This document shows, one piece after another, positions 1 to 64,000 of a stretch of 64,000 nt of DNA. The translations under genes and the position numbers were made by a program. The stretch lies in contig JAIPGM010000002.1 in assembly GCA_021735655.1 (NCBI GenBank), positions 1 through 64,000 of the forward strand, in the 5' to 3' direction. Under the pieces are notes generated by a model. It had not been told where the DNA came from and did no database searches. It saw only the letters and a list, made by a program, of their open reading frames with translations. How positions within the stretch are numbered: position 1 is the first letter of the stretch; every line of letters starts with the position of its first letter. Origin of the DNA: Candidatus Omnitrophota bacterium. GTDB taxonomy: Bacteria > Omnitrophota > Gorgyraeia > Duberdicusellales > 4484-171.

Positions 1-8
1 GGCGAGTA

Positions 9-2180
9 GTGGCAGATATAACAAATAACATGAGTTTGCGTAAGACCGGCATAAAGGTGGTTGGAGATATGCCCTGGGGATCGCATCTATGCCAGTTTTA
101 CCATACTAAAAGAGATTTGCTTGAAATACTCTTACCTTATTTTAAGGCCGGATTAAAGAATAACGAATTTTGTATGTGGGTGACTTCCGAGCCTCTAGGC
201 ACTAAAGAGGCAAAAGGCGCACTTAAGAAAGAGGTAAAAAACCTGGATAGGCTGATTAAAAAGGGGCAGATAGAGATACTGGATTATAGCCAGTGGTACA
301 CAAAGGGCGGCAGGTTCAATGCCGATAGAGTATTAGCCGGCTGGGTAGAGAAAGAGCAGCAAGCCTTAAAAAAAGGGTTCTCTGGCCTGCGTCTTACCGG
401 AAATACCTTCTGGCTGGAAAAGGCAGACTGGGAGAATTTTACCGAGTATGAAGCTAAGGTCAACAATACTATTGGCGGCCGCCGGATGCTGGCTATCTGT
501 ACTTATTCTCTGGATAGATGCAGCGCATCCCAGGTCATAGACGTTGTCAATAATCATCAGTTTGCCCTGATAAAACGCAAGGGCAGGTGGACTTCCGTTG
601 AAAGCTCATCGTACAGAACGGCAATAAATAATTTAGAAGAGATGAACCGTAGATATCAATTGCTTATTGACAATATACGTTTACATATCGCCGTGATAGA
701 CAAAACTGGGAAATTTACCGTGTGGAACAAATATTCGGAAGATTTATTCGGATATACAAAAAGTGAGGCCATTGGGAAGCTTAAGCCAGGGGACATACAT
801 ATTTCCCGTACGGATGCCGCAAGGGTTATCCGCGGCGCGAAAGAAAAAGGTATTTTTGATGATGAAGTTAAGTTAAGGCGCAAAAATGGCTCGCTTGTAG
901 ATGTGCATTTGGTTGTGGTGCCTAATAAAGATCACAAGGGTAATGTAATAAACTACCATGGATTTGGCGAGAACATCACCGAACGTAAGCATGCTGAAAG
1001 ATTTCTACGTCAATCACACCACGGGCTTGAAAAACGCGTTCAAGAGCGCACTCGAGAGCTAAAACAGCTAAACAAGGCTTTGGAAGCGGCAAAGGATAAT
1101 CTTAATAGAGCCCAACAAGTGGCACATATTGGAAGCTGGTATCTCGATATAGCGGATAATGCCTTAGCCTGGTCTGATGAAACCTATCACATATTTGGGT
1201 TAAATATAGGGTCACCGCTTGATTACGCGAAGTTTCTTGAGATCGTTCATCCGGAAGACAGGGAGTATGTTAATATAAGTTGGCAGAACGCCCTACGTCA
1301 AGGGTTCTATGATATAGAGCATCGTATAGTGGTGGCAGGGAGAATAAAATGGGTCAGAGAAAGCGCCCAAGTAGAATTTGATAAGAGAGGTAAGGCTATT
1401 AGGGGCATAGGCACGGTACAGGACATTACTGAACAGAAAGAGCATGAAAAGAATACCCGTAAGCTCCAGCAGGAATTAACTCACGTCTCACGGGTTACGA
1501 CGATGGGAGAACTTACCGCGGCCTTAGCACACGAACTTAACCAACCCCTCATGGCCATTATGAGCAACGCTCAGGCAGCACAGAGATTCCTGGCTAAGAG
1601 CAATCCGGATATAAATGAAATCAAAGAAATACTTTCTGATATTGTCAAAGACGATAAGCGGGCAAGTGATGTTATCAATAAGCTCAGAGCATTAATAAGA
1701 AAATCCGATATCGAGTTTACAATATTAAATATTAATGATGTTGTCAATGAAGTAGTCTCTCTTGTACACAGTGATATAGTTATAAGGAGTATAACCTTAA
1801 ATACAGAACTCAGTGACAAAAATCTTTTTGTGAACGGGGACCGGATACAGTTGCAGCAGGTTATTTTAAATCTTATTCTCAACAGTTTTGAGGCAACGAA
1901 AGATGTTGATTCCAAGAGGGTTCGTATTCGCACGGCAAAAGAGAATGATGAGTCGATTGTCGTTAGTTTTGAGGATGCGGGAACCGGAATTGATGAAGAA
2001 AACCTGAGTCGTATCTTTGAACCATTTTTCACGACTAAGAAAGAAGGCATGGGAATGGGGCTGGCGATTAATAAAGTGATTATTGAATCTCATGGCGGCA
2101 CCTTGTGGGCAGAGAATAATCCCGATAAAGGAGCGACGTTTTATTTTACTTTGCCCATAAGTAAGGAGTGTTCTAAATGA
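9..2180 (+). CDS. Sensor histidine kinase. N-terminal ~200 aa are a non-membrane sensory domain, possibly MEDS-like (GSHLCQFYH). It is followed by two PAS domains, HisKA and HATPase. The 5' end may lie upstream of the window.
   Basis: PAS-like stretches (FTVWNKYSEDLFGYTKSEAIG; IGSWYLDIADNALAWSDETYHIFGL). H-box TTMGELTAALAHELNQPL. ATPase G-boxes DAGTGIDEENLSRIFEPFFTTK and GMGMGLAI. The ORF opens with GTG at 9 with no in-frame stop upstream. Confidence 0.85.
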   Translation: MADITNNMSLRKTGIKVVGDMPWGSHLCQFYHTKRDLLEILLPYFKAGLKNNEFCMWVTSEPLGTKEAKGALKKEVKNLDRLIKKGQIEILDYSQWYTKGGRFNADRVLAGWVEKEQQALKKGFSGLRLTGNTFWLEKADWENFTEYEAKVNNTIGGRRMLAICTYSLDRCSASQVIDVVNNHQFALIKRKGRWTSVESSSYRTAINNLEEMNRRYQLLIDNIRLHIAVIDKTGKFTVWNKYSEDLFGYTKSEAIGKLKPGDIHISRTDAARVIRGAKEKGIFDDEVKLRRKNGSLVDVHLVVVPNKDHKGNVINYHGFGENITERKHAERFLRQSHHGLEKRVQERTRELKQLNKALEAAKDNLNRAQQVAHIGSWYLDIADNALAWSDETYHIFGLNIGSPLDYAKFLEIVHPEDREYVNISWQNALRQGFYDIEHRIVVAGRIKWVRESAQVEFDKRGKAIRGIGTVQDITEQKEHEKNTRKLQQELTHVSRVTTMGELTAALAHELNQPLMAIMSNAQAAQRFLAKSNPDINEIKEILSDIVKDDKRASDVINKLRALIRKSDIEFTILNINDVVNEVVSLVHSDIVIRSITLNTELSDKNLFVNGDRIQLQQVILNLILNSFEATKDVDSKRVRIRTAKENDESIVVSFEDAGTGIDEENLSRIFEPFFTTKKEGMGMGLAINKVIIESHGGTLWAENNPDKGATFYFTLPISKECSK

Positions 2181-2806
2181 GGCGGCCGCTTCCAATTGTA
2201 TTCATCGCCGACGATGATCCATCGGTGCGTAAAAGCTTGGAGAGGTTAATCAAGTCGGCGGGATTTAAAGTGGAGGCCTTTGCTTCGTCGGAAGAGTTCC
2301 TTCAACGGAAAATCCATAAAGGAGCCCCAGCTTGCTTAGTACTCGATGTGCGCATGCCGGGATTAAGCGGCATCGATCTTCAAGGAGAACTTGTTCGAAA
2401 GGGTATTTTGCTGCCGATCATATTTATTACCGGCCACGGTAGCATTCCTATGAGTGTTAAGGCGATGAAAAACGGCGCCGTAGATTTTTTACCAAAACCC
2501 TTTGGTGAAGAAGAACTGCTTTCAGCAATAGACCGGGCAATAGAAAAGTGCGGACAGATGCAAAAAAATGACGCGGAAAAGGCAAAAATCCAGCGCCGGG
2601 TCAAGACCCTTACCCCAAGAGAATACGAGTGTTTACGCTGGGTAATTACGGGAATGCTGAATAAACAGATTGCTCCTAGATTAGGTGTTACAGAGAAGAC
2701 GATTAAAGTTCATCGTGGTCGCCTGATGCATAAAATGCAAGCTGTATCGGTTGCCGACCTTGTCCGCCTTACCCAAAAGTGCGGAATAACCCCAGCCAAA
2801 AAGTAA
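2177..2806 (+). CDS. Response regulator, NarL/FixJ family (REC + LuxR-type HTH)
   Basis: REC motifs (IADDDPS, LVLDVRMPG, KPF). C-terminal LuxR HTH LTPREYECLRWVITGMLNKQIAPRLGVTEKTIKVHRGRLMHKM. Start overlaps the kinase stop by 4 nt. Confidence 0.9.
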   Translation: MRRPLPIVFIADDDPSVRKSLERLIKSAGFKVEAFASSEEFLQRKIHKGAPACLVLDVRMPGLSGIDLQGELVRKGILLPIIFITGHGSIPMSVKAMKNGAVDFLPKPFGEEELLSAIDRAIEKCGQMQKNDAEKAKIQRRVKTLTPREYECLRWVITGMLNKQIAPRLGVTEKTIKVHRGRLMHKMQAVSVADLVRLTQKCGITPAKK

Positions 2807-2817
2807 CTCGCCCCCTA

Positions 2818-2862
2818 TTGGACTAAGGTCCAATTTACAGCATTTCTTCACTCTGATATCAT
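2818..2862 (+). promoter_or_regulatory. Perfect 16-bp palindrome TTGGACTAAGGTCCAA abutting a sigma70-like promoter (TTTACA-17-TATCAT). A second copy lies at 13712-13756.
   Basis: Read directly: ttggactaaggtccaa tttaca gcatttcttcactctga tatcat. Nearly identical composite at 13712-13756 (ttggaccaaggtccaa tttaca N17 taatat). Confidence 0.55.
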
Positions 2863-2870
2863 CACTACTG

Positions 2871-3254
2871 ATGATCAAGATTAAACCAAAAATCTACATA
2901 GTTGACGATGATGAGTCCATTCGGCGAGCCCTGAGCCGTCTCATGAAATCTACCGGCTATGAGGCGGAAACGTTTGATTCGGCCCAGCTATTTTTGGACT
3001 CTGTTCCTCCCGATACTCAAGGTATCTTGATTTTGGATATTCGCATGCCGGATATAGACGGTTTTGAACTTCAAAGAAGATTAAACGTTTCGCGTTCTAA
3101 GTTGAGGATTATTTTTATTACCGCACACGCTCAGGCAGGAGACCGTGAACGTGCGATGAAAGCTGGCGCGAAAGGTTTTTTGCAGAAACCATTTAACGAA
3201 ACCTCGCTCTTAGATTTGATAAATTCTATATCCATTGAGAAGGATAAAAGATAG
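2871..3254 (+). CDS. Single-domain response regulator (CheY-like receiver)
   Basis: KIYIVDDDESIRRAL, ILILDIRMPDIDGFEL, IIFITAH, KPF. No output domain. Confidence 0.85.
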   Translation: MIKIKPKIYIVDDDESIRRALSRLMKSTGYEAETFDSAQLFLDSVPPDTQGILILDIRMPDIDGFELQRRLNVSRSKLRIIFITAHAQAGDRERAMKAGAKGFLQKPFNETSLLDLINSISIEKDKR

Positions 3255-3262
3255 GAGGGGGC

Positions 3263-3679
3263 ATGGAATCTAAAATACTGATTATGGATGAAGATGAAGA
3301 ATTTTTAAAATGGGTTGAAAAAATATTAGCTTTAGCGGGTTATAACACTTTTGCATCTAGCAAAGAAGCCTTTGTAAACGGTAATTTTTTTGGAATAAAA
3401 TTTGATACTGTGCTGGTGAAGTTCGATGAATTTGAAAATAAGGAATATCATTTGGTTGATAAATTACGCCAGATGTCGAACAGAATTATCCCGATCATAG
3501 AAAAAAAATTGTTTTCCAGAAATGCGATTTTAAAACTATTTGAAACACTGGGGATTAAAAAATATCTTTTAAAGCCTTTTAATCCCTTGGATGTAATTGC
3601 CGCAATTGAGATGATTCCAGAAGTAGAATATCCGGAAAATGCAGTAGAAACCATAGCTGTAGAAAAGGGAGGTGGTTAA
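3263..3679 (+). CDS. Atypical receiver-domain-like protein
   Basis: ILIMDEDEEF, VLVKFDEF and LLKPFNPLDV resemble REC topology with a divergent acidic pocket. Confidence 0.45.
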   Translation: MESKILIMDEDEEFLKWVEKILALAGYNTFASSKEAFVNGNFFGIKFDTVLVKFDEFENKEYHLVDKLRQMSNRIIPIIEKKLFSRNAILKLFETLGIKKYLLKPFNPLDVIAAIEMIPEVEYPENAVETIAVEKGGG

Positions 3680-3680
3680 A

Positions 3681-3821
3681 ATGGGGTGCAATAGCTGCGA
3701 GCCAAAAAAGGATAATAAAGCAATATATGTATGTACAGCATGTGGCAAAGAGGAGATAAGGGAAGTTAAAGATGGCGAAGTGGTAAAGAGCTGCTGCGGA
3801 CAGCCGATGAAGAAAAAATAA
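3681..3821 (+). CDS. Desulforedoxin-like small iron protein (CxxC...CC), 46 aa
   Basis: Not in the ORF track because it is under 60 aa. Translation MGCNSCEPKKDNKAIYVCTACGKEEIREVKDGEVVKSCCGQPMKKK carries the desulforedoxin C-x2-C / C-C motif. A GGAGG RBS is 6 nt upstream. It sits directly 5' of the SOR gene. Confidence 0.55.
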   Translation: MGCNSCEPKKDNKAIYVCTACGKEEIREVKDGEVVKSCCGQPMKKK

Positions 3822-3855
3822 TAGTGAAAAGCTATATTACAGGAGGTGGTAAGCG

Positions 3856-4239
3856 ATGGAAAAGACATGGACATGCCAGGAGGATATTTTGTGCGGGGTT
3901 AATGAGCCAAAGGATAAAGCTAATCCTACAGACCTTGAGAAGAAACATATTCCTATAATAGAAGCACCGGACAAGGTTAAAAAGGATGAACTTTTTGAGA
4001 TTAAAATTGAGATCGGAAAGTTATTAGCCCACCCTAACGAACCGGCTCATTTTATAGAGTGGATCGAACTTTATTGTGGGCACACATTCTTAGGGAGAGC
4101 GTCTTTAAGCGGCGGTGCAAGCTATCCAACAGTGACTTTTCAGGTGAAACTAAGTCATGCTCACGGGCCGCTGAAAGCCTGGGGAAAATGTAATATACAT
4201 GGTTTGTGGGAAGGCCTGAAAACAATAACTGTAGAATAG
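3856..4239 (+). CDS. sor: Superoxide reductase (neelaredoxin-type, single-domain)
   Basis: Conserved SOR motifs EKKHIP, HPNEPAHFIEWIEL and CNIHGLWEG (His4-Cys iron site). Confidence 0.85.
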   Translation: MEKTWTCQEDILCGVNEPKDKANPTDLEKKHIPIIEAPDKVKKDELFEIKIEIGKLLAHPNEPAHFIEWIELYCGHTFLGRASLSGGASYPTVTFQVKLSHAHGPLKAWGKCNIHGLWEGLKTITVE

Positions 4240-4250
4240 GAGGTATCATA

Positions 4251-4439
4251 ATGAAAGCGATCGTAAATCAGGAAACATGTACAGGTTGTACTTTATGCGC
4301 TCAAGCCTGTCCGGATATCTTTGAAATGGATGGTGAAAAGGCAAAAGTTCTTGTTGACGTTGTAGCGAAAGATAAAGAAGAATGCAGTAAGAAGGCAGCC
4401 GATGAATGTCCGGTTACGGCCATATCTATAGAAGAATAA
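4251..4439 (+). CDS. Small single-cluster ferredoxin
   Basis: CTGCTLCAQACP ... CP cluster motif, 62 aa. GGAGG RBS before the ATG at 4251. The track ORF 4206 is an N-terminal over-extension. Confidence 0.75.
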   Translation: MKAIVNQETCTGCTLCAQACPDIFEMDGEKAKVLVDVVAKDKEECSKKAADECPVTAISIEE

Positions 4440-4455
4440 TGAAAGGAGGCGAGAG

Positions 4456-4881
4456 ATGGCGAAAATAACGAAAGAGAAACTGATTGAGCTTCTTAATAAG
4501 GACTTGGGTTTAGAGTATACCGCGTGTGTGCAGTATACCCAGCATCAAGGGGTCCTAAAAGGCGCGATGTATCAGAACATGCAGAAAGAGCTGGTTATCC
4601 ACGCCCAAGAAGAGCTCGCGCACGCGACAACGATTGCGGCTCAAATAGACTATTTGGGAGGCTTTCCGACCGTTGATATGCCGCTGCCTAAAACCTCTAA
4701 AGAAAACGAAACCATGCTGAAACAGGATCTAGAAGGGGAAAACGACGCTATTGCAAGGTATATAGTGAGGATAAAACAGGCTGAAGAACTGAATCTTTAT
4801 CACTTAGCCCAGCAGTTAAGAAATATCCTGGCTGTTGAGCAGGAACACGCTATGGATTTAGAGCAGGCCCTGGGTAAATAA
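4456..4881 (+). CDS. Ferritin-like diiron protein (Dps/rubrerythrin superfamily)
   Basis: Two E-x-x-H motifs (EELAH; EQEH) about 90 aa apart in a 141-aa helical protein. Confidence 0.55.
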   Translation: MAKITKEKLIELLNKDLGLEYTACVQYTQHQGVLKGAMYQNMQKELVIHAQEELAHATTIAAQIDYLGGFPTVDMPLPKTSKENETMLKQDLEGENDAIARYIVRIKQAEELNLYHLAQQLRNILAVEQEHAMDLEQALGK

Positions 4882-4883
4882 AA

Positions 4884-5096
4884 ATGGTTGTTTTGAAAAA
4901 AAAGAGAGCTAGACAAAAGGTGTTTCTTTATGGCCAGAACCTCAAGCCGGAAGATATTCTTATTTATCTACCAACTGCCTTTAGGCAGAAATTGACCAAA
5001 AGGCAAGCTAACTATCTTAAGCAGGCTTTTTTTAAAACGGTTCTAGCCTACCAAAAGAAAGAAGAGCAGGATTATTTAAATAAAATGCTGGTTTAG
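4884..5096 (+). CDS. Hypothetical small basic protein
   Basis: 70-aa ORF filling the gap between the ferritin-like gene and korA. No recognisable motif. Confidence 0.25.
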   Translation: MVVLKKKRARQKVFLYGQNLKPEDILIYLPTAFRQKLTKRQANYLKQAFFKTVLAYQKKEEQDYLNKMLV

Positions 5097-5104
5097 GTGA
5101 GAAG

Positions 5105-6769
5105 ATGCAAGAGTTATCTATATTGATCGGTGGCAAGGCCGGTTTTGGCATAGACCGTTCGGGTATGGTTTTAGGCCGGCTTTTAAACAGGCTGGGGTAT
5201 CGCATTTATATATACCGCGATTATCCTTCACTTATCCGTGGAGGGCACACCTTTTCTGTGATACGTGCCTCAAAAAACAGGATAGCTGCTTACGCTGACA
5301 AGGTGGATTTTGTTTTAGCTTTAAATAAGGAGACACTCGATTTACATAAAGATAGGCTAAAAAAAGATTGCATGTGTATTTATGATTCTGAACAAACAGA
5401 TGCAATGTCCGGTCTTTGTTGCCTGGGGCTACCATTGAGTAAGTTCCTTAAAATAGAAAAAGCGCCCGAGTTGATGCGTAATACTTGTATGCTTGGCGCA
5501 CTGACAAAAGCTATCGGCCTAGACTTTGAAATTTTAGAAGATGTCCTGAAAAAAGAGTTTTCTCAGAATGCCGATCTCAATATAAAAGTTGCCAGAAGGG
5601 GCTTTGAAGAAGCTAAAGAACTTATTAAGATAGATCCTTTGAATAGGGAAAGTTTGCCGTTACTTACTGGGAATCAGGCCATTGCCTTGGGATTGGTCAA
5701 AGGAGGCCTAAGGGCCTATGTTTCTTATCCGATGACTCCCAGTTCTCCGATATTACATTATCTGGCGAATGTGGCGGATGATTTTAACTTGGATGTGGTT
5801 CATCCGGAAAGCGAAATAAGCGTTATACTTATGGCGTTAGGTTACGCGTATGCCGGTAAGAAAGCGGCAGTAGGAACATCGGGCGGCGGTTTCTGCCTTA
5901 TGACCGAAGGCTTAAGTCTGAGCGGTATGGCTGAATTACCCGTTGTAATAGTCCTTGGCCAGCGGCCGGGCCCGTCAACGGGTCTGCCTACCTACTCCTC
6001 GCAGGGAGATTTACATTTTGCCTTGAGCGCCGGCCATGGTGAATTTACGCGTTTTGTTGTCGCGCCCGGTGACGCCGAAGAATCATATTACTGGTCGGCG
6101 ATGTCCATGAATATCAGTTGGAAATATCAGATCCCGGCTATAATTCTTACTGACAAAGAGTTAGGGGAAAGTACATCAAATTTCGATATATCGTTAATCG
6201 GAAATGTATCTGAAGAAGAAATAGCTATGCGGGATGGAAAATTGCCTTATAAAAGATATGCACTTACAGATAACGGCATTTCACCTTTAGCCTTCCCCCC
6301 GGTTAAGAATGAAATGATCAAAGTAAACAGCTATGAGCATGACGAATTTGGTATAACCACAGAAGTACCGGAAGAGACCATAAAGATGCAGGAAAAACGA
6401 TTGCGTAAAGAAAAATTTTTAGCAGAGGAACTTGAGGGGGTCAAGGCGGTAAATGTATATAATGGCAAGAGAGATGACATCGCACTTCTTTGTTGGGGTT
6501 CTAACAAGGGCGTCGGTGTTGAAATTGGAGAAAAGTTAGGAATAAAAGTCATTCAGCCGGTTGTGCTTAATCCTTTTCCAATAAAACAATTTCAGCAGGC
6601 TCTATCAGGAGTAAAAAAGCTTATTTCAGTAGAAAGCAACGCAACCGGCCAGCTTGCGAGACTCCTTAATAATTATGGTATTAGCGTTGATGAGAAAATT
6701 CTGAAATATGACGGCAGGCCATTTGGCATTGAAAGATTAGAAGAGAAGGTAAAAGAGGTGATAGCATGA
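5105..6769 (+). CDS. korA: 2-oxoacid:ferredoxin oxidoreductase, fused gamma-alpha subunit
   Basis: N-terminal gamma-like domain (GGKAGFGIDRSGMVLGRLL ... SLIRGGHTFSVIRAS) followed by an alpha domain (NQAIALGLVKGG ... YPMTPSS). Confidence 0.8.
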   Translation: MQELSILIGGKAGFGIDRSGMVLGRLLNRLGYRIYIYRDYPSLIRGGHTFSVIRASKNRIAAYADKVDFVLALNKETLDLHKDRLKKDCMCIYDSEQTDAMSGLCCLGLPLSKFLKIEKAPELMRNTCMLGALTKAIGLDFEILEDVLKKEFSQNADLNIKVARRGFEEAKELIKIDPLNRESLPLLTGNQAIALGLVKGGLRAYVSYPMTPSSPILHYLANVADDFNLDVVHPESEISVILMALGYAYAGKKAAVGTSGGGFCLMTEGLSLSGMAELPVVIVLGQRPGPSTGLPTYSSQGDLHFALSAGHGEFTRFVVAPGDAEESYYWSAMSMNISWKYQIPAIILTDKELGESTSNFDISLIGNVSEEEIAMRDGKLPYKRYALTDNGISPLAFPPVKNEMIKVNSYEHDEFGITTEVPEETIKMQEKRLRKEKFLAEELEGVKAVNVYNGKRDDIALLCWGSNKGVGVEIGEKLGIKVIQPVVLNPFPIKQFQQALSGVKKLISVESNATGQLARLLNNYGISVDEKILKYDGRPFGIERLEEKVKEVIA

Positions 6770-7617
6770 CTTCCCAGAACTTAGAAACTAACGCTAAAAA
6801 CACATGGTGCCCGGGCTGCGGTAATTTCGCTATTTTAAATTCCATAAAAGCGGTCTTAAAAAGTATCCGTGAAGAAGGAACGTCTTTAGAGAATGTGGTA
6901 TTGGTCTCCGGGATCGGTTGTCATGCTAAAATAGTTGACTATATAAACGCGAACAGTTTCTATTCTATTCACGGAAGAGCCACACCAGCAGCCGAAGGAA
7001 TTAAACTCGCGAATCCAAATCTTAAAGTTATAGGTTTTGCCGGTGACGGTGACGCTTATGGCGAAGGATTGGAACATCTGATATTCGCCGCTAAGCGGAA
7101 TATCGATATTACTATGATAATACATGATAATCGTGTATACGGGCTTACAACTGGCCAGTATACCCCTACATCTCCGCTTGGTTTTAAAGGCCGTTCGACT
7201 CCCGGGGGAAGTAAGGAACGCCCGATTAACCCTCTTGAACTTATGCTGGCCAGCGGCGCGACTTTTCTTGCCAGAGGTTTTTCACATGGAATAGAACAGC
7301 TCAAGAAAATATTTAAGGAAGCGATAAACCATAAGGGCTTTGCTTTGGTAGATGTACTTCAAGTTTGCGTTACCTTCTATAACATGTATGAGTACTACGA
7401 TAAACGAGTGTATGAACTAAAAGATCATGATGCAGGAGATTATGCCGAGGCGCTTAATAAAATAAAGGAATGGAATTATCACGATGATTCGAAGATAGCG
7501 CTTGGTGTATTATATAAAAAAGAAAGTCCGACTTTTGAAGAGGGGCTTTCATCATCCGGAAAAAGCGAAATAGACGTTGATTCAAACATAAAAAGCATAC
7601 TGGCTAAAACTATTTAA
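6766..7617 (+). CDS. korB: 2-oxoacid:ferredoxin oxidoreductase beta subunit (TPP-binding)
   Basis: WCPGCGNF plus GIGCH ... [12 protein letters not shown]-binding motif. Translationally coupled to korA (4-nt overlap). Confidence 0.85.
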
Positions 7618-7633
7618 TTGTGAAGGAGGGGAT

Positions 7634-8059
7634 ATGAGAGATCATGTTTATAAAGTTGTTGAGCTTGTCGGGTCTTCAAAAGCCACCATAGAAGATGCGG
7701 TTAAAAACGCTCTTTCCAAGTCGTCGGAATCTATCAGAAATTCACGATGGTTTGAGGTTAATCAAATAAGGGGGGAAATAGAAGACGGCGAAGTATCGTA
7801 TTGGCAGGTTGGGTTAAAGCTGGGGTTTACAGTCGAAGGGAGCAGCCGGAAAGAAGAGGTACCTGTCGAAACAAGTAAAAAAGCGGCAAAAACAGGGAAA
7901 TACCAATGCAAGGTTTGCAGCTATATCTATGATCCCGAAAAAGGTGACCCGGATAACGGCATAAAAGCGGGGACCTCTTTTAAAGATTTACCCGATGACT
8001 GGAAATGCCCGGAATGCGGTGTAAACAAGGATCAATTTGAAGAAATGAAGGGAGAGTAA
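7634..8059 (+). CDS. Dodecin - rubredoxin fusion protein
   Basis: N-terminal ~70 aa match the dodecin fold sequence ([12 protein letters not shown] ... [11 protein letters not shown] ... [13 protein letters not shown]). C-terminal ~50 aa are a rubredoxin ([14 protein letters not shown] ... WKCPECG). Confidence 0.75.
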
Positions 8060-8060
8060 T

Positions 8061-8915
8061 ATGGATAGAAGAATTACCTTGAAGTCAAAAACACTGTTTT
8101 TGGCAGGCAGGAGAGTCAAAGAAGGAGACTCGGCGTCACAATTTTATGCAGTTGATAGCGAGCTTAAGGAAGTTAAACTAACTGACTACAAAGATTCTAT
8201 AAAAATCATCACCTCTTTTCTTTCTCTGGATACACCTACTTGTAATTTGCAAGTTAAGGAATTTAACAAAAGGGCTAGCAAGTTGGCAGAAGATATTGTT
8301 GTTATCGGCATCAGCCAGGATTTACCTTTCGCCCAAAAGCGCTTTTGTGAGGCGAATAAAATCGAGAAGGTAATAACTCTTTCTGATTACAAAACCAACT
8401 CTTTTGGCATTAATTACGGCCTTTTGATTAAAGAACTGCGCCTTCTGGCCCGTGCGGTTATTATTGTAGATAAAAACAATGTCATTCGTTATGTTTCGAT
8501 TGTTCAAGAGGCAAGTGATGAGCCGGATTACCAGTCAGCGCTAAAGGCACTAAAAGATGTGATCGAAAAACCATTTCTTAAGGGATCCCAAGAGAGGCCT
8601 TCTCATTGTCTTCCCTGTGAAGCCGGTACCCCACCGCTTAAAGAGGGCCGCATAGAGCAGTTAATGGCTACTGTTGAGGGCTGGGAACTTATCGAAGGCA
8701 AGAAAATAAAAAAGACTTTTAAATTCAAAGATTTTATTGAGGCCAAATATTTTTTGGATATTATTAGCGTCATTGCCGAAGAGCAGGGCCATCATCCTAA
8801 CATCACGATTATTTATAATAAAGTAACGATTACGCTTACCACTCACGCTATCGGCGGGCTTAGCGATAATGATTTTATTATGGCTCAGATCATAGATGAA
8901 ATAGGGGGGGCCTGA
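8061..8915 (+). CDS. Thiol peroxidase (Tpx-like peroxiredoxin) fused to pterin-4a-carbinolamine dehydratase
   Basis: Tpx-like region with peroxidatic Cys context (SLDTPTCNLQ) and resolving Cys (KRFCEA). C-terminal PCD/DCoH motif EEQGHHPNITIIYNKVTITLTTH. Confidence 0.7.
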   Translation: MDRRITLKSKTLFLAGRRVKEGDSASQFYAVDSELKEVKLTDYKDSIKIITSFLSLDTPTCNLQVKEFNKRASKLAEDIVVIGISQDLPFAQKRFCEANKIEKVITLSDYKTNSFGINYGLLIKELRLLARAVIIVDKNNVIRYVSIVQEASDEPDYQSALKALKDVIEKPFLKGSQERPSHCLPCEAGTPPLKEGRIEQLMATVEGWELIEGKKIKKTFKFKDFIEAKYFLDIISVIAEEQGHHPNITIIYNKVTITLTTHAIGGLSDNDFIMAQIIDEIGGA

Positions 8916-10201
8916 TGAAAAGAGTCATAGCGATATATCGTTGGGGACTCATATTGATAACCGGATTTGTTTTATTATTTTTGCCGAAACTTGCCCAAGC
9001 CGAGATACACGCTGAAACTATAGAGTATAAAGACGGCGAGGTTATTTTGGAAGGGTATCTTGCTTATGATGACTCAATAAAAGAAAAACGTCCCGGGGTT
9101 TTAGTCGTGCATGAGTGGACAGGCATAAACGATTATATAAAACAACGTGTTAATCAATTGGCAGAAGAAGGTTATATAGCTTTTGCGGCTGATATTTATG
9201 GTAAAAGCATCAGACCGCAAAATAAGGAAGAAGCGGCTAAGCAGGCGGGCATTTACCGTGCCGACCGTAAACTCATGCGCAGAAGGGTACAGGCGGGTTT
9301 GGCCTGCCTTAAAAAAAATCCGATCACCGACCCTTCGCGTATTGCCGCGATAGGTTATTGTTTCGGCGGTGGCGTGGTCTTGGAGCTTGCCCGAAGCGGA
9401 GCTGATGTCGAGGGAGTGGTAAGCTTTCATGGCAACCTGGATACTCCTAACCCGGAAGACGCCGGAATGATAAAAGCGAAAGTGCTGGTTCTTCATGGTG
9501 CCGATGATCCCCATGTTCCAATGAGACAGGTAAAAGATTTTGAGAGGGAAATGGACCGGGCAAATGTGGATTGGCGCATGGTAAGTTACAAAGGCGCTGT
9601 CCATAGTTTTACGAATCCGGCGTCCGGAAACGATCCTTCCACGGGCGCGGCTTACAACAAAGAAGCGGATATGAATTCATGGAAAGAAATGATTGCCTTC
9701 TTTAATAAAATATTTCACGATTATAATTGGCCTTTAGAGGCTATGGCAAATATTACCGATACTAGTGGTAAAGAAGTAGGGAAGGTGCTGTTTAGGGAAA
9801 ACGAAGGCCGCGGAGTAACCATAGATTTAAAGCTACATTCATTTTTACCGGGCAGGCACGCTTTTCATATACATGAATTTCCTGTTTGTGATGCGCCGGA
9901 CTTTAAATCAGCAGGAGGGCATTTTAATCCTTATGGAAAACAGCATGGGTTTCTGAACGAAAAAGGCCACCATGCCGGGGATTTGCCAAATATCATTGTA
10001 GAGGAAAATGGTAATTGCCAGATGTCTTTCACTACGACACAGATAACTTTAAGAAAAGATAAGGAAAATTCTATATTAAGAAAGTTTGGGACATCTCTGG
10101 TGATTCATGAGCTGCCGGATGATTATTTCACCGATCCGGCCGGAGGCGGCGGCAAGAGGCTTGCCTGCGGAACAATAAAAGAAGTGGAGGTAAAAAGGTG
10201 A
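8915..10201 (+). CDS. Secreted dienelactone hydrolase - Cu/Zn superoxide dismutase fusion
   Basis: Signal peptide. DLH-family core (VLVVHEWTGIN ... GYCFGGG ... LVLHGADD). C-terminal SodC motifs (HAFHIHEFPVCD ... GGHFNPYGKQHG ... HAGDLPNI ... LVIHELPDD ... RLACGTI). Confidence 0.75.
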   Translation: MKRVIAIYRWGLILITGFVLLFLPKLAQAEIHAETIEYKDGEVILEGYLAYDDSIKEKRPGVLVVHEWTGINDYIKQRVNQLAEEGYIAFAADIYGKSIRPQNKEEAAKQAGIYRADRKLMRRRVQAGLACLKKNPITDPSRIAAIGYCFGGGVVLELARSGADVEGVVSFHGNLDTPNPEDAGMIKAKVLVLHGADDPHVPMRQVKDFEREMDRANVDWRMVSYKGAVHSFTNPASGNDPSTGAAYNKEADMNSWKEMIAFFNKIFHDYNWPLEAMANITDTSGKEVGKVLFRENEGRGVTIDLKLHSFLPGRHAFHIHEFPVCDAPDFKSAGGHFNPYGKQHGFLNEKGHHAGDLPNIIVEENGNCQMSFTTTQITLRKDKENSILRKFGTSLVIHELPDDYFTDPAGGGGKRLACGTIKEVEVKR

Positions 10202-10713
10202 AGATAGCAGTATTAGTAGAGGATCATTATCAGGTTTTGGAGGTTTGGTATCCATATTTACGCCTTAAGGAAGAAGGTATAGAAACGGTTTTCGTCGGAC
10301 CGGGACGGAAAAAAGAATACGGTAGCAAGGAAGGCTATCCTGCCCCCGAAGAGACATCGGTAGAAACAGCTAGTGTGGATGATTTTGACGGGGTGATTGT
10401 ACCCGGCGGTTACGCTCCTGACTTGTTGCGAAGGTCAAAGAAGATAGTCGATTTTGTGAAAAATATAAATAAACAAAAGAAACTTGTTGCCGCCATATGC
10501 CATGCCGGTTGGGTCTTGGTTTCCGCCGGCATATTGAAGGGAAAGAAGGCGACCTGTTTTTCCGCCATAAAAGACGACGTCGTCAATGCCGGCGCGGAAT
10601 TTATCGACAAGGCGGTCGTTGTTGATGGCAATATAGTAACATCCCGCACTCCGTATGATCTTGGGCCGTTTTGCCGAGAGATCATAAAATTTCTAAAGAG
10701 TAAGGGACGTTAA
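10198..10713 (+). CDS. DJ-1/PfpI family protein
   Basis: AAICHAGWVL nucleophile-elbow motif. 171 aa. Confidence 0.8.
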   Translation: MKIAVLVEDHYQVLEVWYPYLRLKEEGIETVFVGPGRKKEYGSKEGYPAPEETSVETASVDDFDGVIVPGGYAPDLLRRSKKIVDFVKNINKQKKLVAAICHAGWVLVSAGILKGKKATCFSAIKDDVVNAGAEFIDKAVVVDGNIVTSRTPYDLGPFCREIIKFLKSKGR

Positions 10714-10747
10714 AAACAAATTTGTAGTTTAGCGGAGGAGGTAGATC

Positions 10748-11497
10748 ATGGATAAAGCCGATAGATTAGCCGGCCTTTTAAAGCGGCTCAATACCGGGGA
10801 AAATCCGGAAAGCGTGAAGAAGGAGGCCAAAGAATTCTTGGCGGCCCTTGACCCGAAAGACCTTTCATTGGCAGAGCAGAAGTTGATTGAGGCCGGGCTT
10901 TCGTATGAAGACTTACGTAACCTCTGTTGTGTCCACATGGAGGTACTTAAGGGCCAGCTGGAGAATATGAAGATAAAATTAAGCCCGGGGCATGTGATCC
11001 ATACAATGGTTGCCGAGCACGATATGATTTTGGGGTTTTTAGACCAACTTGAGAAGGTGAATAACAACATTCAGAAAATGGACCGATTCAACAGTGACAG
11101 GGAAGAATTTAAAGAATTAAAGCATATTGCCGAGCATCTTGTCGGTTCCGAACCGCATCACAAGCGTGAAGAGGATGTCGTATTCCCTGAGATGGAAAAG
11201 AAAGGGGTCTCGGCGCCGCAGAAGATAATGAGGATGGAGCATGAAGTACTGCGCGCCCGCAAGAAAGACCTTCTTGGTTTGGTGTCGAAGGCGCAGGTGA
11301 TGGATTTTAACGAATTCAAAAGTGAACTCGCGGCAACAGCGGGTTATATAATGTTTACTCTGCGTGAGCATATTTTCAAGGAAAACAATATTCTTTACCC
11401 CACGGCCATTGAAATCATTGATGAACAAGAAAGCTGGGATAGAATGAAGAAAGAGTGCGATACGATAGGGTACTGCTGCTTTACTCCGGAGCGGTGA
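10748..11497 (+). CDS. Hemerythrin-like (HHE cation-binding) / DUF438 domain protein
   Basis: His/Glu-rich helices (HTMVAEHDMI, HIAEHL, EHEVL, REHIFKEN) typical of a hemerythrin-like four-helix bundle. Confidence 0.55.
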   Translation: MDKADRLAGLLKRLNTGENPESVKKEAKEFLAALDPKDLSLAEQKLIEAGLSYEDLRNLCCVHMEVLKGQLENMKIKLSPGHVIHTMVAEHDMILGFLDQLEKVNNNIQKMDRFNSDREEFKELKHIAEHLVGSEPHHKREEDVVFPEMEKKGVSAPQKIMRMEHEVLRARKKDLLGLVSKAQVMDFNEFKSELAATAGYIMFTLREHIFKENNILYPTAIEIIDEQESWDRMKKECDTIGYCCFTPER

Positions 11498-11690
11498 AGG
11501 CGGCCGGCGTCCGATTCCATCCCTGCCCGCGTGCTAGCCTGAAAATGCGCTCATCATTAAAGGGGCGGATGAAAAAGATTCAGAACACCCCATAAAAGAA
11601 ATGGTACGTTTCGGGGTAGAGGGAATAACTTTTGCCGAGGCTGTCAAAGATTCCTAAGTTGTTGATATCTTAAGGGGGGGGTGAGACGAT

Positions 11691-12629
11691 ATGGCTGATG
11701 ATTACGACGTGATTATCATCGGTGGCGGCCCTGCGGGATTAACCGCAGGTATCTACGCCGCCCGGACCGGATTATATACGCTGGTCATCGACAAGAATAT
11801 TCTTGCCGGTGCATTAGGCTCTACGTCAAGAATAGAAAATTACCCCGGCATTCTTAAACCGTGTTCCGGCCGGACGCTGATCGGTAAACTCCGGCGGCAG
11901 GCTCAAAAGTTTGGGGCTGAGCTTGTGCGAGAGCGCGTGTTACACACCGAACTGGAGGGTCCCGTCAAAAAGGTCGTTTCCGAAGCCCGGGAATACCGCT
12001 CTCGTAGCCTGATTGTCGCCAGCGGGGCCATGGGGAGGAAGGCTTCGGTGGACGGCGAAAAGGAGTTCCTGGGCAAAGGGGTGAGTTACTGCGCGGTATG
12101 TGATGCGCCTTTCTTTCGCGGCAAGAAGGTTGCCCTGGTGGGAGGTATCGAGGAAATAAGTCAGGAGATCGGGGTTATCGCCAAATTCGCCAGTGCGATA
12201 TATATTGTAAGTCTTCAGGCGATAGATAGTCCAGGGAAGAAGACGATCGACTTCGCTGATAACCTTACCGTTTTCACTAACCACCGGTTGAGCAAGATCT
12301 ATGGGGCAAGGGCCGTTGAGGGTGTTGAAATAATCTCGGCCGGGGGCCAGCGAAAACAGATCGCGGTCGATGGGGTATTTATGTATCTGCACGGCAATCG
12401 GCCGCTGGTCGATTTCCTTGGTGATCATTTGAAAACTGGAAGCGATCGCTGTTTGATTGTAAATAGAGAGGATATGTCTACTTCCCTCGAAGGGGTGTTC
12501 GCTGCCGGCGATGTTATATGTACCAGGATCCGCCAGGCTGTGGTCGCGGCTTCAGAGGGGTGCATTGCCGCTCTTTCGGCGGAGAAATATATTATGCAGA
12601 GGCGGTCGCCTCGTGCGCAATGGCACTGA
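11691..12629 (+). CDS. Thioredoxin reductase-like FAD/NAD(P) disulfide oxidoreductase (GC-rich copy)
   Basis: DVIIIGGGPAGLTAGIYAAR, redox CAVCDA, second Rossmann GKKVALVGGIE. Local GC is well above the flanking sequence. Confidence 0.75.
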   Translation: MADDYDVIIIGGGPAGLTAGIYAARTGLYTLVIDKNILAGALGSTSRIENYPGILKPCSGRTLIGKLRRQAQKFGAELVRERVLHTELEGPVKKVVSEAREYRSRSLIVASGAMGRKASVDGEKEFLGKGVSYCAVCDAPFFRGKKVALVGGIEEISQEIGVIAKFASAIYIVSLQAIDSPGKKTIDFADNLTVFTNHRLSKIYGARAVEGVEIISAGGQRKQIAVDGVFMYLHGNRPLVDFLGDHLKTGSDRCLIVNREDMSTSLEGVFAAGDVICTRIRQAVVAASEGCIAALSAEKYIMQRRSPRAQWH

Positions 12630-12901
12630 GCTTGCCGATGAGCATCTGGTCGCGCAAAAGCTGCGGCAGAGGATCGAGGAGGCCGTGGAGCGCTTGCCGC
12701 TCAAATAGCGGGTGACTATCATTCTGCACGGTCCGGAGGGTTTTCTGTTGTCGATGCCGGGGTATCCTTCCTGAACGGCAGGATAAAATTGAACAATTTC
12801 TCTTCAAAAAAACATAAATTTATTGTACCCTTTCGCTTTTTTCGGCATCAAAATATACATAGGGAAGGTGAGTAAAATAGTGGGGCCTAAAAGAATATTA
12901 T

Positions 12902-13402
12902 ATGAAAAATATGAAGGTATTGGGGAATATGGTAAAAGCTGGAGATTTATTAGCGGGGGCGCTTTGCGCGGAAGAAGCCCGGGCTCGCTTGAGTGACTAT
13001 CTTGCCGGAATGATCGGAAACGGAAGAGTTCGAGCGAACTTTAGAGCTTTTTCTAAAGAGGCAATCTCCGCGCAGCAGGAGTTGATCGATTCCCATAAGG
13101 GGTTGTTTCCATGTCCGCGAGAAGGAAACGATTTTTGTAAAGCGTGCCGGGCGAATCCGGAAAGCTTCTCACTCGCCGGAGCCCTGCAGTATGGTGTCGA
13201 ATTAAGCCGGGAGGGGATAGCCTGCTATAAGAGGCTTTCGCGGGGAGCACGCCACACAGACACTAAAAAACGCCTCGGACGGCTTCTCGCGCAGCAGAAG
13301 CGCTACCAAAAGTTTCTAACGAGAGAGCAGCGGTTTGACCGCAGCGAGAATGAAATTTTTAGCTTAGGTTTCTCTACTAAAGAGAGCATACTTGATTCCT
13401 GA
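12902..13402 (+). CDS. Hypothetical protein (Cys-containing, GC-rich)
   Basis: 166-aa ORF in the GC-rich segment. No motif recognised. Confidence 0.35.
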   Translation: MKNMKVLGNMVKAGDLLAGALCAEEARARLSDYLAGMIGNGRVRANFRAFSKEAISAQQELIDSHKGLFPCPREGNDFCKACRANPESFSLAGALQYGVELSREGIACYKRLSRGARHTDTKKRLGRLLAQQKRYQKFLTREQRFDRSENEIFSLGFSTKESILDS

Positions 13403-13711
13403 ACAGCGGCCCTTAAAGAGGCATTCGGGATAAAAAAAGGGGGGGGTGATTACGATGGCCAGACTGAAAAATATCAAGGAAAAGGCTAAGCGGGTAATCG
13501 AAAAAGCAAAAAGTAAAATGAAATGTAAATGTTGAAAGGCCTTGCTGTTAAAGGGAGTGCATTACAAATGAGATGAAAAACAAAAAGGTCAGAAGTGACT
13601 CATCTGCGCAAGATTGCCATTGAATAGCCAGCTAGCATCGTAGCAAGAAAGACTCAAGATCCTCTGCCGACGCTTTAAAAAAAGGGGGTCTTGAGTTTAT
13701 TTTTTCCCTTA

Positions 13712-13756
13712 TTGGACCAAGGTCCAATTTACATCATTTTTTCATTTTGATAATAT
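13712..13756 (+). promoter_or_regulatory. Second copy of the TTGGAC-N4-GTCCAA palindrome + TTTACA-17-TAATAT promoter, upstream of the nrnA ... arsSM operon
   Basis: ttggaccaaggtccaa tttaca tcattttttcattttga taatat. Compare 2818-2862. Confidence 0.55.
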
Positions 13757-13862
13757 CTATGTGTCAATTTAGGGCGGAGCATTCTCCGACAGAAGTTAAC
13801 TTAAAAATAGCCTAAAAATTAGGCAAAAGAGTATGCCGGGTTGCTGGGAAATTAGCTGAAAA

Positions 13863-14816
13863 ATGAGTAATTTAAGGACAATCAAAGAACGAATATTCAA
13901 AGCGAAGGATTTCGTCATCGCCTGCCACCGGAATCCCGATGGCGATTGCATTGGTTCTCTTTTAGCCTTAGGTTTGGGCTTGAAAACTTTAAAAAAAAGA
14001 GTGATTATGGTTTCTCAAGACGGGGTGCCTTTAAGCTATAGAGGGCTACCGGGGGCCAATAAGATAACTAGAAGATTAGGGAAAGTGCCGGATATGGCCA
14101 TAACCGTGGATTGCAACTCAAAAGAAATGGTTGGCAGGCCGTTTAAGACTATACGGAAAGCAAAGTATTTATTAGAAATAGACCACCATGAATTTAGGGA
14201 ACCATATGGCAACATGTTTCTCATAGACACAAAAGCGGCGTCTGTAGGCGAAATGGTTTATAAGTTATTGTATTATTTAAGAATAGGCATAACCAAAGAA
14301 ATAGCCGAAAATATATTAACTTCTATAATTGTTGAGACTAATTCATTCCGGCTTCCTACAGTAAAGCCGGCTACTTTTAACATTTGTTACAAACTCCAGA
14401 AAACCGGAGTGGACTTTCATAAAATTTCCGAAACAGTTTATTGGTCGAAAACTAAACAAGCAGTAATACTTTCCGGCATCTGTATGTCCAAACTCGAATT
14501 TTCGCGAAACGGTCAAATAGCCTGGTCAATAGTATCAAAAAAAGATTTTTCCAGCGTGAAGGGCAGGGACGAAGACGTAGACCCCGTGGCTAACGATATA
14601 CTTGCGATAAAGGCGATCAAGATAGCAGTTTTATTCCGGGAAAAGAGCCAAAATATTTTAAGGGTAAGTTTAAGAGCAAAAGGAGGCATAAATGTTGCCT
14701 CGCTTGCTTATAAATACGGCGGCGGCGGCCATTTTGATTCTGCCGGGTGCCAGATCACTAATACTAAAAAAGAGATCAGAGGTTTTATCGAAGCGGCCAA
14801 GCGGTTATTGAGATGA
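13863..14816 (+). CDS. nrnA: DHH/DHHA1 phosphoesterase (NrnA-like oligoribonuclease / pAp phosphatase)
   Basis: CHRNPDGDCIGS (DHH motifs), IDHHEF, C-terminal GGGGH DHHA1 motif. Confidence 0.8.
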   Translation: MSNLRTIKERIFKAKDFVIACHRNPDGDCIGSLLALGLGLKTLKKRVIMVSQDGVPLSYRGLPGANKITRRLGKVPDMAITVDCNSKEMVGRPFKTIRKAKYLLEIDHHEFREPYGNMFLIDTKAASVGEMVYKLLYYLRIGITKEIAENILTSIIVETNSFRLPTVKPATFNICYKLQKTGVDFHKISETVYWSKTKQAVILSGICMSKLEFSRNGQIAWSIVSKKDFSSVKGRDEDVDPVANDILAIKAIKIAVLFREKSQNILRVSLRAKGGINVASLAYKYGGGGHFDSAGCQITNTKKEIRGFIEAAKRLLR

Positions 14817-15427
14817 AACGTATACTTATTGTTTTTGCCAAAGAGCCTCAGGAAGGCAGGGTAAAAACCCGGCTGTTGGACTGTTTATCCGCTAGAGAAT
14901 GCCTTAAGCTTTATAAGAAGTTGTTAAAAAATACGGTCAGCTTAGCCAGAAAAGTAAAATGTAGCGGAAGAATTATGGCTTATGATTCTTATAATCAAAG
15001 GGCGCCTTTTCTCGAAAGAATAGCTTCGGATTTTACATTTTATAAACAGGCTGGAAGAGGCCTCGGAGCAAGAATGTTTGATGTTTTTAAAGCGATTCTT
15101 AAAAGTAATACTAAAGCGGTGATTATCGGCTCGGATTCACCGAATCTACCGATAAATTATATAGACCGAGCTTTTGAGAAACTTAGTAAAAACGATCTTG
15201 TCTTAGGCCCCGCCGATGACGGCGGCTATTATCTCATTGGCCTTAAACAGCCATGTAAAAAATTATTCGAAAATATAAAATGGAGCTCTGGTACGGTGTT
15301 CGATAGAACGGTCAAGAAGGCAAAAAAACTAAAGAAGAAGACCACTGTTTTGGATTATTGGTATGACATAGATGAGCCAAAAGATTTAAAATATATTAGA
15401 AAAAAGCCTGAAAGTGTTGATCGATGA
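14813..15427 (+). CDS. DUF2064 (TIGR04282-type) glycosyltransferase-partner protein
   Basis: RILIVFAKEPQEGRVKTRL ... GPADDGGYYLIG. Confidence 0.65.
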   Translation: MKRILIVFAKEPQEGRVKTRLLDCLSARECLKLYKKLLKNTVSLARKVKCSGRIMAYDSYNQRAPFLERIASDFTFYKQAGRGLGARMFDVFKAILKSNTKAVIIGSDSPNLPINYIDRAFEKLSKNDLVLGPADDGGYYLIGLKQPCKKLFENIKWSSGTVFDRTVKKAKKLKKKTTVLDYWYDIDEPKDLKYIRKKPESVDR

Positions 15428-16098
15428 AAGTATCAATAATTATACCAACCTATAATGAAGAAAATAGTATCGAGAGTACTTTAGGGCCCTTGATCGGTGA
15501 AAATGGTTGTGAAGTCATTGTTGTGGATGGATATAGCAAGGATAGGACAAAGGAGATCGTCCGTAGCTACCCGGTTATTTTTAAGCAGGCTGGTAAAAAT
15601 AGAGCTAATCAGCTCAATGCGGGCGCCGGCATTGCCGGCGGGGATGTTTTAGTGTTTCTTCACGCTGATTGTATTTTGGAAAAAGGTGGCTTGCCGGCAA
15701 TTATAAATAGTGTTAAAAAGGGGTTTATCGGCGGATGTTCCTCGCAAAGAATAAATTCCTCGGCTTTAATTTATAGGTTCATTGAGGCGTCAGGAAATAT
15801 CCGGGCAAAGCTCTCTCATATCTTTTACGGCGATCAAGCCATTTTTGTCAGAAGAGACATATTCCAAAAAATTGGCGGCTTTGACGATGTCGCCCTGTTT
15901 GAGGATATTATATTTTCCCGAAAACTTAAAAAATACGGCAAGACCTGTACTTTAAAGAATAAGATATTTACATCTGCGCGGCGCTGGGAAAAACAGGGAA
16001 TCATCAAGACGACCTTGATTAACTGGCTGGTCAGTATTGGATTTTTTTTTGGTATCGCCCCGCATATTTTAAAGAAAATATATTCTGAGGTACGGTGA
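15424..16098 (+). CDS. Family 2 glycosyltransferase (TIGR04283-like)
   Basis: VSIIIPTYNEE ... VVDGYSKDRT ... FLHADC. Translationally coupled to the DUF2064 gene. Confidence 0.75.
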   Translation: MKVSIIIPTYNEENSIESTLGPLIGENGCEVIVVDGYSKDRTKEIVRSYPVIFKQAGKNRANQLNAGAGIAGGDVLVFLHADCILEKGGLPAIINSVKKGFIGGCSSQRINSSALIYRFIEASGNIRAKLSHIFYGDQAIFVRRDIFQKIGGFDDVALFEDIIFSRKLKKYGKTCTLKNKIFTSARRWEKQGIIKTTLINWLVSIGFFFGIAPHILKKIYSEVR

Positions 16099-16101
16099 GT
16101 T

Positions 16102-17532
16102 ATGAAATATGATTACGATTTGATTATTCTAGGCGGAGGAGCTGCCGGATTGTTTGCTGCCAGTGTGGCTAATACTTTGGGAGCAAAGGTAGCGATAGTT
16201 GAAAAGCATAGATTAGGCGGGGATTGTACCTGGTACGGATGCATACCGTCTAAAGCGCTCATTAGATCAGCACAGGTTGCTCATAATCTATGCTGCCCGG
16301 AGAAGTTTGGTTTATCTTTAAAGAGGGCCTGCGGCATCGAAGCCGGTTCGGTGATGGCGCATGTCCGGGATGTAACTATTGAAATCGCCGCTCATCATAA
16401 GCCCGAGGATCTAAGAAAGAGAGGGATCGAGATCATCTTCGGTAGCCCTCATTTTATAGATGAAGCAACCGTTAAGGTCAGCGATAAGATATATAAAGCG
16501 AAAAAGTATATCATTTGTACAGGTTCTCATCCGTTTATTCCAACCATAGAGGGCTTAAGGGAAATAGATTATTTGACTAACGAAACCATATTTGATTTAA
16601 AAGAGCTGCCAGGAAGCTTAATTGTTTTAGGCGGCGGGCCGATCGGCATAGAGCTGGCCCAGAGCCTTAAAAGATTGGGTGTTGAAGTCTCGGTAGTGGA
16701 GATGTTAGATAGAATTGTTCCTAAAGAAGACAGAGAAGTAGCAGAAGTTTTGGAGCAAAAGCTAAAAGCCGAAGGCATCAGGCTTATGACATCTCATAAG
16801 GCGGTTAATTTCGTCAAAAATACTGATAAAATAACAGTAACCCTGGAAGATAAGGGAAAAAATAAATCAGAAATCAGCGCCGATAAAGTTTTGGTCGCGG
16901 TGGGAAGGGCTGCGAATATAGCGGGGCTTGATTTAGAACGCTGCGGTGTAAATCACGATAAAAAATCAATTGAAGTAAACAAATTTTTGCAGACAACCAA
17001 CAAGAATATTTTTGCAGCCGGAGATGCGGTCGGCCCTTATATGTTCAGCCATGTAGCAGCTTATCAAGCTTCGATCTGCGTAAGAAATGCGATGTTTAAA
17101 AGATTAGCCTGGCAGAAAGCGAGTTATGAAAATATTGCCTGGGCTACTTTTACCGAACCGGAAGTCGCCCATTTGGGATTGACCGAAGAAGAAGCGAGAA
17201 AAAAATACAAGAAAATAAAAATTTACAAGTCGGATTATATTAAGTCAGACCGGGCGGTTACTGATTTAGAAAAGGACGGTTTAGTCAAAGTTATCTGCGA
17301 GCGAAACGGCAATATAATAGGGGCGCATATTGTTGGAGCCGCTGCCGGAGAAATTATCCAGGGCCTTTCAATAGCTAAATCCCAGAAAATACCTTTAAGT
17401 AAAATTGCCCAAACAATTTTTGTTTACCCTACTTTATCAGAGCTGATCAAGAAAACTGCGGCCTTGAATTTAGTCGAAAAGATGCAAAACCGGCTTATAA
17501 AGTTAGCTCTTAAAATAATGAGGCAAAATTGA
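16102..17532 (+). CDS. Class I pyridine nucleotide-disulfide oxidoreductase (mercuric reductase / dihydrolipoyl dehydrogenase-like)
   Basis: DLIILGGGAAG, redox-active GGDCTWYGCIPSK, second Rossmann LIVLGGGPIGIE, dimerisation-domain HP motif. Confidence 0.75.
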   Translation: MKYDYDLIILGGGAAGLFAASVANTLGAKVAIVEKHRLGGDCTWYGCIPSKALIRSAQVAHNLCCPEKFGLSLKRACGIEAGSVMAHVRDVTIEIAAHHKPEDLRKRGIEIIFGSPHFIDEATVKVSDKIYKAKKYIICTGSHPFIPTIEGLREIDYLTNETIFDLKELPGSLIVLGGGPIGIELAQSLKRLGVEVSVVEMLDRIVPKEDREVAEVLEQKLKAEGIRLMTSHKAVNFVKNTDKITVTLEDKGKNKSEISADKVLVAVGRAANIAGLDLERCGVNHDKKSIEVNKFLQTTNKNIFAAGDAVGPYMFSHVAAYQASICVRNAMFKRLAWQKASYENIAWATFTEPEVAHLGLTEEEARKKYKKIKIYKSDYIKSDRAVTDLEKDGLVKVICERNGNIIGAHIVGAAAGEIIQGLSIAKSQKIPLSKIAQTIFVYPTLSELIKKTAALNLVEKMQNRLIKLALKIMRQN

Positions 17533-17533
17533 T

Positions 17534-18205
17534 ATGGAAAAAAAGCGATTCGTCAAATCGCCATGGTTTAAAACTATATTTATAGTCGCTGCGCTTGTTG
17601 TGGTAATCATAGTCTTAAGGGCTGTTAATGTTGATTTTTCTAATATTAGCGAGGAGAAGTTCAAAAACTGGATTGAGTCTCTCGGTATCTGGGGGCCTCT
17701 AGCCTATATTGTGTTATATATTTTGCGGCCGCTTATTTTATTTCCGGCTGCTGTTTTTTCGGCTGTGGCTGGTATTATCTGGGGAACCGGCCTGGGATTT
17801 CTTATTCTTTTGATCGCCGCTAATTTATCAGCAACAGTGGAATTTATCTTCGCTCGGTATGCTGCACGTCAGATCATAGAAAGACATCTCGGCCAAAGAG
17901 CAGCCACACTTGACAAAAAAATTCAAAAACACGGGTTCGTTACCGTGCTATTGATACGTTTGATACCCAATCTGGCCTGGGACATCCAGAATTTGACTCT
18001 TGGTTTAACCAGCCTGAAGCTCCGGGATTACTTTTTGGCCACACTTATCGGGATCATCCCCGGGTCTTTTGCTTTGGTATTTTTTGGCGCATCCTTTATA
18101 AAGGTTATTTATAACCCCAAGAATGTTTGGATTTTGGGAGTAGCCATTTTAATTTTCGCCGGTATTTATTATTCCAAGAAATATATTGCCAAGAAACACG
18201 GATAG
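17534..18205 (+). CDS. TVP38/TMEM64 (DedA/SNARE-associated) membrane protein
   Basis: Multiple TM helices and a DedA-family core. Commonly paired with the preceding oxidoreductase. Confidence 0.7.
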   Translation: MEKKRFVKSPWFKTIFIVAALVVVIIVLRAVNVDFSNISEEKFKNWIESLGIWGPLAYIVLYILRPLILFPAAVFSAVAGIIWGTGLGFLILLIAANLSATVEFIFARYAARQIIERHLGQRAATLDKKIQKHGFVTVLLIRLIPNLAWDIQNLTLGLTSLKLRDYFLATLIGIIPGSFALVFFGASFIKVIYNPKNVWILGVAILIFAGIYYSKKYIAKKHG

Positions 18206-18214
18206 AGGTTTTTC

Positions 18215-20224
18215 ATGAACCCTTTTTTGAATGTTTTAGAATCACAAAATATACCGAAAGAATCCTGTTTAAAAAGAGCAGAGTTGACCACCCTGCAGGT
18301 TAATATGGGCGACCTTTGCAATCAAAGCTGTTCGCATTGTCATGTGGGCTCCTCGCCCCAGGGAAAGAAGATCATGCCGCTGGAAGTGGTTGACCGAATT
18401 TTAGAGTTTCTTTCAAAAAACAGAGGGCTGATATTGGATATAACCGGCGGCGCGCCGGAACTCAATCCCAATTTCGATTATTTCCTTGAGAAAGCAAGGC
18501 CGCTGGCCAGGGAGATTGTCATAAGGTCGAATCTGACCGTGTTTTTTGAACCCGGTAAAGAATACTTGCCCGAATTTTTTAAAAGGAATAACATACATCT
18601 TATATGTTCACTTCCCTGTTATGAGGAAAAAAATGTAGACGCCCAAAGAGGCCTGGGTGTATTTGAAAAGAGTATAAAAGCGCTTCAGCTGCTAAATAGC
18701 TGTGGATACTCTCAAGATAAAGAACTGGTCTTAGACCTTGCATATAATCCTAAAGGTATAAATCTGCCTCCTCAACAGGATATCCTTGAAAGAGAGTACA
18801 GAGAAAACCTTAAAAAAAGTTACGGAGTGGAATTTAACAGACTCGTTGCTATGACCAACGTTCCGATAAAAAGATTCAAGGAATATTTGGAAGCCAACGG
18901 CGAATATAGTAATTATGTCCGGCTCCTGGAAGATAATTTCAATCCTGATACGGTTACCGGTATTATGTGTCGGCGGTATCTCAGTGTAGGCTACGACGGA
19001 AAATTATACGACTGCGATTTTAACCAATCACTTAACTGGGCTTTAAAGGACGAGAAGGCTAAGCCTCTTAGTATAGATAAAGTAGATATAAAAGATATTG
19101 AAAACAGAGATGTTATGGTGGGGGAGCACTGTTTTTCATGTACCGCAGGCTTCGGTTCAAGCTGCCAGGGAGCGCTTGACATTAAGGAAACCGTAAAAGC
19201 GTATTACGGCAAAGTCCTTAAAACCACAAAAGACCTAAAGACGACCGCCTGTTGTTCAGTAGATGCTATGCCTAAAAAGCAAAGAGAATACTTGGCTAAA
19301 ATCCACCCCGAAATTTGTGATAAATTTTATGGCTGCGGCTCTCCTATCCCACCGCTTTTAAAGGACCTAAAAGTTTTGGATTTAGGTTGTGGCACAGGCA
19401 GGGATACTTATCTGGTTTCACAGATGGTAGGGAGCAGGGGTTTTGTTATCGGCGTCGACATGACCGATGAACAACTCGATATAGCGAGGAAGCACATTGA
19501 TTACCAGACAGAAAAATCCGGTTTTAAAAAGCCTAATGTTGATTTTAGGAAGGGTTATATAGAAAACCTAAAAAGTGTCGGTATAAAGGATAACTCTATA
19601 GACTTGGTTATATCAAACTGCGTTATTAATCTTTCACCGGATAAGATAGGGGTGTTCTCGGAAGTTTTCCGTGTCTTAAAACCGGGAGGTGAATTTTATT
19701 TCGCCGATGTATTCTGCGGCCGCCGGATGCCGGAACACCTCAAGCATGACTCGGTACTTTACGGTGAATGCCTGGGAGGGGCGCTTTACATAGAGGATTT
19801 TCGCCGTAGTTTAAGAAAAATCGGCTGTTTGGATTATAGAGTAGTAACTTCCCGAAGAATAGCGCTTAACAATAAAGAAGTTGAAGAGAAAGTCGGCGGG
19901 ATTGATTTTTACTCTATGACTATACGGGCTTTTAAGCTGGATGATTTGGAAGACATCTGCGAAGATTATGGCCAGACTGCTGTTTATCTTGGCACGATAT
20001 CCGGATGCGCGCACCAATTCAAACTTGACGATCATCATCTGTTTTTTACCGGCAAACCGATGCTTGTGTGTGGGAATACCGCTTCAATGCTTTCAAATAC
20101 ACGGTACGGTAAACATTTTAAAATAGTTGGAGATAAAAGCCGTCATTTTGGGCCGTTTCCCTGTGGGCCAACTCCCGCGGCATCAAAGACCGATGTAGTC
20201 AAAACCGGCGGCAGTTGTTGTTAA
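18215..20224 (+). CDS. arsSM: Fusion of arsenosugar-type radical SAM protein (ArsS-like) and arsenite S-adenosylmethionine methyltransferase (ArsM-like)
   Basis: N-term has the radical SAM cluster motif CNQSCSHC plus LSVGYDGKLYDCDFNQSL and a Cys-rich CFSCTAGFGSSC region. C-term has ArsM Cys pairs (TACCS, YGCGSP), the SAM motif VLDLGCGTGRD and VLKPGGEFYFADV. One continuous 669-aa ORF. Confidence 0.7.
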   Translation: MNPFLNVLESQNIPKESCLKRAELTTLQVNMGDLCNQSCSHCHVGSSPQGKKIMPLEVVDRILEFLSKNRGLILDITGGAPELNPNFDYFLEKARPLAREIVIRSNLTVFFEPGKEYLPEFFKRNNIHLICSLPCYEEKNVDAQRGLGVFEKSIKALQLLNSCGYSQDKELVLDLAYNPKGINLPPQQDILEREYRENLKKSYGVEFNRLVAMTNVPIKRFKEYLEANGEYSNYVRLLEDNFNPDTVTGIMCRRYLSVGYDGKLYDCDFNQSLNWALKDEKAKPLSIDKVDIKDIENRDVMVGEHCFSCTAGFGSSCQGALDIKETVKAYYGKVLKTTKDLKTTACCSVDAMPKKQREYLAKIHPEICDKFYGCGSPIPPLLKDLKVLDLGCGTGRDTYLVSQMVGSRGFVIGVDMTDEQLDIARKHIDYQTEKSGFKKPNVDFRKGYIENLKSVGIKDNSIDLVISNCVINLSPDKIGVFSEVFRVLKPGGEFYFADVFCGRRMPEHLKHDSVLYGECLGGALYIEDFRRSLRKIGCLDYRVVTSRRIALNNKEVEEKVGGIDFYSMTIRAFKLDDLEDICEDYGQTAVYLGTISGCAHQFKLDDHHLFFTGKPMLVCGNTASMLSNTRYGKHFKIVGDKSRHFGPFPCGPTPAASKTDVVKTGGSCC

Positions 20225-20237
20225 TAAGATATAACCA

Positions 20238-20256
20238 TTCCGCCGCGTCGGCGGAA
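20238..20256 (+). terminator. GC-rich hairpin ttccgccg-cgt-cggcggaa followed by an A/T run. Likely the arsSM terminator.
   Basis: 8-bp perfect stem with a 3-nt loop read directly. Its reverse-complement twin lies at 20310-20328. Confidence 0.45.
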
Positions 20257-20566
20257 AAATTTGCTATCTGAAACACCTTTGTTCTATTAGCTTATTTTAA
20301 TACGGTCAATTCCGCCGACGCGGCGGAATTGGTTTGACAATACGGTAGATTAAACAAGGAAGTAAATAATGAACTCTACACCCGAAGAAATCAGAGATAT
20401 GGAACATATGCACAGGAAAATGAGCTATAACCAGATTACGGAGTATATTTACGCGGGAAACAACCTGTGTTGTCAGACACATTTTGAGATGGAGTTATTA
20501 GCAAAAGGAATTTCCGCTAAATACAGTGCAAAAAGCCTTTTTAGTTAATTATACCGGGAGGTCCTG

Positions 20567-21583
20567 ATGTCAAAAAAACAATGGTTTATAATATTATTTT
20601 TAATAAGCGGGGTATTTATGAGGGATAATTCATTAGCTGAGGAAAATTTGAAGAAGGCTACATTTGCCGGAGGATGTTTTTGGTGCATGGAGGCGGATTT
20701 TGAGAAAGTCAAAGGTGTCGAGAAGGTGATTTCCGGATATACCGGCGGGGCCGGTGAAAACCCGGTTTATGAAGATTACAGTCAAAAGGGGCATATTGAA
20801 GCCGTGGAAATTTATTACGATCCTTACCGAATAAGTTATCGGAAATTACTGGATATTTTTTGGACCAAGATAGACCCGATTGATGCCGGCGGCCAGTTTT
20901 GCGATCGGGGCCAGGCTTACACCACAGCGATTTTTTACCATAACCGGGAACAAAAGCAGTTGGCTGATGAATCAAAACAGCGGTTGGAGGAGTCAGGCAG
21001 ATTAAAACAGCCCATTGTTACTAAAATCATCAAGGCCGGCAAATTTTATCCGGCTGAAGACTATCATCAGGATTATTATAAAAAGAACCGGTTAAGATAT
21101 AAATTTTACCGGTTTAACTGCGGCCGCGATCAGCGTCTCAAAGAGATCTGGGGCCGGGTTAGCAAGGATGAGTTAAGAAATAGGTTAACTCCGATGCAGT
21201 ATAAAGTTACTCAAGAAGACGGCACAGAACCGGCGTTTAAAAACCAATACTGGGATAATAAAAGAGAGGGTATCTATGTTGATATTGTTTCCGGCGAGCC
21301 GCTGTTTAGCTCTTTGGATAAATTCGAATCCGGCACTGGCTGGCCAAGTTTTACCAAGCCGCTTGAGCCAGACAATATTGTCGTAAGGGAAGACAGGAGC
21401 TGGTTTTCGCTGAGGACGGAAGCAAGAAGCAAACAGGCCGATTCGCACCTTGGCCATGTATTTGATGACGGCCCAAAACCCACGGGGTTACGCTACTGCA
21501 TAAATTCAGCGGCTTTAAGGTTTATTCCTAAGGAAGATTTAGAGAAGGAAGGGTACCCAGAATATAAAAAACTTTTTGAATAG
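20567..21583 (+). CDS. msrAB: Bifunctional peptide methionine sulfoxide reductase MsrA-MsrB, secreted
   Basis: Signal peptide. MsrA GCFWCME motif. C-terminal MsrB motif RYCINSAAL with upstream [10 protein letters not shown]. Confidence 0.85.
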
Positions 21584-21593
21584 GGGTATAAAA

Positions 21594-22235
21594 ATGAAAG
21601 CCGTAGATTCAATTATTTTTGATCTTGACGGAACGCTGGTTGACTCAAAAGAAGATATAGTAAATGCCGTCAATTTCACTTTAAAAAAACTGGGCCTTAG
21701 CCAGAAACAAGCTGATGAGATCGCCTCCTATATCGGTACGGGCGCCGAAGACCTAATCAGAAAGGCAATCGGTGATAAAAACAGAGATCTGTTTGATAAG
21801 GGGATTTCTATATTCGAGGATGATTACAAAAAGCACTCGGCAACAAAGAGTAAACTTTATCCGCACGTGGAAGAGGTTTTAGAGTATTTTAAAAATAAAA
21901 ATCTTTTTATTGTCACTAACCGAAAAAAAAATATGGCACAGATCACTTTAAACAGTTTAGGGATTAATAAATATTTTAAAGATGTCGTAGGCGGGGATGA
22001 TGAAACCTGCCTGAAACCCTCCGCATGTTCATTGGAGAAGGCTTTAGGAAACGTCCAAGACAGAAAAAGAATCATTATAGTCGGGGATATGGATTTGGAT
22101 GTGCTAACCGGTAAAGAAGCCGGCATATTGACCTGTGCTGTCACTTATGGAATAGGGAAGAGGGATGATATAGTCAAGGTAAAACCGGATTATCTAGTCG
22201 ATGATTTGTTGCAACTTAAGGAGATAATTAGATGA
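21594..22235 (+). CDS. HAD-superfamily hydrolase (phosphoglycolate phosphatase-like)
   Basis: IIFDLDGTLVDS (motif I), VTNRKK, GDMDLDV (motif IV). ATG at 21594 preferred over the track start. Confidence 0.7.
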   Translation: MKAVDSIIFDLDGTLVDSKEDIVNAVNFTLKKLGLSQKQADEIASYIGTGAEDLIRKAIGDKNRDLFDKGISIFEDDYKKHSATKSKLYPHVEEVLEYFKNKNLFIVTNRKKNMAQITLNSLGINKYFKDVVGGDDETCLKPSACSLEKALGNVQDRKRIIIVGDMDLDVLTGKEAGILTCAVTYGIGKRDDIVKVKPDYLVDDLLQLKEIIR

Positions 22236-22279
22236 TCTATGGCAAAAATCTATGAGAATATGGATATAAGGGAGAAGAT

Positions 22280-23329
22280 ATGGACAACAATAAAAAAATA
22301 TTTCTTTATGATTCGAAGCCTTATGATCAAGAAGCTTTTGATCAGGCCAATAAAAAGCATGGTTTTGATATCCAGTATTTCAATGGGCATCTAAACCATA
22401 ATACAGCTTGTTTGTCTAAGGGCAGTGATGCGGTTTGTGCTTTTGTTAACGATACAATAGATAAGCCGGTAGTGGAAGTTCTTAAAGAGTGTAATATCGG
22501 CTTAATTGCCTTACGCAGTGCCGGATATAACAATGTTGATTTAAAGGCAGCTTACGGCACTATCCATGTGGCCCGGGTGCCGGGGTATTCTCCTTATGCG
22601 GTGGCCGAACACGCCAGCGCTCTTTTATTGAGCCTGAACCGGAAAACTCATAAAGCTTATCACCGGACACGCGAGGGAAATTTTTCAATCAACGGCTTGA
22701 TCGGCTTTGACCTTCACGCTAAAACCGCTGGGGTTATCGGAACCGGAAAGATCGGGCGTTGTTTGATATCGATTCTGAAAGGCTTTGGGATGAAGGTCCT
22801 GGCCTATGATGTTTATCCCGATGAAGAATATGCAGAGGCTAGCGGCATTAGCTATACGGACTTGCCCGAGCTGTATGCTAAATCGGACATTATTTCTCTG
22901 CATTGCCCGTTAAACAAAGATACCTACCATTTGATCGACAACCAAAGTATAAACCAGATGAAGCCGGGTGTTTTTTTAATAAATACCGGCCGGGGAGGCC
23001 TGGTAAAAACTCAAGACCTCATTGAAGGGTTAAAGAGCGGTAAAATAGGCGCTGCCGGCCTGGATGTGTACGAAGAAGAAAGCGAGTATTTTTTTGAAGA
23101 TTTTTCAGCTTCGATGATCAGCGATGATATCCTGGCCCGGCTTTTGACCTTTCCCAATGTACTTATCACATCACATCAGGGATTTTTCACAAAAGAAGCG
23201 TTGAGCAATATTGCCGAAACTACTTTAGCTAATATTAAAGAGTATTTTGAAGGAGGTTTTTTAAAGAATGAAATCTGTTACCGCTGCGATAAACAATGCT
23301 GCAAGAAACAAAAACAGCGCTGCTTTTAA
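22280..23329 (+). CDS. ldhA: D-isomer-specific 2-hydroxyacid dehydrogenase (D-lactate dehydrogenase-like)
   Basis: GVIGTGKIGR NAD-binding motif and catalytic R/E/H region. The last ~20 aa (Cys-rich) arise from overlap with the sigma-factor gene and may not be real. Confidence 0.75.
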   Translation: MDNNKKIFLYDSKPYDQEAFDQANKKHGFDIQYFNGHLNHNTACLSKGSDAVCAFVNDTIDKPVVEVLKECNIGLIALRSAGYNNVDLKAAYGTIHVARVPGYSPYAVAEHASALLLSLNRKTHKAYHRTREGNFSINGLIGFDLHAKTAGVIGTGKIGRCLISILKGFGMKVLAYDVYPDEEYAEASGISYTDLPELYAKSDIISLHCPLNKDTYHLIDNQSINQMKPGVFLINTGRGGLVKTQDLIEGLKSGKIGAAGLDVYEEESEYFFEDFSASMISDDILARLLTFPNVLITSHQGFFTKEALSNIAETTLANIKEYFEGGFLKNEICYRCDKQCCKKQKQRCF

Positions 23330-24095
23330 GCAGAAACTAAAGAGTATTTTTATCGCTTACCAGGATAAAATTTATGGCCTGGCTTTGAGTATCTGCCGCA
23401 ATCCTAAAGACGCCGAAGATATCACTCAAAATACATTCAGTAAGATTATTCTTAATTTGGATAAATTCCGCGGCCAATCCAATATTGCTACCTGGATTTA
23501 CCGGATTAGCTATAACGAAGCTTTGATGTTTTTACGGAAAAAGCGCCGCGATTTGAGGTTACAGGACAATATCGATTATCATATCTTAAAAGACAGATCC
23601 GCGGTATTGGCGGATTGGCCGTTGCTTCCTGATGATTTATTGGTGAATAAAGAATTACACCGGAAAATCAATTCGTCCATACAAAGGCTGGATCTTAAGT
23701 ATCGCTTACCCTTGTTGTTGCATCATGTCCATGGCTTAGCGATAAAAGAGGCAGCTAAAGTTTTAGATATAAAGGCCAATTCCTTTAAAACCAGGCTCCA
23801 TCGGGCCTATCTAATGCTGCGGGGCGAGCTAACCGCCTATTTCGCCGATGCTCGGGAGGAAAAAATCGGTTTTAAAACATTGGTTTGCGATCGTTCGCTT
23901 AAATTCATTTATGATTATTCTTGCAATAAGCTCGGCAGCCGGCAGCGTTTAAGATTCGACCAGCATATTAAAGATTGCCGTCCCTGCCGTAGTTTTCTAA
24001 ACGATTATCAGCAGGCAATAAAAATAACTCAGTCTTTACAGTGTCGTGATTTACCAGAAGCGCTTCGGGAAAAACTAAAAACTCTTTTTACTTAA
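23268..24095 (+). CDS. ECF-type sigma-70 family factor with a C-terminal ZAS-like (H-x3-C-x2-C) zinc-finger extension
   Basis: Region 2 (DITQNTFSKIILNLDKFRG ... WIYRISYNEAL) and region 4 (LAIKEAAKVLDIKANSFKTRLHRA). An extra ~80-aa tail carries CDRS ... C ... HIKDCRPCRSF. Confidence 0.7.
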   Translation: MKSVTAAINNAARNKNSAAFKQKLKSIFIAYQDKIYGLALSICRNPKDAEDITQNTFSKIILNLDKFRGQSNIATWIYRISYNEALMFLRKKRRDLRLQDNIDYHILKDRSAVLADWPLLPDDLLVNKELHRKINSSIQRLDLKYRLPLLLHHVHGLAIKEAAKVLDIKANSFKTRLHRAYLMLRGELTAYFADAREEKIGFKTLVCDRSLKFIYDYSCNKLGSRQRLRFDQHIKDCRPCRSFLNDYQQAIKITQSLQCRDLPEALREKLKTLFT

Positions 24096-24106
24096 ATAAT
24101 AGATAT

Positions 24107-24162
24107 TTGAAACTTTTTTTATTTTTTAACATCTAAATCAGAATAAGGAGGTGAGGGTTATG
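24107..24162 (+). promoter_or_regulatory. ECF (sigmaE-type) promoter GAAACTT-N16-TCTAAAT plus conserved leader/RBS. Copy 1 of a duplicated ~56-58-bp element.
   Basis: ttgaaactttttttattttttaacatctaaatcagaataaggaggtgagggttatg. A near-identical copy is at 30909-30964. Confidence 0.6.
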
Positions 24163-24546
24163 TTAAGAAAGATATGTTCGTTGGGCCTTGGTTTGGTAAT
24201 GTTGTTTAGCCTGTCTGGATGCGCCTTGCTTTTAGCCGGGGCTGCCGGCGGCGCCGGAACAGCATTTTGGCTGGGCGGTAAGTTGGAAAGCGAAGTAGCG
24301 GCTAGTTACCAAAGGACTATCGATGCTAGCAAGCGAGCCTTGAGTTCGCTGGGTATGGAGATAGTTAAAGAAGCAAAATCAGATGAGGTTACTCAGATTC
24401 GCAGTGAGTACACTGATGGTAGAAAAGTCTGGTTAGATATCCGTAAGTTTAGCGAAAAAACTTCAAAGTTGGAAATTCGCGTTGGTGCCAAGGGTGATCA
24501 GGCAGCATCAACTAAGCTGTTGGAGCGGATCAAGAAATACCTTTGA
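24160..24546 (+). CDS. Lipoprotein (DUF3568-like)
   Basis: Lipobox LSGC after a hydrophobic signal, Gly-rich region. ATG at 24160 preferred over the GTG at 24151. Confidence 0.55.
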   Translation: MLRKICSLGLGLVMLFSLSGCALLLAGAAGGAGTAFWLGGKLESEVAASYQRTIDASKRALSSLGMEIVKEAKSDEVTQIRSEYTDGRKVWLDIRKFSEKTSKLEIRVGAKGDQAASTKLLERIKKYL

Positions 24547-24548
24547 TT

Positions 24549-26684
24549 TTAAGCTTCACAGGTTTTCCGGGTAAAGACATTGCAGATGAACCAAGGCATA
24601 AGGTAAAGGGCAATTAAGGCGGCCATCAAAGAACCGGCGATTATAATACCGCCAAAGCGTTGAGTAGGCGGAAATTGCGAAAAAAGAAATACCCCAAAAC
24701 CGAGGCCGATGATCAACAGAGTGTTAAATACCGGGTTCCAGAGATAAGTTCTTACTTTTTCCCAGCGCCGCCGGGTAGTTTTTTCTTCGGCTTTGATCCG
24801 GCGCCAGTATTTGACCATGTGGATCATCGTATCAATGCCGATAGCAATAGCCACATTCAACGAAGGAGCAGCCACTATATCCAGAGGCATGCCGATTAAG
24901 CCAATAGCGCCCAAGCTAATTAGGGGGATTATTAAAATTCCTAAAGTCATCGATAAACTTACTGGCAGCGAACGGGAAACCAGCCAGCTGATCAGGAAAA
25001 AAATAAACAACAATCGGAACAAGCCGAAGACCAGGCTTGAGCTTACTAGTTTTGCCAGGCGCCCCTGCAAGGCGTAGACCCCGCCGGTGATTTCCGGGAC
25101 AAAGCCGTTTTCGCGTACCAGTTCTTTTAATTCAGCAATGATTTCTAAACGGGTTTTTGTCCGTCCGGTTTCTTTCATCCGCAGTAGAAAAAGCCCGTTT
25201 TTTCGGTCAGGGCTGATAAAGATTTTTCCGATTTCGTTATGGCTGGGTTTTTCCATAATATTCAGAAGCCAATCCCAGCCTAAAAAGAAAGAAAAGGGAT
25301 GTTGTCTGGCCTGAGCCATTAAAACCGGCAGCGAGATCACACTGCCGACAGCTTGGTGTTTTTCTAAGGCAGTCTGGAGCTGCCATAATTGATTATAGCT
25401 TTTGGTGTTATTCAATTTATTTCCGCTTTCAGTCTTTACCACGATAATCAAAGGGTTACTGCCGCCGCTTTGATCAATATAGCGTAAGCCTTCAGTGATC
25501 GGGTCACTCTTTTTAAAATAACTGAATATTGAAGGGTCATTTTTCAACCAGGCTAAGCCCGGCAAAAGTAAGATGCTTAAGCCGATTAAGATTAAGCGAA
25601 AAGCTTTTTTTCGCACTTTTACTTTCTGATAAATAAACTGTTCGCTTTCTTCAAAATAATCATTTTTTACCTGGGAATTTTGAACCCGGCTCAAAAATAA
25701 AGGATAGATTAGATAGGCGCAAGCCATGGCGATAATTGCGCCCAGAGCGCCGGATATCCCTAGTTCACGCAGCGGCTTTGCTGGCACGGTAATTAAGCTT
25801 AAAAAGCCCAGTAAAGTTGTAAACATACTCCAAAATGATGGGCTTAAGGTGTATTGAATTGATTTCTTTATCCGTTGTTGATCGCCAGAAGTATAAGCCA
25901 GATGTTTCCAGTTATAGGTAAGAAAGATTATATGCGATAGAGTAAGTACAAAAGTAATCGTAGTTAAGTTTGCCGTAAGCAAGCCGATCTTAATATTAAA
26001 TACTTTAGCTGCGATTATAGTCAGCATGGCGGCGTTAAGGCAAGCTAAGAGTGTCCCGAGCAAAATAGACCAGGAACGGAAAATAAATAACATTAATCCG
26101 GCGAAAACCAAAAAAGTCAGCAAGGTAAACAGCCGGAAATCTCTAACTAAATTTTTTTGGATTAGTTTTGTGATGTAGGGGGCTCCGGAAATTCGCAGCC
26201 GGAAATTATCGCCGCTAGCTTTGTTTACTAGTTTTTCGATTGCCGTAAGGTTTTCTTCCAGGCCTTGGCCGGGCAGCACAGCAATGATGTTAGTGGATTT
26301 TTGATCATCGGCGATTAAAAGGCGCCGCCAGAGAGGGCTTTTTAAGCCGGTAGCAAAATCTCCCGGGCCGGTAGCCAGGCTGATCACACTGATTATTTGC
26401 GGTAGAGCATTGATTTTGGCACTTAGATCTTCAACTTTTTTAAGATAAAGCGGTGAGTCGATTTTTCCTTCAGCGCTGATGATCAGCTGATCATCCTGCC
26501 GCTTGAATATTTTTGAAATTCGGCCTTCAGCTTGAGCCTGAGGATCGTGGCTGGAAAAAAAGAAGTTTTGGTCTACTTGGGGGGTTAAATCGATATATTT
26601 AGCGATAACAAAGATATTGGCGGCGGTTAAAAGAATAATTAAAATAAATTTTAATTTTAAGGCCGCAGTTATTGCTTTAAGCAT
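24549..26684 (-). CDS. MMPL/RND-superfamily membrane transporter
   Basis: 711 aa with two 6-TM bundles each followed by a large soluble loop (RND/SSD architecture). Only gene on the minus strand. Confidence 0.6.
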   Translation of the reverse strand: MLKAITAALKLKFILIILLTAANIFVIAKYIDLTPQVDQNFFFSSHDPQAQAEGRISKIFKRQDDQLIISAEGKIDSPLYLKKVEDLSAKINALPQIISVISLATGPGDFATGLKSPLWRRLLIADDQKSTNIIAVLPGQGLEENLTAIEKLVNKASGDNFRLRISGAPYITKLIQKNLVRDFRLFTLLTFLVFAGLMLFIFRSWSILLGTLLACLNAAMLTIIAAKVFNIKIGLLTANLTTITFVLTLSHIIFLTYNWKHLAYTSGDQQRIKKSIQYTLSPSFWSMFTTLLGFLSLITVPAKPLRELGISGALGAIIAMACAYLIYPLFLSRVQNSQVKNDYFEESEQFIYQKVKVRKKAFRLILIGLSILLLPGLAWLKNDPSIFSYFKKSDPITEGLRYIDQSGGSNPLIIVVKTESGNKLNNTKSYNQLWQLQTALEKHQAVGSVISLPVLMAQARQHPFSFFLGWDWLLNIMEKPSHNEIGKIFISPDRKNGLFLLRMKETGRTKTRLEIIAELKELVRENGFVPEITGGVYALQGRLAKLVSSSLVFGLFRLLFIFFLISWLVSRSLPVSLSMTLGILIIPLISLGAIGLIGMPLDIVAAPSLNVAIAIGIDTMIHMVKYWRRIKAEEKTTRRRWEKVRTYLWNPVFNTLLIIGLGFGVFLFSQFPPTQRFGGIIIAGSLMAALIALYLMPWFICNVFTRKTCEA

Positions 26685-26796
26685 AGTTCTAGTTTAAATT
26701 ATATTTTTACTTAGTCAACCGCTAAATCAGCCAGATTTTCGTATTGGAAGCGCCGATATATGCTATAATAAGAGCAAAAATAATCAAGGGGCGATT

Positions 26797-28194
26797 ATGC
26801 AGTTAGCACGCAAAATTCTTTTTTATTTTTTTGTTTTGGCCTATTTAGTCCTCTGTCCTTTGCTTATTTTCTATTCTTTAGGCTATATTTATCAACCAAA
26901 AAAGAAAGATATTTCGCAAACCGGCCTGATCCACCTTGTCAGTATTCCGGCCGGAGCCCAGGTTTATCTGGATGGCCGGCGTTTCAAAGATAAAACTCCG
27001 GCTACGATCAGCGAACTTAATCCGGGAAGCTATCGGGTAAAGTTAAGGCTAAAGAACCGCCGGCCTTGGGTTCATGAGGTAACGGTTAAAGCGGGAAAAT
27101 CAGCGGCTTTTAAAAATATTCTCCTTTTGCCGCACAGTTTCGATAAAACAACTATCGGCCCCAAACGGGTTTATACCAATTTATATTCGCTAAAAAATTC
27201 CGACTATCTGATTGTTCAGCAAGGCCCCCGGCTTAAGGAATTTTATGTTTATGACTTAGCCGAAAAAAGTCTCAAAACCATTATTGATAAGGATTCTCAA
27301 TATGCCGAATTAGCGGTGGAGCGTTTATTCAGCGCTGCCGGCAGCACTTATCTGATTATCTACGGCGGTTCTTTATGGGACCGGCAGTATTTGCTTATTG
27401 ATTTTAAGGAAAAAAAGCCCGGTTTAAAAGAAATAAGCCGGCTTTTTTCTCGGCATCCCGATTGGCTGGTTTGGTCGGAAGATTTACCTGAGGATATTTT
27501 TTCTATTTATGGCGTCGGCCTCGACCGCTTGGACATTAAAAATTTATCGCTCTATCCGCAGTATTTTGAGAACATTAAGGGCTTTGGCTTGATGGATAAA
27601 CAGTTTTATGTCCTGGGCAAGGATAACTTGATCAGAAAATTAAGCCTGGATAAGCAGGAGGAGGCTATTCTATTTGAGGATGAACATTTGGGCCGGGAGT
27701 TGTTCGCCAAATCAGGGTTTTATCGCATAGAGCCGCTTAATAAGGATAAGCTTATTTTTTGGGGCCGGCGCGGTGACCTGGTGATGACTGTGCCGCCTTA
27801 TGCCATTTTTGATCAGGGGGTTTTGGGCATGGAATATGAGCGGTTTAACAGCCGGCTTCTGTTCTGGACCAAGCATGATATCTGGCTGGCCGAGTTTAAC
27901 GGCCAGGCCCAAGACGATGTTTTATTCAGGCAGCGCCTGCGCCTTAATAAGATATATGAAGGGGGCTTTAATTTAAGCCAATGCTTTTGGGTTTATAGCG
28001 CAAGCAATTTGCTGCTTAAAGACAAAACCGAGATTTATCTTTTGGGCTTAACTCCGGACGGCCGGCACCATAGAGAACATATTGTCAGCGCTAAACAAAA
28101 TACTGAAGTATTTTACTATGAGCCTGAAGGTTGTTTGTACTATTTAGATAAAAAGGGGGCCTTGGTGAAGCTTAAGCTTTTAGCGGCTGATTAG
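26797..28194 (+). CDS. PEGA-domain membrane-anchored protein
   Basis: N-terminal TM helix then a PEGA-like beta domain (SIPAGAQVYLDGRRFKDKTPATISELNPGSYRVKLRL). Confidence 0.5.
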   Translation: MQLARKILFYFFVLAYLVLCPLLIFYSLGYIYQPKKKDISQTGLIHLVSIPAGAQVYLDGRRFKDKTPATISELNPGSYRVKLRLKNRRPWVHEVTVKAGKSAAFKNILLLPHSFDKTTIGPKRVYTNLYSLKNSDYLIVQQGPRLKEFYVYDLAEKSLKTIIDKDSQYAELAVERLFSAAGSTYLIIYGGSLWDRQYLLIDFKEKKPGLKEISRLFSRHPDWLVWSEDLPEDIFSIYGVGLDRLDIKNLSLYPQYFENIKGFGLMDKQFYVLGKDNLIRKLSLDKQEEAILFEDEHLGRELFAKSGFYRIEPLNKDKLIFWGRRGDLVMTVPPYAIFDQGVLGMEYERFNSRLLFWTKHDIWLAEFNGQAQDDVLFRQRLRLNKIYEGGFNLSQCFWVYSASNLLLKDKTEIYLLGLTPDGRHHREHIVSAKQNTEVFYYEPEGCLYYLDKKGALVKLKLLAAD

Positions 28195-28207
28195 TAATAG
28201 AGATATT

Positions 28208-29854
28208 ATGGATTTTCAATATTCACGCCAGGGGGTTAAAGGTAGAGAAAAGAGTTGGCAGCGGTTTCTGGAGGTTCTGCCCGGGTTCCTGAGCTGGACA
28301 GTGATTATCGGAATAGTGGTGCTATCGGTGTTACAGCCTTTAACGGCGGCGGTGGTCATGATCGCTTTTCTGCTTTATTGGCTGCTGCGGCTTATCTACA
28401 TGAACATTTTTCTTTTGCTTTCGTATACCCGTCTGGAGATCGAAAAAACTACTGATTGGCAGGAGTGTATTGCCTCTGTGGACCGCTTGAAAGTCCAGAC
28501 GCCGGTTTTCTGCGGCCCGGCTAAACAGCGCAGCCTAAAAGAAACAATTGCCGCCCGTATCCATTACCGGCAATTGAGGAAGCTTAAAACAAGCAAGAAC
28601 CTGCCGCCTTCCTCGGAAAATATTTACCACTTGCTTATTTTGCCGGTTATCCGCGAAGCCCGGCAAGTGGTTGAGCCGGCTATTGAAGCGGTTAAGCAGG
28701 GGAGTTTTCCGGCCGAAAGATTTCTGGTAATCATTGCTCTTGAGGATTCAGCTTCCCAGAAAGTCAAGCAGCAGACGGATGAACTGCGGGAAAAATATAA
28801 AAACGTTTTTTTAGATTTTTTAGTCATTTTACATCCGGAAAACCAACCCGGGGAAGCTAAAGTTAAGGGGGCCAATGTAAGCTTTGCCGCCCGCCGGGCT
28901 CAAAGTTTTTTCAGCGCCAAAGGCATTAAGCCGGAAAATATCCTGGTATCCTGTTTTGACGCCGATACAGTGGCCAATCCCGATTATTTCAGCTGTCTTA
29001 CTTATCATTATCTGATAAATCCTCTTCGCCTGCAGTCAAGCTATCAGCCGATCCCGGTTTATCACAATAACATTTGGGAGGTTGCCGGTTTTGCCAGGAT
29101 CCTTGATATCGGCACTTCTTTCTTCCAGCTGATCGAAGCAACTAATCCCGGTAAATTGGTTACTTTTTCCAGCCATAGTATGAGTTTTAAGGCCTTGCAG
29201 GATGTCGGCTACTGGCCGGTGGATATGATTTCTGATGACTCGGCTATTTTCTGGAAGGCATTTATCCATTATCAGGGCAATTATCGGGTTAGGCCCATTT
29301 ATACAACAGTTTCTATGGATATTGCTGCCGGGCCAGGCCTAAAGGAGACTTTTACCGCAATTTATAAACAGAAGCGGCGCTGGGCCTGGGGAATAGAAAA
29401 TTTTCCGATTGTGGTAAGAGGATTTTTTCAGGTAAAAAAAATCAGTTTCAGCCGCAAGCTAAGTTACGGTTATAAATTGCTGGATGGTTTTGTCTCCTGG
29501 GCTACCTGGTCGTTTTTGTTATTACTCGGCAGCTGGCTACCGGCATTTTTTGCTTCTCGGGAATTTTCTTCCAGCACGGCCTATTACCTTGCCCCGCGCA
29601 TCCGCGGGATTATGTTTAGCCTGGCTTCAATCGGAATTATTATTTGTACGGTAATAAGTTTATTACTGCTTCCCCGAAGAGAAGGTAAACACGGAATCCT
29701 AATCGGGGTCAAACATATACTTGAATGGTTGTTTATCCCGGTGGCGCTTTTATTCTTGAGTGCCATACCGGCGCTTGATGCCCAAACCCGCCTTATGTTC
29801 GGAAAATATATGGAGTTCTCGGTAACCGGAAAATACCGTAAATCAAAATCCTAA
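28208..29854 (+). CDS. Processive family-2 glycosyltransferase (polysaccharide synthase, cellulose/chitin-synthase-like)
   Basis: N- and C-terminal TM helices flank a GT-A domain with motifs ALED, KVKGANVS, FDADTV (DxD), ISDDSA and Q-K-R-R-W (QxxRW). Confidence 0.7.
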   Translation: MDFQYSRQGVKGREKSWQRFLEVLPGFLSWTVIIGIVVLSVLQPLTAAVVMIAFLLYWLLRLIYMNIFLLLSYTRLEIEKTTDWQECIASVDRLKVQTPVFCGPAKQRSLKETIAARIHYRQLRKLKTSKNLPPSSENIYHLLILPVIREARQVVEPAIEAVKQGSFPAERFLVIIALEDSASQKVKQQTDELREKYKNVFLDFLVILHPENQPGEAKVKGANVSFAARRAQSFFSAKGIKPENILVSCFDADTVANPDYFSCLTYHYLINPLRLQSSYQPIPVYHNNIWEVAGFARILDIGTSFFQLIEATNPGKLVTFSSHSMSFKALQDVGYWPVDMISDDSAIFWKAFIHYQGNYRVRPIYTTVSMDIAAGPGLKETFTAIYKQKRRWAWGIENFPIVVRGFFQVKKISFSRKLSYGYKLLDGFVSWATWSFLLLLGSWLPAFFASREFSSSTAYYLAPRIRGIMFSLASIGIIICTVISLLLLPRREGKHGILIGVKHILEWLFIPVALLFLSAIPALDAQTRLMFGKYMEFSVTGKYRKSKS

Positions 29855-29856
29855 AC

Positions 29857-30900
29857 GTGAAAAGAGCTGTCAAATTTGCTTTATTTATTTTTCTCTTGAT
29901 AATCCCGCAAAAGACTTACGCTGAAGAAGTAAAGGTGGGGGTTACTTTCAGCCAGGTGCAGTGTGAGTATTTAGATTTGAATTGGCGAAAGATTTATAAA
30001 AAAACCATGGCTTTGGATTTAGATGTCATCCGTTTAGGGGCTTATTGGAGCCGGATTGAGAAAAGCCGCGATAAATTTGATTTTAGCGAACTTGATTGGC
30101 AGATTCAGCAGGCAAAAGAAAATAATATCCCGGTATTGCTTACTGTGGGAATGAAAGCGCCGCGCTGGCCGGAATATTTTATCCCGGCCTGGCTGATGAA
30201 GGATTTATCTTTTCGTTTTGGCTCAGCAGTTTCCGATCGAAAAATTATTAAGGAGCGTAGTCTGCTCTTTATCCGGCGGGTAGTTGAGCGCTACAAAAAG
30301 GAAGCTATCATTGTTGCCTGGCAGGTAGAAAATGAACCATTGAACAGAGCCGGCCCCAAGGATTGGCGGATACGGAACGATTTTTTGCAAGAAGAGATTG
30401 ATCTGGTAGAGAAACTGGATACGAGAAGCCGTCCTATCGTTATAAATGCGATGACTTATCTTAACCGAATATTAAGATTTTTTAACCGGCTTATTTACAC
30501 CAAGAATCCGGTCTATCAGATAATCGATATTGCTGATATTCCTGCTTTTAATATTTACTCGACTATCGGCCATAAACTCATTGGCCAGAAAATCTGTTTT
30601 TTGACTGTTCCTCAAAAACGTTTAAAATACCTTAAACGCTTTGTTGATTATGCGAAAGCTCAGGATAAAACGGTCTGGGTTACTGAGCTTCAGGCCGAAC
30701 CCTGGGAGCCAGGGGAATTGGTGCATATCCGTAAGGAAGCAGCGATTACCTGCAGAGCCGAAGATTTCCCGGTTAGTTTTGGGGAGCTGGAGTATTTAGG
30801 GGTGGATACGGTTTTTTTCTGGGGAGTTGAATACTGGTTTTACCGGATGCAGTATTATAAAGATAAAAGCTGGCTGGATGCTTTTGAGCAGATACCTTAA
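29857..30900 (+). CDS. Secreted glycoside hydrolase, clan GH-A (GH5-like TIM barrel)
   Basis: Signal peptide. Acid/base NEP motif (VAWQVENEPLN) and a later nucleophile Glu region (VWVTELQAEPWE). Confidence 0.55.
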   Translation: MKRAVKFALFIFLLIIPQKTYAEEVKVGVTFSQVQCEYLDLNWRKIYKKTMALDLDVIRLGAYWSRIEKSRDKFDFSELDWQIQQAKENNIPVLLTVGMKAPRWPEYFIPAWLMKDLSFRFGSAVSDRKIIKERSLLFIRRVVERYKKEAIIVAWQVENEPLNRAGPKDWRIRNDFLQEEIDLVEKLDTRSRPIVINAMTYLNRILRFFNRLIYTKNPVYQIIDIADIPAFNIYSTIGHKLIGQKICFLTVPQKRLKYLKRFVDYAKAQDKTVWVTELQAEPWEPGELVHIRKEAAITCRAEDFPVSFGELEYLGVDTVFFWGVEYWFYRMQYYKDKSWLDAFEQIP

Positions 30901-30908
30901 TCTAATTT

Positions 30909-30964
30909 TTGAAACTTTTCTTATTTTTTAGCATCTAAATTAAGATAAGGGGGTGAGGGTTATG
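30909..30964 (+). promoter_or_regulatory. Copy 2 of the ECF promoter/leader element (GAAACTT-N16-TCTAAAT ... GGGGGTGAGGGTTATG)
   Basis: ttgaaacttttcttattttttagcatctaaattaagataagggggtgagggttatg. About 90% identical to 24107-24162, including the start codon context. Confidence 0.6.
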
Positions 30965-31330
30965 CTAAAAGAAATAAGCCGGGAAGAATTAAGCGATTTG
31001 ATCGAATCAGGAGAAGATTTTAAATTAGTGGATGTTTTGAGCCGGGAAAGCTTTGCTAAAGGGCACATTAAAGGGGCGGTTTCAATTCCCTTAGCAGAAA
31101 TCGGCCGCAAATCCGCTAAGTTACTTAAAAAGAGGGATAAAATTGTAACTTATTGTGCTAGTTTTGAGTGTTCAGCCAGCACTACGGCTGCCAGGAAATT
31201 GATAGCTTTAGGTTATAAAAATGTTTTTGACTACAAAGGCGGGCTAAAGGATTACCAAGAAGGCGGCTTAAGCCTTGAAACCGGTGCAGGCCAGGCAGAC
31301 AAAAAATGCACTGTTTGTGGAGGAGCTTAA
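30962..31330 (+). CDS. Single-domain rhodanese (sulfurtransferase)
   Basis: Catalytic-loop Cys in IVTYCASFECSAS. ATG at 30962 preferred. Confidence 0.75.
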   Translation: MLKEISREELSDLIESGEDFKLVDVLSRESFAKGHIKGAVSIPLAEIGRKSAKLLKKRDKIVTYCASFECSASTTAARKLIALGYKNVFDYKGGLKDYQEGGLSLETGAGQADKKCTVCGGA

Positions 31331-31346
31331 GGAAAGGAGGCTTATC

Positions 31347-31655
31347 ATGAAACAAGAAAAAATGAAATTCCGCGTCTGTCCGTCGGTGAGTATGAACTAC
31401 AGCGATGATGGTAACAGCATTACCACTGAAATAGACTTGGCTGGAGTTAAGAAAAAAGATATCTCTTTAGAGAGTGGTAAAGCTGGTTTTTGCTTGAAGG
31501 CCGGCAAGGAAGACCTGATTTTTGACTCTTGTTATCGGTTTTGCGAAGAGGTAGATGCCGAAAAAATTAATGCTGAATTTCGCAATGGCATGTTGAGGAT
31601 AACTGCACCGGTAGAAAAGAGCTTTTTACATGCCAGAAAGATTTCGGTTCACTAA
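31347..31655 (+). CDS. Hsp20/alpha-crystallin family small heat-shock protein
   Basis: ITTEIDLAGVKKKDISLE ... FRNGMLRITAPV (IxI-like end). GGAGG RBS before the ATG at 31347. The track start at 31275 is an over-extension into the rhodanese gene. Confidence 0.75.
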   Translation: MKQEKMKFRVCPSVSMNYSDDGNSITTEIDLAGVKKKDISLESGKAGFCLKAGKEDLIFDSCYRFCEEVDAEKINAEFRNGMLRITAPVEKSFLHARKISVH

Positions 31656-31665
31656 GAAAAAAAAG

Positions 31666-31697
31666 GGGGGTAAAAATTTTTAAGCCCCCTTTTTTTA
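31666..31697 (+). terminator. Rho-independent terminator (GGGGGG ... GCCCCC + T7), symmetric with an A-run upstream
   Basis: aaaaaaaaggggggtaaaaatttttaagccccctttttttac read directly. Confidence 0.6.
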
Positions 31698-31887
31698 CTG
31701 TCCTCAAGCTAGCTATATCCTGTTATAATAGTTGCCTATGAGAATCTACATTCGTATAGCCGATGGCCGATTTATGGTAAGTCGATGATGCCGCTCGTCA
31801 CGGCGTTGGTGGAGTAGACAACACGCACCGTCATCCTGAGGAGGAGTGAAGCGACGACGAAGGATCTCAACAAAATTGGAGGGTAAA

Positions 31888-32214
31888 ATGAATGTTTTAG
31901 AAAATATCCCGTATAATGACGATAAAATGGGGAATCGCAAACTGGTCGATGAAAAGCACCTGCTTGTTATGCAAATAGCGTTAAAGCCGGGGCAAAGTGT
32001 GCCTCAGCATAACGCTAATTCAAACGTTCATCTTCTGGTTGTAAGGGGCAATGATTTAACGGTCAATCTTGACGGTGCTGATAATCAGGTTAAGAAAGGC
32101 GATCTATTGCCGGTCGCCTTTCAAGCGCCGATGATCATTAAAAACACCGGCAGTATTGACGCCACATTTTTAGTGTTTAAAACGCCCAATCCGTCAGAAA
32201 TGGGGACGGTATAG
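31888..32214 (+). CDS. Cupin-domain protein
   Basis: Small beta-barrel with a conserved His (PQHNANSNVHLLVVRG ... KKGDLL). RBS GGAGGG before the ATG at 31888. Confidence 0.55.
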   Translation: MNVLENIPYNDDKMGNRKLVDEKHLLVMQIALKPGQSVPQHNANSNVHLLVVRGNDLTVNLDGADNQVKKGDLLPVAFQAPMIIKNTGSIDATFLVFKTPNPSEMGTV

Positions 32215-32215
32215 C

Positions 32216-32584
32216 GTGAAAATCAGGGATAGTGGAATGCCGGATAAGGGGATGTGGAAAGGTTTCTTTTTCCCTGCTCAAACGTTAGAAACGCTCGAAT
32301 TCAATAGCGGTGTTCGCGATGCTGTGGAATTTGGGTGTGGCTATGGCACATTTACGATTCCGGCCGCTAGGATCATTAAAGGTGTGGAGTATCAAAGCAT
32401 AAGCACCGATAAATTCAATACTATTGAGCAGGCAGAGAAGTTTATGCAAGATGGTGGCAAAATACTTGCCTGCGGAACTTGTATTAAATCTCGCAATCAA
32501 GAAGGCACCGAAATGTGCCCGATCAACACGATGAAGGACATGTACGATATCGTTAAAGAATCTGATAAGGTAGTAACCTTTTAA
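32216..32584 (+). CDS. Hypothetical protein with a DsrE/DsrF-like C-terminal region
   Basis: GCGYG glycine-rich motif, then ILACGTCIKSR and a DVVKESDKVVTF end resembling the DsrE/TusD family. Start codon uncertain (GTG 32216 or ATG 32234). Confidence 0.35.
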   Translation: MKIRDSGMPDKGMWKGFFFPAQTLETLEFNSGVRDAVEFGCGYGTFTIPAARIIKGVEYQSISTDKFNTIEQAEKFMQDGGKILACGTCIKSRNQEGTEMCPINTMKDMYDIVKESDKVVTF

Positions 32585-32598
32585 AGGGCGGTGAACAT

Positions 32599-32958
32599 AT
32601 GATAAATATTTTACTTTATATTTTAATCGGCCTATTCGCGGGCGCGATAAGCGGTTTAATTGGAATAGGAGGGGGAATCATCATTGTTCCCGCCCTTATT
32701 TATCTCTTTAAGTTTTCTCAGCATGCAGCTCAAGGGACAACTTTGGCGATGTTAATACCGCCTATTGGCATACTGGCGGCTTTAGCGTATTATAAGCAGG
32801 GACACGTTAATTTTCCGGTGGCAGGATTTATATGTTTGGGATTTGTTATCGGCGGATTCTTAGGCGCGAAATTCGCGGTAGGATTTCCGGAAGTTGTGTT
32901 AAGAAAAATATTCGGAGCGTGTCTTTTGGGTATAGCGAGTTATATGATTATTAAATAA
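32599..32958 (+). CDS. TauE/SafE (TSUP) family 4-TM half-size membrane protein
   Basis: GAISGLIGIGGGIIIVPALIY motif typical of DUF81/TSUP. Confidence 0.65.
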   Translation: MINILLYILIGLFAGAISGLIGIGGGIIIVPALIYLFKFSQHAAQGTTLAMLIPPIGILAALAYYKQGHVNFPVAGFICLGFVIGGFLGAKFAVGFPEVVLRKIFGACLLGIASYMIIK

Positions 32959-33012
32959 TCGATAGGCGATGGGGTTCGCCGTTAACCGCCTCAACAGGCT
33001 GATAACTCCTAC
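32958..33012 (+). promoter_or_regulatory. Fluoride riboswitch (crcB RNA motif)
   Basis: ataGGCGATGGggTTCGCCgttAACCGCCtcaacaggCTGATAACTCCTAC matches the crcB-motif consensus, directly upstream of the crcB RBS. Confidence 0.85.
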
Positions 33013-33036
33013 TTAAATGAAAGGAGGGATTTGTCT

Positions 33037-33423
33037 ATGTTGAGGCTTTTTTATATTGCTTTTGGTGGCGCCGCTGGCGCTTTATTGCGCTATTGGGCTT
33101 CAGGGCTGGCACATAGAATCGGAGGCAGTAGTTTCCCGTGGGGGACATTGAGCGTTAATCTCATAGGATCTTTTCTTATAGGTTTTTTATGGGGAATGTT
33201 TGAATCCGTTATCGTTTCCCAGAATACGCGAATTCTGATTTTTATTGGATTGCTTGGTTCTTTTACGACATTCTCCACGTTTTCGCTGGAGAGCTTTCAC
33301 CTGATCCGGGACGGTGAATACGGTCTTTTCATAGCAAATATATTATCGAGTTTTGCATTAGGTATATTACTAGTTTTTGCCGGATATTTTTTAAGCCGTT
33401 TTTTATTTAACATAGCGCGCTAA
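33037..33423 (+). CDS. crcB: Fluoride ion channel CrcB/Fluc
   Basis: FGGAAGALLRY ... TLSVNLIGSFLIGF ... LGSFTTFSTFSLE. Confidence 0.85.
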   Translation: MLRLFYIAFGGAAGALLRYWASGLAHRIGGSSFPWGTLSVNLIGSFLIGFLWGMFESVIVSQNTRILIFIGLLGSFTTFSTFSLESFHLIRDGEYGLFIANILSSFALGILLVFAGYFLSRFLFNIAR

Positions 33424-33437
33424 AGGAGGGACTAATC

Positions 33438-33770
33438 ATGAAACTGCCTGAAGAAGGAACATTGTTAAGGATATTCATAGGGGAATCCGACAAGTATAAG
33501 GGCAAGCCGTTATATGAGCAGATCGTTCTTAAAGCCAGAGAACTAAACTTGGCAGGAGCCACAGTTTTACGGGGGCTTATGGGTTTTGGGGCGGACAGCC
33601 ACATGCATTCGGCTAAAATCTTGAGGCTTTCCGAGGATTTGCCGGTGATTATTGAGCTTGTGGATACTGAAGAGAATTTAAACAAGCTCCTGCCTTTTTT
33701 AGATGAAACCGTGCAAGAAGGGCTGATTACGCTTGAAAAGGTTAGAGTCATAAAATACCGTCATAAGTAG
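33438..33770 (+). CDS. DUF190 protein (PII-like, crcB-associated)
   Basis: LLRIFIGESDKYKGKPLYEQIV ... ATVLRGLMGFG. Classic member of the fluoride-riboswitch regulon. Confidence 0.75.
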   Translation: MKLPEEGTLLRIFIGESDKYKGKPLYEQIVLKARELNLAGATVLRGLMGFGADSHMHSAKILRLSEDLPVIIELVDTEENLNKLLPFLDETVQEGLITLEKVRVIKYRHK

Positions 33771-33786
33771 GGAGATAAATTTTAAA

Positions 33787-34269
33787 ATGAAAAAATCTAT
33801 TACAATTAAACCCATAGGCATCATAAATACGCCGTATAAAGAATCCAAGGGTATGCCTATTCAGGGTAAGTTTAAAAGGGGAGTTTTTGGCACTGCCAAA
33901 ATATTTCCTGAATATAAAGCGGGCCTAAAGGATATCAAAGGTTTTTCGCATGTTATCTTGATCTATCATTTTAACCGCTCGAAAGAGGAACGTCTAACAG
34001 GCAAACCGTTTCTAGAAGATACCGAACATGGAATATTTGCAATACGCAGCCCGCACCGGCCAAATCATATAGGTTTCTCGATCGTGAAATTAAAGAGCGT
34101 AAAAGGGAATACCATTACTTTTATGGAAGTCGATATTTTAGACGACACCCCGCTTCTGGACATCAAGCCTTACGTCAAACATTTCGACAGCCGGGATAAA
34201 GTCAAGAACGGTTGGATCGATAAACACTTCAAAACCGGCAAAATCCCAAAGCGCACAAGACTGGAATAA
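33787..34269 (+). CDS. trmO: tRNA m6t6A37 methyltransferase TrmO (TsaA/YaeB family)
   Basis: IKPIGIINTPYKESKGMPIQG ... FSHVILIYHF ... RSPHRPNHIGFSIVKL. Confidence 0.75.
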   Translation: MKKSITIKPIGIINTPYKESKGMPIQGKFKRGVFGTAKIFPEYKAGLKDIKGFSHVILIYHFNRSKEERLTGKPFLEDTEHGIFAIRSPHRPNHIGFSIVKLKSVKGNTITFMEVDILDDTPLLDIKPYVKHFDSRDKVKNGWIDKHFKTGKIPKRTRLE

Positions 34270-34282
34270 TGTTCACTTTTTC

Positions 34283-34310
34283 CTAATGTTCACTAATTAG
34301 TGAACATTAG
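34283..34310 (+). promoter_or_regulatory. Perfect palindrome CTAATGTTCACTAAT|TAGTGAACATTAG, with an extra direct half-site AATGTTCACT at 34268
   Basis: Read directly. Lies between trmO and abiEi. A loop-less palindrome, so more like a protein-binding site than a terminator. Confidence 0.4.
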
Positions 34311-34357
34311 ATAGTTGGTTTTTGGCTTTATAAAATTAAATAACTCGAAGAAATAGC

Positions 34358-34396
34358 TTGACATCCTGTCACAAATAATATATACTTTTTGTGACA
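34358..34396 (+). promoter_or_regulatory. sigma70 promoter (TTGACA-17-TATACT) embedded in the inverted repeat TGTCACAAA-N12-TTTGTGACA. Candidate AbiEi autoregulatory operator.
   Basis: ttgacatcctgtcacaaataatatatactttttgtgaca about 20 nt upstream of the abiEi ATG. Confidence 0.5.
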
Positions 34397-34413
34397 AAAG
34401 CGAGGTATATAAA

Positions 34414-35013
34414 ATGTCGCAAAGCATTGAGAATAAAGTAGTTAGCAGGATTTATGGTAAGAATAGGGGTTGGGTATTCACTCCAAATCACTTTCTTGAC
34501 CTTGGAAGCCGTACAGCCGTGGCTCAAGCCTTGGGGCGGTTGGCAAAAGCCGGTACTATTCGCCGATTGGCACATGGACTATATGATTATCCTGAGAAAC
34601 ACCCTACGCTGGGCGATCTTCCGCCTAACTATGAGCGGATAGCCCAAGCTTTGGCAGGAAGGGATAGTTTAAAAATTCAGCCATCGGGGGCGTATGCCGC
34701 CAATCTGCTCGGGCTTACTGAGCAGGTTCCTGCAAAGATTGTTTTTCTGACTGACGGCCCTAATCGCAAAGTACAAATAAACAAACAGCAGGTTGTCTTA
34801 AAAAGGACAACTCCTAAAAATATGGCCACTGCCATGCGGGTGAGCGGTCTGGTTATCCAGGCTCTGCGTCATTTAGGCCAAGATCATGTGGATGATAAAA
34901 TAATCGGGATGCTTAAGAAAAGATTATCCAGCGATGACAAGCGTCAGCTTATAAACGACCTTCGTTACGCTCCTGTATGGATAGGAAATATATTTCGGCA
35001 ATTACAAGGATAA
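34414..35013 (+). CDS. abiEi: AbiEi-family antitoxin/transcriptional regulator (type IV TA / abortive infection)
   Basis: N-terminal winged-helix AbiEi_4-like region (VFTPNHFLDLGSRTAVAQALGRLAKAGTIRRLAHGLYDY). Confidence 0.7.
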   Translation: MSQSIENKVVSRIYGKNRGWVFTPNHFLDLGSRTAVAQALGRLAKAGTIRRLAHGLYDYPEKHPTLGDLPPNYERIAQALAGRDSLKIQPSGAYAANLLGLTEQVPAKIVFLTDGPNRKVQINKQQVVLKRTTPKNMATAMRVSGLVIQALRHLGQDHVDDKIIGMLKKRLSSDDKRQLINDLRYAPVWIGNIFRQLQG

Positions 35014-35020
35014 GAAGCCT

Positions 35021-36046
35021 GTGGACAAATTCGTATTATTGAGTGATAAAGACAAACGCGCCTATTTCGAAGTAGCCGCGGCTGACTTGAATGTAATGCC
35101 ACAGCTTATTGAAAAGGATTTCTGGGTTTGTTGGATACTCAGGACCCTTTTTTCGTTACCGTCATCAGGCAGTCACTTGACATTTAAGGGCGGTACATCA
35201 CTTTCAAAATGCTATGACGTTATCAGGCGTTTTTCAGAAGATGTCGATATTTCGATAGAAAGGTCTTTTTTATCAAGCCAACAGGCCATTGAACCTAAAA
35301 AACAAGAAAGTAACAAAGAAAACCAGCGAAGACTTGAAAGGTTACAGTTAGCCTGTCAAGCAAAGATCAGCGGCACTCTAATCCCAGAACTGAAAAAAAG
35401 TATTGCCGCTATTCTGACCGATAGAAAAAAATGGAATCTCGAAATCGATTCTAACGACGCATTAAAGCAGACAGTTTTGTTTACTTTCCCACACGCTTTG
35501 ACAAATAGTATGGAAAGCTACGTAAAGGCCGCTGTTAAAATTGAGTTTGGTTCCAGAGCCGACCATTGGCCTGTTGAAAATATGGCTGTTACGCCATATG
35601 TTGCTAATGTTTCAGACGATGTGACTATTGAAGGTGCATCAGTGCGTGTTTTAGCCGCAGAGCGGACCTTTTGGGAGAAAGCGACCATACTTCATATGAT
35701 ATATCATTATCCTGAAGGTAAGAATGTGCCTCCGCGGATGTCGCGGCACTATTATGATTTATTCGCGATGGTAGATTCTTTTGTATACAAGAAATCTTTA
35801 GAAAAAATATCGCTATTGAAACATGTATCCGATCATAAGTCTTTATTTTTTAAAGCTAACTGGGCGCATTATGAAGAGGCTAAACCGGGCAGCTTGCGGC
35901 TGGTGCCGCGCGATGACCAAATAAGCCAGTTGAAAACTGATTACCGACAAATGCAACAAATGTTTTTTGAGGATCCCCCGTCATTTGAGAGTGTTTTAGA
36001 GAAACTAAAAATAGCGGAAGATAAGATTAGCAGGGTCAAACAATGA
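35021..36046 (+). CDS. abiEii: AbiEii/AbiGii-family nucleotidyltransferase toxin (DUF1814)
   Basis: NTase motif FKGGTSLSKCYDVIRRFSEDVDI. 341 aa. Immediately downstream of abiEi. Confidence 0.7.
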   Translation: MDKFVLLSDKDKRAYFEVAAADLNVMPQLIEKDFWVCWILRTLFSLPSSGSHLTFKGGTSLSKCYDVIRRFSEDVDISIERSFLSSQQAIEPKKQESNKENQRRLERLQLACQAKISGTLIPELKKSIAAILTDRKKWNLEIDSNDALKQTVLFTFPHALTNSMESYVKAAVKIEFGSRADHWPVENMAVTPYVANVSDDVTIEGASVRVLAAERTFWEKATILHMIYHYPEGKNVPPRMSRHYYDLFAMVDSFVYKKSLEKISLLKHVSDHKSLFFKANWAHYEEAKPGSLRLVPRDDQISQLKTDYRQMQQMFFEDPPSFESVLEKLKIAEDKISRVKQ

Positions 36047-36167
36047 ATTACTGGTGGACGGCAGATTATCACTTTTCGCACGCCAAAGCTATTATGATAG
36101 CCGATGAACGATCGGGATTTTTATGATATTTTTGCAATAGAATAACGAAAAGTAGCATTTAGTAGAC

Positions 36168-37316
36168 ATGAATAACCCAAAAAACTCAATAAAAAAGGCA
36201 GTCTACATCCGTACCTTCGGATGCCAGATGAATGATCGAGACTCTGAGGCTCTTCTAGGCCTTTTTGTTGATTTGGGGTATTCTGTAGCTAAAGAGCCTA
36301 AGGAGGCCGATGTAATATTAGTTAATACTTGTTCGGTGAGAGAGCATGCTGAAGACCGGGCCCGTTCTTTTTTAGGTAGCCTACAGAAGCTCGCTGAGCG
36401 CCGGCGTTCCCGAGGCGCTAAACATAAGATAATTGGGCTTATTGGTTGTATGGCTCAGAATACTGGAGAAGAAATATTTAAAAGAATGCCCTATGTTGAT
36501 TTAATCTGTGGACCTGGCTGTCTAGATAGAGTCGTTGCTTATATTCAAAAGATAGAGAAAGAAAAAGTTCGGATTCTTGACTTAGAGGATAAGAAACGTA
36601 AAAGTGAATTTTATCAAGGTTCCTATCGTATTGAGAGCGACCATGCCCAAGTTGTGATATCAACCGGCTGTTCTAATTATTGTTCATATTGTGTTGTTCC
36701 TTATGTACGTGGTGAGTTACGCTTGCGCAAACCCAAAGATATCATTGATGAGATAAAGCAGAATATAGCTTTAGGTATTTCGAAAATTACTTTGCTTGGT
36801 CAAAATGTTAATGATTATTTTTTTAATCAGCGGGTTAATTTTGTTGAGTTACTTAATCGAATCGAGGCAATAAATGGATTAACCGAGTTAAATTTCATTA
36901 CTTCGCAACCAAGGAATATTCCTAAAGGTTTATTCGAGCTGATGGCAAAGAGCGATAAAATATCAAAGCATTTGCATTTACCTTTTCAGTCAGGATCAAA
37001 TCGTATTTTAAAGGCGATGAAACGAGGTTATACGATTGATAAGTACTTGCAAATAGTCTCTGATTATAAGAAAATAGTAAAAGGTACCTTGAGTACCGAT
37101 GTCATTGTTGGCTTTCCGACTGAGAGCGATGAAGATTTTGCGCAAACTAAGGAAGTTTTAGAAAAGGTGCGTTTCTCGAGTGCTTATATTTTTAAATATT
37201 CACCACGGAAAAGGGCAAAAAGTGCTAAGTTAATTGATGATCTAGTTCAGAGCGAAAAAGTTAAGAGGCACAAGATATTGCTCGATCTGCAAAGGAAGAT
37301 TTCACGCGATGGTTAA
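36168..37316 (+). CDS. miaB: MiaB-family tRNA methylthiotransferase (radical SAM, lacks an obvious TRAM domain)
   Basis: MTTase N-domain (VYIRTFGCQMN), radical SAM motif CSNYCSYC. Confidence 0.75.
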   Translation: MNNPKNSIKKAVYIRTFGCQMNDRDSEALLGLFVDLGYSVAKEPKEADVILVNTCSVREHAEDRARSFLGSLQKLAERRRSRGAKHKIIGLIGCMAQNTGEEIFKRMPYVDLICGPGCLDRVVAYIQKIEKEKVRILDLEDKKRKSEFYQGSYRIESDHAQVVISTGCSNYCSYCVVPYVRGELRLRKPKDIIDEIKQNIALGISKITLLGQNVNDYFFNQRVNFVELLNRIEAINGLTELNFITSQPRNIPKGLFELMAKSDKISKHLHLPFQSGSNRILKAMKRGYTIDKYLQIVSDYKKIVKGTLSTDVIVGFPTESDEDFAQTKEVLEKVRFSSAYIFKYSPRKRAKSAKLIDDLVQSEKVKRHKILLDLQRKISRDG

Positions 37317-38046
37317 AAGAAGTAAGGTTTGGTTTTTACTTATTTTTTATTTTTGTCTTGTTGCTAATGTTTGGGCAGTTTCTTTAGAGGAGGCCCAACA
37401 AGATTATCTTTTGGGTAATTATGAGGAAGCGATAGTTAAGGCCCGCCGTTTGCATGAAAACGATGAAACCCTTTATTTTTTAGGTTTAGCTTATACTAAA
37501 ACCGCAGACTATGAACGGGCCAGAGCATATTTAGATAAATTGATTGATCGCTTCCCGGGGTCAGATTTTCGTAATCTGGCTATGATGAAATTAGCCGATA
37601 CTTATTTTTTACAAAAAGACTATGATAAGGCTAAAGAACTTTATCAAATTATCGAGAGTAAATGTTTGAAACTCGAGAATCCATCTTTGCTTTTTCTTCG
37701 CTTGGCTCAAATTGCCAGCCGCCGGGGAGAGTGGGAAGATAAAGGCAAATATTTAGAGTTGATAAAGAAAAAATATCCTAATAGTCCGGAAATGTATTTT
37801 GTTAAAACTTTGGAGGAGTATGGTGACTTTTTTACTATTCAGGTAGGAGCCTTTAGTCAGAAGAAAAATGCAGTTTTACTTAAGGATGAGGTAACTTGTG
37901 AATCTAAGGCTTACATTGTTGAAGGTAAGTCTGGGGCCTATCCGATATATAAGGTGAGGGTAGGCAAATTTAAAAAGCGATATGATGCCGACAAGGTTGC
38001 CCAAGATTTACGTAGCCAGGGATATCCTGCCAGTATTTACCCTTAA
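37309..38046 (+). CDS. TPR-repeat protein with C-terminal SPOR domain
   Basis: Signal/TM N-terminus, TPR-like helices, SPOR-like end (FTIQVGAFSQKKNAVLL ... YKVRVGKF). Confidence 0.6.
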   Translation: MVKRSKVWFLLIFYFCLVANVWAVSLEEAQQDYLLGNYEEAIVKARRLHENDETLYFLGLAYTKTADYERARAYLDKLIDRFPGSDFRNLAMMKLADTYFLQKDYDKAKELYQIIESKCLKLENPSLLFLRLAQIASRRGEWEDKGKYLELIKKKYPNSPEMYFVKTLEEYGDFFTIQVGAFSQKKNAVLLKDEVTCESKAYIVEGKSGAYPIYKVRVGKFKKRYDADKVAQDLRSQGYPASIYP

Positions 38047-38049
38047 TTT

Positions 38050-38967
38050 ATGAATCCGATTATTTGTATAGTTGGTCCGACCGCCTCCGGGAAAACTCAA
38101 ACTAGTTATCTATTGGCTCGTAAGCTTGGTGTTGAGATTATTTCTTGTGATTCGATGCTTATCTATCGGGAGCCTTCAATCATTACTTCAAAGCCATCGC
38201 ACCAGCTATTAGCCGAAGTTAACCATCATTTTATCGGAATAACTTCGGTTAGCGAAACTTATAGTGTGTTTGATTATTTTCGTTTGGCCACCGAAGCAAT
38301 TAGGGCTCTTTATTTTAAAAATCAATCTCCGGTAGTTTGTGGCGGAAGTGGCTTATATTTCAAAGCTATAATTGACGGTATTTTTCAAGGGCCGGGGAAA
38401 AATGATCAATTGCGCGAGTCTTTAATGAGAACTGCCGAGACCTACGGTAAACAATATCTTTATGAGGAGTTAAAAAAAGTAGATTCGCCGGCAGCAATGA
38501 GAATTTCTCCCAATGATTTAAGAAGAACCATCAGAGCACTTGAAGTCTATTATGAAAGCGGCATGCCGATGTCTCAAAAACAAACCTTTTCTTTTGGGTT
38601 ATGGGGAGATTTGCCGATTAAGATATTTGGTCTGCGGCTTAAGCGTAAAGAACTATATCACCGGATTGAAGAAAGGGTTGATCAGATGTTTGTTGAAGGC
38701 GCCGTAGATGAGGTTGAAGCTTTAAGACAGGGCAATTTGAGCCTTACTGCCGAGAAGATAATTGGGGTAAAAGAAATTTCTGAGTTTTTAGATGATAAGG
38801 TAACTGAGGCTCAGGCTAAGGCTAATATGAAGAAAAATACTCGCCATCTAGCTAAACGTCAAATAACTTGGTTTAAAAAAGAAAAGCGTATCGAGTGGAT
38901 AGATATTGATGAACAAACTCCTAAACAAACTGCTGAATTAATCGAGTCACGAATTAGCAATGCATGA
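38050..38967 (+). CDS. miaA: tRNA dimethylallyltransferase
   Basis: P-loop IVGPTASGKT and the MiaA core. Confidence 0.85.
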   Translation: MNPIICIVGPTASGKTQTSYLLARKLGVEIISCDSMLIYREPSIITSKPSHQLLAEVNHHFIGITSVSETYSVFDYFRLATEAIRALYFKNQSPVVCGGSGLYFKAIIDGIFQGPGKNDQLRESLMRTAETYGKQYLYEELKKVDSPAAMRISPNDLRRTIRALEVYYESGMPMSQKQTFSFGLWGDLPIKIFGLRLKRKELYHRIEERVDQMFVEGAVDEVEALRQGNLSLTAEKIIGVKEISEFLDDKVTEAQAKANMKKNTRHLAKRQITWFKKEKRIEWIDIDEQTPKQTAELIESRISNA

Positions 38968-40228
38968 AACCATAAAAAAAGAAACCGCACTCTTGGTCGT
39001 GGTTAAAGAACCTAAAGAACTTTGGCTTTTTGAGGATTTAGCCTCGGAGTTTAAAAATTTAGTTATTTCTTCGGGGATTGAAGTGACTGAAGTTGTTTTA
39101 GTGAAACTGGCTCAGCCTAACCCTTCGCTTTATATTGGAAAAGGCAAGGTAGAAGAGATTAGACTTAAAAGGGAGGAGCTAGGGGTCGACGTAGTAATTT
39201 TTAACGCTAATTTGAAATTTACTCAACAGAGGAATCTGGAAGAAATATTAAATGTTAAGACCATTGATCGTACCCAGCTGATTTTAGATATATTCGCCAA
39301 GCACGCCCATAGTCAAGAAGGAATACTTCAGGTTGAGCTAGCTCAGTCTCAGTATCTCTTGCCGCGACTTAGAGGAAAAGGTATTGCTCTTAGCCGTTTA
39401 GGTGGTGGCATCGGGACCCGGGGCCCGGGTGAAAAAAAGCTTGAGGTTGATCAGAGAAAAATTTCCGATCGGATAAGTAAAATTAAAGAAGAACTTCATG
39501 ATCTAGGACAACATCATAATCTGATGCGCAAGCGGCGCGATAAGGCTAAAGAACATATGTGTTCTTTAGTTGGCTATACTAATGCCGGAAAGACTACCTT
39601 GTTTAATCTTCTAGCTCAAAGTGAGCAGGTAGAATCAGCCGGCTTGTTTACAACTTTAGATACAGTAACTCGTCAGTTTTCCTTAGCTGTTGGCCAAAAA
39701 GTAGTACTATCAGATACAGTAGGGTTTGTTTATAATTTACCTCCGAACCTAGTTGAGTCTTTTAAAACTACTCTTGATGAGTTGCAGTATTCAGATGTTT
39801 TATTACATTTAGTTGATCTGAGTAGTAAAAATTTCTTGCAGCTTAAGGCAGCGGTTGATAGTATCTTGACGGATTTAAAACTTGATTTAAAACCGACAAT
39901 TGTTGTTTTTAACAAGATTGATAAAATTTCCTCCCGAGAGGTTGAATTTTTAAAAAAAGATTATCCTAAGGCGGTTTTTATTTCTGCTAAGAGTGGTTTG
40001 GGTATAGAGGAATTAAAACAGGTAATTTCAATCAATATTTTTAAAGATACCCTAGAGGTTATAGCCAGGGTACCATTTGATCATATGGAAATTGTTAACT
40101 ATTTGCATAAAAATTGCGAGGTTTTGGAAAGCAACTATGAAGATAAAGAGGCTGTTTTTCACTTAAGGCTAAAGCGGGACAAATTAGATTATATTAAAAA
40201 TCAGGGGATCAAGACAAAGAAAGCTTAG
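38960..40228 (+). CDS. hflX: GTPase HflX
   Basis: HflX N-domain then G-domain (GYTNAGKTTLFN ... DTVGF ... NKID). Confidence 0.85.
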   Translation: MHETIKKETALLVVVKEPKELWLFEDLASEFKNLVISSGIEVTEVVLVKLAQPNPSLYIGKGKVEEIRLKREELGVDVVIFNANLKFTQQRNLEEILNVKTIDRTQLILDIFAKHAHSQEGILQVELAQSQYLLPRLRGKGIALSRLGGGIGTRGPGEKKLEVDQRKISDRISKIKEELHDLGQHHNLMRKRRDKAKEHMCSLVGYTNAGKTTLFNLLAQSEQVESAGLFTTLDTVTRQFSLAVGQKVVLSDTVGFVYNLPPNLVESFKTTLDELQYSDVLLHLVDLSSKNFLQLKAAVDSILTDLKLDLKPTIVVFNKIDKISSREVEFLKKDYPKAVFISAKSGLGIEELKQVISINIFKDTLEVIARVPFDHMEIVNYLHKNCEVLESNYEDKEAVFHLRLKRDKLDYIKNQGIKTKKA

Positions 40229-40322
40229 ATACTGTTAAAATCAACAGTTGAATGATTGGTAAAACGCGGTAGAATTAGTTTCTTAGGTGAAGAGTTGTAA
40301 CTAAACAAAAAAGGGAGTTGTA

Positions 40323-40673
40323 ATGCGAGTTGATGTTTCTTTTAAGTATCTCAAGAAAAGCGATTTTATTAACAATGTTTTAGATAATGGTTTCAAAAAG
40401 ATTGAGCGTCGGATTAAGATGTTTCGGCGCAACGACCCAATACATATTTCAGTACACCTAGAGAAGAACCCTCATAAGGAGCAATATTTTTGTAAATCTC
40501 ACGTTTATCTGCCTTCATCAAAAGTTTTAGCTGCTAACGAAAAGGGCACCAAAGTTTCTTTGGCCATAAATAAGACCTTTTCGGCTTTGAGCAAGCAACT
40601 AGATAAAGAGAAACATAAGTGGCAAAAGCAGCTAAGAATCCGCCGTCAGAAGGACTCTTTTGACTTTGAATAA
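40323..40673 (+). CDS. hpf: Ribosome hibernation promoting factor / RaiA family
   Basis: 116 aa with a YfiA/HPF-like beta-alpha-beta pattern. Confidence 0.55.
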   Translation: MRVDVSFKYLKKSDFINNVLDNGFKKIERRIKMFRRNDPIHISVHLEKNPHKEQYFCKSHVYLPSSKVLAANEKGTKVSLAINKTFSALSKQLDKEKHKWQKQLRIRRQKDSFDFE

Positions 40674-40719
40674 AATAACAATTTTTTCTTGACGAGGCTG
40701 AAGCGGTGTGTTAGGATAC

Positions 40720-40746
40720 TTAGCACTCTAAGAGCTAGAGTGCTAA
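40720..40746 (+). promoter_or_regulatory. CIRCE operator (TTAGCACTC-N9-GAGTGCTAA), HrcA binding site
   Basis: Perfect consensus read directly. Preceded by a TTGACG-N16-TTAGGAT promoter-like sequence. Confidence 0.9.
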
Positions 40747-40758
40747 AGGAGATTGATT

Positions 40759-41499
40759 ATGGTACGAAATATTGATAGCCAAGAAAGAGAAAATGAGATT
40801 CTCGGCTTAATTATTGAAAGTTATATTGAGCAGAGTAAGCCGATCAGTTCAGCTTATTTATGTGATAATCATAAGCTTAATTGTTCACCGGCAACGATTA
40901 GGAATGTAATGCTTTCTTTAGAGAGGAAGGGGCTCATTTCTCATATTCATACTTCAAGCGGCCGCGTGCCGACTAAGCAGGGTTTTAAGCACTACGTAGA
41001 AAGTTTAAAACAGGAAGAGCTTCAAAAGCAGCAGCCATCTAATCTTGATTTTCATTCACTTCCTGAGTCCAACATTGAAGAGGCAATTAATTATTCTTTA
41101 GATAGTTTAGCCAGTCTGAGTGGTTATGCTTCGTTGATTGCTGTTTCTGGACAGGATGAGCGGTTTTCTTATCGAGGGATGCGTTTTATATTAGAGCAGC
41201 CGGAGTTTGAGGATATCTCCAAACTCCGTCATATAATCTATGCTCTTGAAGTGAGGATGATCGATTTTCAGCATCTTCTTTTTGACTATATTGATGAGAA
41301 TATAAAGATACTTATTGGTGATGAGATCGGATTCGAAGAGATTTCTGATTGTTCTTTGATAGTCTCGGGAATTCACGAAAAAGGGGTTGCTCTTTCGCTG
41401 GCTCTTTTGGGTCCGATGCGGATGAATTATTCCAAAGCCGCATCATGTCTAAACTCAGTGAGAAATCAGCTTCGTGAAGTTGTTGAGGAGTTCGTATGA
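40759..41499 (+). CDS. hrcA: Heat-inducible transcription repressor HrcA (short form)
   Basis: N-terminal wHTH (ILGLIIESYIEQSKPISSAYL ... SPATIRNVMLSLERKGLI). Operon position before grpE-dnaK-dnaJ. ATG at 40759 preferred. Confidence 0.75.
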   Translation: MVRNIDSQERENEILGLIIESYIEQSKPISSAYLCDNHKLNCSPATIRNVMLSLERKGLISHIHTSSGRVPTKQGFKHYVESLKQEELQKQQPSNLDFHSLPESNIEEAINYSLDSLASLSGYASLIAVSGQDERFSYRGMRFILEQPEFEDISKLRHIIYALEVRMIDFQHLLFDYIDENIKILIGDEIGFEEISDCSLIVSGIHEKGVALSLALLGPMRMNYSKAASCLNSVRNQLREVVEEFV

Positions 41500-42068
41500 C
41501 CAAGAAAAATAAAAAACAGACTTCAAAGGAAGAAGCGTTAGAGAAAATTCAAAAAGAGTGTGATGAGCTTCGCGATAGATACTTAAGGCTTCAGGCGGAG
41601 TTTGATAATTATCGTAAACGTTCATTGAAAGAAAGGGGTGATTTTGTTAAGTTTGCTAACGAAGGTTTAATTGTTGAGCTGTTAGGCATTCTTGATAACT
41701 TCGAGCGTGGCATAAAAGCAGCAGACCTAAAGAAGGATTTTGACCTTTTACATCAGGGTGTGGACATGATTTCAAAACAGCTGCACGGATTGCTAGAGAG
41801 CAAGGGTCTAAAGCGAATAAAAGCACTGGGTGAGAAGTTTGATCCACATCAACATGAAGCAATGCAGGTAGTTGAGACTGAAGGTGTCGAGCAGGACATG
41901 GTGATTGAGGAGATGCAACCGGGCTATTTGCTGAATGGGCGTATAGTCAGGCCAGCCAAGGTTAAAGTTGCTAAGGCAAAGGAAGAAAAAAAGGAAGACG
42001 CAGAGGAAGATATAATAGAAGATCAAACAGAAGAAGTGATAGAGGAAGATTTTAACAAGGGAGGTTAA
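41496..42068 (+). CDS. grpE: Nucleotide exchange factor GrpE
   Basis: Coiled-coil N-terminus and GrpE core ([12 protein letters not shown] ... FDPHQHEAM). Confidence 0.9.
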
Positions 42069-42070
42069 TT

Positions 42071-43978
42071 ATGGCAAAAGTAATTGGAATTGATTTAGGG
42101 ACATCTAACTCATCAGCTGCAGTAATGGAGGGTGGCAGGCCAACAATAATTCCATCAGCTGAAGGAGCTGGCGTTGCAAGTGGAAAGGCTTTCCCTTCGG
42201 TAGTTGCCTTTACTAAAGATGGCCAGCGATTGGTTGGTGAACCAGCCAGGAGGCAGGCTTCAGTTAATCCCGAAGGAACAGTCTTGGCGGCCAAAAGAAA
42301 AATTGGAACAAACTTTAAATTCAGCGTTTATGGTAATGAATATACACCGCAGCAGATTTCAGCCTTTATTTTGCAAAAGATAAAGCAAGATGCTGAGAGT
42401 TATCTTGGTGATACGGTAACCGAGGCAGTGGTGACTGTACCAGCCTACTTTAATGATAATCAACGCCAAGCTACTAAAGATGCTGGAAAAATTGCCGGTT
42501 TAGAGGTTTTGCGAATTGTCAATGAGCCTACGGCGGCTTGTCTAGCTTATGGATTGAATAAGGTTGGTAAAGAACTCAAGATCATGGTTTTTGACTTTGG
42601 CGGTGGAACTCTAGATGTAACGGTTATGGAAATGTGGGCTGAAGGGGGCTTTAAAGTTCTCTCAACCTCCGGTGATACTCATCTTGGCGGAACTGACATG
42701 GACAAGGTTTTAATCGACCATATTGCCGAAGATTTTAAGAAACAGTCGGGCATTGATTTACGTAATGACAGTATGGCTATGCAACGTTTACGTGAAGCAG
42801 CTGAAAAGGCAAAGATAGAGCTTTCCAGCACCTTGACTACTGAGATAAATTTACCTTTTATTACTGCTGATCAATCAGGCCCTAAGCATCTTACAATTTC
42901 ACTCAATCGAGCTAAAGTCGAAGAGCTAGTTACGCCAATTATTGATAAGTGTAAGGCTCCGCTTCAGCAGGCTTTAGATGATGCTAAGTTGTCAGGTGGC
43001 GATATTGACAAAATTATAATGGTCGGTGGACCGACTCGGATGCCGATTGTTCAAAAGTTTCTTGAAGATTATGTCGGTAAAAAGATTGAACGGGGTATTG
43101 ATCCGATGGAGTGCGTTTCAATGGGTGCTGCAGTCCAGGCATCAATCATCAAGGGTGATACTAAAGATGTTTTGCTTTTGGATGTTACACCGCTTTCTTT
43201 AGGTATTGAAACTCTAGGCGGAGTATCAACTAAATTAATCGAAAGAAACACAACGATTCCGACTAAGAAGAGCCAGGTTTTTTCAACCGCTGAAAGCAAT
43301 CAGCCGGCAGTTACAATAAGGGTTCTGCAAGGGGAGCGGCCAATGGCTAGTGATAATATTGAGCTTGGTCGGTTTGACTTAGTGGGAATCCCACCGGCAC
43401 CACGCGGAGTGCCCCAGATAGAAGTTACTTTTGATATTGACGCTAACGGAATAGTTCATGTTACCGCCAAAGACAAAGGTACCGGAAAAGAGCAGTCAGT
43501 TCGGATAACTGCCCCGGATAAGTTATCTGAGGCTGATGTTGAAAAAATGGTTAAAGAGGCTGATAAGTATGCCGATGAAGATAAACAACGAAAAGAAGCA
43601 GCCGAGTTAAAGAATAAGGCTGATACTTTAGTTTATTCGACTGAGAAGTCGCTTAAGGACTACGGCGATAAGATTTCTGAAGGTGACAAAACTGATATTC
43701 AGAATAAACTTGATGCTTTAAGGGAGACTTTAAAGTTAAAAGAAGCAACTAAAGAGCAGATTGAAAAAGGCCTTGATGAATTAACTAAGGCTTCTCATAA
43801 GCTAGCTGAACAGGTTTATAAGGCTCAGAGTGCTCAGCAACAAGGGGCTCAAGATGCCGGAGCCGCTGGCCAAGGTCAGGCTGGCCCAGAAGCTAGTCAG
43901 CAACAAGATCCACAAACTGGCTCAAAAGATGATAATGTTGTTGATGCTGAATATAAGGAAGAAGATAACAAGCAGTAA
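42071..43978 (+). CDS. dnaK: Chaperone DnaK (Hsp70)
   Basis: [10 protein letters not shown] ... DFGGGTLDV. 635 aa. Confidence 0.95.
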
Positions 43979-43983
43979 TCATA

Positions 43984-45081
43984 ATGAGTACTGCTAAAGA
44001 TTATTATGAAGTTATTGGGTTGAGCAAGGGTGCGACCGTTGATGAGGTTAAGAAGGCTTATCGGCAGTTGGTAATGAAGCATCATCCTGATCGAGTGCCT
44101 GAAAATCAGAAAAAAGTCGCTGAAGAAAAGTTTAAAGAAATCTCTGAAGCATATGCGGTTTTAAGCGATCCTCAGAAAAAGCAGCTTTATGATCAATATG
44201 GTCATGCTGGAATAGACTCTCGTTATTCAACTGAAGATATTTTCCGCGGCGCAGACTTTTCAAGTATATTCGGCAATGCCGGCGGAGGCCTTGGTGGAAT
44301 TTTTGAGAGCTTATTTTCTAACTCTGGAGTGTTTGGTGGATCGGGATTTTCTGGATCTGGCCGGACGCGTTCCGGCGAGGATCTTCAGATTCAAGTTACG
44401 ATAAGTCTCGATGAGGCCTACCGAGGCGTAGAAAAGGATATTTCCTTTGGCCGGAATGATAATTGTTCCCATTGTTCAGGAAGTGGTGCTGAACCTGGAT
44501 CAAGGAAGCAAACTTGTTCTACTTGTCGGGGAAGAGGCCAGGTTAGCGCAGGGTTGGGAGGTTTTATTAATTTTGCTCAAACCTGCCCTAATTGCCAAGG
44601 TCAGGGCGAGATTATTAAAAATCGCTGCAAGAAGTGTTCAGGAGCCGGCAGGATAAAGGTTAAGAAAAATCTTAAAGTTACTATTCCGAAAGGGGTTGAT
44701 AGCGGATCGGTTTTACGCCTAAGGGCTGAAGGAAGTTGGGCATCTGGAGCTAGAGGTGATTTATATATTTACATCAATGTTAGAACCCATCCGCAGTTTA
44801 AACGCCAGGGTGATACGATACTTTGTGCGGTAAAGTTAAATGTTATCCAGGCAATACTGGGAGCTGAAATTGAAGTTCCTACTTTGTCTGGCAAAGTTAT
44901 GATGAAGATTCCGCCAGGTACCCAGCCCAATACGGTATTTAGGTTAAAAGGAAAAGGAATAATTGATTTACATTCAAAACGTCCGGGAGATGAGCTTATC
45001 GAAGTAGAAATAGAGATACCTAAGAAGCTATCTTCTCGAGAAAAAAAGCTCATTGAGCAATGGGCAAAATTAATAGGATGA
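43984..45081 (+). CDS. dnaJ: Chaperone DnaJ
   Basis: J-domain HPD (KHHPDR), G/F region, four CxxCxGxG zinc repeats. Confidence 0.95.
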   Translation: MSTAKDYYEVIGLSKGATVDEVKKAYRQLVMKHHPDRVPENQKKVAEEKFKEISEAYAVLSDPQKKQLYDQYGHAGIDSRYSTEDIFRGADFSSIFGNAGGGLGGIFESLFSNSGVFGGSGFSGSGRTRSGEDLQIQVTISLDEAYRGVEKDISFGRNDNCSHCSGSGAEPGSRKQTCSTCRGRGQVSAGLGGFINFAQTCPNCQGQGEIIKNRCKKCSGAGRIKVKKNLKVTIPKGVDSGSVLRLRAEGSWASGARGDLYIYINVRTHPQFKRQGDTILCAVKLNVIQAILGAEIEVPTLSGKVMMKIPPGTQPNTVFRLKGKGIIDLHSKRPGDELIEVEIEIPKKLSSREKKLIEQWAKLIG

Positions 45082-45093
45082 GGGAGTGATAAT

Positions 45094-45372
45094 ATGCCAA
45101 CTTACGATTACCAATGTTTAGATTGCGGAGATCATTTTGAACTTTTCCAGAATATGAGCGATAAAGTGCTCAAGGCTTGCCCGAAATGTAAGGGTAAAGT
45201 TAAAAGGTTAATTGGCTCAGGGAGTGGTTTGATTTTTAAGGGAAGTGGATTTTACGCAACAGACTACAAAAAACAGAATAAAAGTTCCAATAGCAAAAAG
45301 GTATCTTCGCCAGATTGTTCTGGATGCAAGGATGCTCCTAAGTGCCCGCAAGGCAAGATAAACAAAGAATAA
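45094..45372 (+). CDS. FmdB-family zinc-ribbon protein
   Basis: MPTYDYQCLDCGDHFE ... CPKCKG. Confidence 0.7.
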   Translation: MPTYDYQCLDCGDHFELFQNMSDKVLKACPKCKGKVKRLIGSGSGLIFKGSGFYATDYKKQNKSSNSKKVSSPDCSGCKDAPKCPQGKINKE

Positions 45373-45381
45373 GGAGGTTTT

Positions 45382-46578
45382 ATGCCTAAAACAGTAAAAC
45401 CGTTAAAGGCTACTTATTATAATCCGGCTATCTTTAAGGACTATTCTAGATTGGTTTCTCCACCTTATGATGTAATTAATAAAGACAAATTAAAAAGTTT
45501 ACGTAAAAAGTCTCCCTATAATTATTCCCGAGTTCTTTTGGCTGATCGAGGTGACTATAAGCAAGTAGCCGTCCGGCTTAAGAAATGGCTGGATTCACAA
45601 ATACTAGTTGACGATCAGAGCGAGAGTTTTTATATTTATGAGCAGACTTTTAAGGTTGAAGGGAAAACTTTTCGACGTTTTGGTGTTTTTTCTCTTTTAC
45701 GGATGGATAAAAAAGGTATTTTTCCTCACGAACATACCTTAAGTGCTCCGAAAAAAGATCGTAAAGCAATAATTGAATCAACTAAGGCTAACTTAGGTCC
45801 GATATTCGTTATCGCTACTAAAGAGCTGAATAAATTAAAGAAAGTCTATAATAACTGTCGTCAGCAAAAGCCTCTCTTTAAGTGTCAAGATAGCTTCACC
45901 GGTTTGAATAAGGTTTGGAAGATTTCCGATAAGCGGCAGGTTGCCAGTATTTGTCAGGATATTTCTAATTCAAAAATAGTTATCGCTGACGGACATCATC
46001 GTTTTGAAACTTCTTTTAATTATTTTAAAAATAATAAAGATAAATTTAAAGATTTAAATTATGTTTTGGCTTATATTACTCCGCCGCAAGAGGGATTAGT
46101 AATTCTGCCTACTCATCGGGTTTTAGCTGCTAATAAATCAACAGCATTGATTCCTGATAAATTAAAGAAATATTTTCGTATTGAGAAAATTTCAAAATCA
46201 GGGTTGGATAAAAAGTTGAAGTCCCGAGGGCCTTTTTGCCTGGGCCTATATCATCAGGATAAATTTTTATTTTTAGAGTTGAAAGATGAGCGACTTTTAG
46301 ATAGAATACCCAATAAACTTTTTCGGCAGTTAGATACTTATATTTTTCATAAATTGATATTGCCGATGTTTAAGTTAGACGGCGCAATTGAATATACCCA
46401 TAGTCTTGCTGAGGCTAAAAAAATGGCCGGTAAAACAAAAATCGGTTTTCTTTTACGGGCAGTACCTTTAGAAACTGTGTTAAAAATATCACGAAAAGGT
46501 TTTAAGTTTCCCCAAAAATCAACATATTTCTATCCGAAAATTTTATCGGGTTTGCTGATAAGGAGGTTTGGAGTTTGA
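45382..46578 (+). CDS. DUF1015 domain protein
   Basis: SPPYDVI motif near the N-terminus. About 400 aa. Confidence 0.55.
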   Translation: MPKTVKPLKATYYNPAIFKDYSRLVSPPYDVINKDKLKSLRKKSPYNYSRVLLADRGDYKQVAVRLKKWLDSQILVDDQSESFYIYEQTFKVEGKTFRRFGVFSLLRMDKKGIFPHEHTLSAPKKDRKAIIESTKANLGPIFVIATKELNKLKKVYNNCRQQKPLFKCQDSFTGLNKVWKISDKRQVASICQDISNSKIVIADGHHRFETSFNYFKNNKDKFKDLNYVLAYITPPQEGLVILPTHRVLAANKSTALIPDKLKKYFRIEKISKSGLDKKLKSRGPFCLGLYHQDKFLFLELKDERLLDRIPNKLFRQLDTYIFHKLILPMFKLDGAIEYTHSLAEAKKMAGKTKIGFLLRAVPLETVLKISRKGFKFPQKSTYFYPKILSGLLIRRFGV

Positions 46579-47411
46579 GAATATTTAAGAAGACTTTTGG
46601 TGGCCCGAAGAAACAGAAGAAAAACATTCCTGACGGCTTGTGGAGCAAATGTCCGAGCTGTTCGCATCTTGTTTTCAATAAACTATTAGAGGAAAATTCA
46701 AAGGTTTGTCCAAAATGCAGCCATCATTTTTTGCTTACTTGCTGGGAACGAATAGCCTTGATGACCGATAAGGATAGTTTTAATGAGATATCAGCTGGGT
46801 TAACCTCACGTGATCCGCTTGAATTCGCCGGCCCTAAGACTTATCGTACTAAACTAGAGGAAGCAACTAAAGCAACTGGATTAAAGGAAGCGGCTGTAGT
46901 CGGTGAGGCTAAAATAGAGGATAAACCAATTGCTTTGGGTGTCACTGATTCTCGTTTCATTATGGGCTCAATGGGTTCGGTGGTTGGTGAAAAAATAACC
47001 CGGATAGCCGAACTTGCTTTAGCTAAACATATTCCTTTAATAATTGTTTCTGGTTCTGGTGGCGGAGCAAGGATGTATGAGGGCATGCTTAGCCTTATGC
47101 AGATGGCAAAAACTAGCGGTGCCTTGGCGAGGCTTAAAGAGGAAAATATTCCCTTTATTTCAATTCTTACTAATCCGACTATGGCCGGAGTTATGGCTTC
47201 TTTTGCCGGTTTAGGCGATGTAACTATTGCTGAGCCCGGTGCTTTAATCGGGTTTACTGGTCCGCGAGTAATTAAACAAACGATAAAACAGGATTTACCT
47301 AAGGGGTTTCAGACTTCAGAGTTCAACTTAAAGCACGGAATGATCGATATGGTCGTGCCAAGGAAAGAGCTGAAAGCAATTTTAGCTAAATTGCTTTATT
47401 ATTTATCTTGA
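46575..47411 (+). CDS. accD: Acetyl-CoA carboxylase carboxyltransferase beta subunit
   Basis: Zinc finger CPSC ... CPKC and the carboxyltransferase GSMGSVVGEK region. Confidence 0.8.
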   Translation: MRIFKKTFGGPKKQKKNIPDGLWSKCPSCSHLVFNKLLEENSKVCPKCSHHFLLTCWERIALMTDKDSFNEISAGLTSRDPLEFAGPKTYRTKLEEATKATGLKEAAVVGEAKIEDKPIALGVTDSRFIMGSMGSVVGEKITRIAELALAKHIPLIIVSGSGGGARMYEGMLSLMQMAKTSGALARLKEENIPFISILTNPTMAGVMASFAGLGDVTIAEPGALIGFTGPRVIKQTIKQDLPKGFQTSEFNLKHGMIDMVVPRKELKAILAKLLYYLS

Positions 47412-47444
47412 CATAAATCCCTTTAAAACTTACAATTTTAACTT

Positions 47445-48548
47445 ATGGCTGAAGTAGTTTTAAAAAATATCACTAAATCTTACGCTAGCGGAGCTGACGC
47501 GGTTAAAGATATAAACCTTAAAGTAGAGGATAAGGAGTTTGTAGTTTTAGTTGGTCCCTCTGGTTGCGGTAAATCGACTACTTTGAGGATGATTGCCGGC
47601 CTTGAGCAGCCAACCAAAGGCGAAATTTATGTCGCTGATAAATTAGTAAATGAAGTTCCGGCAAAGGATAGGGATATTGCCATGGTTTTTCAAAACTATG
47701 CTCTTTATCCTCATATGAACGTTTACAATAATATGGCTTTTGCTCTGAAGTTACGTAACTATTCTCGTGAAGATATAGATACTCGGGTTAAAGATGCTGC
47801 TGAGATTTTGGGAATAAGTGCCTTAGTTGATAGAAGACCGCGACAAATTTCCGGTGGTGAACGCCAGAGAGTTGCCGTCGGAAGAGCAATCGTCCGGAAA
47901 CCTCAAGTATTCCTTTTTGATGAACCCTTGAGTAATCTTGATGCTAAGATGCGGGTTCAGATGCGAACTGAGATTCATAAGCTTCATTTAAAAATTCAGA
48001 CCACAATGATTTATGTAACTCACGATCAAACTGAGGCTATGACTTTAGGAGATCGAATTGCAGTAATGAAGGATGGTGAGATTTTACAATTTGATACACC
48101 GCTGAATGTTTATGATAATCCAGTCAGTAAGTTTGTTGCCGGATTTATTGGTTCACCGCCAATGAACTTTATGAATGGTAAAATGGTTAAAGATGATTCT
48201 GGTCTTTATTTTGACGAAGGAAGTTTTCGGGTCAGAGCTTTAGATGAGATGTATGAAAAGCTAAATGCTTATGCCGGAAAAGACATTATTTTTGGAATAC
48301 GTCCAGAAAATATTTACGATAAACTTTTTGCTTCTTATGCAACTGCCGATAATACCCTAAGTGTCCTTTGTGAGGTTATGGAAACTATGGGTTCGCAAAA
48401 CCATCTTCATTTCTCTACCGGAAAACACACCCTGATAGCTGTAGTTGAAGCCTCTAATAAACCTTCTATCGGAAGTATGGTTGAAGTAGTTTTCGATATG
48501 AGGAAAGTCCATTTTTTTGATCCTTCAAACGAACGTATCATTGTATAA
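47445..48548 (+). CDS. ABC transporter ATP-binding protein (MalK/UgpC-like with C-terminal TOBE-type domain)
   Basis: Walker A GPSGCGKST, signature LSGGERQRV, Walker B LFDEPLSNLD. Confidence 0.8.
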   Translation: MAEVVLKNITKSYASGADAVKDINLKVEDKEFVVLVGPSGCGKSTTLRMIAGLEQPTKGEIYVADKLVNEVPAKDRDIAMVFQNYALYPHMNVYNNMAFALKLRNYSREDIDTRVKDAAEILGISALVDRRPRQISGGERQRVAVGRAIVRKPQVFLFDEPLSNLDAKMRVQMRTEIHKLHLKIQTTMIYVTHDQTEAMTLGDRIAVMKDGEILQFDTPLNVYDNPVSKFVAGFIGSPPMNFMNGKMVKDDSGLYFDEGSFRVRALDEMYEKLNAYAGKDIIFGIRPENIYDKLFASYATADNTLSVLCEVMETMGSQNHLHFSTGKHTLIAVVEASNKPSIGSMVEVVFDMRKVHFFDPSNERIIV

Positions 48549-49800
48549 GCGTAATATTCTTATAAGCTTACCGTTTCTATTAATAACTTCAGTCATTTTA
48601 TCTCTCCATCCCAAAGGGGGACCTCTCTTTTTAATTCCAGCCGCAGTCAGCATTGTGATATTTATAGTTGTCTGCAAGATCCGAACTTTTATTATTTCTC
48701 AGCATCAAGGTGAATTTGAGAATTTTGATGAAAAAATAAATATTTTAAATAAAAGCATCGAAGAGAAAAATAAGATTTTGAACTCGTTTCCTAAAAAAAG
48801 TGAGCGAGCTTCCTTCCTTTTTGATATTTCTAAGAGTTTAATTGAACTAATTGAACTGGAAGAAATTTTTAATTCATTAATTAAAATCCTGGAAAAACTT
48901 TTTCCCGAAGCCGACAGTATTTTGATTTTCAGTTTTGACAAGGAAGGCGGGGCCTTAGAGCTTAAGCACTCTCTGAAACGTAAATTTAATACGATAAAAG
49001 AGAAAAAAGGCAGTAGCTTGGATAACTGGGTATTACATCAAAATCGTTCGCTGTTGATTGAAGATATTACTAAAGATTTTCGTTTCGATGCATCTAAGCT
49101 TACGGCTTATTATGAGCGTCGAGCACATTCATTCGTTTTAAGTCCTTTGTCGGTTGGCCGCAGGTCATTGGGGTTGGTGCGGATTGAAAGCCAAAGGCCA
49201 GGGGAGTTTTCTTTAGACGATTCAAGGCTCCTGCGGAATGTTTGTGATTTGGGCGTAGTGGTTCTGGAGCGTTCAGTTCTTTTTAAAAAAATTAAGGAGT
49301 TAGCCACCAAGGATGCTTTAACCGGACTATTTGTGCGTAGTTATTTTTCAGAGTATTTTTCGAGAGAATTAAAACTTATTCAGCGCCAAAACGGTAGGCT
49401 AGGCCTGATTATGCTTGATATTGATGATTTCAAAAAAATAAACGATACTCATGGTCATGTAGTGGGTGATTTGGTTATAGTGAAATTAGCTGACATTTTG
49501 CAAAAGAGTCTCACTAAAAGATCCGGTATAGTTTCTCGGTTTGGTGGAGAAGAGTTTACATTGCTTTTGCTTGAAATCAGCCTTAAAGAGCTTGTTGCTT
49601 GCGCTGAGGAAATTCGTTATGCAGTCGCGGCAGCCAATTTAGCATTTCGCAGAAAGAAAATTCAGTTTACAGTTTCTTTAGGGGCGGCTCTTTATCCGGA
49701 CAATGCTACAACGCCTACTGGATTAATTGAGGAGGCCGATCGAGCACTCTATAAGGCTAAACGGGAGGGTAAGAACAAGACGTGTTATTCTGGACAGTAA
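48517..49800 (+). CDS. Membrane-anchored GAF-GGDEF diguanylate cyclase
   Basis: TM helices, GAF-like middle, GGDEF core (RFGGEEF, DIDDFKKIND). Confidence 0.7.
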   Translation: MILQTNVSLYKRNILISLPFLLITSVILSLHPKGGPLFLIPAAVSIVIFIVVCKIRTFIISQHQGEFENFDEKINILNKSIEEKNKILNSFPKKSERASFLFDISKSLIELIELEEIFNSLIKILEKLFPEADSILIFSFDKEGGALELKHSLKRKFNTIKEKKGSSLDNWVLHQNRSLLIEDITKDFRFDASKLTAYYERRAHSFVLSPLSVGRRSLGLVRIESQRPGEFSLDDSRLLRNVCDLGVVVLERSVLFKKIKELATKDALTGLFVRSYFSEYFSRELKLIQRQNGRLGLIMLDIDDFKKINDTHGHVVGDLVIVKLADILQKSLTKRSGIVSRFGGEEFTLLLLEISLKELVACAEEIRYAVAAANLAFRRKKIQFTVSLGAALYPDNATTPTGLIEEADRALYKAKREGKNKTCYSGQ

Positions 49801-50750
49801 TAGCTATTGGGGAAGTAATTTTTTTAATCGAGGCTATTGTTTTTTTAGTTTGGTTCCGTAGTCAGGCTAACAAGAAGCGAGAAAATCTGTCTAAACAGGT
49901 TGCAAGTTTAGAAGCATCCGAATTCCAAATAAGAACAAAACTTGATAACTTGGAATCTATTCTTGCTGAGCGTTTTCTTTTTTATGATATGACCCGCCGG
50001 CTCGCTCCTTTACTTGATAAAAAAGAGCTTTTTGCTAATTTTTTGCAAGAGTTAAGCTATCTTGGTCCGATTGAGACAATGGAATTGTCGACAGAAATAA
50101 TGCCCGAGGAGTACTTGAGGTTTGAACTAGGCAAGGGGGTTAGGGAGGTATTGTATTTAAAGACAAGCTCAAAGAAGGTTGCTGAATATGCTTCTTACTT
50201 TGTAAAGATATTGCGTTTATGTCTTGAGCGTATTCGTCTTTATGATCGATTACAGCAGCTGTCTATTTACGATTCTTTAACTAAGATTTATAATCGTCGC
50301 CATTTCATGCAAAGATTTCAAGAGGAATTTGAACGGGCTAAAAAGTTTAAGCATAATTTGGCATTCCTAATGATTGATATTGATCATTTTAAAAAAGTTA
50401 ATGATACCTATGGTCATTTAGTCGGTGACGTAATCTTAAGAGAGGTTGCTCGTTTGATTAAAAAGAGTACAAGAGGAATAGACTTAGTAGCTCGTTTTGG
50501 CGGAGAGGAGTTCTCGGTAGTTTTGCCGGAGACCGACAAAGGCGGCGCAATTATGCTGGCCGAGCGTATTAATCAACATATTAATCGAGCACCAATTAGT
50601 GCTTTTGACGAAAAAATTATAACAAAGGTAAGCGTTGGGGTTGCCTCTTACCCTGAGAATGCGGTTAATTCTGATATTCTTCTTGAAGTTGCTGATAAGG
50701 CTCTTTATAAGGCTAAAATTTCCGGTCGCAATCGGGTTTCTTGGTTTTAG
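49782..50750 (+). CDS. GGDEF-domain diguanylate cyclase (tandem paralog)
   Basis: RFGGEEF, IDIDHFKKVND. Confidence 0.75.
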   Translation: MLFWTVIAIGEVIFLIEAIVFLVWFRSQANKKRENLSKQVASLEASEFQIRTKLDNLESILAERFLFYDMTRRLAPLLDKKELFANFLQELSYLGPIETMELSTEIMPEEYLRFELGKGVREVLYLKTSSKKVAEYASYFVKILRLCLERIRLYDRLQQLSIYDSLTKIYNRRHFMQRFQEEFERAKKFKHNLAFLMIDIDHFKKVNDTYGHLVGDVILREVARLIKKSTRGIDLVARFGGEEFSVVLPETDKGGAIMLAERINQHINRAPISAFDEKIITKVSVGVASYPENAVNSDILLEVADKALYKAKISGRNRVSWF

Positions 50751-50848
50751 ATTAAAAACATCTCAGTTTATACTATTTAATATTATAAATAATTAAGATT
50801 GATATTTTCAGTAATTTGTAGATAATAAGATACTTAAGGAGTTAATTA

Positions 50849-52285
50849 ATGAGCAAAGACTTAGAAAAATATTTGTTGGCGGCTATAGGTAAAGAAAAAG
50901 ATAGCCTACCCAGCGACAATCCTTATCGGGATGTTGGCTTTGACGGGGAGAAACGACGCCTGGGTTGGATACTTCCGGCATCCTTCATAGAGATAGAGAA
51001 GTCCTTAAGGGCATTGGCGCCTATTCTAGAAAACAAAGAAACTTTTATTTTTGTTGGCATGGGTGGCTCAATAAATGGAATAAAACCCCTACTTTCTTTG
51101 TTTAAAAATAAACAGTTTTATACTTTCGACAATTTAGACCCTAAAGCAGCTTCAGAACTTATTTCAAAGGTAGCTGATTTTAACAAAACTTTAGTTGTTT
51201 CGATATCTAAATCAGGCACAACTAAGGAAACTCAGCTTTTAGCTAAAACCTTACAGGAGTTATTTTCTAAAAAATTAGGATCGGACCAATGGCAGAAGAA
51301 CTTTCTTTGGTTGAGCGATAAGCCTTCTTTTGACAAGCTCAATGATTTAGGTTGGCAGGGTGTTGCCAAAACTCCTATTCAGTTTGATTCAGAAACTGAT
51401 ATTGGCGGCAGATTCTCTTCACCGCATACCTGTATTTTTTTCTTACCGCTATTTTTACTTTTAGGTCAAGATTTAGATAAACTGAAAAATGTCTATGATG
51501 ATTTTGTTTCTTTGCAGGAAGCAACTAGGGCGGAGGCCTGTCGCAAGGTTGAACAATATCGAGATACCAAGGAAGCTTACTTTTCTCCTTTAATTGATGA
51601 GATTCTAGGTAAATCTTTTTCTTCTTGGATAGTTCAGCTTTTCCAGGAATCTTTAGGTTCAAAAAGCACCCAACTCGCAGTCAAGACTATAACTAACTTA
51701 AAAGATACAGATCAGTTTTGTTCTTTAAGCTTAGATTTAGAGATTAGCGATAAGGTAGTTGAGCTTATGGAGCAAATGTATTTTTTCCAAGTGTTTATTG
51801 CTTATTATTCAGCTTTAAAAGGAATAAACTTTGTTACTCAGGAATTTGTTGAAAAGTATAAACAAGAGATGGGTCGTTTAGAAGGAGCCAGTGGCGAAAA
51901 CCAGTCGCCGCAAGTAGTAAATTTAGAAGATATTATTAAAGATTTACGGTCGAAGATAACCGAAAGGCAATGCTTTATTGAGGTGGTGCTTTATTTTTAT
52001 CCTGATTCTGAGTTCATTGAGGCGACTAAGTCTAGATTGGAAAAAGAATTCCCGGACAAACAAGTTTTAGTTTTTGTTGGTAGCGATTGGAACCATCAAT
52101 CCTATCAGGCTGCTTTCGGCGCTAAAGATACTTTTTATGTTTTACTTACCTTAGATCAATATGCTCAAAGGGCGTCAGTGGTGAGCGAGGCAACAAACGA
52201 TCGTAACATAGGAGCCTTAAAGCTTATTGCTCAAGCGACCTACCTTACTTTGAAAGACAAGTCAATTTTTTCTGTTTTTAAATAG
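50849..52285 (+). CDS. pgi: Glucose-6-phosphate isomerase-like SIS-domain protein
   Basis: FVGMGGSINGIK and ISKSGTTKET SIS motifs. Confidence 0.55.
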   Translation: MSKDLEKYLLAAIGKEKDSLPSDNPYRDVGFDGEKRRLGWILPASFIEIEKSLRALAPILENKETFIFVGMGGSINGIKPLLSLFKNKQFYTFDNLDPKAASELISKVADFNKTLVVSISKSGTTKETQLLAKTLQELFSKKLGSDQWQKNFLWLSDKPSFDKLNDLGWQGVAKTPIQFDSETDIGGRFSSPHTCIFFLPLFLLLGQDLDKLKNVYDDFVSLQEATRAEACRKVEQYRDTKEAYFSPLIDEILGKSFSSWIVQLFQESLGSKSTQLAVKTITNLKDTDQFCSLSLDLEISDKVVELMEQMYFFQVFIAYYSALKGINFVTQEFVEKYKQEMGRLEGASGENQSPQVVNLEDIIKDLRSKITERQCFIEVVLYFYPDSEFIEATKSRLEKEFPDKQVLVFVGSDWNHQSYQAAFGAKDTFYVLLTLDQYAQRASVVSEATNDRNIGALKLIAQATYLTLKDKSIFSVFK

Positions 52286-52301
52286 TTATTAAGGAGGATT
52301 T

Positions 52302-53258
52302 ATGGATGAAATTATCAAGAAACTATGGGGTCGGGCAAAAAGTGATCCTAAGGTAATAGTTTTTCCGGAAAGCCAGGATGAACGAGTTATTGAGGCGGTT
52401 AAGCGCATTGAACAGGAAAAAATAGCCAAACCTTTACTACTTACTCCGGATAATCTTAAGCCAGAACATCAGGAAGAGTTTGCTAGTATTTTTTTTGAAC
52501 GCAAGAAGGCAAAAGGGGTTACTTTTGAAGAGGCCCGAGAGCTCATGAATAATCCTTTATACTATGGGGCGATGATGACTCGCTATGGCAGCGCCGATGG
52601 TCTTGTTGCCGGAGCCGCATACACCACTTCCTCGGTTTTAAGAGCAGTCCTTGGCTGTTTGGAGATTGATAAGAGTGCGGGGGTGCTTTCTAGTGCTTTT
52701 ATCATGATTGTTCCTAATTGTTCTTATGGTGAGAATGGTGTTTTTGTTTTTGCTGACTGTAGTGTGATACCTCAGCCGAGCAGCGGGCAGCTTGCAAATA
52801 TTGCTATTTCCAGCGCTAGATTTACAAGTAAAGTACTTGGGGTTACACCTCGGGTTGCATTTTTAAGTTTTTCAACCAAAGGAAGCGCTAAGAATAAGTC
52901 AATTCAAAAGGTGAAAGAGGCGGTCGAAATTGCCAAATCTAAGAATAGTGGATTTTCAATTGATGGAGAGCTTCAGGCTGACAGTGCTTTAGTACCTGAA
53001 ATTGCCGCCAGAAAGCTTAGTGAAAGTGAAGTTGCCGGAAGAGCTAATGTTTTAATTTTCCCCGATTTAGATTCCGGAAATATTTGCTATAAGCTGACCC
53101 AGCGTTTAGCCAATGCTAGAGCGATTGGCCCGATTATTTTAGGAACCGTGCAACCTTGTAGTGATTTATCGCGCGGCTGTGACGTTAATGATATCGTTGA
53201 CTGTGCTGCAGTTACCGTAATAAGAGCTCAGGAAAAAAGCAAAACAGCTAAGAGATAA
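52302..53258 (+). CDS. pta: Phosphate acetyltransferase (short, Pta-domain only)
   Basis: Pta/Ptb fold motifs (GRANVLIFPDLDSGNICYKL). Adjacent to the kinase gene. Confidence 0.7.
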   Translation: MDEIIKKLWGRAKSDPKVIVFPESQDERVIEAVKRIEQEKIAKPLLLTPDNLKPEHQEEFASIFFERKKAKGVTFEEARELMNNPLYYGAMMTRYGSADGLVAGAAYTTSSVLRAVLGCLEIDKSAGVLSSAFIMIVPNCSYGENGVFVFADCSVIPQPSSGQLANIAISSARFTSKVLGVTPRVAFLSFSTKGSAKNKSIQKVKEAVEIAKSKNSGFSIDGELQADSALVPEIAARKLSESEVAGRANVLIFPDLDSGNICYKLTQRLANARAIGPIILGTVQPCSDLSRGCDVNDIVDCAAVTVIRAQEKSKTAKR

Positions 53259-53268
53259 GAGAGTCGGT

Positions 53269-54375
53269 ATGAAAATATTGGTCATAAATTGTGGTAGCTC
53301 ATCAATAAAGTATAAGCTTTACACTAAAGGCAGCGATCGGCCGTTAGCTAAAGGTCTTATTGAAAAAATAGGTGAAAAAGGTTCAAGCGTAAAAAATCAT
53401 AGCCAGGGGATTAAGAATCTTGTTTCGGATATTCTTGAGAGCAAAATTATTAGCAGTCTAGACGAGATTAAGGTAATTGGCCATAGGGTTGTTCACGGGG
53501 CAGAGACTTTTAGGCAGCCTCATTTGATTGATTCAAGAGTAATTAAAAAAATTAAGCAGTGCTCATCCTTGGCGCCGCTTCATAATCCGGCTAATCTAGC
53601 TGGAATTTTTGGCTGTCGGAAGTTATTTCCTCAGATACCACAGGTAGCAGTTTTTGATACTGCTTTTCATCAGAGTATATCCAAAATTGCCTATACGTAT
53701 GCTATAAACAATAGTTATTATAAGAAACATAAGGTAAGAAAATATGGATTCCATGGAAGCTCGCACCAGTTTGTCGCTAATCAAGCAGCTAAGCTTCTTA
53801 AACGCCGATTATCCAAGTTAAAGTTAATTACTTGTCACTTAGGGAACGGTTGCAGTATAGCTGCTATTGATAAAGGTAAATGCGTAGATACTTCGATGGG
53901 TTTTACTCCCCTAGAGGGCTTAGTGATGGGAACTCGTTCCGGCGATATAGATGTAGCTGCTGTTTTTTATATTATGAAGAAGGAAAAGCTATCGGTCTCA
54001 GAAATGGATCGGATTTTAAATAAAGAAAGTGGGCTTCTAGGTGTTTCAGGGATAAGTAATGATTTTCGTTTGATTCAAAAGGCAATGGTTCGAGGTTCAA
54101 AGAGTGCTAAATTAGCTTATCAGGTTTTTGTTCATAGAATCAAAAAATATATCGGAGCTTATCTTTTTATTTTAGGCGGAGCCGACGCGATCTGTCTTAC
54201 CGGAGGCATTGGTGAGAACTCTCAAAGAGTGATCGATGGTTTAAGAAGGGATGTTTCAAAGTTTTTAAGAAAGAAAACAGAAGTTTTAGTTATCCCTACT
54301 GATGAAGAGCTAATGATAGCGCACTTGGCTTTAGAAACCGTAAAGCCAAAATTAAAAAAGAGGAAGAAAAAATGA
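53269..54375 (+). CDS. ackA: Acetate (or butyrate) kinase
   Basis: MKILVINCGSSSIKYKLY ... GFHGSSH. Confidence 0.8.
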   Translation: MKILVINCGSSSIKYKLYTKGSDRPLAKGLIEKIGEKGSSVKNHSQGIKNLVSDILESKIISSLDEIKVIGHRVVHGAETFRQPHLIDSRVIKKIKQCSSLAPLHNPANLAGIFGCRKLFPQIPQVAVFDTAFHQSISKIAYTYAINNSYYKKHKVRKYGFHGSSHQFVANQAAKLLKRRLSKLKLITCHLGNGCSIAAIDKGKCVDTSMGFTPLEGLVMGTRSGDIDVAAVFYIMKKEKLSVSEMDRILNKESGLLGVSGISNDFRLIQKAMVRGSKSAKLAYQVFVHRIKKYIGAYLFILGGADAICLTGGIGENSQRVIDGLRRDVSKFLRKKTEVLVIPTDEELMIAHLALETVKPKLKKRKKK

Positions 54376-54734
54376 TGAGGACAATGCTTAAATCAAAAGT
54401 TAGCTATGCAGTTTTAACTGATTTGCAGCTTTATTACAAAGGGAGTATAACTGTTGATCAGGCGATAATGGAAGCTGCCAATTTAAAGGAAGGCGAGCAG
54501 GTCGATGTCTTAAATGTGAACACCGGCGGACGTCTGCAGACTTATGTAATTAAGGGTGAAAAAAACAGCGGTACGATTTGTTTGAATGGGCCGGCGGCAC
54601 GTTTGGGATTTAAAGGCGACAAAATTATAATTATTTCGTATGCGGCCTATTCTGAAGAAGAGTTAAAAGGCTTTAAATCACAGTACGTGGAGTTAGATGA
54701 GCAAAACAAAATTAAGAATACATACCTGGCCTGA
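54372..54734 (+). CDS. panD: Aspartate 1-decarboxylase (pyruvoyl-dependent)
   Basis: MLKSKVSYAVLTDLQLYYKGSITVD with the Gly-Ser self-cleavage site. Confidence 0.8.
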   Translation: MMRTMLKSKVSYAVLTDLQLYYKGSITVDQAIMEAANLKEGEQVDVLNVNTGGRLQTYVIKGEKNSGTICLNGPAARLGFKGDKIIIISYAAYSEEELKGFKSQYVELDEQNKIKNTYLA

Positions 54735-55227
54735 GAAGATTTTACGCAAGAAGTGCAAAAAAATTAAGGTGGTTGACGATTCGATACGTTCCCAGCTTTC
54801 GGAGATGTTGACCTTAATGCGGGTGACTGATGGCTTTGGTTTAGCCGGAAATCAGGCGGGCTTAGACGCTTCTTTAATCGTGGTTGGGATTGAGGATAGC
54901 GTATTTAAGCTGGTTAATCCTAAAATTATAAAGCGGGAAGGGTCGATATCTTTCCCTGAGGGATGCTTAAGTTTTCCTGGCTTAGAGATGGAGGTTAAGA
55001 GGGATAATAAAATTTTGATTTCTGCCTTGAATGAGAACGGCAAGAAAGTCGAGATTGAAGTCGAAGGGGTGCTTTCAGTTATTTTTCAGCATGAAATTGA
55101 CCATATCGAGGGAAAAGTTTTTATTGATCGAGTTTCTTTTTTGAAAAGATTGCAGATTGCTCCCAAGCTAGCAGCGATTACCAGGAGGACAAGAAATGTC
55201 TTGCGAAAACAAGAAAAAAAACACTGA
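54697..55227 (+). CDS. def: Peptide deformylase
   Basis: GLAGNQ, EGCLSFPG, QHEIDHIEG. Confidence 0.9.
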   Translation: MSKTKLRIHTWPEKILRKKCKKIKVVDDSIRSQLSEMLTLMRVTDGFGLAGNQAGLDASLIVVGIEDSVFKLVNPKIIKREGSISFPEGCLSFPGLEMEVKRDNKILISALNENGKKVEIEVEGVLSVIFQHEIDHIEGKVFIDRVSFLKRLQIAPKLAAITRRTRNVLRKQEKKH

Positions 55228-55396
55228 TTTTTGTAGTTGCAGTTATCCTGGTTGTCCGCGAAAAGGGGTTTGTTGTGAGTGTCTGCAGTATCATTTAGCT
55301 AATAATGAAATTCCCGGATGTCTTTTCCCGCCTGAGGCTGAAAAAACCTACAATCGTTCGAGAGACTATTTTATTTCTATTTGTAAGGATAAATAA
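55196..55396 (+). CDS. Small Cys-rich protein (9 Cys in 66 aa)
   Basis: CSCSYPGCPRKGVCCECLQYH. No known motif assigned. Confidence 0.4.
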   Translation: MSCENKKKNTDFCSCSYPGCPRKGVCCECLQYHLANNEIPGCLFPPEAEKTYNRSRDYFISICKDK

Positions 55397-55401
55397 TAAC
55401 A

Positions 55402-56334
55402 ATGAACGATCCAAAAGATTTAATTATTGTGGGAGCCGGTATAGCCGGAGTAAGTGCAGCTATTTATGCTAAACGGTCTGGGCTCGATTTTTTAATTTTC
55501 GAGCCTCAAGCTGTTGGCGGACAACTTTTGCTTATGCAGGATATCGATAACTATGTCGGTATTGGCTTAGGTTTGAAAGGTGTCCAGATGGCTCAGACTT
55601 TAGTTAAGACTTTGGATGATTTAGAGATCGAGGTCATCAATGAACGAATAAGTAAAGCTGAATTCGAAAAGGATCAGGTTATTTTTCAATCAGAAGATGC
55701 TACTTATATTGCAAAAACAGCTATTATTGCAACTGGGGCTAGTTTTAAAAAATTAGGTTTGGCCAAAGAGGCTAAATTTACTGGCAAAGGTATATCTTAT
55801 TGTGCGGTTTGTGATGGTTTCTTTTTTAAGGGAAAAGACGTAGCCGTGGTCGGCGGTGGTAATACAGCAGTTGAAGAGGCTTTGTATCTTTCGGACATTG
55901 CCAATAAAGTTACCCTTATTCATCGTCGCGATAAGTTAAGATCACTTGATTATTTACAGAAGCAGCTTTTGGCTAAAGATAATGTAGAGATTGCTTACAA
56001 TAGTGTAGTGGTTGAGCCCAAGGGTAAGGAGCTATTAGAGGAAATCATTATTGAAGATAACCTAACTAAAGATAAGCGTACCATAGCTTTACAGGGGTTA
56101 TTTGTTGCAATCGGCATTAATCCAGCAACTGAAATTTTTAAAGAGTTGGTAGCAAGAGACGATAAAGGTTTTATAATCACCGATCAGGAAATGAAGAGTT
56201 CTTGCGATTTAGTTTGGGCTTGTGGCGATTGCCGCAAGCGTCCCCTAAAGCAGCTGATAACGGCAGCCTCAGAAGGTGCTACAGCTGCCCTCAGCGCCTA
56301 TAAGCACATTAAAGGTCATTATATAAGTTCCTAA
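55402..56334 (+). CDS. trxB: Thioredoxin reductase
   Basis: IIVGAGIAGVSAAIYAKR, redox CAVCDGFFF, GKDVAVVGGGNTAVEEAL. Confidence 0.85.
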   Translation: MNDPKDLIIVGAGIAGVSAAIYAKRSGLDFLIFEPQAVGGQLLLMQDIDNYVGIGLGLKGVQMAQTLVKTLDDLEIEVINERISKAEFEKDQVIFQSEDATYIAKTAIIATGASFKKLGLAKEAKFTGKGISYCAVCDGFFFKGKDVAVVGGGNTAVEEALYLSDIANKVTLIHRRDKLRSLDYLQKQLLAKDNVEIAYNSVVVEPKGKELLEEIIIEDNLTKDKRTIALQGLFVAIGINPATEIFKELVARDDKGFIITDQEMKSSCDLVWACGDCRKRPLKQLITAASEGATAALSAYKHIKGHYISS

Positions 56335-57305
56335 TGTCTAAGAAGAAGAATTTCTTTCTAATTTTTAAAGTTGTTGTAACTATAGCAATTCTCTTTGCTC
56401 TTTTTAAGCTAGTACCCTATCAGAAAATAATCGAAGTTTTCAAAGATTCAAATAAAATATATCTTTTTTATGCTGCACTTATTTTCTTTAGTTGTTATTT
56501 TATTGCTGCCTGTCGTTGGCGCTTTCTTCTTTCTTCTCTAGGCGTTGACATGTCTTTTAAAGAAGTTTTCTATGCTTTTTTCTCAGGTCTGTTTTTTAAT
56601 TTATTTTTTCCGTCTTTTGTTGCCGGTGATGTATTTAGAAGCATGAGTATTTCCTATCGCCACGGCTCAGCAAAAAAAGTTGCCTCGTCGGTGCTGATGG
56701 ATAGATTCAGTGGTGCGATAGCTTTGGTTTCAGTTTCGGCGATAGCCTATTTTTTCGGCAGAGATATTTTGAATGACCCTCAGATAATTGTAGCCATAGC
56801 TATTCTTTGTTTGATAATTGTGTTTTCGTCTTTAGTAATATTTAATCGGAAAGTCTTTTTATTTTTAACTAAGATTTTTAGAAAAAATGATGCGATTGAA
56901 GAGAAAATTATTTCTTTTCATGATCAGCTTTATTTTTTCAAAAATAACCCCAAGGTGCTTTTAAAAAGTTTGTATTTTTCGGTGCCGATGCAGATGCTAA
57001 CTGCCATCAGTTTTTTTATTGCTTCTCGAGCATTTGGAGTAGAGGTGAGTATTGTTAATTTTTTAATTTTAGTTCCGATAATTATGGCAATAGCGATGAT
57101 TCCAATTACGATTGCCGGAGCCGGCACCCGAGAGGCCTCAGCAGTTTACTTTTTTTCTCTAATCGGAATAGAAAAAAGCATTGGATTGGGAATATCTTTA
57201 CTTAACCTCATTCTTATGATAGTTGTTGGAATCTTAGGGGGTATTTTTTATGTTAGTGTATATCATCGATGGCTACAATCTCACTCACCGAGTAAAAAGT
57301 CTTAA
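56334..57305 (+). CDS. Lysylphosphatidylglycerol-synthase-TM-like (flippase-like, UPF0104) membrane protein
   Basis: 8 TM helices, conserved R-x-x-R near TM2 (CRWRFL). Confidence 0.55.
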   Translation: MSKKKNFFLIFKVVVTIAILFALFKLVPYQKIIEVFKDSNKIYLFYAALIFFSCYFIAACRWRFLLSSLGVDMSFKEVFYAFFSGLFFNLFFPSFVAGDVFRSMSISYRHGSAKKVASSVLMDRFSGAIALVSVSAIAYFFGRDILNDPQIIVAIAILCLIIVFSSLVIFNRKVFLFLTKIFRKNDAIEEKIISFHDQLYFFKNNPKVLLKSLYFSVPMQMLTAISFFIASRAFGVEVSIVNFLILVPIIMAIAMIPITIAGAGTREASAVYFFSLIGIEKSIGLGISLLNLILMIVVGILGGIFYVSVYHRWLQSHSPSKKS

Positions 57306-57705
57306 GAGTTCCAGTACTCCTCAGAAGGATCTCGTTCATTATATTGAAAAAAATCGTCTTACCGGAAGCAAAAACAACAAAGTAATAATTGTCTTTGATG
57401 GTGGCTTAGAAATAGATGTCAGACAACAATCAGGTTCTTTTAATGTTTTTGGTAGTGGTGAAGTTAGCGCTGACGATGTAATAAGAAGAAAGGTTTCGAC
57501 AATAAGGACTAAAGGCGAAGTGGTGGTAGTAACTGATGATAGAGCTTTGAGGGATTCGGTTCGGGGGCCTAAAGTAAAACTCTGCCGAATAGCCGATTTT
57601 ATTAAACTTAAGTCAAAAGATGTTCCAGAAGCTGATAAGGATATAAATTATACCTTGCAACATGAAATCACTGAGGAAATGAGAAAGATTTGGCTTGATG
57701 AATAA
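57250..57705 (+). CDS. NYN-domain (YacP-like) RNase
   Basis: YIIDGYNL ... VIIVFDGG ... VVVTDDRAL. Confidence 0.65.
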   Translation: MLVYIIDGYNLTHRVKSLKSSSTPQKDLVHYIEKNRLTGSKNNKVIIVFDGGLEIDVRQQSGSFNVFGSGEVSADDVIRRKVSTIRTKGEVVVVTDDRALRDSVRGPKVKLCRIADFIKLKSKDVPEADKDINYTLQHEITEEMRKIWLDE

Positions 57706-57753
57706 TTTTTAAAGGCCATTTGACTAGTTGGTTAATTTACTATATAATTTCTA

Positions 57754-59061
57754 TTGATGGATAAAAGAGCTCAAATAAAAAGTTTAGGTTTATTATCATT
57801 TTTTTTGTTTTTAAGTTTTAATTTATGCGCTCAAGATTTCCTTGATGAGCCGATATTTTCTCCGGTTGCCGATAAGGTCTCCCAATACCCCGCTTCTTCA
57901 ATTCTTTATAAACAGTACTTAGAAAATGGTAATCATTATCTAGATCAAGGTCTCTATCGTGAAGCAAAAGAACTATTCTGGAAGGCGATACATCTGTATC
58001 CTCAAAATCCCGATGCTTATATAAATTTAGGAACTGCTCATATGCGTCAAGAGGATCTCGACAGCGCTTTGAGAATTTTAAAAGATGCAGAAGGGCTTGT
58101 TAGTCAGGATTATCAGCAGATCGAAATTCTTTTTTATAATTTAGGAAAGTGTAATTTTTTAAAAGAGGATTACCATCAGGCAATCTTTTACCTTGAGAAA
58201 GCTTTGGCTGAGTTTTCTGACTTTGCCCAAGCTAGATATTATTTAGGAGTTAGCTATTATCGATTGGGCCAGAATGAAAAGGCTTTCGTGAATATATTTA
58301 TGGCTGCTGAGATGTTTGATAAAAATGGTGATCAGGCTACGAGCTTAGAGGTAAGACAATTTTTAAGAAATATTCAGGGTACTCAAAATATTGATCGAGT
58401 TTCTTTAGCCAAGAGTCTTTTTGGTGATGCTCAGGTAGCTTTAGCTAATCAAGAACTAAGTCGGGCCATTGTTTTAATGAAGGAGAGTATATTTTTAAAT
58501 CCCAATGATGCTAATGTCTACTATGAGCTGGCACTTATTTACTCGCGAGAAAATGCCTTCCATAATGCAATTATTTATTTGAATAAGGCAATTGAAGTTG
58601 ATCCTGGTTTTACTAAGGCTTACTTGGGCCTTAATCAAGCTTATCGCAAGGTAGAAAAATATGATTCAGCAGTTGAAATTCTCAAAGCAGCCGCAGACCT
58701 TGATAAGGAAAATCCTTTAATTTATTATAATATGGCTCTTGCTTCCATTGAGGGTCATGACTTTAATACCGCAAGAAGATATCTAACTGAAGCGGAATTG
58801 GGCGCTTTAGCTAACAAAGATGATCTTTTGCTTGAGAAGATAAACGTTGCCTATGGTTTGATTGAGCAATATAAGCAGGCAAAAACTAAGCCACCCTTCT
58901 TTCCTAAGAAAATCACGCGTAAACCGAGCGAGACTCTTTATCCTTATCATTCGCTACCAGGCAATTCTGGTAACTTTAGTGGTGGCTATTTTGTTGTCCA
59001 GCGTTCTACTGAGGATGAGCAAAAGAAGTCAAAAAGTCATCGGACAACCCTTGAATATTAA
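57754..59061 (+). CDS. Secreted TPR-repeat protein
   Basis: Signal peptide and more than 8 TPR-like repeats. Confidence 0.7.
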   Translation: MMDKRAQIKSLGLLSFFLFLSFNLCAQDFLDEPIFSPVADKVSQYPASSILYKQYLENGNHYLDQGLYREAKELFWKAIHLYPQNPDAYINLGTAHMRQEDLDSALRILKDAEGLVSQDYQQIEILFYNLGKCNFLKEDYHQAIFYLEKALAEFSDFAQARYYLGVSYYRLGQNEKAFVNIFMAAEMFDKNGDQATSLEVRQFLRNIQGTQNIDRVSLAKSLFGDAQVALANQELSRAIVLMKESIFLNPNDANVYYELALIYSRENAFHNAIIYLNKAIEVDPGFTKAYLGLNQAYRKVEKYDSAVEILKAAADLDKENPLIYYNMALASIEGHDFNTARRYLTEAELGALANKDDLLLEKINVAYGLIEQYKQAKTKPPFFPKKITRKPSETLYPYHSLPGNSGNFSGGYFVVQRSTEDEQKKSKSHRTTLEY

Positions 59062-59088
59062 AATCTCGCCAGTTTCTTATTAAAATAT

Positions 59089-59120
59089 TGAGTTGACAGA
59101 TATGATTTTGTAGATAGAAT
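59089..59120 (+). promoter_or_regulatory. sigma70-like promoter TTGACA-16-TAGAAT for tRNA-Glu
   Basis: ttgacagatatgattttgtagatagaat about 15 nt before the tRNA 5' end. Confidence 0.45.
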
Positions 59121-59135
59121 TATTATAATTTATTT

Positions 59136-59210
59136 GGCCCCATCGTCTAGTCCGGCCTAGGACACATGGTTCTCAGCCATGAGACACCGGTTCGAATCCG
59201 GTTGGGGCTA
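59136..59210 (+). tRNA. tRNA-Glu (anticodon CTC)
   Basis: Manual cloverleaf fold: acceptor GGCCCCA/TGGGGCT, D-arm GTCT-AGTCCGGCCTA-GGAC, anticodon arm CATGG-TTCTCAG-CCATG, T-arm ACCGG-TTCGAAT-CCGGT. Followed by a T-run. Confidence 0.8.
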
Positions 59211-59262
59211 CTGTTTTTATTTCTCCCTATTGAATCCCCCCCTGTAGTGGTATAATTTAACT

Positions 59263-59925
59263 ATGAGAAAAGGATTTACCCTAATCGAACTAATAGTGGT
59301 CATTGCAATTATTGCAATTTTAGCTGCCATTATTGCTCCTAATGCTTTTAAAGCTATTGAGAAGGCAAAGATTGCAAAAACTATAGCCGAATTAAGGGTT
59401 TTCAAAACTGCTGCACATTCTTTGTATTCTGATACTGGTCGATGGCCAGGCTCTGGCGGAATTGGACCTATTGCTCAGTGGGTTTATCTTGATAATGGAT
59501 TAATTTGGCCGAGAACCCCTGCTGGTTTAAATAGCAGCTTGTTTGATAATGATGATGGAGTAGGAAATACAATTTCTGGTTGGGACGGACCGTATCTTGA
59601 TCGCCGATCATCTAAATCCGCTTGGGGTGGAACTTATGCTATGTATAAACGTTACAATGGTTTTCCTCAAACTGGATCTAGTGCCGGCGATCTTACTCTT
59701 GTTATTACTAGCATTTGTTATGGGTCACTTAATTCAGTGCTATCTAACAGGAATTGCCCTTTGAGTGAAGAATTAGCGGAGATAATTAATGGTAAAATTG
59801 AAGGCGACAATGATTTACGTTTTGACCAATCAACCGCCGGAAATTTTAGAAAGTTCCTTTGGGCTAACTCGGGTGATACTTGGGAAGGTTTTTATCATTT
59901 CATGATTGGAGAAGACGTTTTATAG
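59263..59925 (+). CDS. Type IV pilin-like protein (prepilin N-terminal cleavage/methylation domain)
   Basis: MRKG|FTLIELIVVIAIIAILAAIIAPNAF with Glu+5. Confidence 0.8.
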   Translation: MRKGFTLIELIVVIAIIAILAAIIAPNAFKAIEKAKIAKTIAELRVFKTAAHSLYSDTGRWPGSGGIGPIAQWVYLDNGLIWPRTPAGLNSSLFDNDDGVGNTISGWDGPYLDRRSSKSAWGGTYAMYKRYNGFPQTGSSAGDLTLVITSICYGSLNSVLSNRNCPLSEELAEIINGKIEGDNDLRFDQSTAGNFRKFLWANSGDTWEGFYHFMIGEDVL

Positions 59926-59938
59926 GGGGAGGCATCCC

Positions 59939-60496
59939 ATGAAAAAATCATTCACTCTAATCGAACTTATAGTAGTCATCGCTATTATAGCTATCCTTGC
60001 CGCAATTATTGCCCCGAATGCTTTTCGGGCTATTGAGAAGGCGAAGGTGGCTCAGGTGGTATCAGATTTAAAGACATTTAAAACAGCTGCTGTAGGTTAT
60101 TATGGGGATACTGGGCAGTGGCCACCAGATGGGGTTAGTTGGTTTACTGATGAAGAGCTGCAGTTTTTCATTACTGGAGTAGGGCAACCAGCAGGCTGGG
60201 ATGGACCCTATTTAGAAAGTTGGCCAAATCCACCTTGGCATTGTGAATTTGTCTATGGTGCTGATACGGTTCATGAAAATTATGATTGGGACCACTGGGT
60301 GGGGTGGTCTTATTGGGGTGTAGTGCCTGCGAATACTGATACTTGCGGTGCAAGTATTTCATGCGTTCCTCAAAAGTCAGCGACAAAGATAGATGTTAGT
60401 TTAGATGACGGTAACCCTTCTTCGGGCAGGGTTCGTTGGGTCAGCTCATATGCCGGTGGTTTCATGAATGCAATTATCATCGAAGGAGGACAGTAA
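59939..60496 (+). CDS. Type IV pilin-like protein, paralog 2
   Basis: MKKS|FTLIELIVVIAIIAILAAIIAPNAFRAIEKAK. GGGGGAGG RBS before the ATG at 59939. Confidence 0.8.
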   Translation: MKKSFTLIELIVVIAIIAILAAIIAPNAFRAIEKAKVAQVVSDLKTFKTAAVGYYGDTGQWPPDGVSWFTDEELQFFITGVGQPAGWDGPYLESWPNPPWHCEFVYGADTVHENYDWDHWVGWSYWGVVPANTDTCGASISCVPQKSATKIDVSLDDGNPSSGRVRWVSSYAGGFMNAIIIEGGQ

Positions 60497-60531
60497 AGGC
60501 CTGATTTGCATTGATAAGAGAAATAACTACT

Positions 60532-61134
60532 ATGAAAAAATCATTTACTCTCATTGAACTAATTGTAGTCATAGCTATCATTGCTATCCTTGCTGCAATC
60601 ATTGCTCCCAATGCCTTTCGTGCCATTGAGAAAGCTAAAATTACAAAAACCATTGCTGATCTAAAAGCCATAAAAACTGCCATTGGGGCTATGTATGCTG
60701 ATACTGGAAAATTTCCCAGCGGCTGTATTGCCTTTACCGTCAATGACCCTGAAGTTAATTTAGATACGGCACAGGCAGGGTTGGTATCCGAACCTCCGGT
60801 TGGAATTTTTACTGGCGCTACCGGCGGCACTTGTGAGTGGACCCAAGCTAATGTCAATTCTTGGGATGGTCCTTACCTTGAAAGCGGGCAAGTAAAGGAT
60901 GTTTGGCATTCAGCATATCATTATGACCCTGATTATTATTATTGCATAAATGGATATTTAAGCCCAGCTGGAGACGGGCCAATAACTAATTGCGGTGACG
61001 CTCCGGTAGCTCAAACTTGTCTAGAGGTATGCGGCGGCGCCTTTAACTGTGGCTTTCCAGTAATACAATCATTTGGCCCTGACAAAAGCGGTTATGGTTG
61101 TGATGATATTATAGTAAAAATGACACTCAATTAG
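60532..61134 (+). CDS. Type IV pilin-like protein, paralog 3
   Basis: Same N-terminal 35 aa as paralog 2, Cys-containing variable C-terminus. ATG at 60532. Confidence 0.8.
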   Translation: MKKSFTLIELIVVIAIIAILAAIIAPNAFRAIEKAKITKTIADLKAIKTAIGAMYADTGKFPSGCIAFTVNDPEVNLDTAQAGLVSEPPVGIFTGATGGTCEWTQANVNSWDGPYLESGQVKDVWHSAYHYDPDYYYCINGYLSPAGDGPITNCGDAPVAQTCLEVCGGAFNCGFPVIQSFGPDKSGYGCDDIIVKMTLN

Positions 61135-61280
61135 TGAAAAATAAATAGATAATTAACCACTTTTCCAATCCCAATCAACCCAAAACCGACTATTTCCTTT
61201 CCGTTTGACCACTTTTTACCAAGATGGTTGACAGTTTGGTTGACATCTTACGCTTAACTACTTGAGCCATAATAGTTTTA

Positions 61281-61324
61281 ATAGGACGCATGGTTCTTAG
61301 TCATGAGACACCGGTTCGAACTCG
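61281..61324 (+). other. Degenerate partial copy of the tRNA-Glu gene (D-stem 3' half through T-loop, about 39/44 identical)
   Basis: ataggacgcatggttcttagtcatgagacaccggttcgaactcg versus taggacacatggttctcagccatgagacaccggttcgaatccg at 59158-59201. The matching 3' acceptor end ggttggggcta reappears at 61453-61463 after a 128-bp GC-rich insert. Confidence 0.5.
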
Positions 61325-61619
61325 CAATTATTTAGGTTTTTACCTCTCGAGTCCATGAGTACGCCGAAGGCGTACGAATGAATCCTTCCGCCTGCGGACT
61401 AAAGTCCTCGGCGGAATCCCGCCGAATCCGCCAAAGGCAGATGCAGGCGGGAGGTTGGGGCTATTTGTTTTCATTTTTTCTTCAGAATTTTAGTAAATCC
61501 CATACGAATTAGTTTTCTATCTTTAAGGATGAGGCCAGGCTATATTTTGAGGTGGCATAAGAGTCAGCTGATGATATAATATGCTTAGTTCTAGAAGCAG
61601 TACATAAAGGGAGTAAAAG

Positions 61620-62543
61620 ATGAAAAAAGTAATCGTTGCGACAACAATACAAAACCCTACAGAAGCTATTGAAAAATTTGATAGTTTGAAGGAATGGACG
61701 CTTATTGTAGTAGGAGACTTAAAAACTCCAGAAAGTTATAAATTAGAAAATGGTATGTATTTCTCTCCCCAGGAGCAAGAAAAATATGATCAAGAGCTTT
61801 CTGATTTAATTGGCTGGAATACCCACGCGAGGAGAAATTTCGGCCATCTATTAGCAAAAGACATGGGTGCGGATGTTATTGCATGTGTGGATGATGACAA
61901 TATTCCGTATAATACATGGGGAAAAGACATTTTTATAGGAAAAGTTGTAGAGGCTAATTACTATGAATCTGACCTCGAGGCTTTTGACCCTGTAGGCGCT
62001 ACTAATCACCCTTACTTATGGCATAGAGGTTTTCCTATTCAGCTAATAAATAAAAGGGATTATAGTAAAAAAATAAAAAAGAAAATAAAAGTAGATATCC
62101 AAGCAGATTTTTGGAACGGTGATCCGGATATAGATGCTATATGCCGAATGATTTATAAATCGGAGGTTAGCTTCGAAGAACAGTATTTTCCTATAGCGTC
62201 TAACAAGCCGTCTCCTTTTAATTCGCAAAATACATTTATTGCGAAAGATGTCCTTCCATATTGTTTTTTTCTTCCACATATTACGCCACTTGGAAGACAG
62301 AGTGATATAGGGATCTCTTATCACTTAGCATCGCTGGGATATAATGTTATATATTGCAAGCCGTCTGTTTATCAGGCTAGAAACACACACAACTTAACTA
62401 TAGATATGGAGGATGAGTTTAAGGGATATATGAGCAATATAGATATCGTAAGAGCTATAGGCAATGGAACGTATAAGAAAGAAGACTTCTGGCCTGAACA
62501 GACATGCGCAGCATATGAGGTTTATCAGAGGAGATTTAAGTGA
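61620..62543 (+). CDS. Putative GT75/STELLO-like (DUF288-like) glycosyltransferase
   Basis: VIVATTIQNPTEAIEKF ... WTLIVVGDLKTP and a DDD motif (ACVDDDNIPY). AT-rich gene. Confidence 0.4.
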   Translation: MKKVIVATTIQNPTEAIEKFDSLKEWTLIVVGDLKTPESYKLENGMYFSPQEQEKYDQELSDLIGWNTHARRNFGHLLAKDMGADVIACVDDDNIPYNTWGKDIFIGKVVEANYYESDLEAFDPVGATNHPYLWHRGFPIQLINKRDYSKKIKKKIKVDIQADFWNGDPDIDAICRMIYKSEVSFEEQYFPIASNKPSPFNSQNTFIAKDVLPYCFFLPHITPLGRQSDIGISYHLASLGYNVIYCKPSVYQARNTHNLTIDMEDEFKGYMSNIDIVRAIGNGTYKKEDFWPEQTCAAYEVYQRRFK

Positions 62544-63460
62544 AGAATAGCAACGATACAAAAATCAATAATTCACTTTCCGGCATACTTTGTTGTATAA
62601 ATTTCAACGAAGTGCACTACGACAATATAGAATTTTTAAAAGATTTGTATAGCAATTTTGTTGATGTAGTTTTTTACGGGCCAGAGCGGAAGCAGGGGTT
62701 CGAAGTAAATCAATTATGCCACCATCGTGGCTATTTTAGTTATGCAGTGATATTAGACGCAATTAAAAAATTTCCAGATTACAATGGATATATATTTGTT
62801 AATGATGATTGTATCATGAATATATGGCAATTCATAAATAAAGACAAGACTAAAGTATGGTTGCAGCCGTTTCATTCTAAAGTTAATCGCCATGATTATA
62901 AAGAAAGCACATGGTTTTGGCTGAATGAGCCATGCGGTATCTCTGCTTATGGTAAAGCTTTCTTGCAAATCCCGCGTAGATACCGTGAAAGGCTTAAATC
63001 GTCATTTGGGTCTGAAGATGCTGTGATTTGTGGACCTGCTGATTGTTTTTATTTGCCCAAAAGACGGATAAATGATTTTGCTTCCTTGTTTGATATATAT
63101 TTTTCCAACAGGGTGTTTACTGAAATAGCGGTGCCTACTGGCCTATACGCAATCGAAGATAAGGCACAAATTACAGTTTTCAAGGGTCATGACAGAGTGA
63201 CATTTCCTTTGTCATTTATTCCTTATGACCTAAAAGCAAAAATATTCTACAGAGGAGAGTTGGACTTATACCATCCTTTAAAATTGTCTAATTCTAAAAT
63301 GAGATCTATGGTTAAAAATATGTTTAATGTATATCTTTTTCAAAGAAATAAATTTTTTTCAAAAATTTTAAGATTATGCGATTTGCTACGTCCTTTTATT
63401 TGGTTTTGGGCATATATGTATATGATTCAGGGGAGATTTTTGAGAAAGATTCGTTATTGA
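62540..63460 (+). CDS. Hypothetical GT-A-like protein (possible DUF5672-like)
   Basis: YIFVNDDC motif. Translationally coupled to the previous gene. AT-rich. Confidence 0.3.
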   Translation: MKNSNDTKINNSLSGILCCINFNEVHYDNIEFLKDLYSNFVDVVFYGPERKQGFEVNQLCHHRGYFSYAVILDAIKKFPDYNGYIFVNDDCIMNIWQFINKDKTKVWLQPFHSKVNRHDYKESTWFWLNEPCGISAYGKAFLQIPRRYRERLKSSFGSEDAVICGPADCFYLPKRRINDFASLFDIYFSNRVFTEIAVPTGLYAIEDKAQITVFKGHDRVTFPLSFIPYDLKAKIFYRGELDLYHPLKLSNSKMRSMVKNMFNVYLFQRNKFFSKILRLCDLLRPFIWFWAYMYMIQGRFLRKIRY

Positions 63461-63536
63461 AAAGTTATATGAGAAAGTAGAAGCAAACTGTTAACTTATA
63501 GTTTCGTGATATAATTTTAAGCAGAGGAGGTACCCT

Positions 63537-63674
63537 ATGAAAAAATCATTCACCCTCATCGAACCAATAGTAGTCATTGCTATTATTGCAGCAATCATCG
63601 CCCCTAATGCGTTTAAAGCTATTGAAAAAGCAGAGGAAGTAAAATGTCCACTTGGTGGCAAGATAAGAATCTAG
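63537..63674 (+). pseudogene. Truncated pilin N-terminal remnant (45 codons)
   Basis: MKKSFTLIEPIVVIAIIAAIIAPNAFKAIEKAEE. It matches the pilin 5' repeat but with an L-to-P change and a 4-codon deletion, then an early stop. Confidence 0.55.
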
Positions 63675-63845
63675 GAGGTAGGTGGTATTGGAAATTAATA
63701 TTAATGGTGCTATTTGTTGGTATTGCTGTACGAATCATTATTAGCATATCAATAAGATAACAGGTGATTTAATTTTATAGTATTTTTTTATTATGAAGTT
63801 GTTGATAACGGCTGGTCTATTTTTAATCGGATTCACAACTAGTCA

Positions 63846-63876
63846 TAAAAAATCCCGCCCTTTTACAGGCGGGATC
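63846..63876 (-). terminator. Rho-independent terminator for a minus-strand gene beyond the window end
   Basis: aaaaaa ATCCCGCC cttttacag GGCGGGAT. On the minus strand the hairpin is followed by a T-run. Confidence 0.5.
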
Positions 63877-64000
63877 TATAGAGTAGAAAGTTATTTCTTA
63901 GTTATTCTTTCAAAAGATAAAATCGGATATGATCCAGAATCTGTTTTTTTGAATCCTGGCTGATCTTTCGAAATTTCATGCCTATCAAATAAGGATAGTT

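Follow-up and report, generated by a model that had tools for sequence, protein, structure and literature searches.

Two overlapping genes of the window (the whole stretch of DNA that was analysed, 64,000 nucleotides of a Candidatus Omnitrophota contig), hereafter referred to as A and B, probably encode a split, coupled STELLO-type enzyme in which A would remodel or carry the donor sugar and B would transfer it, the pair having come as cargo of a block at a tRNA-Glu gene. Gene A (61620–62543, plus strand) encodes a protein of 307 amino acids related to the GT75 family and homologous to the N-terminal domain of STELLO proteins, and gene B (62540–63460, plus strand) encodes a GT-A glycosyltransferase of 306 amino acids homologous to their C-terminal domain. 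These assignments were based on profile matches, fold comparisons and alignments and, in the case of A, also on phmmer searches. We regard the pair as a predicted sugar-modifying cassette, of moderate biological surprise.

The open reading frames of A and B lie on the same strand and share 4 nt (GTGA), and a Shine–Dalgarno-like GGAGA motif is located inside the end of A, which bears out the original prediction of two coupled genes. The 4-nt overlap is kept in the three closest pairs, and B relatives with just 32–36% identity are still encoded directly behind an A homolog; the more distant B relatives have no adjoining A. A promoter-like site (GTGGCA-17-TATAAT with a TG; 61552–61580, plus strand), which is a consensus match only, is located 40 nt upstream of gene A. 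Neither A nor B contains a signal peptide or a transmembrane segment (maximum 19-residue Kyte–Doolittle values of 1.05 and 0.92, respectively), so that they are expected to act at the cytoplasmic face.

Both sequence and fold relate A to MtdL, which, together with Hyg20, represents the bacterial GT75 mutases that interconvert the pyranose and furanose forms of GDP-L-galactose/fucose (PDB 7XPR and 7YUA). A matched MtdL with an E value of 8.7e-17 in phmmer, and the profile of the A family did so with an E value of 3e-28 over residues 51–296; the HMMER alignment begins at residue 51–59, leaving the base-specificity N-terminus outside it. The AF2 model of A (pLDDT 94.8) has the GT75 fold, in which a Rossmann-like N-region is joined to a unique core, and had MtdL entries as its best Foldseek matches (TM 0.76–0.79, normalised to the query length; 22–23% identity), followed by rice UAM2. 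In contrast, A had no match at E≤1 among the Pfam and NCBIfam models, RGP (PF03214) included, and only 4 of 42 A relatives gave weak, sub-threshold matches to Pfam RGP. The A family, thousands of bacterial proteins for which neither collection has a model, could be named as GT75/STELLO-N-related.

The alignment with MtdL places the residues that matter for its chemistry onto A as follows: D109–111 correspond to D91–93, N112 to N94, R159 to R136, D195 to D170, S228/Q229 to S202/Q203, R257 to R226, D260 to D229, R289 to R254 and H292 to H257. All of them are invariant or nearly so in 84 sequences of the family, D91–93, R136, D170, S202-Q203, R226 and D229 without any variation; the DDD motif that had been noticed originally in the first protein is thus the invariant residues 91–93. 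In MtdL, the structural work assigns roles to the DDD motif, to the Arg that attacks C1, to the Asp that serves as the general base, and to the Ser-Gln pair and an Arg that hold the sugar and the β-phosphate (PMC9937993). A therefore shares with MtdL and Hyg20 the fold (TM 0.79), the DDD motif, the catalytic Arg and Asp base, and the sugar/diphosphate-binding Ser-Gln, Arg, Arg and His. It differs from them in its low identity, in being 70 residues shorter, in the absence of the C-terminal helical tetramerisation region, in its location outside any antibiotic gene cluster, and in escaping the Pfam RGP model.

Two further differences concern the active site. His287 of MtdL is a Mn2+ ligand that active RGPs are reported to share and the inactive AtRGP5 to have lost, and Asp87 is required for mutase activity, its place being taken by Ser in active RGPs (PMC9937993). 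The position of His287 is occupied by Q252 in A and by Gln in 83 of the 84 family members, as well as in the STELLO-type fusions described below; the position of Asp87 is H69 in the clade of the window's protein and Ile in the main clade. The A proteins of A-B pairs form a clade of their own with a T-H-A motif at residues 68–70, the region of MtdL S86/D87, where base and sugar specificity are determined; in other members of this clade, different GT-like genes come next. The plant RGP/UAM proteins, also of GT75, provided the second-best fold match (rice UAM2, PDB 8CID; Foldseek E 6.6e-11), and their self-glycosylated Arg and DxD motif are kept in A. However, identity to them is 12%, and the Pro, Asp and Asp with which they reportedly select UDP appear as a Thr/Lys/Thr-type set in A, a reading made at the level of motifs, outside the aligned region. 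On sequence and model, A is a GT75-related domain with an MtdL-type NDP-sugar site that may have mutase or self-glycosylation activity.

A profile of three B sequences found no match among the PDB sequences, and a fold search was therefore needed. The B model (pLDDT 92.5) has a GT-A fold in which β-4 is followed by a DxD motif, together with a C-terminal metal-binding His, as do the GT-A transferases of the GT31/GT14 type, such as B3GalT5, C1GalT1, chondroitin synthase and the galactofuranosyltransferase AfGfsA; B differs from these in its identity of 7–10%, which gives no sequence-level membership, and in having neither a stem region nor a transmembrane segment. The invariant residues are G83, Y84, D89, D90, W107, E195, H245 and K248, with D89-D90, E195 and H245 showing no variation in 60 relatives, and a hydrophobic/basic helix (residues 272–305) ends the protein. 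B is thus a putative GT31/GT14-like inverting transferase with a DD motif, predicted to transfer a glycosyl residue from an NDP-sugar.

The link between the two proteins comes from fusion proteins that score above the gathering cut-off of Pfam STELLO (DUF288, PF03385; 27.8 bits). P0204, a protein of 735 amino acids that scores 104 bits, aligns with A over its residues 63–340 (32% identity, E 4e-35) and with B over its residues 472–729 (24% identity, E 5e-22). Homology to the domains of both A and B was also found in P0234 (119 bits) and P0240 (89.5 bits), and P0233 (88 bits) contains a shorter A-like stretch. P0234, P0393, P0395 and the fungal P0398 likewise have a B-like domain preceded by an A-like region, and P0399 has just a short A-like stretch (HMM positions 204–279) before its B-like domain; the STELLO status of P0398 and P0399 was taken from P0240 and P0233, the tested proteins into whose 90%-identity clusters they fall, instead of from direct scoring. 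The Podila proteins P0185 and P0401 have the order B-A-B. The window proteins themselves stay below the threshold, A having no match and B scoring 23.3 bits; matches to STELLO, most of them likewise below threshold, were obtained for 40 of the 60 relatives of B and for 10 of the 42 relatives of A. Homology to both domains of PF03385 members is established by the alignments with the fusion proteins; neither A nor B reaches the Pfam cut-offs. The Pfam STELLO model runs across a domain boundary.

STELLO proteins consist of a transmembrane segment, a GT75-related region and DUF288 (PMC4906169). In STELLO1/2 and the PF03385 proteins of plants, fungi and animals, A corresponds to the GT75-related N-domain and B to the C-terminal domain, the order of the domains in the fusion is that of the genes, and the motifs …VYQxRNxH…, with Gln at the position of the MtdL His, and, in the second domain, …GYxGYxFxNDD… are shared. 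In contrast to STELLO, a single type II membrane protein with a lumenal catalytic region, A and B are products of two separate overlapping genes, lack the N-terminal transmembrane anchor, are predicted to be cytoplasmic instead of Golgi-lumenal, and do not attain the Pfam cut-off individually. Since A matches the N-terminal domain, and B the C-terminal domain, of single proteins that score above the STELLO threshold, the pair is best described as a split, TM-less bacterial STELLO. The suggestion that the first protein resembles STELLO/GT75 proteins is confirmed by these alignments and by the similarity to MtdL; the second had been called a GT-A-like unknown, of which the GT-A assignment stands and the 'unknown' does not, and the pair is accordingly one split enzyme and not a glycosyltransferase accompanied by an unrelated protein. 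Our literature search for bacterial STELLO/DUF288 homologs found nothing relevant among the papers that it covered.

The A-B pair is part of a larger, lineage-specific insertion. The tRNA-Glu(CTC) gene (59136–59211, plus strand), identified by ARAGORN, by Rfam (56.9 bits) and by alignment with relatives, is the insertion target. It is intact to C74, and its encoded CCA end is broken (…GGGGCTAC/TG) compared with …GGGGCTACCA in the relatives, so that the junctions in the window fall exactly between C74 and C75. From this point a block of 4.6 kb (59212–63843, no strand assigned) extends to a conserved CATAAAAAA sequence and a hairpin terminator before PilZ. This right junction (63844–63875, no strand assigned), in which CATAAAAAA precedes the hairpin TCCCGCC…GGCGGGA, comes directly after tRNA-Glu in the relatives; on the minus strand, it was also picked up as resembling a terminator. 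In three syntenic relatives (L093, L095 and L097), whose loci were located with TrxB as the anchor, tRNA-Glu leads to the terminator with nothing between, the pilin genes being absent as well. These empty sites show that the inserted unit is the whole block from 59212 to about 63843, with its pilin genes as co-cargo. The insertion of a two-gene islet between pre-existing pilin genes, as first envisaged, is not supported by the same three pilin-less loci. A search of JGI metagenomes for empty sites, with the TPR flank as the query, gave relatives of 23–30% identity only.

The block contains three genes for pilins or pseudopilins on the plus strand: pilin 1 (59263–59925; 220 amino acids, N_methyl and T2SSG-like by profile matches), pilin 2 (59939–60496; likely start ATG at 59939 after GGAGG, the mechanical ORF starting from TTG at 59906) and pilin 3 (60532–61134; likely start ATG at 60532, the mechanical ORF starting from TTG at 60511). 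A spacer of 486 nt separates pilin 3 from gene A. It contains a fragment of tRNA-Glu (61282–61320, plus strand) that covers tRNA positions of about 23–61, is identical at 36 of 39 positions (92%), has the anticodon changed from CTC to CTT and was not called as a tRNA by ARAGORN. The position of this fragment, between the pilin module and the A-B module, suggests that the two parts arrived separately. A truncated pilin gene of 45 codons (63537–63674, plus strand), recognised from the ORF list and sequence comparison, lies on the other side of the pair, which is therefore bracketed by pilin 3 and this stub, as described originally. Recombination at a repeat of the pilin 5′ end, which had been proposed as the way in, is not supported: the A-B module is bounded on its left by the tRNA fragment and not by a pilin repeat. 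The homology of the stub to pilin 5′ ends starts at the ribosome-binding site and reaches no further than about codon 33 (86% identity to pilin 2 over 64 nt, with 9 nt deleted and a Leu replaced by Pro), as would be seen in any pilin paralog under selection for its N-terminal helix.

The block resembles tRNA-linked genomic islands in its location at a tRNA 3′ end, in its absence from syntenic relatives, in its accessory, surface-related cargo and in its partial tRNA copy. It differs from them in its size of just 4.6 kb, in a composition that is not clearly atypical, in the lack of an integrase (the ORF list shows no ORFs besides the pilins, A and B, nor room for one) and in that its tRNA copy is internal and derived from the middle, not the 3′ end, of the tRNA. 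No flanking direct repeats from the 3′ part of the tRNA were found, the internal copy being the sole tRNA repeat, and the similarity at the right end of the block is too weak for a call. The route of insertion is one that we infer; the tRNA fragment, being internal, is not a textbook attR. In this case, an Omnitrophota lineage gained pilin and glycosylation genes, small cargo related to the cell surface, at a tRNA gene without a recognisable integrase.

It is improbable, in our estimation, that nothing was inserted and that an ancestral block was lost by deletion from the relatives. Such a history would be compatible with a composition that is not clearly atypical and with the missing integrase and clean direct repeats at the flanks, and the comparison on which gain and loss were judged comprises three relatives and a tree of one protein, TrxB. 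The TrxB identities (83% between the window and L097, 87% between L093 and L095, and 75–78% between the two pairs) would, however, make the window the sister of L097, which has no block, and absence from both the L097 and the L093/L095 groups demands at least two independent losses. Each of these must have rebuilt an intact tRNA-CCA end with the same terminator directly after it, against which also stand the junctions placed exactly at C74/C75. Moreover, the A family is patchily distributed over more than 12 phyla at 52–69% identity, as would be seen for a transferred gene. Insertion in the lineage of the window is thus the reading that we adopt.

As for the activities of A and B, the order in which they act and their acceptor, we infer the following scheme. 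A would bind an NDP-sugar and either remodel it from pyranose to furanose or carry the sugar on Arg136; B, perhaps tethered at the cytoplasmic face through its C-terminal amphipathic helix, would then pass the A-processed sugar to an envelope glycan or a lipid-linked acceptor. With its split, soluble and coupled halves, A retaining the MtdL-type catalytic Arg and Asp, the pair offers a tractable system in which the hypothesis of donor remodelling followed by transfer can be tested. Plant STELLO proteins control the assembly of cellulose-synthase complexes and are needed for its normal course. A speculative and rather doubtful extension is that a STELLO-type protein combines two enzymes, a GT75-like part that prepares the donor (e.g. 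by ring contraction to a furanose) or carries it, and a GT31-like transferase that takes it over; if this were true, the small, soluble and separable bacterial proteins would make the biochemistry of plant STELLO directly testable.

A conceivable alternative, to which we give a minor but appreciable chance, is that A is not a mutase and that A and B are two ordinary GT active sites, each adding a sugar, which form a two-subunit synthase or polymerase comparable to dual-domain GT-A polymerases such as chondroitin synthase. The fusion architecture resembles that of bifunctional GT-A enzymes, the Mn-binding His and the Asp87 of MtdL are missing from A, and the enzymes of GT75 belong to the GT-A proteins and use the chemistry of glycosyl transfer (PMC9937993). 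In addition, plant STL1 still complements when the Arg that matches the self-glycosylated Arg of RGP is mutated, as it does with a DD-to-AA change in the DUF288 part (PMC4906169); these plant data do not agree with a simple mutase model, so that mutase-type chemistry may not be the role of the STELLO domain. This alternative nevertheless has to account for the invariance in A of the Arg, the Asp base and all sugar-contacting residues of ring contraction in MtdL, and for the fact that sequence and fold searches turned up no biochemically characterised homologs other than mutases or self-glycosylating enzymes. That A and B are decaying passengers with no function in this organism seems very unlikely: they do lie in rearranged DNA, beside a tRNA fragment and the stub of a pilin pseudogene, but both ORFs are full length and keep every family-invariant residue, the 4-nt overlap and the internal Shine–Dalgarno-like motif are intact, and both models have pLDDT values above 92.

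The original prediction had also raised pilin glycosylation, as a speculation. In such a reading, A would make an unusual donor and B would put the sugar onto the co-inserted pilins or a pilin-bound glycan. The residence of A, B and three pilin genes in one lineage-specific 4.6-kb block speaks for this idea, for which there is a precedent in the D-arabinofuranose added to group IV pilins of Pseudomonas aeruginosa by TfpW, encoded beside pilA. We consider it unlikely and, since A-B pairs elsewhere are never beside pilins in the available DNA, unsupported. In four other genomes with the pair, no pilin neighbours were found in the available DNA, some of the contigs being short; the neighbours, obtained by clustering six-frame ORFs and ignoring the additional clusters made by shadow ORFs, are instead B12-radical SAM and methyltransferase genes (L002 and L003), a GT1-like gene (L004), SPM (L089) and methyltransferases (L091). 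Furthermore, A and B, predicted to be soluble and without signal peptides or transmembrane segments, would have to reach the globular domain of a pilin in the periplasm, the ORF list of the block includes no oligosaccharyltransferase or other membrane transferase of the PglL/PilO/TfpW type, and the tRNA fragment between the two modules suggests separate arrivals. A search near the pair for type IV pilus machinery, sugar-nucleotide genes or a polysaccharide cluster found none, the genes at 24–57 kb being housekeeping ones, and within the block there are no genes for donor-sugar pathways or related to an acceptor.

The split STELLO-type pair had been described originally as an AT-rich islet with a clear drop in GC. 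The drop is real against the neighbouring pilin genes (GC 0.348 for the islet versus 0.421 for the pilin genes, with a window mean of 0.408), but it lies within the range of native genes. With the right end set at 63845, GC is 0.383 for the block, 0.414 for its pilin part, which equals the genome average, and 0.356 for its A-B part. Gene A has a GC z-score of -1.2 (rank 6 of 73) and gene B of -1.9 (rank 2 of 73), their GC3 z-scores are both about -1.1, and their codon-usage distances (0.167 and 0.171, respectively) compare with 0.154 ± 0.025 in genes of similar length. Native syntenic genes are equally AT-rich (LPG_synthase_TM, 0.337; DUF1015, 0.339; TPR, 0.365). A and B are thus within the native range in GC, GC3 and codon usage, the outcome that the original prediction had itself named as speaking against it, and we dropped the argument from composition; foreignness is backed by comparative synteny, for a unit larger than the pair, and composition gives no support. 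The low GC runs on beyond the A-B islet. At the opposite extreme, the spacer upstream of gene A contains a GC-rich non-coding stretch (61340–61470, plus strand); an Rfam search of 58.9–64 kb matched the tRNA alone and not this stretch, which folds strongly (-83.6 kcal/mol for 61270–61500, z -5.1) and is unique within the window and the compared loci.

The overlapping genes A (61620–62543, an ORF of 307 aa) and B (62540–63460, 306 aa) lie on the same strand and encode proteins identical to K9L86_01300 and K9L86_01305, respectively, of a Candidatus Omnitrophica MAG (322,746-bp contig). The TGA stop codon of A and the GTG start codon of B share the sequence GTGA, and a GGAGA motif lies six bases upstream. 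Protein A had no match in Pfam or NCBIfam, and no Pfam domain was found in the best 120 (53–73% identity) of the 4832 relatives obtained by a word-indexed search. Against crystal structures, a 42-member profile of the A family matched only MtdL (E 3e-28; 8.7e-17 with A as a single sequence), a GT75 GDP-L-galactose/fucose pyranose-furanose mutase (PMC9937993). The AlphaFold model of A (pLDDT 94.8) likewise ranked MtdL at the top (TM 0.79, 22–23% identity), followed by rice UAM2 and then generic GT-A enzymes.

We transferred the residue roles reported for MtdL (PMC9937993) to A via a HMMER alignment. The DxD motif is kept as D91–D93, together with N94; D229 is the counterpart of the proposed general base, and R136 that of the arginine proposed to attack C1, the equivalent of which is self-glycosylated in plant RGPs (PMC9937993). 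Further functional residues kept in A are D170, S202–Q203, R226, R254 and H257, and all the mapped residues are invariant or nearly so among 84 sequences. The Mn ligand His287 is replaced by glutamine in A (Q252), as in 83 of the 84 family sequences. Asp87, on which MtdL activity depends (PMC9937993), is His in the clade of the window's A and Ile in the main A clade.

Close relatives of protein B number only two (51% and 47% identity); in both, the gene overlaps that of an immediately preceding A homolog by 4 nt, as in the window. An exhaustive profile search yielded 1011 more distant representatives. Matches to Pfam STELLO, mostly sub-threshold, were found in 40 of the best 60 of these, and B itself scored 23.3 bits, below the cut-off of 27.8. 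Residues G83, Y84, D89, D90, W107, E195, H245 and K248 are invariant among 60 relatives of B. Neither A nor B contains a hydrophobic stretch of TM length; B ends in a long helix that carries a short hydrophobic patch between basic residues, a feature shared by its closest relatives.

The A-family C-terminal catalytic segment (residues ~223–276) matched positions 1–58 of the STELLO profile, and the N-terminal half of B-family members matched positions ~190–360. In several long B-family proteins (P0204, P0234, P0393, P0395 and the fungal P0398 from Actinomortierella), an A-like domain precedes a B-like one; in P0399, the A-like part before the B-like domain is only a short stretch. In P0204 (735 aa), one of these fusions, the A-HMM aligned with residues 62–362 (E 4e-44) and the B-HMM with residues 458–732 (E 3e-69). 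By BLASTP, A matched residues 63–340 of this protein (32% identity, E 4e-35), more closely than it matched MtdL, and B matched residues 472–729 (24% identity, E 5e-22). The MtdL-His position is occupied by Gln in P0204, too (…VYQERNVHNY…). P0204, P0234, P0240, P0233 and P0185 scored 86–119 bits on Pfam STELLO, well above the cut-off; P0240 and P0233 were scanned as members of the clusters that hold the longer P0398 and P0399, respectively. STELLO proteins consist of a TM segment, a GT75-related region and DUF288, in this order (PMC4906169). The order A then B mirrors the latter two regions, whereas the window pair is TM-less and encoded by two coupled genes instead of one. Since the fusions exceed the STELLO cut-off and match the STELLO layout, the pair is very probably, as judged from homology, a TM-less prokaryotic STELLO split into two coupled genes. 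The original prediction, which had suggested GT75/STELLO-like and GT-A-like proteins, was thus largely right about the proteins, given the sequence and fold match of A to MtdL and the STELLO-type homology.

The PF03385 model, on P0204 (residues 292–423) and relatives of A and B, has its start within the C-terminal portion of the GT75-like domain and extends into the second GT-A domain, thus crossing a structural domain boundary and omitting most of the first domain. Two proteins from Podila fungi, P0185 and P0401, have the domain order B-like, A-like, B-like instead of A then B.

The best-supported functional reading is that A and B would form a two-subunit STELLO-type enzyme for sugar processing and transfer at the cytoplasmic face. 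A division of labor in which A acts as a pyranose/furanose mutase on the donor sugar and B as the transferase is a tentative proposal, somewhat less probable than its negation. The mutase role is supported by the conserved catalytic set of MtdL. It is weakened by the replacement of His by Gln, by the altered Asp87 and by plant STL1, where the equivalent Arg is dispensable. The STELLO study reports no enzymatic activity for STELLO; complementation needs the Asp motifs of the first region, and that by STL1 tolerates loss of the RGP-type Arg (R271) and of the DD pair in the DUF288 part (PMC4906169). The pilin glycosylation on which the original prediction had speculated is improbable: its only positive evidence is the location of A-B and pilin genes in one block, and the A-B loci of the four other genomes have no pilin neighbours in the available DNA.

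Members of the A family number in the thousands, and neither Pfam nor NCBIfam has a model for it. It spans more than 12 phyla at 52–69% identity (80 species-level genomes), and at least 285 of its loci could be confirmed among the 185,579 species of one collection, a pattern-limited lower bound. Six-frame ORF clustering of 83 loci revealed that the main clade, with the motif C-I-Q at residues 68–70, occurs in a module with a GT2 of ~250 aa (60 of 83 loci) and an SDR epimerase (53 of 83), as in loci L012 (5756–9891) and L066 (7177–10889) and ~50 further loci within L010–L085. Some modules additionally include a PMT_2 GT-C and an LPG_synthase_TM protein. This module is dispersed across more than 12 phyla, with no conserved gene beyond it in the main-clade neighbourhoods. 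In a separate clade, which includes the window's A, residues 68–70 read T-H-A; they align with MtdL S86/D87, positions implicated in base and sugar selection. B lies downstream of A in four genomes of this clade (the window, L002, L004 and L089); the tree did not include L091, a fifth genome with an A-B pair, in which the A homolog is represented by its last 94 residues only. Some B relatives in such pairs are only 32–36% identical to B. More distant B relatives have no adjoining A. In the remaining T-H-A members, other GT-like genes follow A: unclassified in L006, GT2-like in L008 and DUF7796 in L009. At L101 (6001–11236), which belongs to the same clade, sulfotransferase, GT2, PF03407 and GT2 genes form a cluster headed by an A homolog (70% identity). 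L101 comes from JGI sample 3300009311, also the source of L094; L094 and L093 are contigs of one syntenic relative. The flippase-like LPG_synthase_TM gene of the window (56334–57305) is native and syntenic in relatives; the presence of the same Pfam family beside some A modules elsewhere (L066) is probably coincidence.

Using thioredoxin reductase (TrxB, 55402–56334) as an anchor, we found that the contigs of its three closest homologs (83%, 78% and 77% identity) share the window's gene order: DUF1015, AccD, ABC, two GGDEF, PGI, Pta, AckA, PanD, Def, TrxB, LPG_synthase_TM, NYN, TPR, tRNA-Glu(CTC), PilZ (other strand), HisF, HisI, TrpE, S16, YajC and SecDF. In all three relatives, a terminator hairpin and the end of PilZ follow tRNA-Glu within 10–60 nt. 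In the window, homology ends after …GGGGCTAC (59211, C74 of the tRNA) and returns at CATAAAAAA and the same hairpin, at ~63844. The intervening 4.6 kb contain three pilin/pseudopilin genes (59263–61134, upstream of A-B, all with N_methyl and T2SSG matches), a partial tRNA-Glu copy, a GC-rich folding stretch, A, B and, downstream, a pilin stub of 45 codons (63537–63674). No homolog of A, B or the pilins was found in the relatives' 7.5–21-kb loci. By TrxB identity the window pairs with L097, and L093 with L095; one gain in the window lineage is therefore a more parsimonious explanation than at least two precise losses. The pilins thus belong to the same lineage-specific block at the tRNA, contrary to the idea that a two-gene islet was inserted into a pilin array already in place. 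The similarity of the stub to the 5′ ends of the other pilin genes is confined to the part between the ribosome-binding site and about codon 33, and the stub has a 9-nt deletion and a Leu-to-Pro change.

Between the third pilin gene and A, a 39-nt tRNA-Glu fragment (61282–61320) is identical at 36 of 39 positions to the middle of the tRNA-Glu gene; it lacks both tRNA ends, and its anticodon CTC is changed to CTT. The block contains no integrase, and the fragment is no textbook attR. The fragment suggests stepwise acquisition of the block, with the pilin module (GC 0.414) and the A-B module (0.356) as distinct arrivals. The adjoining GC-rich non-coding stretch (61340–61470) folds far better than shuffled controls (−83.6 kcal/mol, z −5.1, for 61270–61500). 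It had no Rfam match, and neither the window nor the fetched loci hold a further copy. The predicted GC drop is locally real (A-B pair 0.348, pilins 0.421, window 0.408). It gives no evidence of foreign origin, since native genes are equally AT-rich (LPG_synthase_TM 0.337, DUF1015 0.339, a TPR gene 0.365) and the codon-usage distance of A and B is ordinary; among 73 genes, the GC z values were −1.2 for A and −1.9 for B, with GC3 z of about −1.1 for each. The last ~20 nt of the block (63823–63843, TTAATCGGATTCACAACTAGT) loosely resemble the tRNA 3′ end (CGAATCCGGTTGGGGCTAC), too weakly for a repeat. In L095 (13596–13671), the tRNA-Glu(CTC) gene and its promoter region have the opposite orientation to that in the window, L093 and L097, which indicates a site prone to rearrangement in this lineage.

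Elsewhere in the window, a DUF6088 protein and an AbiEii nucleotidyltransferase toxin, encoded in this order (34414–36046), resemble a type IV toxin-antitoxin pair. Three adjacent genes at 26797–30900, for a PEGA-domain protein, a 548-aa Glyco_trans_2_3 synthase and a glycoside-hydrolase-like protein, may constitute an exopolysaccharide synthase unit unrelated to A-B.
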